IMG/VR virus record: IMGVR_UViG_3300047552_000880
Location: 1-64,000 of that record
Reading direction: 5' to 3' (one strand)
Origin: an uncultured virus (IMG/VR IMGVR_UViG_3300047552_000880)
Taxonomy: Duplodnaviria; Heunggongvirae; Uroviricota; Caudoviricetes
DNA: 64,000 nt
In this document: in pieces, positions 1 to 64,000 of the stretch
How positions within the stretch are numbered: the first letter of the stretch is position 1
Layout: every line of letters begins with the position of its first letter
Program-made: the position numbers and the translations under genes
The notes under the pieces: generated by a model
What the model saw: only the letters and a program-made list of their open reading frames with translations
Told to the model about the DNA's origin: nothing
Databases searched by the model: none

Positions 1-500
1 GTACCGAGAACGTGTGGAGCCAGACTCAGACCAATTGTGTTGCGACCTTCACCGGCGCTCGATGCAGTCTTTCCGTTTTGACCTGTCATCACCAGTTTGT
101 TTTTATCTACGTGACCGCCTTCTTTTGCCATGAAAGCGCGGAAATGCTTATACGACTCACGCGCCTTTGCAACACGTTCTTTGTCTGTCTCGTCATTATC
201 CAGCGCGGCATGGAAACCATCGCGAATACGGGCACGAATAGAAGCCGGTTTAGTACCTGCCTCTTTATGAGAGTCTTGATATGCCTGCTCTTTATCCAGA
301 CCACGGCGAACAATGGTTTCAGGATGAAATTCGTGCTTTGGTTCAGCGCCTTCAACTGACTCCAGCAATGACAAGAATGCTTCATGCAATTCTTTATCGT
401 CTTCATCTTCTGTCAGAGTAGGCGAAGACAGATGCCACAGAAAATTGTCAACAACAGAATTCTTGTCATTGCCTTCCAAATAATCTTTAAAACTACGCAT
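1..500 (-). CDS. Late protein, truncated at window edge; possible packaged internal protein
   Basis: Not in the ORF track. Manual translation from ATG at 500 (MRSFKDYLEGNDKNS...GRNTIGLSLAPHVLG) stays open to base 1. A TAAATA motif lies upstream at 531-536. The N-terminus resembles T4-type capsid-targeting leaders. Confidence 0.75.
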   Translation of the reverse strand, partial: MRSFKDYLEGNDKNSVVDNFLWHLSSPTLTEDEDDKELHEAFLSLLESVEGAEPKHEFHPETIVRRGLDKEQAYQDSHKEAGTKPASIRARIRDGFHAALDNDETDKERVAKARESYKHFRAFMAKEGGHVDKNKLVMTGQNGKTASSAGEGRNTIGLSLAPHVLG

Positions 501-529
501 TATTTTCCTTATATTAGGGTTGTATTGCT

Positions 530-787
530 TTATTTAATTCCGATGAACTCTCGTAATTCATTGACAGACATTCCGCCGACTTTACGAGCAACTTCATTAC
601 CAGAATCATCCAACTTAACCAAAGTTGGTACACCACGAACCCTAGCCTCTGCTGCCAGTTCTGGATTTTCGTCAATGTCGATATTCTGAATATTCAGATC
701 AGGGAATTCAGGCAAAACTGTATCAATTGTCTTTGATAGTGCCTTACATGGGGCACACCAAGTCGCAGCATATTTCACTAAAATCAT
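530..787 (-). CDS. Thioredoxin
   Basis: 85 aa with WCAPC active site and the cis-Pro motif VRGVPTL. Confidence 0.9.
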   Translation of the reverse strand: MILVKYAATWCAPCKALSKTIDTVLPEFPDLNIQNIDIDENPELAAEARVRGVPTLVKLDDSGNEVARKVGGMSVNELREFIGIK

Positions 788-933
788 TTTGTTTCCTTTT
801 TCTCACATTTACATTTATCACAATTCCCACAAGGAGTCTTTTCTTTCTTACCAAAGATAACATCCCAATTGTGGGCGTATTTCTGGTGATCCGTGGGGCG
901 CTGTTTATCACCTTTTCCTGCTTCACTTGCCAT
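784..933 (-). CDS. Small conserved phage protein (49 aa)
   Basis: Manual translation MASEAGKGDKQRPTDHQKYAHNWDVIFGKK...CGNCDKCKC. The GKGDK.RP.D...NWD.IFG pattern is common in phages. ATGA overlap with the thioredoxin gene. Confidence 0.7.
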   Translation of the reverse strand: MASEAGKGDKQRPTDHQKYAHNWDVIFGKKEKTPCGNCDKCKCEKKETK

Positions 934-1351
934 CGTTTTTCCTTAAAGACATGTATTTACCAACCTCATTCACAACTTCATTGTGTAACCTATATTCCCG
1001 ATCATATATCACCGAAGTAATACCTGCCTGAAACATATGAGTAGCACACCTCATACAAGGGCTATGGGTACAAACCATTGTTGCCCCTTCGACCGAGATA
1101 CCTCGCCTTGCTGCATGAAGTATTGCATTCATTTCGGCATGAATCACGGTATCCAGTGTAATCAACGAACCGTCTTCCTGTTCTGCCTCACAGACGTTGC
1201 TAGAACCGCGCATAGTGCCGTTTCTGCCAGTGGATATGATGTTACCCATACTATCAGCAATAACAGCGCCTACGCGCATTTTAGTGGCTTTTGACTTATT
1301 TGCTGCTGCCCATGCCACTTGCATCAGAAAATCTGTCTCAAACGCCATCAA
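923..1351 (-). CDS. cd: dCMP deaminase
   Basis: HAEMNAI and HSPCMRCA zinc-binding motifs; VGAVI...GRNG. Confidence 0.92.
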   Translation of the reverse strand: MMAFETDFLMQVAWAAANKSKATKMRVGAVIADSMGNIISTGRNGTMRGSSNVCEAEQEDGSLITLDTVIHAEMNAILHAARRGISVEGATMVCTHSPCMRCATHMFQAGITSVIYDREYRLHNEVVNEVGKYMSLRKNDGK

Positions 1352-1880
1352 ACAAATTCCTATCGATAATTGAATGAGAAACTTTATTCATCTGTTTTAA
1401 GGAAACGGGGTACTGAATGTTAATTGAACCCTCGGCTTCAGTTCCATGAGTAAGAACCGCTAGACCAAACTTACGAGCAATATGTCGCATAGCTGCGTTC
1501 TTACTCAGACAGACCATATAAATCTGTTTAATGTTTCTTTCGACCACGATCTGATAACCACGCGCAAAAAGAAACTGACCAAATTTCTGACCTCGGTACT
1601 CAGGCAGAGTAGTGAAAGCAAATTCCGCCACATCGCCACGAATGCTTACATGAAGTGTAGCAGCAATCTCGGATTCAACTTTGATTGCATACCACAGATC
1701 ATCATTAGTTCTTTCGCTTGCTGTATCAAATGTCTTATTGACATACTTGGTGATGTGTTCATCTTGCGCCGAATAACCAAAACGAAGATATCGGTCATCG
1801 GGAGTCAATTTAACGATGTGTTGTATCAGCCACTCTTTTGACTCAGGAAAGAGTCGAATCAGACTAAAATTTTCTATCAT
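1338..1880 (-). CDS. GNAT-family acetyltransferase
   Basis: DRYLRF; AEFAF...YRGQKFG acetyl-CoA motif A; NAAMRHIARKFG. Confidence 0.8.
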   Translation of the reverse strand: MIENFSLIRLFPESKEWLIQHIVKLTPDDRYLRFGYSAQDEHITKYVNKTFDTASERTNDDLWYAIKVESEIAATLHVSIRGDVAEFAFTTLPEYRGQKFGQFLFARGYQIVVERNIKQIYMVCLSKNAAMRHIARKFGLAVLTHGTEAEGSINIQYPVSLKQMNKVSHSIIDRNLFDGV

Positions 1881-2284
1881 GCTGTAATTGCCAAAACTTT
1901 CAGGCGTTTCACTGAAACATAGGATGTTGTGTTATCCGAGAAGCGCAGACGAGCAACGGTTTCTCGTGTGTCATAAAAAGACTGACCAACGAAATCGATC
2001 TTACCGGGTTCTTTGTATTTCCGGCTATTGATAATAATGGCAGTCTTACCAACACGAGGGATTGATGCCTCTTTAACACTGGCTTCGGACTCCAGCCATT
2101 CTTGATACATTCGCTTTACTGTGTCATCGGCATTGATGACTTCATGATACATTCCGCCAGCAAAGGCAGTTGACCCAATCATTTCTTCTTTGAACGATTT
2201 AGTGCCGGGAATCCAGTAGGTAGCATAAAAGTAGCTATCGTGGTAGCCGTTTGATTCACGTTCAGCGACACAGATGCGGTTCAT
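1877..2284 (-). CDS. Hypothetical phage protein
   Basis: ORF with GGAG RBS, downstream of the repeated promoter cassette. Confidence 0.7.
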   Translation of the reverse strand: MNRICVAERESNGYHDSYFYATYWIPGTKSFKEEMIGSTAFAGGMYHEVINADDTVKRMYQEWLESEASVKEASIPRVGKTAIIINSRKYKEPGKIDFVGQSFYDTRETVARLRFSDNTTSYVSVKRLKVLAITA

Positions 2285-2295
2285 AATTTTCTCCA

Positions 2296-2330
2296 TCAAG
2301 TTTTGTTGATGATGTTATTGTATCACAGAA
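2296..2330 (-). promoter_or_regulatory. 35-bp repeated promoter/leader cassette, copy 1
   Basis: Minus strand TTCTGTGATACAATAACATCATCAACAAAACTTGA, identical at 4961-4995 and 5446-5480; contains extended -10 TGnTACAAT. Confidence 0.8.
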
Positions 2331-2333
2331 AAA

Positions 2334-2729
2334 TCAATTCCATTCAATGGAGTCGATGTTTTCTTGAACATTTTTTGTTGGCGAACCATACCAAAGTTCA
2401 AGGTAGTGGCGAATTGCCTTGACTTTGGTTGAATAATAAGAATCCGAGTAGCAGTGATTGTTTTTCATTCGGATAGCCTCGATCAAAGCCGAGTGCAATT
2501 CAGCCTTTGTCATTCTTCGACTCTCGGATCGAGAAATGAAACTTGATTGATCCTTGAACCCAACGCGTTGGTAATCATTACCACCATCAATGAAAATCTC
2601 GCCGCAAGAACAATGAACCATATCGTGCCTATGTTTAGACACAATCACATCTTTGCATTTAGCGCACTCGGCAGCGTTCTTTGTGATTACATGAAAGTAA
2701 CCCGAGAAAACAGAGAATTCTTCTGACAT
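2334..2729 (-). CDS. Putative Zn-binding phage protein
   Basis: CAKC...SKHRHD..HCSCG..FIDGG.DY motif. Confidence 0.75.
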   Translation of the reverse strand: MSEEFSVFSGYFHVITKNAAECAKCKDVIVSKHRHDMVHCSCGEIFIDGGNDYQRVGFKDQSSFISRSESRRMTKAELHSALIEAIRMKNNHCYSDSYYSTKVKAIRHYLELWYGSPTKNVQENIDSIEWN

Positions 2730-2800
2730 TAGAACGTAGACATTGTTAGGTAGATTGTTAGGCTAAGGTAAGAAATTCCAAGAACTGTTTCAAGTATCAT
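2729..2800 (-). CDS. Small hydrophobic peptide (23 aa)
   Basis: MILETVLGISYLSLTIYLTMSTF; GGAG RBS; TAATG coupling to the next gene; promoter-like TGTGTTATCAT upstream. Confidence 0.5.
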   Translation of the reverse strand: MILETVLGISYLSLTIYLTMSTF

Positions 2801-2834
2801 TTTTGACTCCTGTTATTGCAATGATAACACAGAA

Positions 2835-3404
2835 TCAGGACAAATTTACTTTAGTAAGAATTTCTGCCTCATATTTTCTTTTTTTCTCGATGACACGATA
2901 TGCATAGGTGCCTGCACTACCGAGTGAGCCATTATATCTTAGTAGCGCCTCGGCTTCGCTTCGAGACTTCTGTAGGCAATCTTTGAGAATCCTTACTCCG
3001 ACTTCGATGTTTCTTTTTGGATCAAACAAAGAAGATGCCATCGTGACCTTATCTCGATGAAACGATGCAACGATCTGCATCAGACCAAGAGCGCCATTTG
3101 ATGACGCCTTGAAGTCGAATTTTGATTCCACTGCAATGACCGACAGGATCAAAATAGGATCGACCGAGTGTTTTATGGAAGCCTCCAGAATTGTGTTTGT
3201 ATACATTCTGGCAACCGATTCACTGGTGTTACCCTCTCTTTTGATGATTGTCTTGATTGCAGTATAAACAGCGCCCTCGTCTTCATATATTATCGTTCCG
3301 TTATTTCCGTTAATACGTTGCTCAAGAACAACCACAGCATAGAAACTAAATGATATGAAGACCGATATAGCAACTGTTATTAGTATCTGTTTTAATTTAT
3401 TCAT
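2835..3404 (-). CDS. SLT-family lytic transglycosylase with N-terminal membrane anchor
   Basis: VIAVESKF (catalytic Glu), GALGLMQI, ALLRYNG motifs; hydrophobic N-terminus. Confidence 0.88.
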   Translation of the reverse strand: MNKLKQILITVAISVFISFSFYAVVVLEQRINGNNGTIIYEDEGAVYTAIKTIIKREGNTSESVARMYTNTILEASIKHSVDPILILSVIAVESKFDFKASSNGALGLMQIVASFHRDKVTMASSLFDPKRNIEVGVRILKDCLQKSRSEAEALLRYNGSLGSAGTYAYRVIEKKRKYEAEILTKVNLS

Positions 3405-4023
3405 TACGTTTTTTTAAGTCCATAATAGCCAGATAGAGTTTGTAAAGTTTGTCGTTTTCGTGAACTACATCCATGTGCGGCTCTAAGTCTTTAATGACCT
3501 TCTTTGCTCCAGCAATATCTTGATCCATTCGACAAACAGCAAAATCTTCTAGCAATTTGCTGACATAAACGATTCTACTTTTTTTATTCTCTTTCACCAG
3601 CCGGTTGATATTGATTCTGGTCTTGATGTATTTCAGTCGGTTCAAGTATTTTTCCAGCGGTTCAATGGCACAAATGAAAATTTCGTTGGTTTGATTTTCG
3701 TAAGAGTAAACGATGTATAGTTCGTCACGAATCTCTTTATTTTTCTTATGAGAATATCCGGTTACATTTTCACGAACATACCGCGCCGCATCTTTAAATT
3801 GATTCTCGATATCGGAATAAGAGTCGTTGTCGCCTAAATCAAGCGTCCTACAAAAGATTTCTGTTCCTTCTTGTCGGCGAATGAAATTCATCACAGCAAT
3901 GTCAGAAATTTTAGAAGTTCGTTGATGGAAGGCGTATTCACATAACCCTTCACGATCAGCAACGATTTCTTTTCGCAGGGCGCGAATTTCTTGCAACATT
4001 TCTTTACGAGTCTGATAGTCCAT
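3397..4023 (-). CDS. Hypothetical protein
   Basis: Long ORF in operon; N-terminus resembles that of 5486..6139 (TRKEMLQEIRALR vs TRKKLLQEARELR). Confidence 0.7.
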   Translation of the reverse strand: MDYQTRKEMLQEIRALRKEIVADREGLCEYAFHQRTSKISDIAVMNFIRRQEGTEIFCRTLDLGDNDSYSDIENQFKDAARYVRENVTGYSHKKNKEIRDELYIVYSYENQTNEIFICAIEPLEKYLNRLKYIKTRININRLVKENKKSRIVYVSKLLEDFAVCRMDQDIAGAKKVIKDLEPHMDVVHENDKLYKLYLAIMDLKKRNE

Positions 4024-4024
4024 T

Positions 4025-4267
4025 TTAGTTCTCACTGTTCATAATAATTTCACAACTGTAGACGAGTTTAGCATCTACCTTTTCAATAATTTCTGCATCC
4101 TCACCACTCACATAACGCGGCTTGGGGATTATTGTAACACAATTATAAGGTTCAACGACACAAAAATTGCTGTCATAACGAAGAATCGCCAGATGTTCTG
4201 TTCCGTTTTGACTTGCGTACCAGTAAGTAGGTAATTGAGAGGATTTAATTTTTATTCGGTAAAGCAT
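4025..4267 (-). CDS. Hypothetical protein
   Basis: 80-aa ORF packed in operon. Confidence 0.6.
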   Translation of the reverse strand: MLYRIKIKSSQLPTYWYASQNGTEHLAILRYDSNFCVVEPYNCVTIIPKPRYVSGEDAEIIEKVDAKLVYSCEIIMNSEN

Positions 4268-4312
4268 CGAACTATTTAAATTAAACCCTATCGCACAAAA
4301 TCAGAGAGTCGG

Positions 4313-4762
4313 TTAATTGATTTCCTCAACGACACAGTTTACGACACGCTCGGCATCATCTTCATCGGGGAAGGTTTCAAATCGTGTCGCGTACTCATTG
4401 CAATCCGGGGCGTCGAATACTTTATTAGTATCCTCGAACCGAGATTCTTTGATGGTGTCAATGAAAATAATTGCATCCGCACCAACGATTTCTCTGGTTT
4501 CTTTGGTTGGTGCAACCATGTCAATGATAACAATATCGCGAGCTGAGTATAACGAGAATTCTCGCATTCTGCGTGCTTGTCGTAGGCGACCTGCATATGA
4601 GAAGTCCCAATCATTGTAAAACGAACGCATTTCATCTGCATTCATTTTTCCGATTGTATATGTTGTCATCTGTTTAAACTTGCGAACAAGTTTTTCGGAG
4701 AATGTTGTCTTCCCCGAACCCGGAAGACCCATAATGAGAATGGTATAAGGTTTCATGCGCAT
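4313..4762 (-). CDS. cysC: Adenylylsulfate (APS) kinase-like P-loop kinase
   Basis: MGLPGSGKTT P-loop; NADEMR...DWDFS..GRLRQARRM and FDAP match the APS-kinase layout (DGD.vR...GFS..dR; YE.P). Confidence 0.72.
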   Translation of the reverse strand: MRMKPYTILIMGLPGSGKTTFSEKLVRKFKQMTTYTIGKMNADEMRSFYNDWDFSYAGRLRQARRMREFSLYSARDIVIIDMVAPTKETREIVGADAIIFIDTIKESRFEDTNKVFDAPDCNEYATRFETFPDEDDAERVVNCVVEEIN

Positions 4763-4953
4763 CCTGCGTTGGAGTAAAACTTTTTATAAGGAGCGAACTT
4801 TAAACCTTTCACTCCGCCGTTCTGTTTCACCAGACGGTCTATTTCAACAGAACCGATCTGATACAAATCTTTTTTATCATAACCACAGGCTTCGACCAGA
4901 AACCGTGTTTTGATATTAACATCACGAACCAGAAAGTTACCGTAGTTTGTCAT
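4753..4953 (-). CDS. Hypothetical protein
   Basis: 66-aa ORF with GAGG RBS after the repeated promoter. Confidence 0.65.
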   Translation of the reverse strand: MTNYGNFLVRDVNIKTRFLVEACGYDKKDLYQIGSVEIDRLVKQNGGVKGLKFAPYKKFYSNAGCA

Positions 4954-4960
4954 AATCGCC

Positions 4961-4995
4961 TCAAGTTTTGTTGATGATGTTATTGTATCACAGAA
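4961..4995 (-). promoter_or_regulatory. 35-bp repeated promoter/leader cassette, copy 2
   Basis: Identical to 2296-2330. Confidence 0.8.
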
Positions 4996-5436
4996 TTAGA
5001 TCGTTGCGATCCAATCACGAACATTTTGAATTTCATCTGCAAATTTTTTATCGCGATCATCGACACGGTTGAAAGTGTCGTAAGCGTTATCATGTGCATC
5101 TTGAATTCGTTGCAGGAACTCGACAACAAACCCACGATGCGAATCAACAGTCGTTGTCAAAGAGAAACGAGAAATGATTTTAGACAAGTGTTTACGATTA
5201 GCTTCACTGGAGATTGTGGTGTATTGGATTCCCTTCAGTTCATCTGGTTTCAGGAGCAATCCAATTGCACAACGCTTTCCACCATAAGAATAGCAGGCTC
5301 CTGATGCGGGATGACTGCACCCACCACCTTGTTTCTCTATTCGCCCTACAACTACATCAACCACATCAAGCATACGCTCACGAATGTAGTAACTTGCCTT
5401 ATGAATGCGATTCAGTTTTACAGCGGCTCTGTTCAT
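4996..5436 (-). CDS. Hypothetical phage protein
   Basis: C.Y...G.RCAIG.L...LQ.IQDAHD pattern seen in phage early proteins. Confidence 0.7.
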   Translation of the reverse strand: MNRAAVKLNRIHKASYYIRERMLDVVDVVVGRIEKQGGGCSHPASGACYSYGGKRCAIGLLLKPDELKGIQYTTISSEANRKHLSKIISRFSLTTTVDSHRGFVVEFLQRIQDAHDNAYDTFNRVDDRDKKFADEIQNVRDWIATI

Positions 5437-5445
5437 ATAAACACC

Positions 5446-5480
5446 TCAAGTTTTGTTGATGATGTTATTGTATCACAGAA
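5446..5480 (-). promoter_or_regulatory. 35-bp repeated promoter/leader cassette, copy 3
   Basis: Identical to 2296-2330; followed by GAGGTG RBS. Confidence 0.8.
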
Positions 5481-5485
5481 ATCTT

Positions 5486-6139
5486 TTATGTAGATTTTTC
5501 AAGAAACTTTTTTGCTTGTGCAATCATTTCCAGTTCATTGTACTCACCATTATGATCATTATGGAAAGCGTTGACGATTGCACTCAACTGGTCAAGACAT
5601 TCCCCGATGGCATAACCATCGAGACTGTTGTGACGCGCTACATAAAGTTTATTCAACACATCATTGGTGTACTCGGTTCGTTTGACCTCAAGTTCCTGCC
5701 GCATATTTTTGATGAGTCCATCATAAAAATTTCGTAGTCTATTACAGTAGTGTTGGAGAGTTTCTTTTTCGTAGATACAAATGTTTATCTCGGCGCAAGT
5801 AAAACCATCAGAACCATGATCAACACATGGATTCAAAATAATTCGACTGATCAAAAATTCGCGTGAATAATCTTTATAAAGAGGCTCCTGAAGTAAATCA
5901 TTCACTAGACGCTCGATCAAATTGTTCAGGCTCGGCAGTGATATTTCTGTTGGAACTACATCAAGTGTATGTAAATATTTTTCTCGATAGAGCAATACGG
6001 GTAATCCAGTACATTGTGATAGATAGTATTCCGAACAGTTCGGAGTAATTATTTTGTGCGTTTCTCGTGGGTAACGAAAGAACACACTACGTAATTCACG
6101 GGCTTCCTGAAGAAGTTTCTTTCTTGTTTCACGTTCCAT
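5486..6139 (-). CDS. Hypothetical protein
   Basis: Long ORF in operon. Confidence 0.7.
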   Translation of the reverse strand: MERETRKKLLQEARELRSVFFRYPRETHKIITPNCSEYYLSQCTGLPVLLYREKYLHTLDVVPTEISLPSLNNLIERLVNDLLQEPLYKDYSREFLISRIILNPCVDHGSDGFTCAEINICIYEKETLQHYCNRLRNFYDGLIKNMRQELEVKRTEYTNDVLNKLYVARHNSLDGYAIGECLDQLSAIVNAFHNDHNGEYNELEMIAQAKKFLEKST

Positions 6140-6141
6140 AA

Positions 6142-6888
6142 TTAAGTCCACAGGTAAGAACGATACTTGACGATGTTGGTCAAATGTTTGGTTTCCTTCT
6201 TTTTGAAGGCTTCTTCAAACTTACGAATTCTAGTATAGATCGAATGGACTACATCATCACTAGCCCCGGTCACTTCATCATACATCGCATCTAAGTTAGT
6301 AGGAAAATCTTTCCACTCTGTTTTCGCAAAATGGTATGCAGCAATGATTGCAGCATATGCCTTCTTTCCGTTGGCATCACAATAATCATGCTGGTACTGA
6401 AGCCATTCAAGACCAATCTCTCCACGACTCTGTAAGTTGTCATTTCGTGGAAATAATTTTCGCGTGAAATAGGATTGCTTATTGTAATCCTTGAAACGTA
6501 CATCATCTTTATGACAAATCGCCATCATGTGATAGCACTGGTCTTCCACAAAATTGATCAACTCAAACATCAACCCATCTTCGATCTTTGCATCGACCTC
6601 ACACCATTCACCGCGCTTTTTTCGAGTGACCATTACGTGGCGCGAATTCTTCCAGTTAGAAAGATAGTAGATGGCAGAACTAATCTTTTCTGGAATGAAA
6701 TATACCAGCGACTGGAGACTATCTAGACCATCCAAGGCAGTAGTAACGATTCTACGCTTAGTGGTAGATTTTTCATCAATGTGCCATTGATTCCACTGTT
6801 CAATATTTGCAGCAACAGGGTGTCGAGGGATATCAAATGTATCCCTAACAAAATTAGCAAAATTAGATAGGCTCCAATACTCACGCAT
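6142..6888 (-). CDS. Conserved hypothetical phage protein
   Basis: 248 aa; GEW...D...LMFELINFVE and C-terminal L..IVKYRSYLWT pattern typical of large phages. Confidence 0.75.
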   Translation of the reverse strand: MREYWSLSNFANFVRDTFDIPRHPVAANIEQWNQWHIDEKSTTKRRIVTTALDGLDSLQSLVYFIPEKISSAIYYLSNWKNSRHVMVTRKKRGEWCEVDAKIEDGLMFELINFVEDQCYHMMAICHKDDVRFKDYNKQSYFTRKLFPRNDNLQSRGEIGLEWLQYQHDYCDANGKKAYAAIIAAYHFAKTEWKDFPTNLDAMYDEVTGASDDVVHSIYTRIRKFEEAFKKKETKHLTNIVKYRSYLWT

Positions 6889-6890
6889 GA

Positions 6891-7136
6891 TTATTTCCTA
6901 TAGCGACGAACTTCTTGTGTGAAGTTAACAATCCAATCAAAAACAGTTAGCACCCAATAAGAGATGACAATGATGGCAGCAAAGAAATTGATCGGAGGAA
7001 TAAAGATCATGAAGGCAGATTCCTTCACATCATGTAAAGAAAACGGCTGTCTAAAATTAAAAACTTGAGTCACTGCCACCAGAGCGAATACAACAATGAC
7101 AGAAAGAAAATAGAACCAGATAAAAAAATCAAACAT
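6891..7136 (-). CDS. Small membrane protein
   Basis: Two hydrophobic segments. Confidence 0.65.
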   Translation of the reverse strand: MFDFFIWFYFLSVIVVFALVAVTQVFNFRQPFSLHDVKESAFMIFIPPINFFAAIIVISYWVLTVFDWIVNFTQEVRRYRK

Positions 7137-7965
7137 TGGTGTTCCTCATAAAAGTGTTTCTTAGTTTATTCGTGTTGGCGCGAGTATATCGCTGATAAGT
7201 TATAGGGAATTTCTTTTCCAATGGTTCGACATAACAATTATACTCGATTGCAGTTTCTTCTGCAATTTCTCGAAATGTCTTTGTCATTCCTGAGCCAACA
7301 TTATAGACACCCGATTTGTAACGCATCAACCGATCTATATAGTATAACACACGATCAATGGAAATGAAGTCTCGTCTTGCTTCTTCCTTTGAATTTTTTG
7401 CAACAAACAATGTAATTTTTCCTTCTTTCATTGCTTGTTTTCTGAACGAATAATGAGGGCTTGGTTGGTCTTTATGTGACTCGGTTTCGCCTTTTTCACT
7501 ATAGACATTGAAGAAGCGCATTCCTATGGCAGTGATACCAGAATCAATCAACCTCTGTGCATCTACCTCATTCATTGCCTTTGATATGGCGTAGGGAGCG
7601 AGTTTGGTGTACGGTATTGGATCGGTTTCCTCGAACGGTCTGCTTGTCTCTGGATTACCATAAACCGCTGCACTACTCGCATATAGCACTCGCTTCACCC
7701 TGTATTTGATGCAAAGCGAAAACAGACACTCGGTCATGGCAATATTGTACATCTGCACTTCTTCCATCGATGCATTGGTGTTGCTAATTGCACCAAGATG
7801 TATAACTGTTTCTATTTCATGATTTTGAAACGTATCAACCAAATCATAGTATGAGTGCGTTTTAACATCATAGAGGTGAATAATATAGGAAGGATTGTTG
7901 ACCCAATAGTTGACTAAGTTCTGTCCTATAAATCCACTTGAACCTGTGATTAGGATGTGATGCAT
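7129..7965 (-). CDS. hldD: NAD-dependent epimerase, ADP-L-glycero-D-manno-heptose-6-epimerase-like
   Basis: ITGSSGFIG; HLGAISNT; YASSAAVYG; YAISK; MRFFNVY; RDFI; YNVGSG; YQRYTRAN all mirror HldD/RfaD motifs. Confidence 0.8.
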   Translation of the reverse strand: MHHILITGSSGFIGQNLVNYWVNNPSYIIHLYDVKTHSYYDLVDTFQNHEIETVIHLGAISNTNASMEEVQMYNIAMTECLFSLCIKYRVKRVLYASSAAVYGNPETSRPFEETDPIPYTKLAPYAISKAMNEVDAQRLIDSGITAIGMRFFNVYSEKGETESHKDQPSPHYSFRKQAMKEGKITLFVAKNSKEEARRDFISIDRVLYYIDRLMRYKSGVYNVGSGMTKTFREIAEETAIEYNCYVEPLEKKFPITYQRYTRANTNKLRNTFMRNTNV

Positions 7966-8011
7966 TTAAACGCCTTATAAACGATTATTTCTTATTCTGA
8001 TACCTACACAT

Positions 8012-8053
8012 TAAAAAGCCGTTAAACCGCCTCAAAAACGGTTTTAACGGCTT
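8012..8053 (-). terminator. Intrinsic terminator-like hairpin
   Basis: Inverted repeat AAGCCGTTAAACCG / CGGTTTTAACGGCTT followed by a T-run on the minus strand. Confidence 0.6.
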
Positions 8054-8063
8054 CTAGAGGCAT

Positions 8064-8360
8064 TTACGCTTCTTCTGTTTGCTCATTCAGCAATTGTTGC
8101 TGACTAGCTTGCCTTGCCATGTCAAATCCACCGCTTTGCTCGAAATTCAGCAACTCAATCAAGCCACCATTCAGATTGTTGAAGGTTTCTTCATCGATGT
8201 AGTTGTTGACAACATCACCATTTTCGTAACGAATGAATAGAACCGCAAACTTTTCGGCATCCGGTTCGGCTTCATCAACAAGAGTAAGCTGGAAAGTCGA
8301 AACTTTGTCCAGATTGAGAAACATGGCTTTTTTGGTATTAAGATTAAGACGTACAAACAT
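8064..8360 (-). CDS. Hypothetical acidic protein
   Basis: ORF with AAGGA RBS before MFVRL. Confidence 0.7.
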   Translation of the reverse strand: MFVRLNLNTKKAMFLNLDKVSTFQLTLVDEAEPDAEKFAVLFIRYENGDVVNNYIDEETFNNLNGGLIELLNFEQSGGFDMARQASQQQLLNEQTEEA

Positions 8361-8370
8361 TATTTTCCTT

Positions 8371-9171
8371 TCAGACTTCAAACACTTTGATAACAAAATT
8401 ATTGGCTATGGGTTCATGTCCTTTATAGCCCCGAGGATTATTTAGCATCCTGATTTTTCGAGTCCCGATTTCAGTTTCCTTGTCTACCGAAGTATGGGTA
8501 TGCCCCGAAATATAGGCAACAGGATTAGCATTATAAACTACATCTTCCATGTCAGTACACCCATAATAGTAAGCGCCATTAAAAGTTCGGTCTTCCTGAA
8601 AATTAACAAACGGAGAATGATGGCTGACCATGATCAATTTCTTATTTGTCATGGAGTTTTCTATCATGAATTGACGATCAGCGTCATGCATGTCACACCA
8701 CTGCACGTTGGTTAACTTTTTTCTTGTTTCTTTTCGGCTTTGAATGTATCGAAAGTCATTCGTGCATCGCGTGGCATCGAACATTACAGAAGGGTCGCCC
8801 TTGTTCATGTCAGTCCATAGTGTTGCTCCAACGATTCTAATATCATTGTAATCGAACGCCACCTGTTTCGAATAATGAATGTTTGTAATAGCATGAGTCG
8901 CGAAATACTTTTCAACCAAAATTGGCGCATCTTCTAACCAGACACCATAGTATTCGTGGTTCCCCGGAATCCAGATGACTTTTTCGTATTTCTTTGATGC
9001 AGCTAAGAAAAAGTCAATAACTCCCGGATAACGATCAAGATTATTGGGAATGAAGGCATCCACTGTAACAATATCGCCTGCCAGAATAAGAATATCGGCG
9101 TCAGGTAGATCAAAGTCCATTCCCCCAAATTCAAGATGCAAGTCCGAACAATAAGCAATTTTAGTCAACAC
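8371..9171 (-). CDS. Calcineurin-like metallophosphoesterase
   Basis: SDLH, AGD, PGNHEY, HHSP, GHTH motifs. Confidence 0.92.
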   Translation of the reverse strand: MLTKIAYCSDLHLEFGGMDFDLPDADILILAGDIVTVDAFIPNNLDRYPGVIDFFLAASKKYEKVIWIPGNHEYYGVWLEDAPILVEKYFATHAITNIHYSKQVAFDYNDIRIVGATLWTDMNKGDPSVMFDATRCTNDFRYIQSRKETRKKLTNVQWCDMHDADRQFMIENSMTNKKLIMVSHHSPFVNFQEDRTFNGAYYYGCTDMEDVVYNANPVAYISGHTHTSVDKETEIGTRKIRMLNNPRGYKGHEPIANNFVIKVFEV

Positions 9172-9359
9172 ATTCCTCGCATGCTAACAATCTTGTCGGC
9201 TTCTTTTTGATAGCCACGAACAACAAGAGAATTCCACAGAAGGGCAATCTCTTTCCATTCCTCTGCACCATCTGAATAAACTTTCTTATCAGAGGAAAGA
9301 TGATAACGCCAATTGTGTCGGATACAAAGACGTTTCAAATGATCTAGCTCAGGTGGCAT
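9165..9359 (-). CDS. Hypothetical protein
   Basis: 64-aa coupled ORF; HNW.Y..S.D..VY..G pattern. Confidence 0.65.
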   Translation of the reverse strand: MPPELDHLKRLCIRHNWRYHLSSDKKVYSDGAEEWKEIALLWNSLVVRGYQKEADKIVSMRGMC

Positions 9360-9660
9360 GAAGTTCCTCTACCAGTTCTTCTTCCAAGGTTTCATCAAAG
9401 TTATCTGGCTTCACGGGTTTCAGCCAATGGTCAGGAATGAATCCTTCCCGAGAATCCCCGTACATTGTTTCCAAGTTTCCTTCAACGCACCACAGATATC
9501 CATCCACAACAGAAACCCATGCCTCACCATTATATCGGAAAGTATTGCCTGCATTAACGAAACCTATCAATGCCTTAGGTGTGACAATCTTACCAATATT
9601 CTTTTCACGAATAGCCTTAACAATGAATGCTGGCTCCCCCGCTTTGTTTTTAACGTTCAT
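9349..9660 (-). CDS. Hypothetical protein
   Basis: 103-aa coupled ORF. Confidence 0.7.
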   Translation of the reverse strand: MNVKNKAGEPAFIVKAIREKNIGKIVTPKALIGFVNAGNTFRYNGEAWVSVVDGYLWCVEGNLETMYGDSREGFIPDHWLKPVKPDNFDETLEEELVEELHAT

Positions 9661-9965
9661 GAGAACACCTTAGTAAAAAAATCTTCTGAGTTAATTGCTT
9701 TGTCGCAGATCAACAGATCATAAGAGGGTTTATGATTCATAATCAACTGATAATACATACAGCCCCAAGATGCAAGTTGTTTTGCCGTGAAGTCACTGTA
9801 ATCAACACCAGAAATATTTCCTCGGGCAGAATAATAAATGATCTGCTCACCTTCCATATGAAGGCGATTGAAATATTCAATTCTATCAGTCATCGGCACA
9901 CATTCTTCATATGTTCCGTTGGTGCGACAGATTGTTCCATCAATGTCAACGTAAATTTTAGCCAT
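9657..9965 (-). CDS. HAD-superfamily phosphatase (capsule-biosynthesis-phosphatase-like)
   Basis: VDIDGTI, YSARG, KP.YDL.I.DKA motifs; start reassigned to MAKIY. Confidence 0.8.
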   Translation of the reverse strand: MAKIYVDIDGTICRTNGTYEECVPMTDRIEYFNRLHMEGEQIIYYSARGNISGVDYSDFTAKQLASWGCMYYQLIMNHKPSYDLLICDKAINSEDFFTKVFS

Positions 9966-10317
9966 TCTGACTATCTCCGGGAATGATTCTGTAATTGTCT
10001 TCAACACTATCTGGTGTACTGACTTCCAGTATTGTACCACTTTCAATGCACAAAACTTGATGTGGCTCCAATACATCGTTATGAATTATATCACCACGCG
10101 ATACATCAAATACACTCAGATCAGCATTGGTTGTGTTTATTTTTCTGATCTGAAATTTACCTGACATAACAATCCACGTTTCTGTCTTATTGGCATGGAA
10201 GTGCATACTGAATTTACCGCCAGCATCGAAAACCAGAAACTTACTGCAATACTTGTCATTTGTCACCCAAATGTCTTCGTATCCCCAAGCCTTCTCAACA
10301 ATACCTTCGTGTCTCAT
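9958..10317 (-). CDS. Cupin, sugar-phosphate isomerase-like
   Basis: VEKAWGYE, SMHFH..KTETW.V.SG, EVSTPD..EDNYR. Confidence 0.8.
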   Translation of the reverse strand: MRHEGIVEKAWGYEDIWVTNDKYCSKFLVFDAGGKFSMHFHANKTETWIVMSGKFQIRKINTTNADLSVFDVSRGDIIHNDVLEPHQVLCIESGTILEVSTPDSVEDNYRIIPGDSQNG

Positions 10318-10706
10318 TTACTTCTTTCGATGATCTTTGAGCTAGAAAATCCGGGAATGCGTTCAAAGAACTTCAGTTCCTTGGCATACTGCGATCCGAT
10401 AACAAGTTTATCTCTGTAATCAGAACCAACCAGCATTATATCAGGATTCAGAATCTGAATGATCTGTTCGAGTTTTCTGTCTGTCTCAAAAATACCACAT
10501 GGGTGAACACCTTTAATCCGACTCAACTGGTACAGCCTCTGACCTTCTGTGTGTATTGGTCTATCTGCTCCCTTCAGCATCTTCACTCTTTCATCGGCAT
10601 CAATGGCAACATAAACATCACCAAGAGTAGACGCATAGTCAAAGAGTCTGAAATGACCGGGATGAAGAACATCAAACACCCCATTGATAAAAACAAGTTT
10701 TTTCAT
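10314..10706 (-). CDS. Nucleotidyltransferase (HldE/RfaE domain II or TagD-like)
   Basis: FINGVFDVLHPGH (HxGH), KG.DRPI, VGSDY, SSSKIIER. Confidence 0.85.
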   Translation of the reverse strand: MKKLVFINGVFDVLHPGHFRLFDYASTLGDVYVAIDADERVKMLKGADRPIHTEGQRLYQLSRIKGVHPCGIFETDRKLEQIIQILNPDIMLVGSDYRDKLVIGSQYAKELKFFERIPGFSSSKIIERSK

Positions 10707-13700
10707 TTTCTCGGAAGCACAGAAATAAATCTGCTAGTAGAAGTCTCTGTTGAAAGCGTATCCAGTTTAGCTCTGATATCAGCAATCTCTGAAATCAGGT
10801 CAGACACCTTATCAGTCGTACATTCGTATATAGCGATATTACTGAATCTGGTTCCAAATTCATTTTCCGTAATATTGCTGCGAATGTAATCTAATAAGTC
10901 ATTCTTACTCATTTTTCGGAAGTCGATCTTATTGTCAATAACATGTTCAATGAAAAGTTTCTTGGCAGTCAGATATTCTACCTGATTATCATAGGTTTTC
11001 TTTTCGTAGTCCAATTTTTGCTGAAACTTTGAGAGTCGATACTCAACGAAGTGGTGTATCAACGAGGCAACGCTCTTGAAGATTTTTAGTTTACCGTGCT
11101 GATCCAATGTCGTTAGATTCTCGCTATGAATCTTCGCCAGCTTGAAATATGACAGCGGGTCTTTATCAATAGAATCTTTCTGCGCTCCAGTTACCTTAAC
11201 AGTGAACACGAACCCGGCGTCACTACAATGATCTTCATAGTCACGAATCTTATCAGAGTCAATCAATGTATTGAGAAAGGTGACATATGTAGCTCTGTCA
11301 TATCCAACTGGCAATTCACTGATTTTATACTGATACTTGCCAATGTACTCGATCTTTCCGAGGCTCTTATACTGATTATCCCCAATAGAGACAACTTCTC
11401 CGTTAAATGAAGGAAACGAAGGCAGTATATCTGCATTGGTATCAAGAAATTTTGTTGGGTTCTTGATACATTCTTTCACAGCGGCTACCAATGAATGTGT
11501 ACTACGCGGAAGAATATTTGAAGCAAAACCAACAGCGATACCAGAAACACCATTGACAAGAACCCAAGGGATAACAGGTAGATAGTGCAGCGGAGCACAT
11601 TGTTCAGGATCATCTGAATAATCAACGACTTCTTCATCAATAAAAAATTTCTTGAAATTATCACTGAGTTTAGCATAGATATAACGTGGCGCAGCAGGTT
11701 CCTGAATCAACCTCGAACCAAAGTTACCCTGACCCTCAAAAATAGGAGCATTGTTAGACCATTCGGCAGTCATACCATTGATAGCAGCAATAGCAGAAAC
11801 TTCGCCATGATGATATCCATATTTGGCAACACTACCACCCAACTCAGATAACTTCTGAAACCCCTTTGGTGAATTCAACATCGCATGAACAAGAATTCGC
11901 TGAACAGGCTTCAGACCATCGATGACGCTTGGAATCGCCCGATTCTCTATTGTATACATTGAGTAATCAAGATACTCGGTGTCAATTGCACTGGTAATCG
12001 TTTTCTTGTCAGTCACAACAGGCTGAACAAAATCTGTGTTCAACATCCATTCTTTTCTGGCATCAGCGGAGTCACCGAAAGCCATTTCAAGGCGCTCAAT
12101 TCCTTCTGGTGTCACTGTGACATATCTAGGGTTATTGATGACCTCAGAATAGATATCCTTTGGCATTGACCCCAATCCCTTGAAGTAAGAAACATTCCAA
12201 CCAGTGGAATCAAACTTCTGAAATTCATCTATTGTGTCAAAGGTTTTTACTTGCTTACCTTTTTTGCAATAGTAAAGCGGAGCCAGTAACCTGACAACTC
12301 TACCGCCATCGAACAGTTCTTTCCAATGAGAAAACAGATTCAGCAACAGACAGAAGATGTTATTACCATCTGTATCCATATCCGTGAATATTGCGATACG
12401 ACCGTAATTTAAATTCGTTGCTGGCTTGCCGAATTCTAGACCAATGATACTTAGTAACTCAGAGATTTCTTTGTTCTTCAGAATTTCAATCGGCTTCATT
12501 CCACGAACATTCATGACCTTCCCCTTAAGAGGGTATCCACCATGAATCTTTGGGTCACGAACTGTTAACAGGCTACCAAGAGCAGACTGACCTTCTGTAA
12601 TACACAGAACTGTCTGTGAACGATCTTTATTCGTTGCAGCAATATGATTGATGATAGGTGTACGCGAAAGAGTCTTCTTTTTCTTTTCTAGTTCGCGCCG
12701 TTCTTCCAATTCTTTTTTGTGTAGGATAGACTGAATCATTGGATCAATGATTTCAGGCGTGTTCAGAACACTTTTTGCGATCTTATCGAAGTCAAACCCA
12801 CTAAGATGACTAGAAAGCTCTGCAACAGTATTCGTTAAACGTTCTTTGGTCTGACTATCAAACTTCATATTAACGAAGTTACGAAGAACAGTCACAACAG
12901 TAAGATGTTGACGGATTGAGTTAGGAAGAACATCAATCTTATGTTTCTTCTTGATGTGCTGGCGCAATGGTTCAATTACACGGTCAACAATATAATTGAT
13001 ATGCGTTCCGCCGTTCTTTAACCACAGACCATTACAATAGGAATGCAATTGGAATTCTTCTGTTGCGCCGCTTGGCGCAAGAATAATTACACCAGCAGAA
13101 TTTTCTGCAATGACATTGACTGGATTAAACTTCGCTGCATACTCTGAAATTTTCTTCACTCGAATGGGTTCATCATTAAACGTGAATTTGATTTCAGGGA
13201 AACAGACAGCCAGATTCTCAAATTGATCTTTGAAGAAGTCAATGTGGTCTTGAGTCAACTCAGATAGCCCGAATGCAGCAACATCGGGAATGAAACTGAC
13301 TCTGGTAAATTTTTGTGTCGATTCCTTGGTGTGAATATTCTTGATATTCGCATTACCATTACACAGCAACCGGAGATATGTCTTTCCATCAGAGGTTTCT
13401 CCAATGAATTCTGTTGAGAAAACATTGGTCAGAAAACTACCAACTCCATTTGCGCCAATGGTTTCACGGCTGTCATCAAAATTCGAACCTGCACGAGCCT
13501 GAGTCCATGCAAGAACAGGTCTATATTGATTTGTTCCATCAACAATGGTAACAGGAATACCTCGACCATTATCTTCAACAATCACCTGATATGGTTCACC
13601 AAGAAGACCAAGGTCAACTTTCTTGATACTCACGCTGATCTTATTAGCGAACTTGTATTTTGTGCGAACAGCTTCATCAATCGAGTTATCAATAATTTCT

Positions 13701-13852
13701 CGAATAATTTTACACAGCGCCGGAACAATGGACAATGTTTGTTTCTGTCCAAAGAACATTCCTGTAATTTCTTCTACTGTCGCTGATCCAGCATACATCT
13801 GGACTCGTTTACGGATGTGTTCTGCATCCGTTAGAATTTTGAATTCACTCAT
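10703..13852 (-). CDS. Type IIA DNA topoisomerase, single polypeptide (gp39+gp60+gp52 fused)
   Basis: GHKL ATPase (EIIDNSIDE, DNGRGIP, GANGVG), TOPRIM (TEGQSA, PLKGKVMN, DMDTDG), YFKGLG, then GyrA-like IDGLKPVQR, YHHGE, APRY catalytic Tyr, all in one 1049-aa frame. Confidence 0.95.
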   Translation of the reverse strand: MSEFKILTDAEHIRKRVQMYAGSATVEEITGMFFGQKQTLSIVPALCKIIREIIDNSIDEAVRTKYKFANKISVSIKKVDLGLLGEPYQVIVEDNGRGIPVTIVDGTNQYRPVLAWTQARAGSNFDDSRETIGANGVGSFLTNVFSTEFIGETSDGKTYLRLLCNGNANIKNIHTKESTQKFTRVSFIPDVAAFGLSELTQDHIDFFKDQFENLAVCFPEIKFTFNDEPIRVKKISEYAAKFNPVNVIAENSAGVIILAPSGATEEFQLHSYCNGLWLKNGGTHINYIVDRVIEPLRQHIKKKHKIDVLPNSIRQHLTVVTVLRNFVNMKFDSQTKERLTNTVAELSSHLSGFDFDKIAKSVLNTPEIIDPMIQSILHKKELEERRELEKKKKTLSRTPIINHIAATNKDRSQTVLCITEGQSALGSLLTVRDPKIHGGYPLKGKVMNVRGMKPIEILKNKEISELLSIIGLEFGKPATNLNYGRIAIFTDMDTDGNNIFCLLLNLFSHWKELFDGGRVVRLLAPLYYCKKGKQVKTFDTIDEFQKFDSTGWNVSYFKGLGSMPKDIYSEVINNPRYVTVTPEGIERLEMAFGDSADARKEWMLNTDFVQPVVTDKKTITSAIDTEYLDYSMYTIENRAIPSVIDGLKPVQRILVHAMLNSPKGFQKLSELGGSVAKYGYHHGEVSAIAAINGMTAEWSNNAPIFEGQGNFGSRLIQEPAAPRYIYAKLSDNFKKFFIDEEVVDYSDDPEQCAPLHYLPVIPWVLVNGVSGIAVGFASNILPRSTHSLVAAVKECIKNPTKFLDTNADILPSFPSFNGEVVSIGDNQYKSLGKIEYIGKYQYKISELPVGYDRATYVTFLNTLIDSDKIRDYEDHCSDAGFVFTVKVTGAQKDSIDKDPLSYFKLAKIHSENLTTLDQHGKLKIFKSVASLIHHFVEYRLSKFQQKLDYEKKTYDNQVEYLTAKKLFIEHVIDNKIDFRKMSKNDLLDYIRSNITENEFGTRFSNIAIYECTTDKVSDLISEIADIRAKLDTLSTETSTSRFISVLPRK

Positions 13853-14274
13853 TTGATTTTATATGAAATCAGGTCAAAGATCATTTCACTGATGAATGCG
13901 TGTTTAAGATCATAAAAATCCATCTGAGCAATCATTTGATCAGAAAGAACTTTCTTGAGCGCAGAATTGACAGCAACATGATTGAATTGCATGTAACCTG
14001 ACATGGATTCAATGTGATAATTGACAGTATTATTGTAATCCGCAATCACCATCAATCGAGGCAATTGTGTTGCAAGACGATTATATGAAACCTGACGACC
14101 GATTGATTTATTATAAACATCGCCCTCAGAAAGTTTCGCCCAAGCAAACCAGACATGATTATGTTCACGAATATATGCAACAGTGAAACTGTTGTAGTTA
14201 TCACCTGTCCAATGATCAATAGCATGGATATAGCGAGGGTTCAGGTTACGAGAATCAATCATCGAAAGCTCCAT
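13849..14274 (-). CDS. Hypothetical phage protein
   Basis: A.LS.GD.YNKSIGR..S..RL motif. Confidence 0.7.
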   Translation of the reverse strand: MELSMIDSRNLNPRYIHAIDHWTGDNYNSFTVAYIREHNHVWFAWAKLSEGDVYNKSIGRQVSYNRLATQLPRLMVIADYNNTVNYHIESMSGYMQFNHVAVNSALKKVLSDQMIAQMDFYDLKHAFISEMIFDLISYKIK

Positions 14275-14398
14275 TACGATGTTTAGGGTTACGGGAAACT
14301 TTTTCTTTCTGTTTCTTAGAAAGTTGTTTTGTGGCTTTGTTAAATTGGTTTGCGTGTTTTGCTACCCAATTTCTTGGTTTTACTTTAGGTGATGTCAT
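14255..14398 (-). CDS. Small basic protein (47 aa)
   Basis: Manual translation MTSPKVKPRNWVAKHANQFNKATKQ...; the N.VAKH...NKA pattern recurs in large phages. Confidence 0.6.
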   Translation of the reverse strand: MTSPKVKPRNWVAKHANQFNKATKQLSKKQKEKVSRNPKHRNGAFDD

Positions 14399-14403
14399 AA
14401 TCA

Positions 14404-14652
14404 TTATTGTAAACGATTTTTGTCATGCAGGCGCAGGTTTAGCACAAAATTTTCAACAACCAATTTTGTTACTGTTGCTAACATCGTCATTTCTCTGGCA
14501 TCCTTATCTCCACCAAGGTACATGTCCAGTACATTTGCTGCAATGTAACGGAAAGTGTCTTCTTCTGAGTGTGGAAGGTAGCCGAAGTCGATTGGGTCTG
14601 CTTGGTTGACTTCTAGCGCCAGTTCAGTGAGTTGGTCAAGTAAAGTTTTCAT
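14404..14652 (-). CDS. Conserved hypothetical T4-like phage protein
   Basis: DPIDFG.L...MLATVTKLVVENFVLNL motif. Confidence 0.75.
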   Translation of the reverse strand: MKTLLDQLTELALEVNQADPIDFGYLPHSEEDTFRYIAANVLDMYLGGDKDAREMTMLATVTKLVVENFVLNLRLHDKNRLQ

Positions 14653-14666
14653 GATGATTGATTATT

Positions 14667-14866
14667 AGTCCCGCTTACAAAATACGGGGACGAACTTTCG
14701 TGTCGTCTGTTCTACCTATCACGGTAGTAACTTCTCGCTCTATGATGGCGTCATAGATGGCAGTGCATGCACTGTTTTACATTGTTTCCTACAAGACAAT
14801 GGACGCTCTAACCGGAACGACACGGACCCAAGGTAGGTATGGTACTCGATGTACGTATCGAGCATT
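14667..14866 (-). ncRNA. Candidate structured RNA of about 200 nt (ncRNA or 5' leader), family unknown
   Basis: ORF-free gap after TGTTATAAT; at least six hairpins plus an 8-bp long-range closing stem (14699-14706 with 14817-14824). Confidence 0.6.
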
Positions 14867-14872
14867 AAACAA

Positions 14873-14883
14873 ATTATAACACA
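14873..14883 (-). promoter_or_regulatory. Extended -10 promoter
   Basis: TGTGTTATAAT on the minus strand. Confidence 0.65.
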
Positions 14884-15323
14884 GAATTCTTCATATGTTT
14901 TTTATGTATTTTACATGAAATCCAGCTATTGTAATAAAGATCGCTCAAAAGAACATCCCTGATGAGTTGTTCCTTTATTTCATAATACGAAAGTTCTGAC
15001 TTACTATAACAATATCGAATAATTTCTCTGCGATATCGATCAGCGCCATTTTTTGCAATTTCTTCTTTCAGAAAATCGCTGGAGCCATAATAGTCTCGCC
15101 AGTCACTCGGTATCTGAATTTTTGTTTTCTTCTTAACCTTTGATCCTTTATTTACTCCACTTTTTACGGTAACTGTTCTGACCGAATACTTGTGCGAATA
15201 AAGATTCTTCTTACCAATATACATTTTTCCGCTGTCTATATGAGTTATCAGATAGATGAACCCAATAGCTGCTTCTGGTATTTCTGAATCAAGGACAGGT
15301 TTATCATTATACACCCAATCCAT
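14874..15323 (-). CDS. GIY-YIG family endonuclease (Seg-like, short form)
   Basis: GFIYLITH...MYIGKK...YYGS...REII...YYE...YYN. Confidence 0.85.
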   Translation of the reverse strand: MDWVYNDKPVLDSEIPEAAIGFIYLITHIDSGKMYIGKKNLYSHKYSVRTVTVKSGVNKGSKVKKKTKIQIPSDWRDYYGSSDFLKEEIAKNGADRYRREIIRYCYSKSELSYYEIKEQLIRDVLLSDLYYNSWISCKIHKKHMKNSVL

Positions 15324-15352
15324 AAGCTGCCTTTCATTGACAGCTTATTTAA

Positions 15353-15529
15353 TTACTTCAGATAACGAGTATATGCAGCGGCTTCTTCTTCGTCATCGAA
15401 CCCCATTTCATCGTATGCATCAAATCTTGGTCGCTTTGTCCTTGATTCAGCCTTTTTCTTCGCAGCAATATGAGATTCATTTTCATATTCACTGTTTGTA
15501 TTGCGATTACGATTTTGTTGAGTTTCCAT
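15353..15529 (-). CDS. Small charged hypothetical protein
   Basis: Short ORF overlapping the gp59 end. Confidence 0.5.
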   Translation of the reverse strand: METQQNRNRNTNSEYENESHIAAKKKAESRTKRPRFDAYDEMGFDDEEEAAAYTRYLK

Positions 15530-16061
15530 TTTCAATTAAGGGTTGATATTTTGATACGTTAAAGAAGTCTTTGTACTTCCGAAGTTTTCTGATTCTATCA
15601 GAGGAAAAGGCAAAGTTCGGTGAATTCTGCATCTTATCCAGATTATCGCCAAAGCGAAGTATAACATATTCTGGGGTGTACTGACCGCCAAGGTAGCCAA
15701 AAAACACATCAGAGTTGGTTGCATTCGCCAAGTTTGCTTTCTCTATATCACATTTAATATAATAACCAAGTGATGCTCTACGTCCTTTGAAGTTGTAATA
15801 CAGGCTCTGTATTTCTTCGTTTTCAGTGTACTGGAGAATTTTCATTTCCAATTCACATGCAATACAGGCATAAACAAGATCGGTGACAGTAGAATATTTT
15901 CTTGCTAACCAATCGAACTTGAATGCCTGATTTCTTGTTAAAGAATTGTATGCTTTCTCGGATTGTTTTGTGTGAATCCCATATTTCTTAAGAGAATATG
16001 CTTCGTCCCTAAAGTGAAGACGAAGCCCCCAATAATATTTGAAAGCAGTTTCGATGTTCAC
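15507..16061 (-). CDS. gp59: Helicase loader gp59-like
   Basis: AFKYYWGLRLHF...YSLKKYG N-terminus; conserved rnh-(x)-33-59 gene order. Confidence 0.75.
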   Translation of the reverse strand: MNIETAFKYYWGLRLHFRDEAYSLKKYGIHTKQSEKAYNSLTRNQAFKFDWLARKYSTVTDLVYACIACELEMKILQYTENEEIQSLYYNFKGRRASLGYYIKCDIEKANLANATNSDVFFGYLGGQYTPEYVILRFGDNLDKMQNSPNFAFSSDRIRKLRKYKDFFNVSKYQPLIENGNSTKS

Positions 16062-16297
16062 AGCAATTCGTCAATAGAATAAACTTCTTTACGATAATGA
16101 CCTTCATCAATAGCTGACTGTTGTACTTTCTCAAGTAGAACCGTACTCATGTACTGTAACAGTTCCTCTGGCTCTTTATCAGATTCTTCGCTGAAATGAA
16201 GGATGGCATCAAAATATGAAACTGCATTGTCGATGACATATTTCTCGATATACTCACTGAATGTAGTTTTGTTCAGGAACATTTCTTCTGGATTCAT
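16058..16297 (-). CDS. gp33: Late-transcription coactivator gp33
   Basis: FSEYIE..V.....SYFDAIL.F.E......E...L.EK pattern; acidic tail IDELL; synteny. Confidence 0.8.
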   Translation of the reverse strand: MNPEEMFLNKTTFSEYIEKYVIDNAVSYFDAILHFSEESDKEPEELLQYMSTVLLEKVQQSAIDEGHYRKEVYSIDELL

Positions 16298-16731
16298 TGT
16301 TCTTCTTTCAGTGCTTCGCAGATCAATTCATGTGTCAGTGTTGGGTACAGAGATTCAACATTCTTAAGAAGAATTGCCTTCAGCAATTTTGCCTCTGATT
16401 CACATAACATTTCTGTCATGTTCTTGTACTGCAACGTCTTTGTTCGTTTCGGAATTTTTGATGACGCTGGCGCAAAAAAGATACCTTCAAAAATCTGTGT
16501 TGTGGCACGAGATAACAAAGATGTTCCGGCAAGGCTCCTATGATAGATCGGATTTGTTGTTTTGATTTCATTGATATCAACATCAACCCACTTATCATCA
16601 ACAGCAGATAACAACAATCGCTTTGCGAAAGAATTTGTTTTAATCAACTGGCGCAACTCATTGAGTTTGTTGTCAGATTGATCTATTTTAGATAGGATTT
16701 CATCCAATCCATAGACAGCCACATTTTGCAT
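16294..16731 (-). CDS. Conserved T4-like phage protein
   Basis: EML..SEAKLL.....K.....YP.LT motif; usual position between rnh and 33. Confidence 0.7.
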   Translation of the reverse strand: MQNVAVYGLDEILSKIDQSDNKLNELRQLIKTNSFAKRLLLSAVDDKWVDVDINEIKTTNPIYHRSLAGTSLLSRATTQIFEGIFFAPASSKIPKRTKTLQYKNMTEMLCESEAKLLKAILLKNVESLYPTLTHELICEALKEEQ

Positions 16732-17651
16732 TAGAAAAAATCCTCTAAACTTCCTGAAAGATTACTGAAACGACGACTAGCAAAATATTTCAATAGACCC
16801 ATTTTGCTTCCTTTTTTATCCAATTGTGCATTATAGCACTCAAGAATCCTGTTAGCCACCACATCAGGAATTTTTTCATATGAAACGAGCGTTTCGTTCC
16901 TGATATAGTTTTTTCTCTGTTCTTCGTCTTCACATGCATCGATGGGATTCTTTGCATCAAAGAATGATTGAAGATATTTTGCTGAGATAGATTTCTGCCT
17001 TGCGCCAGCTTCTTTTGTTGCAAAGAAATTTGCAGGAGATTTGATCGAAGGAATTCCGTCGCCACTGTCGCCCTTAACAATTTTTTCGATAAGTGCTTTT
17101 CTGGCTCCGAATTCAGGTTTCACCTGTTTCTTGATTGCTGGAGAAAACTGTCTTACATTATCATACCGATGTAGTTGGTAATTATCTTTGTCACTGGAGA
17201 TAATTAGAATGTTTTCTGGCTCCAGTTCATCGAACATATTCATGACACCTGTTGTGGTACTGATGTGTTTAGTCAGCACACCAATAATGTCATCTGCCTC
17301 TGCGCCCTCTACCTTGATCACAGGATAATGCATGTACTCTTGGCAGATAGAAACTACGTCTGAAATACATTCGTTAACAAAATTCCAGTCGATATCTTCT
17401 TTTTCTTTTTTATTTTTCCGAGAATATTTGTACTCAGGGAAAATGTCATAGCGCCACGATTTACTGTCAATAGCAAGAACCATTTTTCCGTAATTGACTC
17501 GGTGTTCGCGGTTATTTGCACGAAGACTATTCAGGATAATATGATGCAGAACATCTTTACTTTCCTTACTAGGGTTGCATGCACATTGATGTGCAGTTGT
17601 ATCTGCATAGATCGTTGCAATGGCGATCTGACTAAAATCAGTTATTATCAT
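16731..17651 (-). CDS. rnh: T4-type RNase H (5'-3' exonuclease)
   Basis: DFSQI, WRYDIFPEYK, EADDIIG, SSDKD, GDSGDGIP. Confidence 0.93.
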   Translation of the reverse strand: MIITDFSQIAIATIYADTTAHQCACNPSKESKDVLHHIILNSLRANNREHRVNYGKMVLAIDSKSWRYDIFPEYKYSRKNKKEKEDIDWNFVNECISDVVSICQEYMHYPVIKVEGAEADDIIGVLTKHISTTTGVMNMFDELEPENILIISSDKDNYQLHRYDNVRQFSPAIKKQVKPEFGARKALIEKIVKGDSGDGIPSIKSPANFFATKEAGARQKSISAKYLQSFFDAKNPIDACEDEEQRKNYIRNETLVSYEKIPDVVANRILECYNAQLDKKGSKMGLLKYFASRRFSNLSGSLEDFF

Positions 17652-17829
17652 CTTTAGAAATTATTGACCATGCGGCCATCAGTAAAATTGAAATGCCAAC
17701 AAACTTAAACAAAGAAGGTTTTGTTATTGTTTCATCGTCACTGAACATCGGAGCAATCTTCAGATAAAGTTTATGAAGCGCCCAAAGAACAGCAACAAGA
17801 AAACATACACCAAAGATAGCCCCGATCAT
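17638..17829 (-). CDS. Small membrane protein
   Basis: Two hydrophobic helices. Confidence 0.6.
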   Translation of the reverse strand: MIGAIFGVCFLVAVLWALHKLYLKIAPMFSDDETITKPSLFKFVGISILLMAAWSIISKDDNN

Positions 17830-17978
17830 GACTTCTCTACCTGAGTTTGACTGAATGTCAGACAACCGAACACAAGTGTCAATACCGCGCATAAAACACT
17901 ACTGACAAATCCTTGGCTTTCGATCAAGGAACTTGCGCTAATGATGGTCAGCACGAAAAAGATAGAGAGTTTCAACAT
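17826..17978 (-). CDS. Small membrane protein
   Basis: MLKLSIFF... with two hydrophobic helices; TGTGATACAAT promoter motif at about 18003-18013. Confidence 0.55.
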   Translation of the reverse strand: MLKLSIFFVLTIISASSLIESQGFVSSVLCAVLTLVFGCLTFSQTQVEKS

Positions 17979-18009
17979 AACAAACCTTTCTAGATTGGAA
18001 TCTATTGTA

Positions 18010-19731
18010 TCACAACTTGGTGACAGTTTCAATGTGGCTGAAATTATTTTCTTTCTTGACATGAATGAGTCGATCAAAACTTTCTGCGAACTTCTCTGCG
18101 CTCCGATGACTAACAACAAAAACGTTGATGTTATCTTCTGTTGCATCAATGATCTTCATCAGATTTTCAATACCAGCTTCATCAAGGCTCGAATCAAGAA
18201 TCTCATCAAAGAATAACAGGTTGCATTCAAATGCACTACGCATCTTAGCAATATTCCTGAATGTCAGCAGCATTGCAAGATCAATTCTCTGTCTTTCACC
18301 TGCCGAGAAACTAGAGTAGCTGAACTTGTCCCGGTGGCGAGACTTGATGACTTCCTTGAATTCACTGTCCAGTTCAAATGAAACAAAAAAATCGAGTTGG
18401 CTGAGATAATCATTAACATAAGAGTTAATGACTGGTATGAACTGTTCAACAATCTTGCCCTTGATACCATCGTCCTTGAGCAATTCTTGCATCGCGGTAT
18501 TGTGCTCTTGATCCGTTGTGATGGAAGCAATGTCTTGCATGATATCCAGAGACTCTTTAGCAGAGTCACGTAGAGTTTCCTTCAGCTTAGTGATATCACC
18601 TGTAATTGTCTGACTGTTCTTTTCTGCCTCGCATCTAGCAACTTCTTTCATTGAAGCATTGATGCTAAACAAGGTAACATTCATATCTCCCTTAACGGTC
18701 GATATATCAGTTTTTGTGGTTGAATATAGTTCTTCTATGCCTTCATATGATTCTAATTCTGCTCGATATTTGTTGGCAGCAGACTGATATGTTGATACTT
18801 CTTTCTCAACATCACTGTAGACCGTTTTAATGTGGCTAGGATCGATTTTCTGCTTACAGGTAGGGCAACCATCATTCTCGTCAAAAAAACTCAACTCAGA
18901 CAGTTTTGATGCGATCTTGGTATCGATTTTGTTGATATAACTTGTCAGCTTCTTATATTCCTCTAGACGAGCCTCAATATCAGTGATCTTTTCTTGCAGA
19001 CATTCAATTTGTTTCTTCTGTCCCGCTAACTTGATTTCATTTTGATCAATTAAGGCTTGCGCAGATTTCTGTCGCGACTCAATCTCGTCTATATTGAATG
19101 TTCTGATATTTTCCAGTTGAGTAATATGAGTTTTCTGTAGCTCAATATTTTGTTTCAGCCCCCGAAGTTTTTCATTAAGAAGTTTCAATTCCTCTTTGTT
19201 CTTCGCAACTCTTGTTTTGACGATCTGGTTCATATAAGTGAAAACCCTGATATCAAGAATGTCTTCAATGAAGTTGCGCCTGTCTCCCTTACTGAGAGAC
19301 ATGAATGGGGTGTAATTCTCAATCGAGAGAATTGTTGTCTGCATGAAGGTTCTGTAATTGATCTTGAGAATATTCTTCTCAAGGTAATCCTGAAAATCTC
19401 CGGTCAGCGTTGCATCCAGAGCAACACCGTCTTCGATGATATCGAATACAGATGGTTTAATTCCTCGCCTAACAGTGTATTGCTTTCCGTTTGAGATAAA
19501 GTCAATTTCGACCAAGCAATTTTTTGTATTGATCGAGTTAACGACCTGCGGTTTGTTGATTTCCTTGATCGTCTTATCAAAAAGAGCAAACGTGATCATG
19601 TTGCCAGTAGTTGACTTACCGGCTCCGTTTTCACCGAACATCACTGTTTTCTTATAACCAGTGAATTCGACTTCATTGAAAGCATTACCAATAGAGAGAA
19701 AGTTTTTCCCTCGCACACGTTGAATAATCAT
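18010..19731 (-). CDS. gp46: Recombination endonuclease ATPase subunit (Rad50/SbcC-like)
   Basis: KNFLSIGN, GENGAGKST, CPTC zinc hook, FSAGER signature, LFFDE, VSH. Confidence 0.96.
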   Translation of the reverse strand: MIIQRVRGKNFLSIGNAFNEVEFTGYKKTVMFGENGAGKSTTGNMITFALFDKTIKEINKPQVVNSINTKNCLVEIDFISNGKQYTVRRGIKPSVFDIIEDGVALDATLTGDFQDYLEKNILKINYRTFMQTTILSIENYTPFMSLSKGDRRNFIEDILDIRVFTYMNQIVKTRVAKNKEELKLLNEKLRGLKQNIELQKTHITQLENIRTFNIDEIESRQKSAQALIDQNEIKLAGQKKQIECLQEKITDIEARLEEYKKLTSYINKIDTKIASKLSELSFFDENDGCPTCKQKIDPSHIKTVYSDVEKEVSTYQSAANKYRAELESYEGIEELYSTTKTDISTVKGDMNVTLFSINASMKEVARCEAEKNSQTITGDITKLKETLRDSAKESLDIMQDIASITTDQEHNTAMQELLKDDGIKGKIVEQFIPVINSYVNDYLSQLDFFVSFELDSEFKEVIKSRHRDKFSYSSFSAGERQRIDLAMLLTFRNIAKMRSAFECNLLFFDEILDSSLDEAGIENLMKIIDATEDNINVFVVSHRSAEKFAESFDRLIHVKKENNFSHIETVTKL

Positions 19732-20759
19732 AATTTAGAGAGTTCCATTGCCTCTGTATAGATTTCTGACATTTTCTTTTTTAACACATCTTTATCATTA
19801 ACCGCAATATCATCAATAACATGCATTAGCATATGATGTGTTCCCTTGAATTCAATTTTTGTATTCAGAGCAGTCTCAACAGATTTCTGCATTTCGGTAT
19901 CAATAATCTGTAATGATAATGGCTGTGTTTGCTGAACACGCTCAATGAACTTGTCGAATTTCTTCTGATCGGTTTTGTTGACCACTGTCACTTTAATATG
20001 ATGTGGATATTCTAGCTCAATATCTGGTACTTCGTTTTCATCATATGAAAATTTGTGATGTAAGGTAAACGGGTTTCGATTGAACTGGTAGCTACCATCA
20101 TCTTTCAGTATAGTGAATCCTTTTGGGTCATTGTAATCAGACCAATCCATTTCATACGGTGTACCAACATAGATAACATTATCTTTCTGGCTCCGCGTGT
20201 GATAGTGACCACTGAAGACTGTTTTGTATTTGGATAGTTTGCTGTGGTCTAATCCATGTTCAGCGATTGTTCCGGGATGTAGAGGAAAATTTGCGAACTC
20301 GAAATGACCGATAGCAACATTAGATTCAGACTCATTTGCGAACTTGAGTGATGCTGGCTCGTTTTCCTCATTGATCCAAGGGTATAAATCGACGTATAAG
20401 CCGTTTTTATTGATTGTATGTGGGTAGGTATCAACCACTGTCATAAAACGCCTCTGAAGCAGTTTTGGTGCGTTTACGCGGTTAGTTGAACGATAGAAGC
20501 TGTCATGGTTTCCGCAGACAACATACAATTCGATATTTCTGGCGTCTAACTGATCAAAAAACATTTCATTTGCTTTCTGAAGCGACAGAAAGTTGACTGA
20601 CTTTCTCTTATCAAAAAGATCGCCTGTCTGAATAATTGTTTTTACGTTATGAAGATCAATGAAGTCGAACAAGTAGTCATAGAATTTCTTCTGGTACTCG
20701 TACATGAAAGGAATATTTTCGCGAATTCCGAAATGTGTATCACCAAGAATAATAATCAT
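19728..20759 (-). CDS. gp47: Recombination endonuclease nuclease subunit (Mre11/SbcD-like)
   Basis: GDTHFG, GDLFD, GNHD, SGHYH, GTPYEMDWSD. Confidence 0.95.
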   Translation of the reverse strand: MIIILGDTHFGIRENIPFMYEYQKKFYDYLFDFIDLHNVKTIIQTGDLFDKRKSVNFLSLQKANEMFFDQLDARNIELYVVCGNHDSFYRSTNRVNAPKLLQRRFMTVVDTYPHTINKNGLYVDLYPWINEENEPASLKFANESESNVAIGHFEFANFPLHPGTIAEHGLDHSKLSKYKTVFSGHYHTRSQKDNVIYVGTPYEMDWSDYNDPKGFTILKDDGSYQFNRNPFTLHHKFSYDENEVPDIELEYPHHIKVTVVNKTDQKKFDKFIERVQQTQPLSLQIIDTEMQKSVETALNTKIEFKGTHHMLMHVIDDIAVNDKDVLKKKMSEIYTEAMELSKL

Positions 20760-21364
20760 GCTAATAGACTACAAATATCGTTACCGTTGTTCTGTTCTTT
20801 TTGTTTCTTGGCAGTATACGGTGTTTTATTCTTGTGGCGCAGACTTGGATGCAATAAGCCTGTCTGATCTTTTTCTGTGTCTTCGCGAAGGCGATCAACA
20901 AAAATATCATTGTCTTCCAGAAACTCTACGAATGCGTTTCCTACTTCAACGTCGTTGTATATAGATTGCTGAACAAATTCGCTACTGAGTTTCTGTTGAA
21001 TCAATGCTGCCTTGACGGAATGTTCACGTTGCTCGATCTTGATACGAGTGATATATTCGTTCCAACAAATCTGAGAGAAATATGCAAATGGGTTCTCGCC
21101 ACGATTAGGATCAAATCTATCGATCTTGATCATGCACTTGAGAATGGCATCAGAAATCATTTCATCGCGAAAAGAGTAGCCAATGAAATTATAGAGGTTG
21201 CTCATGTTAGTGGCAATTCTGATGATTGCGTTCGCAATGTCGTCCGGGATTACCGGACGTTCTTCATTATTTTCTATTGACAGTTTCAACTCAGACAGAT
21301 AGATGCACATTGCTGCATATAAGTCTTTGTTAGAAACATAATGTGTTGGCTTCAATTCACTCAT
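20756..21364 (-). CDS. gp55: Late-transcription sigma factor
   Basis: HYVSNKDL, NFIGYSFRDEMISDA, NPFAYFSQI...RIK.E. Confidence 0.95.
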   Translation of the reverse strand: MSELKPTHYVSNKDLYAAMCIYLSELKLSIENNEERPVIPDDIANAIIRIATNMSNLYNFIGYSFRDEMISDAILKCMIKIDRFDPNRGENPFAYFSQICWNEYITRIKIEQREHSVKAALIQQKLSSEFVQQSIYNDVEVGNAFVEFLEDNDIFVDRLREDTEKDQTGLLHPSLRHKNKTPYTAKKQKEQNNGNDICSLLA

Positions 21365-21409
21365 AATTTCTCCGCAAAATATCATTATAACACAATTATT
21401 TAATGCGGT

Positions 21410-21961
21410 TTCATTTCTCCATAGGGAAAGCAGTAGGGTGAACTATTGGGGAATAACTTCTAGGGATTCTAAGGCTTAGGGGTATCTTTTAATATTAGAT
21501 ACTACTCTTTACTTAGATTAGTCCGAAGGACTGTTGCGTAGCAACCCATAGAACATTCTCAGTTCATTCCTACTTCGAGTATTAGATTACTCTAATACGC
21601 TCTTGACACTTTCCATACTGAGTGTACTTATGTCTCAACTCTAACCCTCTTATCGACCGAGTTTTTATCAGGCTACCTTACGGTCATGCCTGCACAGACT
21701 CCATACCAAGAGTTGCAATCTCTCGGAAACTGTGTATGGTTATCACCCTTTTCAGGAGGTCGTTTGTAGCAATGATTGAGTGAACCAATGCTCCGGCTGC
21801 TTTCCAATTCCCCGGTGGGTCAGTTTATATTCTTACATGCTCATGATGCTTCATGAGGTTTTTACGTGAACCTTTAAACTGTAACTTAAACACGATCCCT
21901 ACTTTGACACGGTGCTAGGATTTGGCATTAAAGTAGATAGTAAGTGTCACTAACCATCTAC
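21410..21961 (-). ncRNA. Candidate large structured RNA (about 450-550 nt), family unknown
   Basis: About 600-bp ORF-free gap; begins just after a sigma70 promoter and a TAAATA motif; many nested stems with GUAA/GAAA tetraloops; 3' end uncertain. Confidence 0.62.
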
Positions 21962-21964
21962 AGT

Positions 21965-22001
21965 TATTTATCATTCTAACACAAGAAAATCAGAATGTCA
22001 A
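21965..22001 (-). promoter_or_regulatory. Near-consensus sigma70 promoter plus adjacent late-promoter motif
   Basis: TTGACA (22001-21996), 17-bp spacer, TAGAAT (21978-21973) with TG extension; TAAATA at 21970-21965. Confidence 0.8.
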
Positions 22002-22660
22002 AACTTTTTTTGTCTTGCTGCATGCATTGTTGCAGAAATTTCTGATACCGCCCATCTGTTGACCTGTGCTTGATGCATTTTCACGAAGTCGCTGTTACTT
22101 AGCATGATGGCTGTCTTCCAGTCTTCGATGGGTATCTGCATGAATCTACTTCTGACATGTGACCATAGATATTGTCTCACGGCTGGTCTAACTTCAGGGA
22201 ACGTAGCAACATTAGACAGATACTGCCAGTTGAGTTTCTGTACCTGCTGCCTTGGATTGTTCCTATTTGCCTTTGCGATTTGCCACATCTTATCAAACAG
22301 TTTTCCTCGAATGATGTACGGCAGAATGTGAAAGTTAATCCCAAAGAACGATTTTGGTGTCACATTGAATATGAAGCTAAGAGGGAACCTGTCATAGAAA
22401 GGCAGAGTATCCTTATGCTTTGGGTCATAGAAGAAGAAATACATACTTCCGGGAAGTACGATATTTTTTTGCAGAGATTTGTGTTGATGAAGAAATTCCT
22501 GTCTCTCTGAGCCATCAAACTTCAGCTTGTTTAGTTTTTCTCGAAACCAATCTACACTTTTTGCTTGATGGAAATTTTTATCCTGCCGAATGATATCAAG
22601 AATCGACATTCCCTCTTGATGATCGATTTTCTTTTTCTGAGGGTTTGATTGTACTTCCAC
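21998..22660 (-). CDS. gp2: DNA end protector protein
   Basis: PGSMYFFFYDPKHKDTLPFYDRFPL, GINFH.LP, YL.SHVRSRF. Confidence 0.93.
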   Translation of the reverse strand: MEVQSNPQKKKIDHQEGMSILDIIRQDKNFHQAKSVDWFREKLNKLKFDGSERQEFLHQHKSLQKNIVLPGSMYFFFYDPKHKDTLPFYDRFPLSFIFNVTPKSFFGINFHILPYIIRGKLFDKMWQIAKANRNNPRQQVQKLNWQYLSNVATFPEVRPAVRQYLWSHVRSRFMQIPIEDWKTAIMLSNSDFVKMHQAQVNRWAVSEISATMHAARQKKF

Positions 22661-22661
22661 T

Positions 22662-23102
22662 TTAGATTCCTAGATCGTCTTCTGTTAACACAATGAATTC
22701 TATTCCCTTTGAGCGACAGAAAGCTGTTGCTGCCTTCCATTTTGCCTGATTGATCAGAAACGTTTTAAGAGCCTCTGCATAGGTCGCTTTGTTCTTTTTC
22801 ATCACTGGTGGCAATGTCTCGTGTTTTGGTTTAATCTCAATTGCATATGTCTTTATTTCATCGTTTCTATTTTTGATCTTTGCAATGAAGTCAACAAAGT
22901 ACCGATGTGGCTTATTATCAATTGGACTTATATAAGGGATTACCAATGTTTCTGATGAGTAGAGAACAACATTTTTATTGGCATCAAGCCAGTTCAGAAA
23001 ACGGGTTTCCCACGAAGATCGTGAAACGATTTCATTGAGATTTCCTACATATTTTTCTGGCGCTATTTTTGGAACCCATTTTCTTGGTGTTGCTCTAGCC
23101 AT
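22662..23102 (-). CDS. gp4: Head completion nuclease
   Basis: KYVG...RSSWE..F, SSE...IPY.SP.D.KPHRYFVDF, EIKP, NQAKW.AA, LTE. Confidence 0.93.
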   Translation of the reverse strand: MARATPRKWVPKIAPEKYVGNLNEIVSRSSWETRFLNWLDANKNVVLYSSETLVIPYISPIDNKPHRYFVDFIAKIKNRNDEIKTYAIEIKPKHETLPPVMKKNKATYAEALKTFLINQAKWKAATAFCRSKGIEFIVLTEDDLGI

Positions 23103-23241
23103 AATGTTGTTCTTTGTTTCGCTCTTGAATCTCTTTGGTAAGATCGCTGATGATCATGCTCACTTCAATGTCCCTTTCCCACGGAAGCATTTTCTCAATT
23201 GATTCGATATTGTATTTGAACCTATACGCCAATGTGTGCAT
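23095..23241 (-). CDS. gp51: gp51-like baseplate hub assembly protein; frame extends upstream into the gp26 end
   Basis: Manual translation (ITLSSLDLKDYYTL)MHTLAYRFKYNIESIEKMLPWERDIEV; L..YY...Y...IE.M.PWER motif of the short gp51-like proteins. Confidence 0.75.
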   Translation of the reverse strand: MHTLAYRFKYNIESIEKMLPWERDIEVSMIISDLTKEIQERNKEQHYG

Positions 23242-23279
23242 CAGCGTATAGTAGTCCTTCAGATCAAGTGAGGAAAGGG

Positions 23280-23987
23280 TTATAGAAAAAAATTCTCGTA
23301 TCCAGACAATACAGATTCATGTTGCTTGCCACATTTACGACATGTGTAGGATGCATTCAGTTTAACGGCAGGCATCTTGGCAATGAATTCTTCGATACCC
23401 TTACGTTGTCTACGTGAGATTGATTGAATGAATTCCAATTTCTCGGCTCTGTTTTTATCCAGTATGTCATCTTCCGTTAAAACAGATTCAATGCAGTCAA
23501 CAACAATTTCATCTGCATCTTTTCCTTCACCAAGAGCAATGAAGTCATCAAGGCTCGGGTGATGCATCTTCACAAAATATTTTGTGTCGGTAATAGGAAT
23601 CATCCCCATGTCTTTTGTTGGTGCTGGCTCAATGATTACGTCATCGATATTAACATGAAATTCTGTCTTAACAGGTGTTTCTTCGCAGTCACATTTACCG
23701 ATCAATTCAACAATTTCACCAATTGATTTTGATCTGATTTTCAGAAAGATGTATTCTAGATCATAGTAAGGAATCTTGTTTGCATCAAGACCAGTGCAGA
23801 TATTAACAATCTTTTTGATTGCGTTAATGATGGTGTCAATGCTGTCGTCCTGTAATGCCAGAAGCAATGCTTTTTCTTCTTTGACCGTAAATGGTCTGTA
23901 AGAGATTTTTGCGCCTGTACTTGGTTGTGTCAGGGTATATGATGGTAAAAGTTCTTCACTCACTTTAATATTTTCCTTTATTGCCAA
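23280..23987 (-). CDS. gp26: Baseplate hub assembly protein gp26-like
   Basis: LP.Y.L..PSTG..I.YRPFTVKEEK.LL, DLEYIFLKIRSKSIGE, C..CG...L.G..NFF. Confidence 0.9.
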   Translation of the reverse strand: MAIKENIKVSEELLPSYTLTQPSTGAKISYRPFTVKEEKALLLALQDDSIDTIINAIKKIVNICTGLDANKIPYYDLEYIFLKIRSKSIGEIVELIGKCDCEETPVKTEFHVNIDDVIIEPAPTKDMGMIPITDTKYFVKMHHPSLDDFIALGEGKDADEIVVDCIESVLTEDDILDKNRAEKLEFIQSISRRQRKGIEEFIAKMPAVKLNASYTCRKCGKQHESVLSGYENFFL

Positions 23988-24658
23988 TATTCATCTGGTA
24001 TGTTTTGGTAGTCACCAGCAAAGTTTCCTAGTTGATCGTATTGAGGTTCATTAGTGGCACTATAGCCCTCATCAGACTCTGTTGGTAACGTTTCGGAGTC
24101 TTTAACAGCGCCGCCATCAAACGTTTCATCAGATTTCTTGATATCCATGTATGAGTAACAAAATTCTGTTGAGAATGTGCTTATCTGACCCATACCAGAC
24201 CAATTTAATTCAATTTCGCTCAGAGTCTTCGGAAATGCATCTTTGAGTACATAGGTCATGATACTCTTGTCTTGCATGTTCTTGATGTTGACCTGTATCT
24301 CTGTTGAATAGTCGCTTGGATATCCGAATGTTCTCTTTTTACTAACAATGAACTTCATCCATTTTTCAAAGAACATTCTGATATTCATCTGTTGATCGGC
24401 ATAGAAAGACAATCTTACATCTGTCTTATCTGCGTCATATACAAAATGTCGTTTCGTGTCAACATCAATATATTGATCATTTGTTGAAAACGAAATTCCC
24501 GGCACATTTGCATTAAAGCAAAATAGGTTGATGTATTTCTGTGTATCAGAAATGTCATTGTCGCCTTGCATACACGGAGGAACAGTAATACCTACCGAGA
24601 ATAGATAAGGTCTTGATATATTACGTTCCCGTAATTCGTTTCTGAATTGTTCTAACAT
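23978..24658 (-). CDS. Tail-tube-fold protein (gp54 tube initiator / gp19-like)
   Basis: SRPYLF.V, LFC..ANVPG, LSFY.D....R.FFEKW, L.DAFP......L.W. Confidence 0.75.
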   Translation of the reverse strand: MLEQFRNELRERNISRPYLFSVGITVPPCMQGDNDISDTQKYINLFCFNANVPGISFSTNDQYIDVDTKRHFVYDADKTDVRLSFYADQQMNIRMFFEKWMKFIVSKKRTFGYPSDYSTEIQVNIKNMQDKSIMTYVLKDAFPKTLSEIELNWSGMGQISTFSTEFCYSYMDIKKSDETFDGGAVKDSETLPTESDEGYSATNEPQYDQLGNFAGDYQNIPDEYWQ

Positions 24659-24681
24659 TTTGTGTTGAATTGTCTATTTTT

Positions 24682-24701
24682 CTATTTAATGGATTAAATA
24701 G
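24682..24701. promoter_or_regulatory. Back-to-back late promoters at the strand switch
   Basis: Perfect inverted repeat CTATTTAAT-GG-ATTAAATAG giving TAAATA on each strand between divergent structural operons. Confidence 0.75.
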
Positions 24702-24721
24702 TACAAACAAATATCTATGCT

Positions 24722-25687
24722 ATGTCACAAAAGTTTTTATACTACCCTTCCAAATTAGCAGCATTAACATCATCGCCGGATACTGCATATACTATGTTCT
24801 ATATCAATAGTGATGTTCGCGCATCTAAATTGAAGAACGATAAGAGTATGGGTGACGTATATGTTGATGCTTCGACCACAAGAACCAGTGCCCAAGATTC
24901 TTTTTCTTCTGACGGTTCAAACGGTTATGGTAATTCTATTATCAGAAATAAAGAAGATGATCCTGCTCTGAGTATCAAGGATACAGAAAATCGCAATCTT
25001 AGATTCAAGAAGCAAGATAACATGACTCGATTGGATAGAGCTATTGTTCTTCCGATGCCATCCAATCTGATTTTCAACGATTCTGTTCACTACGGGGAAG
25101 AACCAGCAAACCTTCTGTCACTGACAATGGACACTGGCGCTGATCTTATTCAGGGTGGCAATAGACTCGCAAAGGCTGGTAATATTGCAACAGCAATTGC
25201 TGCATCTTATGCCGCATCAAACAGTAAAACAGGAACCGCCGCCAATTCTTATTTGAAGGCAGAAAGAAAAGTTTTCAACCCGCGAAAAGAACAAGTATTC
25301 AATAACGTCGATTTTCGGACATTCAATTTTCAGTATACGTTTTCACCAACTTCTCGTGCCGAGGCAGATTCAGTTCAAGAAATCATCAAGTCGTTCAGAT
25401 ATTATTCCATGCCATTCATGGACAGTTCAAAATTGTTCTATTTGACTCCGGCTGAATTTGTTATCAATTTCATGTTGGGGTCAGGCACTAACACAGCCAT
25501 TCCAAGAATCATGACTTCTGTTCTCACGAATGTAACAACAAATTTGACTCCGAACAATCAGTGGGCAAATTTCGAGAATGGGTTTCCGCCATTCATCGAT
25601 TTCGTGTTGACGTTCAAAGAATTGGAAACTCTTAACAGGGATCGTATTGAGGCTCCTGACGGTATGAAAGATGCAGGTGGATACTAA
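24722..25687 (+). CDS. gp48: Baseplate tail-tube cap
   Basis: LPMP, FNP..EQVF..VDFRTFNFQYTFSP.S..EA..V.EII..FR, L.FKELE.L.R. Confidence 0.88.
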   Translation: MSQKFLYYPSKLAALTSSPDTAYTMFYINSDVRASKLKNDKSMGDVYVDASTTRTSAQDSFSSDGSNGYGNSIIRNKEDDPALSIKDTENRNLRFKKQDNMTRLDRAIVLPMPSNLIFNDSVHYGEEPANLLSLTMDTGADLIQGGNRLAKAGNIATAIAASYAASNSKTGTAANSYLKAERKVFNPRKEQVFNNVDFRTFNFQYTFSPTSRAEADSVQEIIKSFRYYSMPFMDSSKLFYLTPAEFVINFMLGSGTNTAIPRIMTSVLTNVTTNLTPNNQWANFENGFPPFIDFVLTFKELETLNRDRIEAPDGMKDAGGY

Positions 25688-26217
25688 TGAATTACTTTAA
25701 TCAGTTTCCTCTCATTCAATATGACTTCGATGGCGTTAGTCATGTACTAACGGATATCTTTCGTAGATCGCGTTTAAACCCCATATACGAGGATTTGACC
25801 GATATGTATACCACATACTCAGTCAATGACGGAGAAACGCCAGAAGACGTTTCTATGCGGTTCTATAAGACTCCTGATCTACATTGGGTGATACTTGTGA
25901 TCAACAAGATTATCAACCCATATACAGATTGGGTTCAACCAGAACATGTGATTGAAGAAATTGCCAAAGAGAAATATGGCGATGACTATCAGAAAACTTG
26001 GTACTACGAAGATTCTGATGGCGATGTTGTATCTGTGATCAAGGAATATAAGAAGGGCGCTGTCTGGACTTCTCCTACTGATACAGGAAATCACCTTGCA
26101 GTTACTTTTTTGGATCATGAGCTTAGACTGAATGAAAAGCGCCGAGAAATAAAGATTCTTAGGGTTGAGTTGGTCACTGATTTCATTTCTGAATATATAC
26201 GGACAATCAGAAGATGA
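25687..26217 (+). CDS. gp53: Baseplate wedge protein
   Basis: YF.QFP.I.Y, LysM-like DGETPE.VS..FY..PDLHWVIL..N.I..P..DW, NE.RREIKIL. Confidence 0.92.
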   Translation: MNYFNQFPLIQYDFDGVSHVLTDIFRRSRLNPIYEDLTDMYTTYSVNDGETPEDVSMRFYKTPDLHWVILVINKIINPYTDWVQPEHVIEEIAKEKYGDDYQKTWYYEDSDGDVVSVIKEYKKGAVWTSPTDTGNHLAVTFLDHELRLNEKRREIKILRVELVTDFISEYIRTIRR

Positions 26218-27479
26218 GCGAAGTCATTTCAAGTAATGCTGTTGCGTTTCCGGGTGAAGTTAATATATCAAAAGCCGACTTGATTACTCATGCCGGGGTA
26301 AGAATTGATATAACAGGGATCATTCAGCAATTCAATATATTTGAAGACCTCTATTCAAATTATTTGACCTGTACAATTATTATTTCTGATGCTGTTGGTC
26401 TGTTTTCAATGTCTCCTTTAATTGGACAGGAACTGATTGATATTGAACTACAGACTCCTTCTTTAAAAGAAACTCTCAACAAGACCTTCTATATTCATAA
26501 GTTGGATGACCGTCAGTTTGAGGGAGCCAGAGTACAGACATATAGTTTACATTGCTGTAGTCGCGAAGCCGTTGTATCGAGTAATCTGAAAATATCAAGA
26601 TCATTCAAAGATAAGCCTATTTCAGAACATGTCGCTGATATCTTTCAAAAAGATTTACAGTCAGAGACTTTGTGTTATGTCGAAGATACTAGCAATAATT
26701 TTAAATTTATTGCACCGTATTGGTCGCCATTCGAAACAATCAACTGGTTATCTAATAGAGCATTGAATGCGAATGAGAATGCTGGATTTCTGTTCTTTGA
26801 AACGAATCAAAGTTACGAATTCACATCACTTGAAATGTTGATGGGAGCCAATCCAGCACATACGTACATCTATGCAGATCAGAGTGGAAGAACATCTAGT
26901 AACAACTTGAATGAAGATATCAAGTATTCGTTTGTTGAATCTATGTATACGGACGTTGGGTTTGATTACTTCCGTAGATTGCATCAGGGCGCATATGCAA
27001 GTAAGGTAACGACATTTGATATGACCCTGAAAACTTTTGCTTCAACTGATTACGATTATGTACGTGATTTCAATAAAACAATGCATTTGGATGATTATCC
27101 ATTGACTTCATCGACATTGGTGCGCTCAAGAATAGCACATCAATATTTTGTTACAAAGAATAACTATCTATTTGGTGATAAATTTGATCAGGGGCATAGA
27201 AATTGGTTGCTATCAAGAAATGCGCTCTACCAACAAACATTCATGCACAAGATCAATCTTCGGGTTATCGGAAGATTTGATATTAAGGTAGGTAATGTCA
27301 TTAAGTTGAAGATCAATGATTTTCGGGCGTTTGGTGAACAGGAATCTACTGAGATAGAGGATGATATGTATACCGGTCGTTATCTTGTTACGGCTATCAG
27401 ACATATCATTGCTGCCAATAAGCATACCATGTACCTTGAAGTCATCAAGGATTCCTTTACAGTTAATTTGGATGAGTGA
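26214..27479 (+). CDS. Baseplate hub protein gp27-like
   Basis: IFEDL, P.IGQE.I, P.WSPF..I.WL, FLFFET, GRYLVTAIRH; lies between gp53 and gp5. Confidence 0.75.
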   Translation: MSEVISSNAVAFPGEVNISKADLITHAGVRIDITGIIQQFNIFEDLYSNYLTCTIIISDAVGLFSMSPLIGQELIDIELQTPSLKETLNKTFYIHKLDDRQFEGARVQTYSLHCCSREAVVSSNLKISRSFKDKPISEHVADIFQKDLQSETLCYVEDTSNNFKFIAPYWSPFETINWLSNRALNANENAGFLFFETNQSYEFTSLEMLMGANPAHTYIYADQSGRTSSNNLNEDIKYSFVESMYTDVGFDYFRRLHQGAYASKVTTFDMTLKTFASTDYDYVRDFNKTMHLDDYPLTSSTLVRSRIAHQYFVTKNNYLFGDKFDQGHRNWLLSRNALYQQTFMHKINLRVIGRFDIKVGNVIKLKINDFRAFGEQESTEIEDDMYTGRYLVTAIRHIIAANKHTMYLEVIKDSFTVNLDE

Positions 27480-29971
27480 TGTTTCAAAATTTTTATCAAG
27501 CAATTGTTGAATCAAGAAAAGACCCACTGAAATTGGGTCGCTGTCAGGTGCGCGTTTTTGGAGTTCATACCGAATCGCTGACCCTTATTCCAACAGAAGA
27601 TTTGCCTTGGGCAACCATTTTGATGCCTCCTACCAGTGCCTCTATTTCTGGTATAGGAAACTCACCAACAGGTTTGGTTGAAGGTTCATTGGTCATGGTT
27701 GTTTTCCTTGATGGCGAATCGAAACAACAGCCAATGATTGTTGGTAGCGTTCATGGAATCCCTCAGAAGAAAAATGCTTTCTCTGCGGCAGAGAATGATG
27801 GTACAACCACAGAATCGGAATCTCCTACACAACCAGATCAAACCGATTCTAATGTAGATACACAGAAAGCAGAAGAAACGCCAACAGAAACAGGTGATTG
27901 TTGCAGTAGCGTTGATAGTTCTGCGATGGTCGCTAAATTTGGCTCCAATGTTACTACTGTCTGTGAGACTTTATGTGCATATGGTATTAAGAATCCGTAT
28001 GCAGTTGTTGCTATATTGGCTAACGTGGCAAAGGAATGTGGATTCAAACCTCAAAGAGAATCCATGAAATATAGTAGTGCTGATAGACTACGCGCTATTT
28101 TTCCGAGCAAGTTCAATTCAATGTCTGATACCGATATTCAGAAATATGTCAACAATGAACAGACTCTTGCTAATTACGTTTATTCGAATCGTGAAGGGAA
28201 TGGTGACGCAGCATCCGGTGACGGATACAAATATCGTGGCGGTGGTCTAATTCAACTTACATTCAAAAACAATTATATTTCTATTGGTAGTAAAATTGGC
28301 GTCGATTTAGCTGCCAATCCAGATAAAGTCAATGATCCTTCTATTGCAGCAAAGGTTGTTGCTCAGTATATGATCAATCGCTATGGCGGGGCAGGTAGAT
28401 TGAATTTCAGTGATCTGAACACGGCTCTATCTGATGTAACACGTAAAATAAATCCGGGCGGCGTTGATAACGATCTTCCGAAGGTCACTTCATATGCGTC
28501 TTTGTGTTCTGTTATTGGTGATCCATCAACAAAGAAAGCTGCTGACAAGGAATTGGCTAAGACTGTTCCGGCAGGTCAAGTTAAGCCGGACGGTACTATT
28601 TCTGATGGCATACCTGATAGTCATAAGACCAATGATGATATGGGTTTCAAAGACCCAAATAATGTTTACCCGCTAGAAGATTTTCTGAAGGAACCTGATG
28701 TAAATCGACTTGCACGAAGAATTACTAAGATGACTCCGGTCGAGGTAAAACGAAATAATCGTAGAAAGTCTATCAAGTCAGTTGACTCCGAATTCTTTGA
28801 GCCACCTATTCCTTATAATGCCAAATATCCTTACAATCACGTAAGGTTTTCGGAGAGTGGTCATTTAGAAGAAGTTGATGATACGCCTAGTGCAGAAAGA
28901 TTGCATTGGTATCATACCGCAGGAACATATCAAGAAATTGATGCTCATGGTACTCGGGTCAATAAAATTGTTGGTGATGACTTTACGATTATTGAACGGA
29001 ATGGTTACGTCTATGTTGATGGCGTCATAAGACTCACTACCGGCTCTCATGCCAAATTGCTGATTCAAGGTAATATGGACGTTCGAGTAAACGGTGATTT
29101 GACATATGATGTTGGCGGTGATATTAAAATGTCTGCTGCTGGCTCTGTTAATTTTACTGCTGGATCAGAAACACACATTTATTCGGGCGGTTCTGTTAAC
29201 GTACAGGGGTCTGGTGTTTATTGGCAATCTGGTACAGCTAAGGGGTATGGTGCTTCTGCTGGTACAGCAAATGATAATGATTATCCTTTCCAACAAAATG
29301 AGACTGCTGAAGATCAGGAAGTCATTGATTTGGATGATGCCGATGAAGAAGAAGTTACTGCGGCAAGAGAAAAGGCTATCAAGGAAGGTAAGATAACTCA
29401 GGCAGAAGTTGATGAAGCCAAAAATGTTGAGTCAACCCAAGAGGATACAAAGGAGCCTGATGTAAATATCGATGCATATCCTGCGTCTTGTTCTGCCTTC
29501 ATCAATAAATCTGATATACCTTCTAGTATAAAACTGAGTCAATATTTTACATTAGGCTCATTAACAGAATCTGTTGTGTTTAGTCATACAGTTGTACCAA
29601 ACCTCGGTAAGACCAAGGGTGAAATTGTATGTAACTTAAAGCAATTGGCAGAGAATTGTTTGGACAAGATAAAATCGAAATATCCAAATATGATGGTCAC
29701 TTGTACATTCAGACCTAACTCAAATACAAGCCAGCATAATATAGGTCAGGCAGCGGATATTCAATTTACTGGCGCAAGTAAGGCAGAATATTTTGAAATT
29801 GCTAAATGGATTAAATCCAATGTGTTGTTTGATCAGCTTTTGTTGGAATATAAAACAACTGGAACGAAATTACCTTGGATACATATTAGCTACACAGAGT
29901 CACCGAGAAGACAGGTAATGACTTTCTTGAACAACACAAAATACGCAGACGGTTTGCATAGGATTGAATAA
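27479..29971 (+). CDS. gp5: Baseplate central spike gp5 with GH19 and peptidase M15 domains
   Basis: OB-fold DPLKLGRCQVRVFG.H...LPWA; GH19 GDGYKYRGGGLIQLT..NNY; YPYNHV..SESGH..E.DDTP..ER; beta-helix; C-terminal SQH..GQAAD...FDQL.LEY...WIHISY. Confidence 0.93.
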   Translation: MFQNFYQAIVESRKDPLKLGRCQVRVFGVHTESLTLIPTEDLPWATILMPPTSASISGIGNSPTGLVEGSLVMVVFLDGESKQQPMIVGSVHGIPQKKNAFSAAENDGTTTESESPTQPDQTDSNVDTQKAEETPTETGDCCSSVDSSAMVAKFGSNVTTVCETLCAYGIKNPYAVVAILANVAKECGFKPQRESMKYSSADRLRAIFPSKFNSMSDTDIQKYVNNEQTLANYVYSNREGNGDAASGDGYKYRGGGLIQLTFKNNYISIGSKIGVDLAANPDKVNDPSIAAKVVAQYMINRYGGAGRLNFSDLNTALSDVTRKINPGGVDNDLPKVTSYASLCSVIGDPSTKKAADKELAKTVPAGQVKPDGTISDGIPDSHKTNDDMGFKDPNNVYPLEDFLKEPDVNRLARRITKMTPVEVKRNNRRKSIKSVDSEFFEPPIPYNAKYPYNHVRFSESGHLEEVDDTPSAERLHWYHTAGTYQEIDAHGTRVNKIVGDDFTIIERNGYVYVDGVIRLTTGSHAKLLIQGNMDVRVNGDLTYDVGGDIKMSAAGSVNFTAGSETHIYSGGSVNVQGSGVYWQSGTAKGYGASAGTANDNDYPFQQNETAEDQEVIDLDDADEEEVTAAREKAIKEGKITQAEVDEAKNVESTQEDTKEPDVNIDAYPASCSAFINKSDIPSSIKLSQYFTLGSLTESVVFSHTVVPNLGKTKGEIVCNLKQLAENCLDKIKSKYPNMMVTCTFRPNSNTSQHNIGQAADIQFTGASKAEYFEIAKWIKSNVLFDQLLLEYKTTGTKLPWIHISYTESPRRQVMTFLNNTKYADGLHRIE

Positions 29972-30369
29972 TGCCAACAATAACAAAAGAAGTACGGGAA
30001 TATAAAGACATTGCCTTTATGATGGAAAGCCATCCCCTTTCAGGGGAGATTGTCACCAAGAAAAATGCAGAGGCTATTAAACAGAGCATTCGCAATCTAT
30101 TACTTACCAGAAAGGGAAGTCGTAAATTTGATCCAGAGTTTGGTTCACCGATATACGAATTTCTTTTTGAGAATTTCACTGGCGCAGCCATCTATGCATG
30201 TAGAACACAAATAGCAAGCATGCTAGGTAAATATGAACCTCGATTTTCTGTGAGAAAGGTTGATATCACGTCTCCTTCTCCGAATACAATAAATATAGAG
30301 ATTGAGGGTCTTATTGTCAATACAACCAGACCAATCACAATAACACTTCTTGTTGATAGATTGCGGTAA
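29971..30369 (+). CDS. gp25: Baseplate wedge / sheath initiator
   Basis: AIKQSIRNLLLT.KG.R.F.PEFGS...LFE, YEPR. Confidence 0.93.
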   Translation: MPTITKEVREYKDIAFMMESHPLSGEIVTKKNAEAIKQSIRNLLLTRKGSRKFDPEFGSPIYEFLFENFTGAAIYACRTQIASMLGKYEPRFSVRKVDITSPSPNTINIEIEGLIVNTTRPITITLLVDRLR

Positions 30370-30370
30370 A

Positions 30371-32164
30371 ATGACTCCAGCAAAACAATACACTTCCCTT
30401 GATTTCGATGTAATTAAACAAAGCATCATTGATAATTTTAAGAGCGATCCTACATTTACGGATTACGATTTTAGTGGCAGTGCAATAAACACACTTATTG
30501 AGATTCTTGCATATAACCAGCATTACCACGCGGTATATGCAAATGCTGTTCAGAATGAAATGTTTCTTGACACGGCGCAGACAAGAAACTCGGTCGTCAG
30601 TAAGGCAAAGGAATTGGGATATATTCCTCGTTCTGTTGTGGCCTCAACTGCATTTGTCAACCTTACATGCAACAATGTAAATCAAAACGTTACTTCTCTT
30701 TTACTCCCTCGTGGTACTCAATTTAAATCATCCAATGATTCTGGTGATCAAAAATTTGTTGTTGCTAAAGATGTGTATTCATCTATGGTCGGCGGAGTAT
30801 TCAGATTCAATGATGTTGAATTGAAAGAGGGTAAACTCGTTGAGAATGTATTTTTGATCGAGAATGGACAGAAAACAATAACTATACCTAACCAGAATAT
30901 TGACACCACAACAATAGTCATGAAGATTAAACCTTCATCTGATACTAATGTTGCTTGGGTTGAGTATTTTGATGCACGTAGTTTTTCTACTATTGATGGC
31001 GCTTCGCATGCATTCTTTCTTCAAGAAGGATATGACGGAAAATACCAGATTTATTTTGGTGACGATATTTTTGGTAAATCCATTCAGGATGGAAATGTAA
31101 TCAACGTAAGCTATGTGGCTAGTACAGGAGTTGCTGGTAATCAGTGTAAAGTATTTGCTCTTGCTGGTAGTATTACGAATGTTGGTTCTGTTACGGTTAG
31201 TACAATCATGGCGGCATCCGGTGGTAGTGCAAGAGAGACAATTGACTCGATCAAATTCTATGCTCCTTTGCAATATCAGTCTCAAAATCGATCTGTAACA
31301 AAAAACGATTTCCTTGTTGCTATTAAGAATGAGGTTCCTTATATTCGATCTGTGAGTGTTTGGGGCGGAGAAGAAAATGATCCTCCGATGTACGGTAAGG
31401 TTTTCTGCTCTTTGAATGCAGAAACAGGGTATGCGATTACTGATAGTGTTAAAGAAAACATCATAAAGCCTTTGATTCGTAAGAAATCTAGTATCACCGT
31501 CATACCTGAAATTATTGACCCTGATTATTTGTTTATCTCAATTCAGACAAGAGTGAAGATCAACCGCAGTAAGATGGTTGGTAGTTACTCTGACATGATT
31601 ACTTCTGTGTCAAATTCCATCATTCAGTATTTTGCCAATGACGTTGAAGAATTCGGTAAAGAATTTTATCTGAGTTCTGTTATGGATAAAATTGGAGCTA
31701 TCAATTCTTCTGTCATTTCCAATAAAACAGATTTTGTTGTACACAAAAGGTTTATTCCGACACTAAGAACAGCTAATAGAATTCAGACTTCATTTGGATC
31801 AGCAATAAAAGAAATTTGGTCAAATACATTTTTTGTTATGGTAAATGGAACATTGACTAAATGTAGATTTGTTGATGACGGTATTGGTGGTATTGATTTG
31901 GTCAATTCTGCTGGTGAAGTTATATACGCTTCAATTGGTACAGTGTCATATTCTACCGGTAAAATAGATTTGGTATCCGAGGTTTATTCATTAAATAATC
32001 AACAAGTCTATATCAACGTGTATGCGCGTTTTCTGGATACAGACATTAAACCAATTCGTAATCAAATGATATTTCTTTCTGGTCAGCCAGTTAATGTTAT
32101 TACTGGTGATATCGCTGGTCTTGAAATTCAATTAGTGGATCAGAACAATATTCAATTGAATTAA
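30371..32164 (+). CDS. gp6: Baseplate wedge subunit
   Basis: LDFD.IK, FTDYDFSGS, LAYN.HY, NEMFLDTA..RNSVVS.AKELGY.PRS, QNR.VT..D, WGGEENDPP.YGKVF. Confidence 0.95.
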   Translation: MTPAKQYTSLDFDVIKQSIIDNFKSDPTFTDYDFSGSAINTLIEILAYNQHYHAVYANAVQNEMFLDTAQTRNSVVSKAKELGYIPRSVVASTAFVNLTCNNVNQNVTSLLLPRGTQFKSSNDSGDQKFVVAKDVYSSMVGGVFRFNDVELKEGKLVENVFLIENGQKTITIPNQNIDTTTIVMKIKPSSDTNVAWVEYFDARSFSTIDGASHAFFLQEGYDGKYQIYFGDDIFGKSIQDGNVINVSYVASTGVAGNQCKVFALAGSITNVGSVTVSTIMAASGGSARETIDSIKFYAPLQYQSQNRSVTKNDFLVAIKNEVPYIRSVSVWGGEENDPPMYGKVFCSLNAETGYAITDSVKENIIKPLIRKKSSITVIPEIIDPDYLFISIQTRVKINRSKMVGSYSDMITSVSNSIIQYFANDVEEFGKEFYLSSVMDKIGAINSSVISNKTDFVVHKRFIPTLRTANRIQTSFGSAIKEIWSNTFFVMVNGTLTKCRFVDDGIGGIDLVNSAGEVIYASIGTVSYSTGKIDLVSEVYSLNNQQVYINVYARFLDTDIKPIRNQMIFLSGQPVNVITGDIAGLEIQLVDQNNIQLN

Positions 32165-32165
32165 A

Positions 32166-34148
32166 ATGGTAAGCAAACAAGTCATTACCCAACTCGCGGA
32201 ACATATTCAGCAAGACTATCCGAAGTTCGGTAAGTTCATTGAGTCTTACTATAAGCATCTTGAGAAGACAGATCAGCCACTGAATGTTCTTCAGGCTGTT
32301 CGTGATAACGCAGATATCGATAGAACCGATTATAGGCTCTTAGACGAGTTTTTTAAGACCTATGGTATAGAGATACCTAGTGGTGTCAAATATGACCGTA
32401 GAAAGCTGATTAAAGCCCTTAAAGACCTATATCTACATAAGGGAACTGCTAAGGCATTCGAAATCCTGTTCAGAGCATTCTATGACACAGGTGTTCATGT
32501 AAGAAATCTCGGTGATGCGATGTTTCGTAGCAGTGACTCTGTATGGTCACAGAACGTGTCTATTAGAGTCTCCCTTGATTCCGACATTCAGCCTGATGTT
32601 GGTCTTACCTTGGGGTGGGAGAACAATGGATACGAATATAAATTTGAGATATATGAATTAAGATTTATTTCTGGTAACACATACGAAATATTTCTTTCAA
32701 GTAAATTGAAATTAGATTTTGTTTTTGGCGACAAAATAACAATTTACAATCATTATGGCGTAAAAATATCTTCTGGTGCTATTAGACCTTCTTTCACGAA
32801 ATTCGAGATAATAGAAACAGGAAAAAGATTTAAACGCGGCGAAGTTTATTCTGTCACAGATACAAGTAGCGAAACCAAAACAGTTTTTAAAGTAACTGAG
32901 GTCGGTTCTCTTGGTGAATTGAAGAAAATCAAATTACTTGAATTTGGTTTTGGCATAGGTGTACCTACACAGATAAATGTTGTCCCGAGAATTAGTTTAC
33001 CTAGTCAGGGTGTTTATTATAGTAACGGACACCAGTGGATAAATGACACCACATTCGGGATGAATGAGTCCGGTACTATTATCCAATCTTCTGCTCCCGG
33101 AAATCCAAATAATTATTATTTAGAAGATTATGTGCTCGACGTGACCTATGTCGGGTATGAAGCAGCTTCTTTTAATAACAACTTGGCAATGGCTCCTGTC
33201 GATAACTTTATCACAGAGACAGTTACAACAGAAGAATATTTTCTTTCGATAGCAACAATAAGGCTCATACCACAGACAGTATGTAGACACCCCGGAACAT
33301 ATACAAAACTTTCTGGTATTGCAAGTGAACCAACAACCAGAATTCAGGATTCATATTACACACAGGCGTTTGCATATGAATTAGAGAGCAACATAGAGCG
33401 TAGCGATTATTCCAGCGCAGTTGATTCACTGTTACACCCTGCTGGATTGAAACGTTTCAGTAATCGTGTTATCGATTCGTCTGTTGATTTTGGTAACGTC
33501 ATTCAAATTGTTGTTGCGCGTCATCTGAAATTGTTGCTGGTTGATTCGATTGATCTGTTTGCTGAGAACGTTTCAATTGATCTAGAAAAATATCTCAATG
33601 ATTCTACGGGAGTCGCTGATACAGTTGCGTTGCTTGTTAATAAAGCGTTGCAGGAATCTGTTTCGACTTCTGATGCCATTGATAATTTTTCTATTCAGAA
33701 ATATCTTTCTGATATTGCTTCTTCTGGTGATACATATACGATTGATTATTCTGCTGTTTATGCGGATTCTATTGGTACGAGCGATGTTTCATCCAGTGTC
33801 ATTGAGAAGGTTCTCAGTGATCTAGTAAATGCAACAGATGTAATTTCTTCGGCATATACAACAGGCGTCAGTGAAACTCTGGCTTCAACTGATTCTTCTT
33901 TGATAACGGTTGGACTGAATCCGACAGATGCTACTTCTGTTTCTGATACCAATGCAACCCAGATCAATAAAGGATCAACAGATTCTGTTGCTGCAACGGA
34001 TTCCATTCTATCCAATAGTTCATCAGGAATAACGGACACAAATACGGCAACTGATACTCTGAACGTATTCTTAATGGATTATGTTACTAATCCATATGAC
34101 TATTTTGCAACAGGTGACTATGTTGGTCAGATTGTTGCAACGGCTTAA
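32166..34148 (+). CDS. Baseplate wedge protein gp7-like
   Basis: YPKF.KFIESYY, LY..KGT, IQDSYY.Q.F.Y, LHPAG motifs; position between gp6 and gp8; Ser/Asp/Thr-rich C-terminal repeats. Confidence 0.75.
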   Translation: MVSKQVITQLAEHIQQDYPKFGKFIESYYKHLEKTDQPLNVLQAVRDNADIDRTDYRLLDEFFKTYGIEIPSGVKYDRRKLIKALKDLYLHKGTAKAFEILFRAFYDTGVHVRNLGDAMFRSSDSVWSQNVSIRVSLDSDIQPDVGLTLGWENNGYEYKFEIYELRFISGNTYEIFLSSKLKLDFVFGDKITIYNHYGVKISSGAIRPSFTKFEIIETGKRFKRGEVYSVTDTSSETKTVFKVTEVGSLGELKKIKLLEFGFGIGVPTQINVVPRISLPSQGVYYSNGHQWINDTTFGMNESGTIIQSSAPGNPNNYYLEDYVLDVTYVGYEAASFNNNLAMAPVDNFITETVTTEEYFLSIATIRLIPQTVCRHPGTYTKLSGIASEPTTRIQDSYYTQAFAYELESNIERSDYSSAVDSLLHPAGLKRFSNRVIDSSVDFGNVIQIVVARHLKLLLVDSIDLFAENVSIDLEKYLNDSTGVADTVALLVNKALQESVSTSDAIDNFSIQKYLSDIASSGDTYTIDYSAVYADSIGTSDVSSSVIEKVLSDLVNATDVISSAYTTGVSETLASTDSSLITVGLNPTDATSVSDTNATQINKGSTDSVAATDSILSNSSSGITDTNTATDTLNVFLMDYVTNPYDYFATGDYVGQIVATA

Positions 34149-34181
34149 ATACTTAAATCAAAATTTCTTCAAGGACACATA

Positions 34182-34619
34182 ATGTTTAATGAAACTATCA
34201 AGGCAACTGGTAAACTGAGTATTGTTCAGACAGATGCAAATGGGAATGTTGTTGATACCCGTAATATCGATAACTTGGTTGTTACTGTTGGGAAAGGCTT
34301 TATTGCAAGTCGCATGAAAGACGCAACTGCGGCTGCGATGAGTCATATGGCAGTAGGAACAGACTCAACAGCGGCAGCCGCAGGTCAGACTGCTCTTGGC
34401 GCTCAACTGACTCGTGTTGCGCTGACTTCAACTACTGTTTCTGCTAATACAGTTACTTATGTAGCCACTTTCGGTTCCGGCACTTCTGGTGCGCTGACTG
34501 AGGCGGGTCTGTTCAATGATCCTACTGCTGGAACTATGCTCGCTCGAACAACTTACAGCGTTATCAACAAAGGCACCGCTGATACAATCACAATCACTTG
34601 GGCAGTGACTATCTCCTAA
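34182..34619 (+). CDS. Virion/tail structural protein
   Basis: NLVVT.G, HMAVGT, TEAGLFN...GTMLART, ITITW; TAAATA at 34146-34151 and AAGGA RBS. Confidence 0.75.
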   Translation: MFNETIKATGKLSIVQTDANGNVVDTRNIDNLVVTVGKGFIASRMKDATAAAMSHMAVGTDSTAAAAGQTALGAQLTRVALTSTTVSANTVTYVATFGSGTSGALTEAGLFNDPTAGTMLARTTYSVINKGTADTITITWAVTIS

Positions 34620-34634
34620 GAATTGGGGAACCTA

Positions 34635-36194
34635 ATGGCTGTAATTGTTTCATCTGAAATGCATCGCTCCATTGCGGAGCAATTTTACACAGATTTGGCA
34701 ACTCAACGCGGGAACTATTATTACTTCGTTGGTGCAACAACAGAGTCATTTGGTTCCGCTGACATTGCTTATAACAGAGAGGCAGAGCTAAACGTTAGAA
34801 ATAGCATTGTTCTCTACAAAAAATTAACGATTAACAATATCGCATACACCATTCCAAGAATTGATTGGGTTTCTGGAATGGTGTATGACATGTTTGATTC
34901 GTCTTATGATACGGAGTATCCATCATCCACTGGTGCTACTTCTATTCGTGACGCAAATTTTTATGTTGTCACGGATCAATATAATGTTTATAAGTGTATC
35001 GACAATTATGGTGGCGGATTTTCTACTGTTAAGCCTGTTTTGACTGGTACAGAGGTTTTCACTACATCAGATGGTTATGTGTGGAAATTTATGTACCACA
35101 TAGAACCGGTGTTTCGTAAGTTCATGACAACTGACACGAAACTTATTCCTGTGTTTCGTTCTGTTTACGAGAAATTCTATAATCGCGGAACAATCAGTGC
35201 AGTTAATATTGATAACCCCGGATCAGGATATGACGACACAACAATTATAATTGTTGATGGTGACGGTTCTGGTGCTGTGTTGACTCCTGTTGTTTCTGGG
35301 GGTCAAATATCCGATGTTGTCATCGCTGACCCCGGTTCTGGTTATTCTTATGTTTCGCTGACAGTTGTTGGTCCAAATGGCTCCGGTGGTGCTATTCTTT
35401 CTGTTGATACATTTGAAGGAACATTGAACACAAAGCAAGCTGATGTTGAATTTGCTGCGGTTGATGGTGCTATCAATGCAATTCGGGTCTTGAACGGTGG
35501 AGCAAATTATGTTTCCCCTCAACTTGTTGTGAGTGGGGATGGCGTTGGTTTAGAAGGAATTGTTAAAGTCATTAACGGTTCAGTACATCATATTGAAATA
35601 ACCAATCCGGGATATGGTTATTCTTATGCCGATGTAACTGTGTTTGATGCTGGCGGAGGAACCGGCGCTGTTTTGCGTGGTGTTATTGCTCCGAAGGGAG
35701 GGCACGGATTCAATGCACCAAAGGAATTCTTCACAAATTCTGTTTCTATTCACACTGTTTTGAACAATGACAGGATTGGCGGCATTTCGATCAATAACGA
35801 TTACCGACAATTTGGTATCATCAAAAATTTAAAAAAATATAATGGCGTCGAAAAATATGTCAACTTAACTGGCGTATCTGGTTTTGTTATAACAGTTGAC
35901 AATATGACGAAATACTCAATAACCAAAGACTCTCTGATAGAGGATTCGTTGGGTTATAAATATACTGTCATTCAAATTTCTGGTAATAAGATGTTTGTTC
36001 TTGCTGACCATAATAGACCAATAACAGCGAACACCCATCTACTTGATGTTAACAGAAACGGTATTGCGATGACTGAGATTATTGATCCAACAGTTGATAA
36101 ATTGTCTGGCGATATTCTTTTTGTTGATATACAGACAGCGGTTGAACTTTCGGCTGATCAAGTGGTAACAGGAAAAACACTTTTCAAATTTTAA
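34635..36194 (+). CDS. gp8: Baseplate wedge subunit
   Basis: PRIDW..G..YD, FYVVT..YNVYKCIDN, DGY.WKFMY, P.GGHG, NDYRQFGII.N, SGDIL. Confidence 0.88.
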   Translation: MAVIVSSEMHRSIAEQFYTDLATQRGNYYYFVGATTESFGSADIAYNREAELNVRNSIVLYKKLTINNIAYTIPRIDWVSGMVYDMFDSSYDTEYPSSTGATSIRDANFYVVTDQYNVYKCIDNYGGGFSTVKPVLTGTEVFTTSDGYVWKFMYHIEPVFRKFMTTDTKLIPVFRSVYEKFYNRGTISAVNIDNPGSGYDDTTIIIVDGDGSGAVLTPVVSGGQISDVVIADPGSGYSYVSLTVVGPNGSGGAILSVDTFEGTLNTKQADVEFAAVDGAINAIRVLNGGANYVSPQLVVSGDGVGLEGIVKVINGSVHHIEITNPGYGYSYADVTVFDAGGGTGAVLRGVIAPKGGHGFNAPKEFFTNSVSIHTVLNNDRIGGISINNDYRQFGIIKNLKKYNGVEKYVNLTGVSGFVITVDNMTKYSITKDSLIEDSLGYKYTVIQISGNKMFVLADHNRPITANTHLLDVNRNGIAMTEIIDPTVDKLSGDILFVDIQTAVELSADQVVTGKTLFKF

Positions 36195-36205
36195 GATAGA
36201 AAACA

Positions 36206-39200
36206 ATGGAACTGAACGTACAACCATACTTTGACGATTTTTCGCAAGCCAAGAAATACCAACGTATTCTCTTTAAACCCGGTTTTGCGGTTCAGGCGCG
36301 TGAACTAACACAGTTGCAAACAATTCTGCAAAACCAGATTGAACAGTTTGGTTCGCATATCTTTAAAGATGGTTCTATTGTTCATGGTCTGAAACAGACA
36401 TACCAACAGAATGTCCTTTCGATCAATATCAGTTTCAATTATGACCCTTCTTTGCTAGAAGGTAAGACAGTTACTTTCTCGGGTGGCGCAACCGCTATCG
36501 TTAAGAAGGGAACGATTGTTGATTCGAAAAAATATATATTCGTTTCGATTCTGAACGGTATTAAAGTTTCTCCTGCCGAGACATTGACAGTTGAAACTTA
36601 TACTGCCACTGTTGCGTCTGATATCACTTCAATCAATGCTGCCAACCTTTTCTCGGTCAGCGAAGGTATCATGTTCGCGAATGGTTTCTTCGCTTATGTG
36701 AATCCACAGACCAAGAATTTGGGTGTATCCTCTATTGCCGATTCTTTCTATATTGGATTTGATGTAGTTGAATCAACTGTTGATGTTGATACAGACGACT
36801 CTTTGTTGGATAACAGTATTGGTAGCAATAACTATTCTGCACCCGGCGCGGATCGTCTTAAACTTGACTTGCAGTTGAATGCTTATCAGTATGACCCAAC
36901 CGGGGCAGTTGATTATCCGAAGGCTCCTAAGAACTTTATTCAGATTGCTACCGTTGAATACGGAACTCTGATTCAGGCAACAACTAAACCAGAATACTCG
37001 GAACTTGAAACTGCTCTGGCTAATCGTACCTTCGATGAATCAGGTAACTACACTGTTCGTCCTTTCATTGCATCCATTGATAAGAGTATCAAGGGGCGCG
37101 ACGATTACATGACCCTGAAAGTTGGTGCAGGTAAGGCTTATGTTGCGGGTTATGAATACGAGACAACTGGAACAACCAACATAGAAATCTATCGAGGTCG
37201 CGATGTTGCTCCGACTGTCTATGATGACGCGATTTTAGCCCATTACGGCGATTATGTTCATCTGGTGGCATCTCCCTATGGACTGATCAATTTTAACGCT
37301 CTACCGACCGTTAATCTATATTCCGTGACATATGCAAGCGCAGGCGTTGGTACAAAGATCGGCACAGCACGACTGAAGCACTATAAATTTGATGGCAACA
37401 ATCATCGTCTTTATCTGAGTGAGATTTCTGTTGATACAGGAAAATCTTTTGCTGACGTTAAGTCCTGTATGTATGGCAGCACGTTTAAAGCCGATTTCGA
37501 TACTACCGTTGGCTTGGTTCGCGAGAAGGCATCTGTTTCATCTTTGGTTTTCAGTGTACCTCAACATGCAGTGAAAACTATGTTGCCCGATGCTGTTGCT
37601 AACATGGATTACCGGTATCGCAAATTCGTTACACTGAATTTTGTCAATAACGTTGCGACAATGAGTCTGGCTTCCGGCGAGTCTTTTATTGCTGGTAGTA
37701 ATAACGATTTGGTGAAATCTCAATACTTCAATATCGTTCCTACTAGCGGCACTACTCCTGCGCCGGGGACCGATATCATTGGTGATATTACTGTTACGAT
37801 TGCTGGCGGTACAGCGACATTCACTCGTTCTGGCACATCGGCTTCATTCTCGGCATCGGCTCAGGTTGAAGTGAAAATGTCAAACATCATGTCTAAACAA
37901 AAGACATTGACATTGGGCACTCAGTATTTCACTGCTGCTGAACTTGCAACCGATCTTTCGTTGAAGATTGCTGATGGCGTTCGTCTGATTAGTGTTCGCG
38001 ATGATGCTGGTAATGATTACACTTCTCGTTATGACTTCTATACAGGTCAGACCGACAATTTGTATGACCATTGTGGAATCCGTTTGATCGGTACATCACC
38101 TTTGGTTTCTAACACTGAACTGGTTCGTCTGGAAGTCACTTTCTCGTATTTCAAACACTCGGATGGCGCTGGTTTCTTCACTGTTGATTCGTACACAGGT
38201 TCTGGTGCTCTGTATGACCAGATTCCGTATGTTCGTATGAGTGATGGCTCGATGCTTGACTTGGCTTCTAGTATCGACTTCCGCCCTCGTAAACTTGCTG
38301 ATGGTTCAATTGAAGGTGGTTATATTGTATCACCTTTCAGTGAGATTAATGCATCATACCAATACTATGTTGGTCGAATCGATAAGCTGGTTCTGACAAA
38401 GGACAAAAAGTTTGATCTGATTACAGGAGTTCCTGCTGTCAATCCAAAGGTTCCTGCTGATCTACCTGATGCAATGACTCTGTATGTCATCGAGATTCCT
38501 GCATACACATACCGTCCTGCTGACGTTAAGATGACGTATGTCGAGAATAGACGATATACCATGCGCGACATTGGTAAGATCGACACTCGTGTATCAAAGT
38601 TGGAATACTACGCTTCTCTGTCGCTTTTAGAGAAACAAGCCGCTGACGAAAAGGTTCCGGGTATTGCTGGTATTGATAAATTCAAGAATGGCATTCTGGT
38701 TGACTCGTTTGCTGGTCACTCGGTTGGCGATGTAACTTCTCCTGAATATAATTGCTCAATTGATCAAGAGAATCGTGTTCTGCGTCCTAGATTTGACCAA
38801 AAATCTTTGGACATGGAATTCACTCTGCAATCAGGTATGAAGCGTCATGCTAATCTGATTACACTGGATTATGACACTGTTCCTTATATCGAACAGCCAT
38901 ATGCAACCAAGACTGTCAATCTGAACCCCTATGGTGTGTTTAGTTGGGTTGGTCATATGACCCTTTCTCCTTCTAGCGACAATTGGGTTGACGAAAAAAC
39001 AAATCCAGCGGTCATTGTTAATACCAATGGTGTTAATGATGCGTTCTCGATTATATCTGATACTGTTCCTGCTGGTGCAACACTTTCGACTCGTTGGAAT
39101 TCTTGGCAGTCTGTTGTCAAGGGTATTAGTTCTGTTGGAACCGAGTTTTCTTCTGACTCAACCACAACCACTAGCGGATATAAAGTCACTGACACTACGG

Positions 39201-42200
39201 CAGTAACTGGTAAACAGACTCTGACATACAACGAAACCACGGCTCGTATTGGTCTTGAGATTGCTTCTGCCCCAAGTACAATTAACACCGATCTTGGGTC
39301 AAAGGTAGTTGACGTTTCTTTGGCTCCTTATATTCGCAGCCGTGAAGTCAAATTCACTGCTATTGCTCTGCAACCGAACACTTCACTGAATGCTTATTTC
39401 GATAATGTTCTGGTAACAGATTATGTCAATCCTGCAATCTGTTTTGTCATCAATGCAGTCTCGGTTGACCCAACTGTTAAGACTTTTGTGCAACAAGGTA
39501 CAAACAATGAAGTAGAGGTCATTGGTGTATTTGGTAATCGTATCTATGGTCGCATTAAGGGCGCTGATATTACGGTCGGTAATATTGTTGCAGCAACCGA
39601 CACAGGTACTGTCACCTATTCTATTTCAAAGATCATTCGTAATACATCGACTGGCACAAAACTGGCTACCAATGAATTCGGTGAAATCTGCGGTATATTC
39701 GTTGTTCCTAATAATGATACATTGAGATTTACTGTCGGTGATCGTGCATTTAGATTGTCCGATGAAATTGATTCAAAGGATTCTCGTTGTATTGCTGAGA
39801 CTCGGTATACTGCTCAGGGACTGAATAAGACTACCGAAAAAACAATTATTTCAACTCGTGTGAATGTCATTAACATTCAACCAAAAATGCAGGTCGAAAC
39901 TGCTGTGGTTGGTGTTGAAGTTAAAGACTATGCTGTATCAACAATTTCTTATACAACCGACATTACTCCTGTTAAGCAATATGTTCTGAATGCCAATAAG
40001 ACATTGATTACTGAAGGCGAGTCGGTTAACTTTACTGTTTCTACTCAGAATGTCAATGATGGCGAGTCCATTCCATATACAATTACTGGTGTATCGTCAA
40101 ACGACATTACTGCGCCATTAACAGGTACATTAGTCATTAAAGACAATGCCGCCTCTTTGAATGTTCTTGCGACCGAAGATTTGACTACCGAAGGTTTAGA
40201 AAATATTGCATTCACAATTTCTCCTGCTAACGTAACACCACAGACAGTATCGGTTGCTATTACTGACACATCCACTGCGCCGACCATCAAGTTTGTTTTG
40301 ACAGCAAACAAGACAGTTGTAAATGAAGGCGATACAATTACATTCAGTCTCGCAACAACTGGCGTTGCCAATGGTATCAATGTGCCATATTCTATCAGCG
40401 GAGTAAATAGCGCAGATATCAGTGGCGGTGTGATGACAGGTAATTTGATCATTAGTAGCAATGCTGCATCATTGACAGTTACCATGTCTTCTGACTCATT
40501 GACCGAGGGTGTTGAGTATATTCAATTTACAATCACACCTCCAGGATATGACACACAATCGGTTGCAGCAATTGTTAATGATACTTCTTTGTCAACACCA
40601 GCGGCTTCTTATGTTCTGAATGCAAACCGTACATCGGTCAATGAAGGTCAATCAGTTACTATTACACTGAATACGCAAAACGTGTCTAATGGAACCACAG
40701 TTGCTTATACCATTACACCGAAGGCAGGTAGTACATTGACTGCTGCTGAATTGGGAATTGGTTCTCTGACCGGAAACTTCACGGTCAACAGTAATACCGC
40801 ATCTATCACCATCACACCAACGGTTGATGTGTTGACCGAAGGAACCGAGACATTCATTGTTTCTCTGGATTCTGTTGTGTGTAATAATCTGGAAATTGAT
40901 ATTGTTGACACATCGACTTCTCCTACCTATGTCGTTAATGCGAATAAGGACACCGTAAGCGAAGGCGGTACTGTCACGTTTGCGGTATCTGCAATTGGCA
41001 TGACTGGTGGCGCAATCAGCGTTCCTTATACTTTGACAGGAACGGGTATTACTTCAAGTGATCTGAATGGTGCTTCTTTGAGTGGTACATTGAGTGGGCT
41101 GAACAATAACACGGTTTCCCTACCACTGACAATTAGTACCGATGCAGCAACCGAGGGCGATGAGTCTCTGACATTCACAGCAACCATCGGCGGCGTTAAT
41201 TACACCAAAACAGTTTCTATCATTGATAGTAGTCAAGCTGCCGTGACTTATGCTGTTGTGTCGGATATGACTTCGATTGCCGAAGGTTCTACTGTCACGT
41301 TTACTGTTCAGACAACAAACCTCCCTGCATCTACTCAGTTGCAATATCGTATCAGCGGTGTTTCTTCTGGTGATATTAGTGTTGCTCCTATTGGATATTT
41401 GACTATCAATGGTTCTGGTTCTGCAACACTGGCGGTTCAATTGGTTGCAGATAGTTCAACCGAAGGTCAAGAGACACTGGTGTTTGATGTATATGGCGTT
41501 GCTAATACTATTGTGGCAACAGCAACTGTTTTGGTGCAAGACACATCAACTTCCCCTTCCACATATAGCCTGACTTCTAATGCTAGTTCTATCTATGAGG
41601 GCGGAAGTGTCACGTTTACGCTGACAACCACTAACGTTGCATCAGGAACTCTGGTGCCATATTCTATCACAGGTATATCAACTTCCGATTTGGTTTCTGG
41701 CTCTCAACTGAGTGGTTTCCTGACATTGACAGGCGGAAGTGCTTCTCATACAGTCACATTATCAGAAGATGCATTGACTGAAGGAACCGAAGTTCTGACA
41801 TTCACCATCAATCACAATGGAAATACTCGTAGTCAGAACGTCAGTGTCATTGATACCAGTTCATCGGTTCCTACATTCGTTTTGAATTCTGATAAGAGCA
41901 ACGTTGTTGAAGGCGGCACTGTTCGTTTCACTATCAACACAACAAACTACGAAACAGGTGTTATTCCTTGGTCTTTGAGTGGTACAGGAATTACTTCTGG
42001 TGACGTTAATATCATGTCGGGTAACTTGAGTGTTGTCAATGGAACTGCTTATGTTGATGTACAGATTACATCTGACGGAACAACAGAGGGCGATGAAACA
42101 TTTACATTCACTGCTACTCCTATCGGTGGGTATTCTTGTGCTCCTGTCAGTGTAACAATTTCTGATACCTCGGGTACTCCTGTTACTTATAACCTGACTA

Positions 42201-42532
42201 CAACGACTCCTACTGTCAATGAAGGGGCTTCGGTTACTGTTACATTGACCACAACAGGTCTGTCGGCAGGAACAACCATACCATATGCAATCGGTGGCAC
42301 GGGCGTAACGGCAGCGGATATTGTTGGTGGGTTGACAGGTAACTTTACATTGAATAGTTCTGGTACAGCGACAACTACATTTACTGTTGCTAACGATTTT
42401 GCAACTGAGGGCGGCGAGACGTTGGTATTCACGACAACTCATAATGGTATTAGTCGCTCATTAAATATCTTTGTAAGTGACACCAGCCAAAACGTACCTA
42501 CATTTGTGCTAAACGTGTCGTCAATTTCTTAA
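36206..42532 (+). CDS. Giant virion structural protein, N-terminal part (DUF4815/VrlC-like) with Calx-beta/Ig-like repeats
   Basis: LNV.PYFDDF...YQRILFKPG.AVQARELTQLQ, APGADRL, RT.DESGNY, RRYTMRDIG, FKNG..VD.F; then 8 repeats of about 105 aa (..V.EG..V.F...D..TEG.E...DTS). Confidence 0.9.
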   Translation: MELNVQPYFDDFSQAKKYQRILFKPGFAVQARELTQLQTILQNQIEQFGSHIFKDGSIVHGLKQTYQQNVLSINISFNYDPSLLEGKTVTFSGGATAIVKKGTIVDSKKYIFVSILNGIKVSPAETLTVETYTATVASDITSINAANLFSVSEGIMFANGFFAYVNPQTKNLGVSSIADSFYIGFDVVESTVDVDTDDSLLDNSIGSNNYSAPGADRLKLDLQLNAYQYDPTGAVDYPKAPKNFIQIATVEYGTLIQATTKPEYSELETALANRTFDESGNYTVRPFIASIDKSIKGRDDYMTLKVGAGKAYVAGYEYETTGTTNIEIYRGRDVAPTVYDDAILAHYGDYVHLVASPYGLINFNALPTVNLYSVTYASAGVGTKIGTARLKHYKFDGNNHRLYLSEISVDTGKSFADVKSCMYGSTFKADFDTTVGLVREKASVSSLVFSVPQHAVKTMLPDAVANMDYRYRKFVTLNFVNNVATMSLASGESFIAGSNNDLVKSQYFNIVPTSGTTPAPGTDIIGDITVTIAGGTATFTRSGTSASFSASAQVEVKMSNIMSKQKTLTLGTQYFTAAELATDLSLKIADGVRLISVRDDAGNDYTSRYDFYTGQTDNLYDHCGIRLIGTSPLVSNTELVRLEVTFSYFKHSDGAGFFTVDSYTGSGALYDQIPYVRMSDGSMLDLASSIDFRPRKLADGSIEGGYIVSPFSEINASYQYYVGRIDKLVLTKDKKFDLITGVPAVNPKVPADLPDAMTLYVIEIPAYTYRPADVKMTYVENRRYTMRDIGKIDTRVSKLEYYASLSLLEKQAADEKVPGIAGIDKFKNGILVDSFAGHSVGDVTSPEYNCSIDQENRVLRPRFDQKSLDMEFTLQSGMKRHANLITLDYDTVPYIEQPYATKTVNLNPYGVFSWVGHMTLSPSSDNWVDEKTNPAVIVNTNGVNDAFSIISDTVPAGATLSTRWNSWQSVVKGISSVGTEFSSDSTTTTSGYKVTDTTAVTGKQTLTYNETTARIGLEIASAPSTINTDLGSKVVDVSLAPYIRSREVKFTAIALQPNTSLNAYFDNVLVTDYVNPAICFVINAVSVDPTVKTFVQQGTNNEVEVIGVFGNRIYGRIKGADITVGNIVAATDTGTVTYSISKIIRNTSTGTKLATNEFGEICGIFVVPNNDTLRFTVGDRAFRLSDEIDSKDSRCIAETRYTAQGLNKTTEKTIISTRVNVINIQPKMQVETAVVGVEVKDYAVSTISYTTDITPVKQYVLNANKTLITEGESVNFTVSTQNVNDGESIPYTITGVSSNDITAPLTGTLVIKDNAASLNVLATEDLTTEGLENIAFTISPANVTPQTVSVAITDTSTAPTIKFVLTANKTVVNEGDTITFSLATTGVANGINVPYSISGVNSADISGGVMTGNLIISSNAASLTVTMSSDSLTEGVEYIQFTITPPGYDTQSVAAIVNDTSLSTPAASYVLNANRTSVNEGQSVTITLNTQNVSNGTTVAYTITPKAGSTLTAAELGIGSLTGNFTVNSNTASITITPTVDVLTEGTETFIVSLDSVVCNNLEIDIVDTSTSPTYVVNANKDTVSEGGTVTFAVSAIGMTGGAISVPYTLTGTGITSSDLNGASLSGTLSGLNNNTVSLPLTISTDAATEGDESLTFTATIGGVNYTKTVSIIDSSQAAVTYAVVSDMTSIAEGSTVTFTVQTTNLPASTQLQYRISGVSSGDISVAPIGYLTINGSGSATLAVQLVADSSTEGQETLVFDVYGVANTIVATATVLVQDTSTSPSTYSLTSNASSIYEGGSVTFTLTTTNVASGTLVPYSITGISTSDLVSGSQLSGFLTLTGGSASHTVTLSEDALTEGTEVLTFTINHNGNTRSQNVSVIDTSSSVPTFVLNSDKSNVVEGGTVRFTINTTNYETGVIPWSLSGTGITSGDVNIMSGNLSVVNGTAYVDVQITSDGTTEGDETFTFTATPIGGYSCAPVSVTISDTSGTPVTYNLTTTTPTVNEGASVTVTLTTTGLSAGTTIPYAIGGTGVTAADIVGGLTGNFTLNSSGTATTTFTVANDFATEGGETLVFTTTHNGISRSLNIFVSDTSQNVPTFVLNVSSIS

Positions 42533-42542
42533 ATGGAAAACA

Positions 42543-45500
42543 ATGAGCGCATATACAATCAATGAGGGACAAACAGTAAATTTGTCCCTGAATACTACTA
42601 ATTTCGGGGTAACAAATTCTGGTACAGTCCCTTATTCGATTGCAGGAACAGGAATTACTTCCGGCGACATTTCAATTCCGCTGACAGGTAATATCAATGT
42701 CACCAATGGTGTTGGCACACTGTCGTTCACTGTTTTGGCGGATACTACTACAGAGGGCGGCGAGACACTTACTGTCACATGTAATCCTGTTGGTTATCAG
42801 TGTAACAGCGTCAATTTCTCGATTCTTGATACTTCAACGACTCCTGTCTCATATACCTTAAACACCAACAAGAGTGTGGTAAATGAGGGAGATTCGTTCT
42901 CAGTGACCATGCAGGCAACTGCTAACGTTACTGCAACGATTCCTTATACTGTTACGGGTATCAATGCTGCTGACATTTCTAATGGCACTCCACTGACAGG
43001 TAACTTTGTTTTCAGTAACTCAAACACGGCGACTATTCAGTTTCAGTTGGCAAATGATGTTACTGTTAATGAGGGAACCGAAACATTGGTTATTACTGCG
43101 GGTGGCATGACTCGCAATGTTACTGTAAATGACACCTCATATGCTCCTGTTTCGTATTCATTGACTTCTAGTGCAGATGCAGTCAATGAAGGCGGCTCTG
43201 TTTCATTCACATTCACGGCAGTCAATTTACCATCTGATATTACTTGCGGTTACACTATTGCTGGTAACGGAATTACTTCTGCTGACCTTAGCGGCGCTCC
43301 ATTGACAGGAAGTTTTACTACTGTTGGCGGAACAAAAACAATTGGTCCCTTCACGATTGCTGCTGATGCTGCAACAGAAGGGGATGAAACATTCCAGTTC
43401 ATTGTTAACGGAATCTCGGGCGTTGATCTTCGACGTTCTGTTGTGATTCGTGATACAAGTCAGACACCGACTGTTTATTCGATTGCGTCCGATAAATCGA
43501 TCATGAATGAAGGTGAATCCGTTACATTCACTTTCTATTCTAGTACACCAAAGATTGTTAGTTTTGTTGTCAATGGGGTTAGTCCTAGCGATGTTACTAG
43601 CGGCGCTCTGTCTGGGACACTGAATATTACCTCTGGTAGTGCTTCTCATTCAATTGCACTTGCGAACAATAATTTTACGGACGGTGATCGTCAAATCAAT
43701 TTTGTTGTAACGACTCCTGATAATCAAGGGTTTAGTTCAATCGTAACTGTTCGTGATACCAGCAAGACAAAAGAGACTACTGCTATTTGGGTTCGGCGTG
43801 CGGTCAACAATAGTATGTTGGCGAACGAGACTACCGATCGTTGGGTTGTATATGATTTTATTCCAAATAACTTACCATCCGATATAGAACATTGGTGGAG
43901 GTCGTATATTGCGTTAAGCGTCCAGAACGTAAACGGAACGAAATTACAATCAGATTTTGAATTAGATGAATGTAAAGTATTCAATGGTTCTTTTGGAGGG
44001 GCTATTGGCGTTGGCGGAGAATTGTTGGGTGTAATGTCACACACAAGTGGAAGTGGTTTAGGACAATTTAGTTTCACAGTTGATAGTGCTACATTGAACT
44101 CTGTTCAGACTTGTCATATTGTGTTAAAAATTAAACAAGATGGACTAACAGAAGATGTTGAAACTTTCTTCATGCGTGCATCTTTGGGGTCACGCACATT
44201 CGATTCATCCGAATTCACAGTCATCGACTCCAGTACAACCGTAATTCCTGAAATATCAGTTACATCGGACAAAGAAATTATTGCCGAAGGGCAGACTGTT
44301 AAAATCACTGCCTCGACATTCAATTCAGGATCAACTGTACCATATCTTTGGTCAGCACCAATTACATATACTATCGCAAACATTGCGGCAACTGATGTTA
44401 ATATTCCTCTTACCGGAACACTGACACAGGGCGCGAATGGTATTGCTGAATTGTTTATCACTGCACTTGATGACAAAAATTACGGTGAAGGCACTGAGCG
44501 ATTCCAAGTTTATATTACATTCCCGAATGGCGAATCCCGTAATCTGACAATTGGTATCACTGACTCTACTCCTGATATTGTTCCAACAGATGCTGTTGTG
44601 AACGTTGCTCGTGGAGGTGTTGGTTTGTCAGAAGCATTGGCAAAAACAATGCACCACTCAACCTATACGTATATCGTTGATATTCCTGCTGCACAGACAG
44701 GTTTGTTTGAATATGTGTTTGATTTCTCGGGCGAACCCTCTGATGTTACGGGGCGTGAATATATTACCAATGAACAAAAAACATTGAGTCAAAACCAGTT
44801 GGTTGTTAATGTCGGCGGCGCAGCGGTTTCAAAGGTAGAAGTCGATGGTTCTCCTTTATTGTCATCCGATAGCCGAGTTGAACAAGCCTTCAATACGATT
44901 GGCATGAATACAACGAGCAAATATCGCTGCTCGATTTTCATTCCTAAGTGGGACAGTAATCCACTTACACTGTTCTTTGCCCTGCAATGGAAACATACCA
45001 TGTGGGAAGAATATTTTGGTAATGTTGGTACTGTTAGTGCAACATCAACTGAAGCTCCTGCACAGGTTGTCACACTCCGTCCCGGTGATGGCAATCTTTC
45101 TCGATACAATTCTTCTGCAAACGCTGCATGGGGTTGGTTGTCAAGACGCAACAAAGTCAATTTTAGTAGTGTCAGTACAGCCGATGTTACGGGTCTGAAT
45201 GGATCAGGTCAATTGCCGAATGGTATTGTCCCCGGAGTTACTTTACAGGCATTGACAGGCGAACAGTTGGGAGCAACTGTCAACGGCGCTTCGTTTGTTC
45301 CTTCATATGGGTTTAGTTATAATCCTGCCGATTTTTTACTTGCCCCTAAATTGGCAGGTGGTTTAGCATATACATTCATTGTGCCATTGTTTCCTGCTAA
45401 TCCAGAAGTTTCTTCGATGGTTAAAGTACATCCTGATCTTCTGAATAATTTCAGATCATCTACTTCTGAATTGGTTGTTACATATTCTCTGTTCAAACTG

Positions 45501-47054
45501 AGTTATTCCAATATTGGTACACAATTAACAGGCGGTGGTGATGTTAATTTCTTGGCGGGAAGCGCAATTTCTTCGACCGAGATTGTTGATTTCTCAAAAT
45601 ATGCCGTTTATTATCTGGTCAATGTTGCTTTGGATATCAATGCTGCTAAGAATACTTTCGGAACAACCGATATGTCGGTTCTTCAGGGTAAAATAAACAG
45701 TTACATGAACTCTAACCCGAATTGTTTGTCGGTTACATACAATATATCTTCGGGTCAAGTGTCGGATAGTTATGGTGGAACCTTACCATTCACGATCAAC
45801 ACCAGTTCATGGCAATTTATTATCAATAACGATCCCGTTGCTCAGACATTCTTTGTGGATCGCGTTTCGAGCAATGAAGGTTGCTTTGTTAAGAGTGTCG
45901 ATGTATTCTTTAAGAAGAAGTCTTCATCCGTTCCAGTTACTCTGCAATTGCGCCCTGTGGTGAATGGTTATCCTTCATCTAATACTGTTCTACCTTTCGG
46001 GGCAGTGACATTGGCGGCAGATAATATTATTGCATCCTCTACTCCTGATGTTACTAAGTACACTCGGTTTGAGTTTAGTGATCCTGTTTATTTGCCTCCC
46101 GGCGAATACTCGGTTGTCATGATAACCAATACGACTGAGTACGAAACTTATGTTGCTGAGTTGGGCGGTTTCCGACTCGATGATACATCGAAACGTATTA
46201 GTACACAAGCGTATACGGGGTCTTTCTTTGAATCGCAGAATGGTAGTACATGGAGTGCTAACCAGAATGTTGATTTGATGTTCCGTATCAATCGCTGTTC
46301 ATTCAAATCATCTGGTTCGGTTCTAATGATTCCTGATAATGATGTGCAATCAATGCCCGTTGACTTGTTCTATGTCGGCGGAGAAATGTTGGATTTCGCG
46401 GCAACCAATGTTGATATGTCTTATAACGTGGCTAACACTGGCTTCAAACCTTACATGTATGAAACTAATCAGCCAGTCGATACAAGGGTCACTATTCCGG
46501 GTCGCAACAACGGAACTGCCTACAATAGTCCAATTGTATTCAAAGCAGATGTTAAGACAACCAATGATTATATCAGTCCTGTTCTGGATACCGAGCGTAT
46601 CAGCGGTGTTTATGTCAACAACATTGTCAATTCAACTGCAACTAACGAGACATTACCACAGGGCGGCACCGCATATGCCAAGTATCTGACTCGCCGAGTG
46701 ACGCTGGATAAGAATTTCTATGCTCAGGACTTGCGGGTTCTAATGGCGGCATCGGTTCCATCCGAATGTAATGTTCGTGTGTTCTATAAGGTTCTGCCAG
46801 TTGAAGACAATGCAACTCCGTTTGATCTTCAGCCATATTACGAAATGGTCCCTGAGTATAGTCAGACCGTTGTCCCCGGTACATTCGGTGAAGTTAAATT
46901 CAAACCATCATTCGTTGATAGCAATGGAACACCTTCTTGCCTTGAAAATGACGGTTATTTCTCATCATTTGTTATCAAGGTAGTCATGGAATCTAGTGAC
47001 ACAACAAAGGTTCCTCTGATTCGTGACCTACGAGTAATGGCACTTGATTTATGA
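42543..47054 (+). CDS. Giant virion structural protein, C-terminal part, with Ig-like repeats
   Basis: Further EG...TEG.E repeats, then DPVAQTFFV, NGYP, F.DPVYL, F.SQNGSTW, AKY.TRRV.L, P.IRDLRVMAL, which is the usual C-terminus of the DUF4815-type protein. Confidence 0.9.
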   Translation: MSAYTINEGQTVNLSLNTTNFGVTNSGTVPYSIAGTGITSGDISIPLTGNINVTNGVGTLSFTVLADTTTEGGETLTVTCNPVGYQCNSVNFSILDTSTTPVSYTLNTNKSVVNEGDSFSVTMQATANVTATIPYTVTGINAADISNGTPLTGNFVFSNSNTATIQFQLANDVTVNEGTETLVITAGGMTRNVTVNDTSYAPVSYSLTSSADAVNEGGSVSFTFTAVNLPSDITCGYTIAGNGITSADLSGAPLTGSFTTVGGTKTIGPFTIAADAATEGDETFQFIVNGISGVDLRRSVVIRDTSQTPTVYSIASDKSIMNEGESVTFTFYSSTPKIVSFVVNGVSPSDVTSGALSGTLNITSGSASHSIALANNNFTDGDRQINFVVTTPDNQGFSSIVTVRDTSKTKETTAIWVRRAVNNSMLANETTDRWVVYDFIPNNLPSDIEHWWRSYIALSVQNVNGTKLQSDFELDECKVFNGSFGGAIGVGGELLGVMSHTSGSGLGQFSFTVDSATLNSVQTCHIVLKIKQDGLTEDVETFFMRASLGSRTFDSSEFTVIDSSTTVIPEISVTSDKEIIAEGQTVKITASTFNSGSTVPYLWSAPITYTIANIAATDVNIPLTGTLTQGANGIAELFITALDDKNYGEGTERFQVYITFPNGESRNLTIGITDSTPDIVPTDAVVNVARGGVGLSEALAKTMHHSTYTYIVDIPAAQTGLFEYVFDFSGEPSDVTGREYITNEQKTLSQNQLVVNVGGAAVSKVEVDGSPLLSSDSRVEQAFNTIGMNTTSKYRCSIFIPKWDSNPLTLFFALQWKHTMWEEYFGNVGTVSATSTEAPAQVVTLRPGDGNLSRYNSSANAAWGWLSRRNKVNFSSVSTADVTGLNGSGQLPNGIVPGVTLQALTGEQLGATVNGASFVPSYGFSYNPADFLLAPKLAGGLAYTFIVPLFPANPEVSSMVKVHPDLLNNFRSSTSELVVTYSLFKLSYSNIGTQLTGGGDVNFLAGSAISSTEIVDFSKYAVYYLVNVALDINAAKNTFGTTDMSVLQGKINSYMNSNPNCLSVTYNISSGQVSDSYGGTLPFTINTSSWQFIINNDPVAQTFFVDRVSSNEGCFVKSVDVFFKKKSSSVPVTLQLRPVVNGYPSSNTVLPFGAVTLAADNIIASSTPDVTKYTRFEFSDPVYLPPGEYSVVMITNTTEYETYVAELGGFRLDDTSKRISTQAYTGSFFESQNGSTWSANQNVDLMFRINRCSFKSSGSVLMIPDNDVQSMPVDLFYVGGEMLDFAATNVDMSYNVANTGFKPYMYETNQPVDTRVTIPGRNNGTAYNSPIVFKADVKTTNDYISPVLDTERISGVYVNNIVNSTATNETLPQGGTAYAKYLTRRVTLDKNFYAQDLRVLMAASVPSECNVRVFYKVLPVEDNATPFDLQPYYEMVPEYSQTVVPGTFGEVKFKPSFVDSNGTPSCLENDGYFSSFVIKVVMESSDTTKVPLIRDLRVMALDL

Positions 47055-47278
47055 GTGAAATGATTAAGATAGAGGGTTCGCCTACATTATTGCGTGACCC
47101 TCATTCAAAGGCAGTGTTAAATACTAACATTGGTGAACGCGAAGCAAGGAAACAGCAACGCGACTTCTTTTTGTCTATGCAGGCGCAGAAAAATGAAGTG
47201 GAAAAACTGAAAGAAGAATTCGGTGAAATGAAAGATGCGCTATTCCAGATTTTAAATTTGCTGAAAGATAAGAAATAA
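47051..47278 (+). CDS. Small coiled-coil protein conserved in T4-like tail regions
   Basis: KIEG...L.RD..S.AVLNTN...EV..LK.E..E.K..L..IL. Confidence 0.8.
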   Translation: MSEMIKIEGSPTLLRDPHSKAVLNTNIGEREARKQQRDFFLSMQAQKNEVEKLKEEFGEMKDALFQILNLLKDKK

Positions 47279-49011
47279 TGGCAACATTAGTCCTTCGTGC
47301 TACTAAAGGCGCACCCCTAACGAATACTGAAGTAGATAATAACTTTAGTAACCTGAATACCGATATTGCGGGTAAGGTAGCAACAACTACAACAATCTCT
47401 GCTGGCACTGGTTTGTCGGGCGGCGGTGATCTTTCGGCAAATCGTTCATTGAGTCTTGCTAATACCACGGTCACTCCGGGTTCGTATGGTAGTAGTTCTG
47501 CTATTCCTACTTTCACGGTCGATGCACAGGGTCGATTGACAGCCGCAGGAACCACATCAATTACTTTGCCAAGCGGATTGACTTCAGGTAGTGCAGGCGT
47601 TGGTTATGTCACATATAACGGAACTACTGCAACTGTTGGTCAATTTGATGGCGGGACAACTGCTCCAAGTGGCACCACTAGACTGAATTATGGTGGTAAT
47701 TTCTATGCCACTAATTTCTATGGCATTGGAACCAATTTAACGGCTCTTAGCGCCTCGAACGTCAATACAGGTACTCTAGGGTCAACTTATGGTGGAACGG
47801 GCGTTAACAACGGTTCTAGCACCCTTACAATGGCTGGATCGGTTACGCATGCAGGGGCGTTTGCGAGAACATTTACTGCAACAGGTATAACCAACCTAAC
47901 ATTGCCGACTTCTGGTACATTGGCAACACTGGCAGGAACCGAGACATTCACTAACAAGACATGGAACGGGGCTGTAATTGGTGCTGCATATGGTGGTACT
48001 GGTCAGACTTCATATACTATCGGTGACTTGTTGTATGCATCAGGGACAACTACACTGTCTAAGTTATCCGCAGGTACTTCTGGATACGTGTTGGTTTCTG
48101 GTGGTGCAGGAGTTGCCCCTTATTGGGCAGCATCTGGTGCAAATGCAGGTTGGTTGAATCCAACGCCAATCAAGACCGCTGCTTATACTGCTGTTAAGGG
48201 TGATCTAGTTCGTTGTAATACCTCGGGTGGTGCATTTACAGTTACTTTGCCTGCCGCACCTGCTGATGGAGATTTAATCGGCATCATTGATATTTCTAAT
48301 ACTGCTGCTACATCAAATATTACGATTGCTCCTAATGGCAAGACTGTTGAGGGCGATGCAACTTCTTTGATCATTAACCTAAATGGTGCATGTGTTGTTC
48401 TTACATATAACAGTGCAGCAACAAACTGGAAATTGGTTGATACTCCTGTTCCGGGAGGTTGGTTGCCATCACAGGGCGGTAATTCAAACAAAGTTCTTTC
48501 GACCGATGGTTCAACTGCTTCTTGGGTAACTACCACTGTTGCGATGGGTGGTACTGGTGCAACTACCTTGACAGGTCTTATTAAAGGTAATGGTACTGCT
48601 GCAATGACTGCCGCTGTTGGTGGAACAGATTATACCACACCAACAGGAACCGAGTCACTGAGCAATAAGACTTTGGTCAATCCTGTTATTACCAACTATA
48701 CTGAAACTACTGTTGTCGCTAATAGTGGAACTGCATATACATTCAACTTAGCAAACGGCACTAAGTTTTTCATTACACTGACAGGGAACGTCACTTATAC
48801 ATTCCCTACTGCTGCTGTTGGCAAATCTTTTGTTCTTTATCAACTACAAGATGCAACGGGTGGTCGTTCTGTTACATGGGCAGGTAATGTGAAATTTCCG
48901 GGTGGTACAACACCGACAATCACGACTACTGCGAATAAGGCGGATAAATTTGTGTTTGATTGTTTTGATGGAACGAATTGGGTCGCTAGCTTGGCAGGAG
49001 CGAATTACTAA
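47278..49011 (+). CDS. Tail fibre protein
   Basis: LR..KG.PLT..EVD.NF.NLN anchor; Gly/Thr-rich GGTG repeats; NTSGGAFTVTLPA.P..GD domain; QDATGGRSVTW..VKFPGG..P C-terminal domain. Confidence 0.88.
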   Translation: MATLVLRATKGAPLTNTEVDNNFSNLNTDIAGKVATTTTISAGTGLSGGGDLSANRSLSLANTTVTPGSYGSSSAIPTFTVDAQGRLTAAGTTSITLPSGLTSGSAGVGYVTYNGTTATVGQFDGGTTAPSGTTRLNYGGNFYATNFYGIGTNLTALSASNVNTGTLGSTYGGTGVNNGSSTLTMAGSVTHAGAFARTFTATGITNLTLPTSGTLATLAGTETFTNKTWNGAVIGAAYGGTGQTSYTIGDLLYASGTTTLSKLSAGTSGYVLVSGGAGVAPYWAASGANAGWLNPTPIKTAAYTAVKGDLVRCNTSGGAFTVTLPAAPADGDLIGIIDISNTAATSNITIAPNGKTVEGDATSLIINLNGACVVLTYNSAATNWKLVDTPVPGGWLPSQGGNSNKVLSTDGSTASWVTTTVAMGGTGATTLTGLIKGNGTAAMTAAVGGTDYTTPTGTESLSNKTLVNPVITNYTETTVVANSGTAYTFNLANGTKFFITLTGNVTYTFPTAAVGKSFVLYQLQDATGGRSVTWAGNVKFPGGTTPTITTTANKADKFVFDCFDGTNWVASLAGANY

Positions 49012-50978
49012 TGTTTAGTGCAAATTCTTCGGCAGCTAGTTCCGACAAATTATACGTCGATGACGTATTCAGCACTTACCTTTACACAGGCAATGGGTCA
49101 TCTCTGACGATCAACAACGGAATTGATCTTGCGGGTAAGGGTGGGATGGTCTGGATTAAGAGACGAAATGGCGCTGAAAGCAACGTACTGCTGGATACCG
49201 TTAGAGGGACTAATTCCGTACTTGTCACTGAAGGCTCCAACCCTGCACTATCAGGATACCCGTGGAATGATGTTGTCACTGCGTTCAACACGAACGGGTT
49301 TACTGCTGGTGCCAGCGTCAGCACTATCAATACTTACGCCTCTTGGACATTCCGCAAAGCACCTAAGTTTTTTGATGTGGTGACTTATACGGGTACGGGT
49401 TCATATATAGATGTTAGCCATTCGTTAGGAGTGAAACCGGGGTTGATCGTCGTGAAGCCATTATCACAATCTGGGTCATGGTGCGTATGGGCACGTGCCT
49501 CCGATACCGATTGTGCAACTTCGGGATTTAATCTTAATACCGTTGACGCCGCTACGTACATAAATTCAGCGTTTAACGGATATGCAAATGCGTCCAGCTT
49601 TAATACCCTTGCATTAGGCGCAAACATAGCAAATTGCAGTCTATCCGGCGTCACCTACGTAGCTTACCTATTCGCCCACGACACCAGCGCAGACGGGTTG
49701 ATTCAATGCGGAAGTTTTACTACCGATGCATCAGGCAACGCTTCAGTGACTTCGTTGGGGTGGGAACCTCAGTTCTTGCTGGCTAAATGTGCGTCATCCA
49801 CAGGTGATTGGTTGGTGTTGGATAGCCAGCGTGGATGGAATATGACCGCCAACGATGCTGTATTAAAAGCCAACTTGACAGATGCCGAGTCAACATCCAC
49901 CGAGTACGGTAATCCAACTGCAACTGGTTTTGATTTCAAAGGTGGTTCGGCAAGTCAGACCTACATCTACATGGCAATTCGCAGACCTAACAAGCCGCCG
50001 ACAACGGGAACACAGGTTTTTACGCCCTACGCAGATGCTTACAGCGGGTATGTGACAGGCGATTCATCTTCGTCACACCCTAGTAAGATTGATTCTGTTT
50101 GGTACGCAGCGAGGAATTTCCCTACGATGCCGACAGACAATGGATCAATGAAGGTGTTTTCTGTCACAGACCGTGTTCGTGGGTTTGATGGCACATCTGC
50201 AATTGGCAGCGGGCCTATATTTACGACCCCTACTTTGAATACGTCAGCCACCGCCGCAGAAACCACTACTTCGGGAAATATATTGCAGAGGAAGGATCAG
50301 CCCCCTGCAATGTATTTCGGTATGAACTACGGAAATATACCCCATGTCCGTTATGCTTTCAAACGCGCCCCCGGCTTCTTTGATGTGGTTTGTTATACGG
50401 GAACTGGAAATCCTGGGCTGGTTGTGCCGCATAGTCTATCGGCAATACCGGAATTGATTCTCATAAAAGCAAGGAAATTTGGTGGATCGGGTTGGGAATG
50501 GATAATTCTCCACATGGAAACAGCCCGTTTTTCATTTTTAGATAATGCCGCCATGTCGCTTGGCGCTTCAACCATCGTAACCAGTAGAACAAGTAACTCT
50601 ATTACTTTAGCTTCTGATTCGCGATATAACACCACGACTGAATACGTCGCTTACCTTTTTGCCACACTCCCCGGAATCAGCAAAATAGGCAGCTACACCG
50701 GAAATGGCTCAAGCCAAACCATCAATTGCGGTTTTACTACTGGTGCAAGGTTTGTATTAATCAAGCGCACGGACTCCACTGGTGACTGGTACGTGTGGGA
50801 TACAGTGCGTGGGTTGACTTCATCAACTGATCCACATCTGAGCATGAATTCAACAGCCGCAGAAGTCACTACAGATGATTCTGTTGACCCAGATACCTCT
50901 GGTTTCATTGTGAACCAAGACGCATCGACTAACATCAACGTCAATGCTGGCACATATCTGTACCTCGCAATTGCATAA
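49011..50978 (+). CDS. Tail fibre tip / receptor-binding-type protein
   Basis: Repeated YTGNG, FFDVV.YTG, YVAYLFA, F.LIK..DSTGDW...D..RG, YLYLAIA motifs. Confidence 0.8.
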   Translation: MFSANSSAASSDKLYVDDVFSTYLYTGNGSSLTINNGIDLAGKGGMVWIKRRNGAESNVLLDTVRGTNSVLVTEGSNPALSGYPWNDVVTAFNTNGFTAGASVSTINTYASWTFRKAPKFFDVVTYTGTGSYIDVSHSLGVKPGLIVVKPLSQSGSWCVWARASDTDCATSGFNLNTVDAATYINSAFNGYANASSFNTLALGANIANCSLSGVTYVAYLFAHDTSADGLIQCGSFTTDASGNASVTSLGWEPQFLLAKCASSTGDWLVLDSQRGWNMTANDAVLKANLTDAESTSTEYGNPTATGFDFKGGSASQTYIYMAIRRPNKPPTTGTQVFTPYADAYSGYVTGDSSSSHPSKIDSVWYAARNFPTMPTDNGSMKVFSVTDRVRGFDGTSAIGSGPIFTTPTLNTSATAAETTTSGNILQRKDQPPAMYFGMNYGNIPHVRYAFKRAPGFFDVVCYTGTGNPGLVVPHSLSAIPELILIKARKFGGSGWEWIILHMETARFSFLDNAAMSLGASTIVTSRTSNSITLASDSRYNTTTEYVAYLFATLPGISKIGSYTGNGSSQTINCGFTTGARFVLIKRTDSTGDWYVWDTVRGLTSSTDPHLSMNSTAAEVTTDDSVDPDTSGFIVNQDASTNINVNAGTYLYLAIA

Positions 50979-50986
50979 GGAACCCT

Positions 50987-51547
50987 ATGCCATACATCAA
51001 TACAAAAACTAAAAAATATCCTCTCTCATTTCTTGACATTCAGCAAGAAAATCCAATGACAAGTTTCGATGCTACATCGATTCCTGCTGCTTATGCGTGG
51101 GTGTTCCCAACACCAACTCCGACATACGATTCTTTGCTGCAATATGTCGTTGAAGGTACTCCCAAGAAAACTACTGATAAGACATACGAACAGACTTGGC
51201 AAGTAGTTGATAAGTATACCACACAAGAAGAAATTGATGCAGCAATCGCAGCAAATGAAAAGTCTAAACTTGATGCAATGGTGCGCGAAGTAACTCAGAT
51301 GGTTCAGAATAAGCTAGATGATTTTGCCAAGTCAAGAAACTATGATTCTATTTTATCGGCAGCAACCTATGCAACATCAGCTATTCCTAAATTTCAACAG
51401 GAAGGTCAGGATGCCGTGAATGTACGCGATACCACATGGGCGTCTCTTTATAAGATTATGACCGATGTTATGACCGGTAAACGTGCTGTACCAACTATTG
51501 CCGATATTATGGCAGAGTTGCCTGTCATGGAATGGACAAATAAATAA
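50987..51547 (+). CDS. Tail-fibre-associated (assembly) protein
   Basis: Q..LD.FA..RNYDSILSA.TYA.S..PKF..E......RD..W...ELP...W pattern. Confidence 0.75.
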   Translation: MPYINTKTKKYPLSFLDIQQENPMTSFDATSIPAAYAWVFPTPTPTYDSLLQYVVEGTPKKTTDKTYEQTWQVVDKYTTQEEIDAAIAANEKSKLDAMVREVTQMVQNKLDDFAKSRNYDSILSAATYATSAIPKFQQEGQDAVNVRDTTWASLYKIMTDVMTGKRAVPTIADIMAELPVMEWTNK

Positions 51548-51568
51548 TAGATCAATATCGGGTAAGAC

Positions 51569-53143
51569 ATGGCAATCACACTATCACAATATCTTCAAGT
51601 CGGGGCTAATGGTCCAATTGGTATAACCGCTGGCGGCACGGGCGGCACAACTGCTGCTTCGGCTCGTGCTTCGCTAGGTGCGGCAGCGGCAGGTGCTAAC
51701 ACCGACATTACTTCATTGTCAAGTGGTGTTTGGGCACCTTTGTTGAAAGGGTCTGGGAGCACTTATTCTGCGGCAGGAACAAATTTAGCTACAGCCGCCC
51801 CTATTGTTTCAGATACTGTGGTAGTCACGAGTAGCAGCGCAAGTGCATATTGTTTAGCACTTCCTGCATTTACAGATGATTATAAGAGCCAAAAAATAAC
51901 AGTATATAATCAGACCGCGTTGCCAATAAATGTTTATGCACAGGGAACTGGAACTATAACCTTAACACATACAGGCACTGCCCCTTCATTTTATACGATT
52001 CCTGCGATGGCTTCTGCCGTTTTTGACAGTGGGATTAGTGGAGCGAATGACAATAGATGGATTGTATCGAGTGCACAAGTTACCGACCCATCCGCCTTGA
52101 CAGCCGCTGTTCCTGCCAATAAAGGTGGTACTGGTCAGGTTTCGTATACAGTTGGTGATATTCTCTATGCGTCAGGAACCACAACAATCAGTAAATTGAT
52201 TGCTGCATCAACTGGTTTTGCATTGATTTCAAATGGAGTCGGTGTTGCTCCTAGTTGGGGTAAAATTGATCTAACCACAACTGTTAGTGGTACTTTGCCG
52301 GTTGCGAATGGTGGCACTGGTGTTACCACATCAACTGGTTCTGGTAATAATGTTCTCAGTTCAAGTCCTACCTTAACAACTCCTATTTTATCAGCGGCAA
52401 CGAGTTCAACGGCAGGTGCTATTGGTTATAGTACCGGTGTTCTGACATATGGCGACGGGTCTTCAACCATATCAATTGCTAACTTGACAGGCACTCAGAC
52501 ATTTAGCAACAAAACATTAAGTACAGGATGCTCGTGGGCGGGTGGTTTGATTACTCCTACTTATGGCGGTACAGGTGCTAATTTATCTGGTGCTGCTGGT
52601 GGTGGGGTTGCTTACTTTTTTGGTGGACAAATTTCTGTTACTTCGGCGGGAACAGCGGGTCAGGTTCTTCAATCAAATGGTGCATCGGCTCCTAGTTGGG
52701 TAACAATCTCTGGCGGTGCAACGCTTTCGGATGATACCACAACCAATGCATCTTATTATCCTGTCTTTGCTACCGCAACATCAGGAACAATGTCTACTGC
52801 CAAGGTTGCATCAACGAAACTGAATTTTAACCCTTCTACGGGCACATTGTCAAGTACACAATTCAATGCCACATCGGATTCTGATGTTAAGACCAATGTA
52901 GTTGCCGCAGAAGGTATTGCTATTGTCAATCAATTGAATGGCGTTGAGTTTGACTGGAAAGATGGTACAGGTCATTCGGCAGGTGTAATTGCTCAGGATG
53001 TTGAAACTGTTTTGCCATTCTTGGTTCAGACTGATCCTATTCATGGAAAGAGCGTCAACTATCTTGGAATCATTGCGTATCTTATTCAGTCGGTCAAGGA
53101 ACTAGATGCACGAGTGAAAGAATTGGAGAAATTGAATGGCTAA
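51569..53143 (+). CDS. Tail fibre with C-terminal intramolecular chaperone (peptidase S74-like)
   Basis: GGTG repeats; ATSD..VKTN, F.WK, GVIAQDVE..LP, VNY..II.YLIQSVKEL; TAAATA at 51541-51546. Confidence 0.88.
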   Translation: MAITLSQYLQVGANGPIGITAGGTGGTTAASARASLGAAAAGANTDITSLSSGVWAPLLKGSGSTYSAAGTNLATAAPIVSDTVVVTSSSASAYCLALPAFTDDYKSQKITVYNQTALPINVYAQGTGTITLTHTGTAPSFYTIPAMASAVFDSGISGANDNRWIVSSAQVTDPSALTAAVPANKGGTGQVSYTVGDILYASGTTTISKLIAASTGFALISNGVGVAPSWGKIDLTTTVSGTLPVANGGTGVTTSTGSGNNVLSSSPTLTTPILSAATSSTAGAIGYSTGVLTYGDGSSTISIANLTGTQTFSNKTLSTGCSWAGGLITPTYGGTGANLSGAAGGGVAYFFGGQISVTSAGTAGQVLQSNGASAPSWVTISGGATLSDDTTTNASYYPVFATATSGTMSTAKVASTKLNFNPSTGTLSSTQFNATSDSDVKTNVVAAEGIAIVNQLNGVEFDWKDGTGHSAGVIAQDVETVLPFLVQTDPIHGKSVNYLGIIAYLIQSVKELDARVKELEKLNG

Positions 53144-54290
53144 TTTTCTATATAGCGGAACCAGTGGAACGCTAGAGGAAAAATATGTTACGTTCGATGA
53201 AATGGGGTTTGATTCTCCATCTAATTCTGCTGGATCGTTATGGGGTTGGGGAGACAATACAGATGGTCAATTAGGTCTTAACAATGTGACAAATGTAAGT
53301 TCTCCTGTTCAGATCGGTTCATTGACTGACTGGAAACAGGTGTCGATGGGAGGATATCATACAACAGCAATCAAAACAGATGGCACTCTTTGGAGCTGTG
53401 GAAATAATTTATATGGTCAATTAGGACTCAATGACACGACTAAAAGAAGTTCACCCGTTCAAATAGGATCGTTGACTAATTGGAAATTAGTCAGTTGCGG
53501 AAGGTATCATACAACAGCAATTAAAACAGATGGCACGCTCTGGGTTTGGGGATATAACAACCAAGGACAATTAGGGCTTAACAATGTGACAAATATAAGT
53601 TCTCCTGTTCAAGTAGGTACAATGACTGACTGGAAAACATTGACTGGGAATTTGTATAATACGTTTTCTGTTAAGAACGATGGTTCATTGTGGGGTTGGG
53701 GCGGCAATATTTTCGGTCAATTAGGACTTAATGACTATATATATAGAAGTTCACCGGTTCAAATAGGATCGTTGACTAATTGGAAACAAGTATCTATGTC
53801 AAGTGTCTTCTCTGTTGCCGCAATAAAGACAGATGGTTCATTGTGGGGGTGGGGGACAAATACTAACGGTCAAATTGGCTTAGGTAATACAACAGAATAT
53901 TCTTCTCCTGTTCAAGTCGGAACGATGACTAACTGGAAAACATTGTCAACCGGTGGCGTTGCTAACGTTCTTGCTACAAAGACAGATGGTTCATTGTGGG
54001 CATGGGGTTATAACTATGGTGGTCTTGGTCTAGGTGATAGCCTTGCCAGAAGCTCTCCTATTCAAGTCGGATCATTGACTAATTGGAAATCTGTTTCTTG
54101 TAGTACTTCACAAGGTTCTTCCTTTGCTGTTAAAACAGATGGCACTCTCTGGGCTTTTGGGCAAAATGCCTCTAAAAATCTAGGACTCGGCGATAACGTC
54201 AGTAATTCTTCTCCTGTGCAAATCGGAACATCAACTGGATGGAAATCGGTTTCTACTGGATACACTTCTGCCATTGCAATCAAATACTAA
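53136..54290 (+). CDS. RCC1-like beta-propeller protein 1
   Basis: Seven repeats of about 50 aa: KTDG.LW.WG.N..GQLGL......SSPVQ.G.LT.WK. Confidence 0.92.
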   Translation: MANFLYSGTSGTLEEKYVTFDEMGFDSPSNSAGSLWGWGDNTDGQLGLNNVTNVSSPVQIGSLTDWKQVSMGGYHTTAIKTDGTLWSCGNNLYGQLGLNDTTKRSSPVQIGSLTNWKLVSCGRYHTTAIKTDGTLWVWGYNNQGQLGLNNVTNISSPVQVGTMTDWKTLTGNLYNTFSVKNDGSLWGWGGNIFGQLGLNDYIYRSSPVQIGSLTNWKQVSMSSVFSVAAIKTDGSLWGWGTNTNGQIGLGNTTEYSSPVQVGTMTNWKTLSTGGVANVLATKTDGSLWAWGYNYGGLGLGDSLARSSPIQVGSLTNWKSVSCSTSQGSSFAVKTDGTLWAFGQNASKNLGLGDNVSNSSPVQIGTSTGWKSVSTGYTSAIAIKY

Positions 54291-54299
54291 AGAAAAAAT

Positions 54300-54941
54300 A
54301 TGTACGCACTAATTCATAACAATCAAATTCAAGTTGGTCCTCGTCAATGGTCATATTCTTTCTTCAAGGAATATCTGGTTGAAGAAGGATTGGATTTTTC
54401 GGCGCTAACTGTTCGTGAGCAACCAACAGGTATTCACACATCAACTTATAGAATTGTTCCTGTAACAATTACAAAACACGCGAACGTTGAACCCATTTAC
54501 GAACAACCTTCTGGTCCGTTTTGGACAATCTACGAAGATCGTGTTGAGGGTGAATACAAATCGGCTCCTGTTTCTATTGATGCAGTCAAATCTATTCTGA
54601 AGCAAAAAGCAGCAGAAGAAAGATATAAGAAAGAAACCTCAGGAACCAAGGCAATTATCAGTGTCGGAGAAGTTAATCTATATACTGATCGTGATACTCG
54701 CAAGACTTATCTAGAGGCGTTGCAATTGATTCCTGACGATGTTTCTACATTCAATTTCAAATTCAGTAATGGATTCTTTCCGGTCAATAAAGGCGATCTG
54801 ACTTTGATTGTTTCAACAATTGTTACTCATGTTCAGGCTGCATTTGATTGGGAAGCTGGTATTGTAGCTGCTATTGATTCTGCTACTACTATTGCTGAAT
54901 TGAAGGCAATTGTTATTGAGGAAAAGAAGAATGCCATCTAA
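54300..54941 (+). CDS. DUF4376-like tail-fibre-associated protein
   Basis: A.ERY.KE..G, TDR.T, HVQAAFDWE.....IDSA.T..EL..I. Confidence 0.75.
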   Translation: MYALIHNNQIQVGPRQWSYSFFKEYLVEEGLDFSALTVREQPTGIHTSTYRIVPVTITKHANVEPIYEQPSGPFWTIYEDRVEGEYKSAPVSIDAVKSILKQKAAEERYKKETSGTKAIISVGEVNLYTDRDTRKTYLEALQLIPDDVSTFNFKFSNGFFPVNKGDLTLIVSTIVTHVQAAFDWEAGIVAAIDSATTIAELKAIVIEEKKNAI

Positions 54942-56133
54942 TTTGACTGGTTTCCGGGAGAATGGGGTTGATATCAGTGACCTTTATTTGAATGGCTCGG
55001 GTATCAATGGAACCGATGATCGTGGTCAGGTTTATGATTATTTGACTGATACTGGTAAGATAAATTATGAAACCGGTTCATTATGGAGTTGGGGTTGGAA
55101 TGCATACGGAAATTTAGGACTAAACGACATTATAGATAGAAGTTCTCCTGTTCAAGTCGGTTCATTAACTAATTGGAAACAAATAACATCTTCATCTTCT
55201 GCTGGTCATTACCTTTCTACCGCGATCAAAACAGACGGAACTCTTTGGAGTTGGGGCAAAAATCAATTTGGCGAATTGGGACTCAACGACACGACTAACC
55301 GAAACTCTCCTGTTCAAGTCGGTTCATTGACTAATTGGAAACAAGTGTCTACCGGGGGGTTTTTTTCTTTTGCGATCAAAACAGACGGAACTCTTTGGAG
55401 TTGGGGTAAGAACGATGTTGGTCAATTAGGACTCAATAACCAAACGAATATAAGCTCTCCTGTTCAAGTTGGTTCATTAACTAATTGGAAATTGGTTTCT
55501 TGTGGTGCATATCATCAATCGTTTATTGACAATTACGGGCAGTTGTGGAGTTGTGGAAATAATTTATACGGTCAATTAGGACTCAATAACCAAACGAATA
55601 TAAGCTCTCCTGTTCAAGTTGGTTCATTAACTAATTGGAAATTGGTTTCTTGTGGAGACAGACACACAACAGCAATCAAAACAGACGGAACTCTTTGGAG
55701 TTGGGGTTGGAATGCGGTTGGTCAATTAGGTCTTAATGACACGGCATATAGAAGTTCACCTGTTCAAGTCGGAACAATGGCTAACTGGAAATCGGTTTTT
55801 TCTGGTGAGTTTATAACATTTGCCACAAAGACAGACGGATCATTGTGGGGATGGGGATATAATCTATACGGTCAATTGGGACTCAATGACACTACCGACA
55901 GAAGCTCTCCTGTTCAAGTTGGTTCTTTAACTAATTGGAAATCTGTCGCTGCGGGGCAATCTGTTGTATATGTAAAAAATGACGGGACACTATGGAGTGC
56001 TGGTAATAATGCGCATGGTCAATTGGGGCTAGGTGATAATTCTCATAGAAGCTCTCCTGTTCAAGTTGGTTCGTTGACTAATTGGAAACTAATTTCAGGC
56101 GGTTCTATGGCGATAATTTCCACGAAAGGTTAA
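54931..56133 (+). CDS. RCC1-like beta-propeller protein 2
   Basis: Same repeat, seven units; start reassigned to MPSNL. Confidence 0.92.
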   Translation: MPSNLTGFRENGVDISDLYLNGSGINGTDDRGQVYDYLTDTGKINYETGSLWSWGWNAYGNLGLNDIIDRSSPVQVGSLTNWKQITSSSSAGHYLSTAIKTDGTLWSWGKNQFGELGLNDTTNRNSPVQVGSLTNWKQVSTGGFFSFAIKTDGTLWSWGKNDVGQLGLNNQTNISSPVQVGSLTNWKLVSCGAYHQSFIDNYGQLWSCGNNLYGQLGLNNQTNISSPVQVGSLTNWKLVSCGDRHTTAIKTDGTLWSWGWNAVGQLGLNDTAYRSSPVQVGTMANWKSVFSGEFITFATKTDGSLWGWGYNLYGQLGLNDTTDRSSPVQVGSLTNWKSVAAGQSVVYVKNDGTLWSAGNNAHGQLGLGDNSHRSSPVQVGSLTNWKLISGGSMAIISTKG

Positions 56134-56136
56134 ATA
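56131..56136 (+). promoter_or_regulatory. Late-promoter motif before methyltransferase and glycosyltransferase
   Basis: TAAATA about 30 nt upstream of ATG 56164. Confidence 0.6.
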
Positions 56137-56163
56137 CCATCCCACAAACAAACAATTTTCATT

Positions 56164-56721
56164 ATGAAAAAACTGAATCTAGGATCGGGGTACAAAAGAT
56201 ACCCCGATTTTATTAACATCGATCAAGATCATCATTGTAATCCCGATATTGTAACTGATCTAGAATCCCCGAATTGTCTCTCCATGATACCCGATGATTC
56301 GGTCGAGATAATTCTTGCACATCACATTCTTGAACATATCGGAAGTAATTATATTCCGCTGCTCAAAGAATTATATCGAGTCGCCAAACACAAAGCAATT
56401 ATTGATATACGGGTTCCTCATCCGAATCATGAAATATTCTTGAATGACCCGACTCATAAAAGACCAATTACGGTTGAAGGTCTAAGATTGTTCTCAAAAC
56501 AATATAACCTACAAGAAATTCAAAGAGGCGGAAGTTCATCGACACTCGGAATCATGAATGACATTGATTTTGAGATTGTTCACTTTGATTACATTCATGA
56601 TCCATATTACGACAACATCAAGACAACTGCAACACCCGAGCAATTGGAAAGAATATTTCGTTCAGAAATAAATACGACTCTTGAAATTCACGTTGTTCTA
56701 ACTGTTATTAAAAATGTTTGA
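56164..56721 (+). CDS. Class I SAM-dependent methyltransferase-like protein
   Basis: KLNLGSG....DFINID, DDSV..I.AHHILEH, KELYRV, VPHP, DPTH. Confidence 0.85.
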   Translation: MKKLNLGSGYKRYPDFINIDQDHHCNPDIVTDLESPNCLSMIPDDSVEIILAHHILEHIGSNYIPLLKELYRVAKHKAIIDIRVPHPNHEIFLNDPTHKRPITVEGLRLFSKQYNLQEIQRGGSSSTLGIMNDIDFEIVHFDYIHDPYYDNIKTTATPEQLERIFRSEINTTLEIHVVLTVIKNV

Positions 56722-58039
56722 TTACCAAAATTCATCTATTATGCAAGCCGCCTTTGCTGCAAAGAGCATTGGTAGATCGATGGACATGTATGCGCCATTG
56801 AAAACGATTGCTCAGTATATCTATGCAATCGATAAGCTAGACGAGATTGCCTATATTCAAAATGAATTGAAGGATTACGAGGGTTCAGTTGCGACTCTCA
56901 ACAAGATGGCATCCATTTCGATGAATAATCAGGAAAAATATTCGATTAGAGCCAATCTTGCGAAGATGTACAATCATCTGAATAAACCAGAAGAATCGCT
57001 TGCTGAGTCACAATTGAATGATATGGTGTCAAATGGTAATGACCTAGACACATGGATGGAAATGGCGTTCAGCTATTATCTGTTAGGTCAATATAATAAG
57101 TCCGAAGAAATGATGCGCAAGATTTCTTGTATTGATAATATCTCGGATGAATTAAGAGGTCGAGTTGAATACAACCTAGGCTCCTATGATATTGAGCATG
57201 GCGAGTTCAAGAAAGGAATTCGTGGCTTCATTGATGTTGGACATAAGATCGGTATTTGGCATCCGAAGGGCATTGATGGTGTTCCTACATGGAAGGGCGA
57301 AACCGATAAACAATTCATTGTCATTCATGGCGAAGGCGGTATCGGTGACGAATTGATCAACTTTCGTTTCACCAATAATATCAAGTCAATGGGATTGACT
57401 CCTATCTGGATTACTAATCACAAAGAACTGGTTCCTGTGTTTGAGCGCCATGACGTGAAGACGATAATGAATCATCAAATTGATAAAGAGAATTCGTATC
57501 AGATCAATGCAATGTACTTACCAATTGTACTAGACCTTGATGCAGATCAGTTATGGAGTGGCGCTTATTTGATTCCTTGTTCCGAACATGTTGCCAAGTG
57601 GCGTGATATATTACCGAGCGGTAGAAAGATCGGTGTCAAGTGGAGTGGCAATCCTGCCTATGAACAGGACCTACATCGAGGGCTGACAACCGATTTTATT
57701 GATGCATTGGAATTCGATGCAGTGAAGGTGAATCTTCAGATCGATGCGTTGAAGGATCATTATTTCTCGGTTCCAATAAATAGTATTGAAGACACATTGG
57801 CAATCTTATCGCTTGTTGATGTTACGGTTACTTCATGCACATCGGTTGCTCACATGGCAGGGGCAATTGGTTCAAAAGTTATTGTATGCCCTCCTATTGC
57901 TTGCTACTATGTATGGCTAGGGCGGAATGATGGATACAGTAACTGGTACGGCAAAAACACAATGGTGGTTCGACAGACGAAACACAATAATCGTGATGAT
58001 GTTTTGGTGAAGGTTAACGAATTACTGAGTAAGGTTTAA
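56714..58039 (+). CDS. TPR-containing GT-B glycosyltransferase (GT9/heptosyltransferase-like)
   Basis: N-terminal TPR-like helices; W.GE...EGGIGDE..F.RF; KIGVKWSGNP..EQD.HR; DTLA....D..VTSCTSVAHMAGAIG; WY....V.RQ. Confidence 0.78.
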   Translation: MFDYQNSSIMQAAFAAKSIGRSMDMYAPLKTIAQYIYAIDKLDEIAYIQNELKDYEGSVATLNKMASISMNNQEKYSIRANLAKMYNHLNKPEESLAESQLNDMVSNGNDLDTWMEMAFSYYLLGQYNKSEEMMRKISCIDNISDELRGRVEYNLGSYDIEHGEFKKGIRGFIDVGHKIGIWHPKGIDGVPTWKGETDKQFIVIHGEGGIGDELINFRFTNNIKSMGLTPIWITNHKELVPVFERHDVKTIMNHQIDKENSYQINAMYLPIVLDLDADQLWSGAYLIPCSEHVAKWRDILPSGRKIGVKWSGNPAYEQDLHRGLTTDFIDALEFDAVKVNLQIDALKDHYFSVPINSIEDTLAILSLVDVTVTSCTSVAHMAGAIGSKVIVCPPIACYYVWLGRNDGYSNWYGKNTMVVRQTKHNNRDDVLVKVNELLSKV

Positions 58040-58042
58040 TAT

Positions 58043-59188
58043 ATGGCAAGCGGGTTTCAGATTAACGGAGTTGATACCGATACAATTTTTCTTAATCGTT
58101 CGGATACGATTTTGGATAGTGTTTCTGTGCCCGGTAAGTTGTGGAGTTGGGGGAAAAATTCATACTACGGTCAATTGGGACTCAATGACACTATCAACAG
58201 AAGCTCACCTGTTCAAGTTGGAGTATTGACTAATTGGAAACAAATCGGTGGCGGTAACGATTCCCTAATTGCAATTAAAACAGACGGTACACTTTGGAAT
58301 TGGGGTTATAATTCACATGGTCAATTAGGACTAGGGGATATTTCTCATAGAAGCTCTCCTGTTCAAGTCGGTACGTTGACTAATTGGAAACTAATTTCAC
58401 AACATGCATCTCAATATAGCAGAATATCAATCAAAACAGATGGAACTCTTTGGAGTTGGGGATATAATAATAACGGCGAGCTAGGGTTAAATGATGTAAA
58501 CCACAGAAGTTCTCCTGTTCAAGTTGGTTCATTGACTAACTGGAAATATATCAGTTCGGTTAATCACGCAATTGCGATTAAAACAGATGGAACTCTTTGG
58601 AGTTGGGGATATAATCCATATGGTCAATTAGGACTAGGGGATATTTCTCATAGAAGCTCTCCTGTTCAAGTCGGTACGTTGACTAATTGGAAATCGGTTT
58701 CTTGCGGTGCTAATCACAACGCAGTGATTAAAACAGATGGAACTCTTTGGAGTTGGGGGCAAAATACATACGGAAGTTTGGGTCTAAACGATACCTCGCC
58801 AAGAAGCTCTCCTGTTCAGGTTGGTTCATTGACTAATTGGAAATCAGTTTCTTGTGGAAACTACCATGTTCTTGCGATTAAAACAGATGGTACATTGTGG
58901 AGTTGGGGTATTAATGGCAACGGGCAATTGGGGCTAAATGACTTAACCTATAGAAGCTCTCCTGTTCAAGTCGGTACGTTGACTAATTGGAAATCGGTTT
59001 CTTGCGGTGATGCACATACTACCGCAATTAAAACAGATGGAACTCTTTGGAGTTGGGGAACGCACAACAATGGTCAATTAGGTCTTAATGGAACGACACA
59101 AGTAAGCTCTCCTGTTCAAGTTGGTTCATTGACTAATTGGAAATCTGTTGCAGGTAGTTTCAGAGCATCTTTAGCAATCTCATCATAA
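58043..59188 (+). CDS. RCC1-like beta-propeller protein 3
   Basis: Same repeat, seven units. Confidence 0.92.
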   Translation: MASGFQINGVDTDTIFLNRSDTILDSVSVPGKLWSWGKNSYYGQLGLNDTINRSSPVQVGVLTNWKQIGGGNDSLIAIKTDGTLWNWGYNSHGQLGLGDISHRSSPVQVGTLTNWKLISQHASQYSRISIKTDGTLWSWGYNNNGELGLNDVNHRSSPVQVGSLTNWKYISSVNHAIAIKTDGTLWSWGYNPYGQLGLGDISHRSSPVQVGTLTNWKSVSCGANHNAVIKTDGTLWSWGQNTYGSLGLNDTSPRSSPVQVGSLTNWKSVSCGNYHVLAIKTDGTLWSWGINGNGQLGLNDLTYRSSPVQVGTLTNWKSVSCGDAHTTAIKTDGTLWSWGTHNNGQLGLNGTTQVSSPVQVGSLTNWKSVAGSFRASLAISS

Positions 59189-59191
59189 ATA
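59186..59191 (+). promoter_or_regulatory. Late-promoter motif before the sulfotransferases
   Basis: TAAATA about 30 nt upstream of GTG 59219; followed by CCA as at 56131. Confidence 0.6.
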
Positions 59192-59218
59192 CCAATCCAG
59201 CAATCTTTATTATTCAAA

Positions 59219-60010
59219 GTGAAACAATTTTTCTTTCTATCTGGTCTACCAAGATCGGGTTCAACTGTTCTTGCTAGTATCCTTAATCAGCATCCCGAGA
59301 TTCACGTAACGCCAACTTCTCCGTTACTTGATTTACTTTACCTCAATGAACAGAACTACCGATCAAATCCATCGGTAATCGCGAATCCAACTCATACCTC
59401 ATATGAGTCTATTTCAAAATCAATCATTGAAGGTACATGGAAGCACGTTAATAAACCAATCATCGTTGATAAACACAGAGCATGGGCAAGAAATATTCCT
59501 ACCATTCGACGTGTGTTTGAAACCGATCCAAAGGTTATTCTGACAGTTCGCTCGATTCCCGAGATTGTTGCCAGTTTCTTTACTCTCCTAAGAAAAACAA
59601 AACAATCGCCACATTACATTGATCAAATTCTATTACAAAGAAATGCACCGATCAATGATATGAACCGCGCATATATTCTGTGGCATGATTTTATTGCAAA
59701 TACCGTTGAATCGGCGTTGATCGGGTTCAAAACAAATCGAGCAAATATTCATCTGGTTGATTACAATGACTTGATACAATGTCCTGAAGAAGAACTGAAA
59801 AAGATATATCAGTTCCTTGCGCTTCCATCATATCAACATGATCTAAACAATATCGTTAATGATACCAATGACGATGATCTCGCGGCATGGGGAATCGAGA
59901 ATCTTCATCAAATACGCCCGGTATTGAAAAGAACATCATCAGATGCAAAAGAAATACTCGGTGATGTTTATCATGTCGTCAATTCATTGAATGCCGAGTT
60001 CTGGAGATAA
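59219..60010 (+). CDS. Sulfotransferase family protein 1
   Basis: GLPRSGSTVL..ILNQHP (5'-phosphosulfate loop), DK.R.W, R.......S, YNDL...PEE. Confidence 0.88.
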   Translation: MKQFFFLSGLPRSGSTVLASILNQHPEIHVTPTSPLLDLLYLNEQNYRSNPSVIANPTHTSYESISKSIIEGTWKHVNKPIIVDKHRAWARNIPTIRRVFETDPKVILTVRSIPEIVASFFTLLRKTKQSPHYIDQILLQRNAPINDMNRAYILWHDFIANTVESALIGFKTNRANIHLVDYNDLIQCPEEELKKIYQFLALPSYQHDLNNIVNDTNDDDLAAWGIENLHQIRPVLKRTSSDAKEILGDVYHVVNSLNAEFWR

Positions 60011-60012
60011 TT

Positions 60013-60795
60013 ATGTTTTATATGATCGGTCTACCAAGATCGGGTTCAACTGTTCTTGCTAGTATCCTTAATCAACATCCCGAGATTCATGTAACTCCAA
60101 CTTCTCCTTTGCTGGATCAATTGGTTGCGAATCAGGATATCTATCATTCATTACAGGCAGTTCGCGCAAATCCTGTTCCGGGTCAACTGGAAAATATCAC
60201 CCATTCCATTATCAATGGTATGTACAGTCATATCAAGAAGCCTATTATCATTGACAAGAATCGGGGATGGGGAAAGAATGTCAGGGATGCAACCACACTT
60301 CTTGGAAAAGAAATGAAAATGATTGCGACCACTCGTTCACTTCCTGCGGTCATGGAATCTTGGCTCCGCATTATTAAAAAGAACCCCAATAGTTTCGTTC
60401 ACCGTGAACTAAAAGGTCTTGTTACCGATGCTCGAATCCTTTCCTATATGTGGGAACATCAGGTCAAAGATTGTGTTGAAAGTCTTCATACCGCTATTCA
60501 ATACAATAAGAAAAATGTATTGATCGTTGATTATGATGCTCTGGTAGATAACCCGGTCGAACAATTAAATCGAGTCGTTGAGTTTACGGGCGCATCTGAT
60601 TTCACATTTGATCTGAATAACATTAAGAGCGAAACGAAGGATGATGACCTTGCTGCATGGGGTATTGATGGCATGCATACTGTTCAGCCATCTCTGAAGC
60701 GTTTAAACGCGATTACAGGCGTTTTAACACAGGAGCAGTATGTTCGGTTCAAATCGCTTGAAAAATCGTTTGTAGGCGTTTTTAATGCGTTCTAG
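60013..60795 (+). CDS. Sulfotransferase family protein 2
   Basis: Paralogue with the same motifs. Confidence 0.88.
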   Translation: MFYMIGLPRSGSTVLASILNQHPEIHVTPTSPLLDQLVANQDIYHSLQAVRANPVPGQLENITHSIINGMYSHIKKPIIIDKNRGWGKNVRDATTLLGKEMKMIATTRSLPAVMESWLRIIKKNPNSFVHRELKGLVTDARILSYMWEHQVKDCVESLHTAIQYNKKNVLIVDYDALVDNPVEQLNRVVEFTGASDFTFDLNNIKSETKDDDLAAWGIDGMHTVQPSLKRLNAITGVLTQEQYVRFKSLEKSFVGVFNAF

Positions 60796-60976
60796 CCACA
60801 TTCTAACATTGCTCAAGACAATTACTTGGCGAATAACAGGAAGTGGAGCGACTTTTGCAATATCTTACATCTATACAGGAAGTACTTCATTTGCCTCTGG
60901 TATTGCACTGACTCAGATGGTTGTCAATAGCATCCTTTACTATGTACATGAAAGAATTTGGAATTATGTTGAATAG
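60785..60976 (+). CDS. DUF2061-like small membrane protein
   Basis: KTITWRI.G...YY.HERIW. Confidence 0.85.
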   Translation: MRSSHILTLLKTITWRITGSGATFAISYIYTGSTSFASGIALTQMVVNSILYYVHERIWNYVE

Positions 60977-61577
60977 AATTTATATTGTTGATGATTTTTA
61001 TCCTAATCCTGATGGCGTGATGGAGAATGTCTTTAATGACGAACGAGAAGATAACTCGGGCGGCAATTACGCGGGTGTCATGAATTCAACCAATTTCTTT
61101 ACTCCTGAACATCAAAGAGTGTTTCAGCAATTGGTCGGGCATCCTGTTTCGGCAGGAACATCTTTAACCGGAAAGTTTCGTTTCTCGTGTGTCAATGATA
61201 CTTATAAGCAGAATATTCATTTTGATGCCGGTGGTGAGAATCTTGCATGGGCAGGTGTTGTCTATATGCAGAAACATTATGAAGAAGGAATCGAAGGAAC
61301 TTCATTTTATAAACACAAGGAAACTGGATTAGAAGAAATACCTAGGTCGATTGAAGGTTGTTCTAAATATGGATGGAATTCAATTGCTGATCTTAAGAAG
61401 TTTCTGGATACCGATGGTGTCGATGATTCGAAATGGATCAAGACACTAACAGTTCCTTATAAGTACAATCGATTGGTATTATTTCGCCCTTGGTTGTTTC
61501 ATGCTCCGGGAAAGGCTTTCGGCAGTTCAATTGAAACATCACGAATCGTTCAAACAATTTTTCTTAATCAGGAATAA
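60966..61577 (+). CDS. 2OG-Fe(II) oxygenase-like protein (DUF6445-like)
   Basis: IVDDFY.NPD, IHFD, WAGVVY, GTSFYKH, YNRLVLF....FH, R.VQ.IF. Confidence 0.8.
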   Translation: MLNRIYIVDDFYPNPDGVMENVFNDEREDNSGGNYAGVMNSTNFFTPEHQRVFQQLVGHPVSAGTSLTGKFRFSCVNDTYKQNIHFDAGGENLAWAGVVYMQKHYEEGIEGTSFYKHKETGLEEIPRSIEGCSKYGWNSIADLKKFLDTDGVDDSKWIKTLTVPYKYNRLVLFRPWLFHAPGKAFGSSIETSRIVQTIFLNQE

Positions 61578-61579
61578 AC

Positions 61580-61876
61580 ATGCCATTTCCAACATCAAGC
61601 GCTTCGTTCAATGCAACGCCCGGTGCATATGATTACTCTGAAATTCTAGGTGCATTCTATACTATGTTCGAGACACGGTTGACTGCAATTGAAACTAACC
61701 AACTTGCATTAAATACTGATATTGCATCTATTAAAAATAATATCCAGACTCTTATGGATCGTGCGACCGATGCAAATAAAGGTATTGTCACTAAGGGTGC
61801 AGCGGAGTTTTCGCCCGAAGGTTATCAGACATATTTGCAACTCAAGGAATATTACACCGCACGCGGAATTGGATAA
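61580..61876 (+). CDS. Hypothetical coiled-coil protein
   Basis: 98-aa ORF with AGGA RBS. Confidence 0.7.
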   Translation: MPFPTSSASFNATPGAYDYSEILGAFYTMFETRLTAIETNQLALNTDIASIKNNIQTLMDRATDANKGIVTKGAAEFSPEGYQTYLQLKEYYTARGIG

Positions 61877-61880
61877 TTAA

Positions 61881-64000
61881 ATGCAGAATTTGTTCCATGA
61901 CACAATGGCAGCAGCCGCAATGAATGTATTGCGCGAGAATCCTAATATCTCCAAGGTTGATAAAGGTCTGCTGCACGAAATCACGGTTCAAATAGCAAAG
62001 GCAACTGCAAAGGGAAACGAACCAGTTGCTGCCATGATCGATAATCTGGTCAACGAACTCAAAAAGAGCGAACAGATAAAAGATGATGCGTTTGAGAGAC
62101 TTCTGAAATCAGAGAGAGAAAATACCAGACGTATTATTGATGCCCTCAATAAATGGAACGCAAAACAAGGTTATGGAACCGACAAGGAATCTATCAAAGA
62201 TTCTATGCGCGAAGTCATTGAGAAGATCGAGAACTCCGAAGACAAGAAAGAACTTGCTAAGGAGTTCAAGGAATTCCATCGAGAGTTTATTGCAATCGTT
62301 GATACATTAGAGGCAGAGGCTCTAAAGAGTTCACATCATCTTAGTACAATAGAGCAACATACCAAAGAATTAAAATCAATTGACAAGGTTCTTCATACAA
62401 TTGATGAAGGCGAACATCAGCTTGTTAATCAAGAGCATTCCGATTCAACTGTCAAAGAATCCTATACTTCCGAGACAGAAAAAACTTCTGATTCTGAGAC
62501 AGAAAAAATTTCTGTTGAAAGTTCGACCGATACGCAAAAAACTAATAAAGTCGAAGCAAAGCAGTCTTCTGATACCAATGTACTAAAAGAAACTGTTGAT
62601 CAGAGTTCAAAGACAGACGCGAAATCTGAAAATAAAACAAATACCACTGGACAGAATACACCTGAGACAAAGAAAGCAGTAACTGCCAAAGAAGCATTTG
62701 CCTCTGGTGTTAAACGTCATGCAGAAGATTATAACCCATATTATAGTCAGGGTATGACACATGACGTAAAAAGAATGGTAGGCGCGGGCGTTGCTAACGT
62801 TCTTATTACCAAATTAGCGCAGACAGGTAAGTTTGATAAGAACGGAAATGAAATTAAGCCGAAGGAACCTGAAGTCGATTCCGATGGTAATCCGATTATA
62901 AAGAAACCTTCATTCAAGGAAATGTTTGTTCAACAGGCGCAGATGCATGCTGAGAACTATAATCCTTATTTTAGTCGAGGTATCGTCGGTGATGTGATGC
63001 ACATCGGTGGTATGGCTCTGCGTGGCGCTGTCATTCATAAAATATCTGAACTGTTCCATAAAAAGACTGTCGAGAAGAATACAGAACAGAAAGACTCGCC
63101 TGAATCTTCGATTGAGCCGAAACAGCAATCTGATGTATCCGAGTTAAAAACAGCAACAGAAACCGTTTCAAAGAACACGGCAAATAATGTTGTGAATTCT
63201 TCTATTGAGAAGAAAGAATCTTCTACTGATCAAATGGTCAATATTTTGACCAAAAAATCTGATGAAATAACAACTGCACCAAGTGTTGTTATGGGCAAAC
63301 CTTTAACCAAGGCAGCTATCAGAAAACAGGAAAAAGAAAAGAATCGGGTCAACTTCACTAAAGTCAAAAAGGCAAGAGAAGCCGCGATTGCTGATCCTAC
63401 ACCTGTTATCAATACGCCAGTTGAATCAAAGAAGATCGAACAGAAGATAACAGATTCTACAACAGAAAAGCTGTCTGATGTAGCAACTAAATCAAATAAC
63501 GTTGAATCAAAGAATACAACAAGTTTACTGGAAAAGGTAAGCGTAAAGGCATCTGAATCAAATAATGTTTCTAACGTTGAATCAAAGAATACTAATTCAT
63601 CACAAGTAAAAACATTATATGATGTAAATAAAACTTCTACTGATTCTCTGTCTGATGTAGCAACTAAATCAAATAACGTTGAATCAAAGAATACAAATAA
63701 AACTTCTACTGATTCTCTGTCTGATGTAGCAACTAAATCAAATAACGTTGAATCAAAGAATACAACAAGTTTACTTTCAAAACTCAGCCAAAATACATCT
63801 AATGTAGCCAGTAATGTTTTTGGTGCGCTGAAAGAAAAATACGATCAACTAACTTCTCGTAAAGAAAATAAAACTTCTACCAACGAATCTCTAAGAGATA
63901 CTGTTATCAATTTGCGCGGAAAGACTATTGTCAATTTCATGGGTAAATTGAAACAAGATCGCAAACAGTTGGAAGCAGTAGGAGAAGTAACAAAGAAAGA
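61881..64000 (+). CDS. Long low-complexity protein, truncated at window edge; tape-measure/gp29-like candidate
   Basis: Not in the ORF track. Frame from ATG 61881 (MQNLFHDTMAAAAMNVLREN...) reads open to the window end; charged and Ser/Thr/Lys-rich. The function is inferred. Confidence 0.7.
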   Translation, partial: MQNLFHDTMAAAAMNVLRENPNISKVDKGLLHEITVQIAKATAKGNEPVAAMIDNLVNELKKSEQIKDDAFERLLKSERENTRRIIDALNKWNAKQGYGTDKESIKDSMREVIEKIENSEDKKELAKEFKEFHREFIAIVDTLEAEALKSSHHLSTIEQHTKELKSIDKVLHTIDEGEHQLVNQEHSDSTVKESYTSETEKTSDSETEKISVESSTDTQKTNKVEAKQSSDTNVLKETVDQSSKTDAKSENKTNTTGQNTPETKKAVTAKEAFASGVKRHAEDYNPYYSQGMTHDVKRMVGAGVANVLITKLAQTGKFDKNGNEIKPKEPEVDSDGNPIIKKPSFKEMFVQQAQMHAENYNPYFSRGIVGDVMHIGGMALRGAVIHKISELFHKKTVEKNTEQKDSPESSIEPKQQSDVSELKTATETVSKNTANNVVNSSIEKKESSTDQMVNILTKKSDEITTAPSVVMGKPLTKAAIRKQEKEKNRVNFTKVKKAREAAIADPTPVINTPVESKKIEQKITDSTTEKLSDVATKSNNVESKNTTSLLEKVSVKASESNNVSNVESKNTNSSQVKTLYDVNKTSTDSLSDVATKSNNVESKNTNKTSTDSLSDVATKSNNVESKNTTSLLSKLSQNTSNVASNVFGALKEKYDQLTSRKENKTSTNESLRDTVINLRGKTIVNFMGKLKQDRKQLEAVGEVTKK
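63471..63775 (+). repeat. In-frame coding repeats
   Basis: Exact 69-bp tandem duplication 63627-63695 / 63696-63764 (NKTSTDSLSDVATKSNNVESKNT), plus a further partial copy from 63471. Confidence 0.9.

Follow-up and report, generated by a model that had tools for sequence, protein, structure and literature searches.

An ORF-free stretch with promoters at both ends ahead of gp55, the late sigma factor gene, in an uncultured T4-type phage

Introduction

Why does a phage with a densely coding genome keep some 600 nt without any gene directly ahead of the gene for its late sigma factor? The question is raised by IMG/VR record IMGVR_UViG_3300047552_000880 (G000), 125,892 nt of DNA from an uncultured virus, of which the first 64 kb (64,000 nt) were analysed here and are referred to as the window. 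The genes at the locus follow a T4-type order, and the minus strand carries them all. Genes for a baseplate hub and a tail-tube-like protein are followed by gp4, gp2, the ORF-free stretch (hereafter, the gap), gp55, and then gp47 and gp46, which form an SbcD/SbcC-like pair (Table 1). According to the original prediction for this DNA, the gap specifies a large non-coding RNA in the size class of ROOL and GOLLD, possibly of a new class, with sigma-70 and late promoter motifs at its start. Here we report which parts of this prediction stand and which reading of the gap is best in accord with the data.

The locus is not confined to a single assembly. A 178,209-nt contig (G011) that bears direct terminal repeats and is rated 100% complete contains it with 0 differences over ~10 kb, and the five sequencing runs holding the sequence, none of them listed as an RNA run, are labelled as freshwater or aquatic metagenomes. 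Judged by the identity of its gp55 protein, the phage is isolated from known relatives: the closest gp55 sequences are 47-51% identical (96 matches in a search of 5.8 billion proteins), and the best cultured relative, a Synechococcus phage, shows 41.5% identity.

Table 1. Features of the gp2-gp55 locus (positions of the window; RNA helices as predicted, with their probabilities in the Boltzmann ensemble)
Feature	Position	Strand	Probability	Details
gp4, head closure gene	22662-23102	minus		
gp2-like DNA end protector gene	21998-22660	minus		phrog_429, E 2.9e-44
Promoter P1	21973-22001	minus		TTGACA (22001-21996), 17-nt spacer, TG (21981-21980), TAGAAT (21978-21973)
Direct repeat, left copy, TTGTGTTAGAATGATA	21969-21984	minus		P1 −10 region
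T4-type late-promoter-like motif, GATAAATA	21965-21972	minus		putative function
5′ hairpin GUAGAUGGU/ACUAUCUAC	21933-21961	minus	0.97	9 bp and an inner 3-bp stem
Hairpin CUCAUGA/UCAUGAG	21840-21857	minus	0.87	
Predicted multibranch domain B	21641-21823	minus	0.65-1.00	183 nt, closed by CUGACCC/GGGUUAG; helices CCGG/CCGG, UGGUU/AAUCA, CGACC/GGUCG, CCU-GAAA-AGG, CCGAGAG/CUCUUGG, CAGGC..GUAA..GCCUG
8-bp hairpin GUAUUAGA-GUAA-UCUAAUAC	21579-21598	minus	0.98	
Predicted domain D	21432-21574	minus	0.90-0.99	143 nt; 22-bp interrupted helix (AGUAGG, UGAACU, GAAUG, UUCUA and partners) enclosing three hairpins (GUUGC/GCAAC; AGUCC/GGACU; UCUAAG/CUUAGA with GUAUCU/AGAUAC)
Distal hairpin CCGCA/UGCGG	21372-21408	minus	0.92	spans P2
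Direct repeat, right copy, TTGTGTTATAATGATA	21380-21395	minus		holds the P2 extended −10
Promoter P2, extended −10 TGTGTTATAAT (also given as TGTTATAAT)	21394-21384	minus		TG 21392-21391, TATAAT 21389-21384
gp55 late sigma factor gene	20756-21364	minus		phrog_234, E 4.8e-41; Sigma70_r2

Results

The stretch between gp2 and gp55 is non-coding

The gap extends over positions 21386-21997 (612 nt), has a GC content of 40%, equal to that of the genome, and contains no ORF of at least 60 aa. It had been pointed out as the longest ORF-free gap of the window, and this holds for the entire record, where the sole longer apparent gap lies inside a 1303-aa ORF running off the contig. Genes are densely packed in this genome, with only 2 true gaps of more than 500 nt in 126 kb.

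Stop codons of all three kinds are found in all six frames of the gap, 8-20 per frame. Recoded stop codons were considered and rejected: when any single stop is reassigned, no open run exceeds 110 codons, and the longest one is on the opposite strand. To score codon usage, 65 long ORFs from this genome served to train log-odds, which were applied in 40-codon windows. The scores were negative in the six gap frames; true frames averaged 8.6, the best 40-codon window of the gap reached 2.5, and the majority of gap windows scored between −5 and −48. When the six frames were translated with stops as X and compared with protein families, none matched Pfam and one gave a PHROG match, a weak one (E 0.16). 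Small ORFs were rejected as well: on the minus strand they reach 44 aa at most, the longest starting with TTG, and by eye no convincing ribosome-binding site was seen for any of them. Taken together, the stops, the codon scores and the Pfam/PHROG results allow us to conclude that the gap is non-coding and bears no sign of a recently dead gene. Neither residual family similarity nor codon bias, by which a decayed protein gene would be recognised, is present.

Two promoters and a direct repeat bracket the gap

The original prediction placed a sigma-70 promoter, TTGACA-17-TAGAAT, at the start of the gap, and this promoter (P1) is indeed present on the minus strand, with 11 of 12 consensus positions and the TG of an extended −10. 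It is the genome's best sigma-70 promoter match and one of three genome-wide matches to a strict regular expression; among the 21 extended −10 sites listed, P1 alone has a 6/6 −35. The stop codon of gp2 (TGA, 22000-21998) falls inside its −35 hexamer. The TAAATA motif described for the same place was also found, as part of GATAAATA directly after the P1 −10. The ATAAATA within it is one of only 4 minus-strand copies in the 126-kb record, and genome-wide the motif is not enriched (23 seen vs. ~27 expected per strand).

At the other end of the gap, the claim that gp55 has a promoter of its own proved right: an extended −10 (P2) is there, and no good −35 was found for it on reading the sequence. 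The −10 regions of P1 and P2 are the two copies of a 16-nt direct repeat (consensus TTGTGTTA(G/T)AATGATA) with 15/16 identity and a spacing of 589 nt, which brackets the gap. The repeat is short and AT-rich.

A terminator scan revealed no terminator-like site on the minus strand within 21386-21997, so that any transcript from P1 must run into gp55. The earlier suggestion that the gap need not be the gp55 leader is not borne out by this result.

The relatives compared lack the gap

The nearest relative with fetched DNA (G006, locus L086; 171,909 nt, rated 99% complete) has a gp55 that is 47% identical and keeps the order gp4-gp2-gp55-gp47-gp46. There, only 63 nt separate gp2 from gp55, and they hold a single promoter, TTTACA-17-TATAAT. 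Because the stretch is missing from this genome, the T4-type core programme can evidently run without it. Just as in G006, short distances prevail elsewhere. All 78 evaluable gp55 loci from viral contigs (80 were fetched) have at most 169 nt upstream of the gene, and among the 79 other gp2 loci, 8 of which were too short, at most 52 nt follow gp2 in 65 of the 71 evaluable ones. Six apparent gaps after gp2 (535- and 785-nt) are artefacts of the ORF rule; in the three that were re-examined, an ORF of 262-291 aa begins ahead of the gp2 stop.

The gap thus looks like a lineage-specific insertion that is flanked by a duplicated −10 region and absent from the relatives compared. The presence of repeat copies at both −10 regions suggests that one ancestral promoter became two, now separated by ~570 nt of foreign DNA without an ORF.

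The predicted fold favours the minus strand and stays within the range of the genome

The folding energy (MFE) was evaluated from the presumed start of the RNA onward (21966-21396) against dinucleotide shuffles. The z-score of the minus strand was −3.94 with 20 shuffles and −3.15 with 100, and that of the plus strand was −2.51. In 36 control windows from the genome, the MFE z averaged −1.32 (sd 1.31), which means that this genome folds better than its own shuffles everywhere, and 3 of the 36 scored −3.15 or lower. In MFE per nt, 16 of 80 control windows did as well as the gap, and 10 of 80 had a mean positional entropy as low (0.783 in the gap); the low-entropy fraction of the gap (0.289) was reached in 2 of 80, and here the plus strand of the gap was average. 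Furthermore, the minus strand has 5 stems of at least 3 bp with a GNRA or UNCG loop, the plus strand has 0, and 15 of 820 genome windows attain a count of 5 (top 1.8%). All five are GNRA hairpins, and the view that the GNRA loops work on the minus strand is thereby strengthened; an apparent "UUCG" loop turned out to be a UUC triloop. Taken together, these statistics modestly favour a minus-strand signal at the RNA level, but the region is no outlier.

Helix by helix, the prediction fared unevenly in the Boltzmann ensemble computed from the single sequence. The 9-bp 5′ hairpin, which begins 12 nt behind the P1 −10, and the GUAA-capped hairpin at 21579-21598 are among the most probable elements (Table 1), as is CAGGC..ACC-GUAA-GGU..GCCUG (p 1.00/0.96). 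CCGAGAG/CUCUUGG (p 0.94), CUCAUGA/UCAUGAG and, with a lower probability (p 0.69), CCU-GAAA-AGG are also probable. The three stems proposed to close larger parts of the structure, CAGUUUA/UAAACUG, UACACAG/CUGUGCA (6 of 7 pairs) and CUCAGU/ACUGAG, can be drawn from the sequence, but each falls below p 0.6 and rival pairings are preferred. Instead of them, the ensemble offers domains B and D. No U-run follows the 5′ hairpin, and the terminator scan makes no call there.

The distal hairpin deserves separate mention. Translation of gp55 probably begins with the ATG at 21364, which follows GGAG (21373-21370) at a distance of 5 nt; the longest ORF begins at 21385. The 3′ arm of the predicted hairpin covers the first two G of this ribosome-binding site.

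Two kinds of tertiary or long-range contact were looked for and rejected. Parts of the 11-nt GAAA receptor occur (UAUGG four times, CCUAAG once), with flanks that by eye are unable to pair, and long-range complements of 9-15 nt stay at the chance level by our own estimate. On the plus strand, the CUCAUGA/UCAUGAG palindrome scores as terminator-like.

No known RNA family and no homologue was found

The covariance models of Rfam 15 gave 0 matches at the gathering score over the entire 64-kb window, ROOL and GOLLD included. When E values up to 10 were allowed for 21300-22100, four chance-level matches to snoRNA and lncRNA models appeared (8-18 bits vs. gathering scores of 44-100). Models for RNase P, tmRNA, introns and tRNA remained without a match, in agreement with the lack of their hallmarks noted before, and ARAGORN predicted 0 tRNA or tmRNA genes in the window. 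The nearest tRNA genes are ~90 kb from the gap.

A search for homologues had been proposed as a route to covariation, and no relative of the gap emerged from any searched collection. There was none in 50,697 phage records (blastn "distant", megablast) and none in 82 and then 165 fetched loci (blastn, nhmmer). BLAST against the whole records of ten relatives gave best E values of 0.08-0.97 on 14-19-nt words. Exact-pattern scans of IMG/VR viral contigs with four 17-18-nt stretches of the gap returned only the identical 178-kb contig. JGI metagenome contigs yielded 7 chance matches (19-25 nt alike), the best of which proved on alignment to be unrelated GC-rich sequence, and GTDB genome contigs yielded 9 (18-24 nt alike). 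Single-sequence covariance models of domain D (R1) and domain B (R2) were used to search 5 records plus 81 loci (633 kb) and found themselves and one match at E 7.3, with no second copy in the 126-kb record or in the records of 4 relatives. With no homologue at hand, the predicted fold has no support from covariation, by which the case for a structured RNA would be decided.

A second ORF-free region lies beside uvsY

Outside the window, at ~87.6-88.3 kb of G000 (locus L083), we found another region without a minus-strand ORF (region 2). It has a promoter, TTGACT-16-TATAGT with TG, again followed by GATAAATA and alike to P1 in 22 of 28 positions. It carries three copies of a 35-nt direct repeat and a good intrinsic terminator. 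The region is situated between a tail-tube-like gene and uvsY; in G006 these two genes abut without a gap, and region 2 is therefore also lineage-specific. It gave no signal with Rfam or Pfam, no homologue in the pattern scan of viral contigs, and a folding z-score of +0.24, that is, it folds no better than its shuffles.

The 9-mer GTTAGTGAC behind ATAAATA occurs in the 5′ hairpin of the gap and in one repeat unit of region 2, and these are its sole two copies in the record. Kinship between the two regions was nevertheless not supported: a profile of the three repeat units missed the gap among its 33 matches (E up to 100), and a looser pattern was no commoner than its reversed control. The repeated early-promoter cassettes of the genome (96.6-100.3 kb) differ in sequence from the P1 cassette.

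Variation in metagenomes

Parts of the locus recur, at depths of 2-5, in contigs of three studies dated 2019 and 2025. Pieces of the gap differed at 0 of 152 nt in one run (X3) and at 2 of 200 nt in another (X4), and pieces of gp55 differed at 13 of 331 nt in X3 (Fisher p 0.003); the five listed positions of the X3 gp55 differences are all third codon positions. Such low variation is in keeping with constraint acting on the gap. A mosaic produced by recombination, or a mixture of strains, would explain it equally well, because the differences fall gradually towards the gap (10/180, 3/151, 2/151, 0/152).

A 518-nt X3 contig matches only 21897-21955, which covers the 5′ hairpin and what follows it, at ~85% and has unlike flanks. 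It may represent a diverged copy in another phage.

Discussion

In this work, we show that the 612 nt between gp2 and gp55 of an uncultured T4-type phage are free of genes, bracketed by promoters within a direct repeat, and absent from the relatives fetched. What we infer beyond this concerns transcription, the fold of the RNA and any function. The reading that we favour, to which we give about an even chance, is that the gap is a promoter-flanked non-coding cassette which entered the gp55 promoter through recombination at the −10 and now works as a leader or a non-coding RNA.

By this mechanism, the cassette would have been taken up within the −10 region of the gp55 promoter, leaving two promoter copies: P1, complete, near-consensus and directly behind gp2, and P2, an extended −10 only, directly before gp55. 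The sigma-70 RNA polymerase of the host would start at P1, at about 21966, and produce ~580 nt of ORF-free RNA, and this transcript would continue into gp55-gp47-gp46, with the insert serving as the ~600-nt 5′ leader of an early gp55 message. P2 would give a second transcript with a leader of ~12 nt, and gp55 expression would thus be independent of the insert. The long RNA would fold in order into the 5′ hairpin, the 183-nt multibranch domain, the 8-bp GUAA hairpin, the 143-nt domain with its long helix, and the distal hairpin. The last would cover part of the gp55 ribosome-binding site, which is possible solely in the long transcript, and it could damp the translation of gp55 from a strong early promoter. 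Made early and abundantly, the moderately structured RNA would most likely act in cis, by affecting how stable the gp55 message from P1 is or how well it is translated.

The proposed mode of arrival has a precedent. Promoter-early stem-loop (PeSL) cassettes with sigma-70-type promoters have been described in T4-type phages (Arbiol et al. 2010, PMC2839356; Comeau et al. 2014, PMC4122927), and in one of their five subclasses the stem-loop follows the −10 directly. Copies of these early-promoter cassettes recombine and thereby insert or excise cargo, and the mapped crossovers lie in the interval from the −10 box to the Shine-Dalgarno sequence (PMC2839356, PMC4122927). In the gap, a consensus early promoter (P1, 11/12 with TG) is adjoined by the 9-bp stem-loop just downstream of its −10, and promoter copies alike at 15/16 positions stand on both sides of cargo missing from G006. 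Just as with PeSLs, the two genes adjoin each other in a relative, here they are parted by a variable insert bordered by copies of a sigma-70-type early promoter, and the crossover would have taken place at or beside the −10.

There are also differences from the published PeSLs. The gap carries no ORF as cargo, it is situated between the core genes gp2 and gp55 and not in a hyperplastic region, its repeat is only 16 nt long, and its hairpin has neither a polyG/polyC stem nor a terminator call, that is, no terminator or attenuator stem-loop was found. The mode of arrival looks like a PeSL-type cassette exchange that departs from the known cases in these respects.

Less probably, the insert arrived in this way and does nothing. 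It would then be cargo that decayed or never functioned, such as a dead ORFan or homing-endonuclease cassette, transcribed only by its position behind P1 and persisting by chance or recency. That G006 and every other gp55 or gp2 locus evaluated lack the stretch would be expected of such cargo, as would the lack of homologues and folding statistics within the range of the genome; region 2 provides a second ORF-free insertion with z +0.24, and an SD-ATG-like remnant, GGAGAAATG, lies near the right end of the gap (21420-21412). However, no leftover coding signal exists in any frame and no family match appears with stops as X, the GNRA hairpins and the low-entropy fold belong to the minus strand alone, and near-identical pieces of the gap recur across samples and years, with gp55 varying at synonymous sites. 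Moreover, the genome codes densely, with only 2 true gaps of this length class (more than 500 nt) in 126 kb. We consider functionless cargo unlikely.

The reading that we favour must also be weighed against the original prediction itself, a large RNA of possibly a new class. In the form considered here, an ornate RNA that stands on its own would be processed from the P1 transcript and act in trans, as is assumed for ROOL, GOLLD and further large RNAs of phages. By the Rfam models and paper abstracts from which we took the features of ROOL (RF03087) and GOLLD (RF01998), the likeness lies in 500-800 nt of phage-borne ORF-free sequence with predicted multibranch domains and GNRA loops. Its size, a strong promoter of its own, several hairpins with GNRA caps and the well-defined helices of its two multibranch domains speak for this reading. 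In contrast to what these models and abstracts describe, it is not located beside tRNA genes and its RNA has no defined 3′ end; it fails both covariance models, at the gathering score as well as at E 10, and has no homologues. The rest of the evidence points in the same direction, as no Rfam family matches even at E 10, no relative and hence no covariation is available, neither a terminator nor a recognisable processing site precedes gp55, the MFE z is unexceptional (3 of 36 windows as low), and the covariance models of domains B and D find no second copy in the 126-kb record or the 4 relatives' records. With folding moderately above background and no homologue, the assignment to the ROOL/GOLLD size class as a possibly new RNA was not upheld, and an autonomous RNA of this kind now seems quite improbable.

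A bolder form of this idea is that a large, autonomously promoted RNA outside Rfam moves between T4-like phages as a promoter-flanked cassette; the 518-nt X3 contig would then be a diverged copy in another phage, and the unit beside uvsY a second cassette of this system. We see a slim chance of this.

Finally, the fold might be incidental to an element acting at the DNA level. In T4, oriF is located at uvsY and oriG at gene 34, and T4 origins are far shorter than 600 nt. An R-loop-primed origin of the oriF/oriG type, or another recombination or regulatory site, would be in keeping with a strong promoter whose transcript has no protein product in a gene-dense T4-type genome, and with region 2, which adjoins uvsY and has three 35-nt direct repeats and a similar promoter (22/28), but it is very improbable given that the gap shows no AT-rich unwinding stretch (its GC of 40% is that of the genome) and no iterons (its direct repeats are two-copy families of 9-16 nt), that the strand-specific hairpins indicate RNA, and that the profile of the region 2 repeat units misses the gap.

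The promoter-flanked non-coding cassette ahead of gp55 is a candidate from a single genome, a documented lead and not a new RNA class. If this reading is true, in T4-type phages promoter-mediated modular shuffling can place non-coding cargo in the control region of the late sigma factor, and the arrangement of two promoters with a long leader could retime late gene expression. Should the cargo instead prove to be a mobile RNA, such a cassette would be the non-coding counterpart of the ORFan cassettes that PeSLs shuffle. In either case, this uncultured freshwater phage, for which a complete 178-kb genome is available, is a place to look for phage non-coding RNAs.

Strain Variation across gp55 and the ORF-Free Gap

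Contigs of the sequencing run X3 cover parts of this locus. In gp55 (window 20852–21031), 10 of 180 nt distinguish a strain in X3 from the window, and all five listed differences fell at third codon positions. Inside the gap the divergence dropped to 0 of 152 nt, and this drop suggests a possible recombination mosaic boundary. Furthermore, a 518-nt X3 contig matched the window only at 21897–21955 (59 nt, comprising the 5′ hairpin and the sequence downstream of it), with about 85% identity and three indels, and its flanks on either side differed from the window. This contig may represent a diverged copy of the gap's 5′ module residing in another phage.

The sequence GGAGAAAT occurs twice, one copy serving as the gp55 ribosome-binding site and the other lying near the insert's right end, where it is followed by a 4-codon mini-ORF. 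The latter copy could be a gene-start remnant brought in with the cassette. Read on the plus strand, which is antisense to the RNA, window 21840–21857 carries the CUCAUGA/UCAUGAG palindrome with GTTTTT behind it, and this combination scored as a terminator-like site.

Other Elements of the Phage Record

Features of the window and of the whole IMG/VR record (G000:C1)
Feature	Location	Strand	Remark
GGAGAAAT, two copies	window 21412–21420 and 21366–21373		47 nt apart
Second ORF-free unit	G000:C1 ~87,580–88,315, outside window (1081–1815 of locus L083)	minus	lineage-specific
Early-promoter cassettes, five copies	G000:C1 96,599–100,336	plus	near-identical family, AATAATCTACACATA...TGATACAATAACTCCATCG
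Early-promoter cassette of the same family, one copy	window 5475	minus	
tRNA-Arg(TCT) and tRNA-Met(CAT)	G000:C1 111,167–112,009, outside window		sole tRNA genes of the record

The second ORF-free unit is flanked by a tail-tube-like gene and uvsY, which directly adjoin each other in the relative G006. Its promoter, TTGACT-16-TATAGT, has GATAAATA behind it, and the unit also contains an intrinsic terminator and a 35-nt repeat that is present three times, at spacings of 81 and 55 nt. The unit's MFE z-score was +0.24, and neither Rfam nor Pfam gave a match. It may be an element that resembles an origin or one that carries repeats. The tRNA genes are distant from both ORF-free regions.

The early-promoter cassettes are the phage's own repeats resembling the promoter-early stem-loop (PeSL) cassettes of T4-type phages, and they apparently mark a hyperplastic region.
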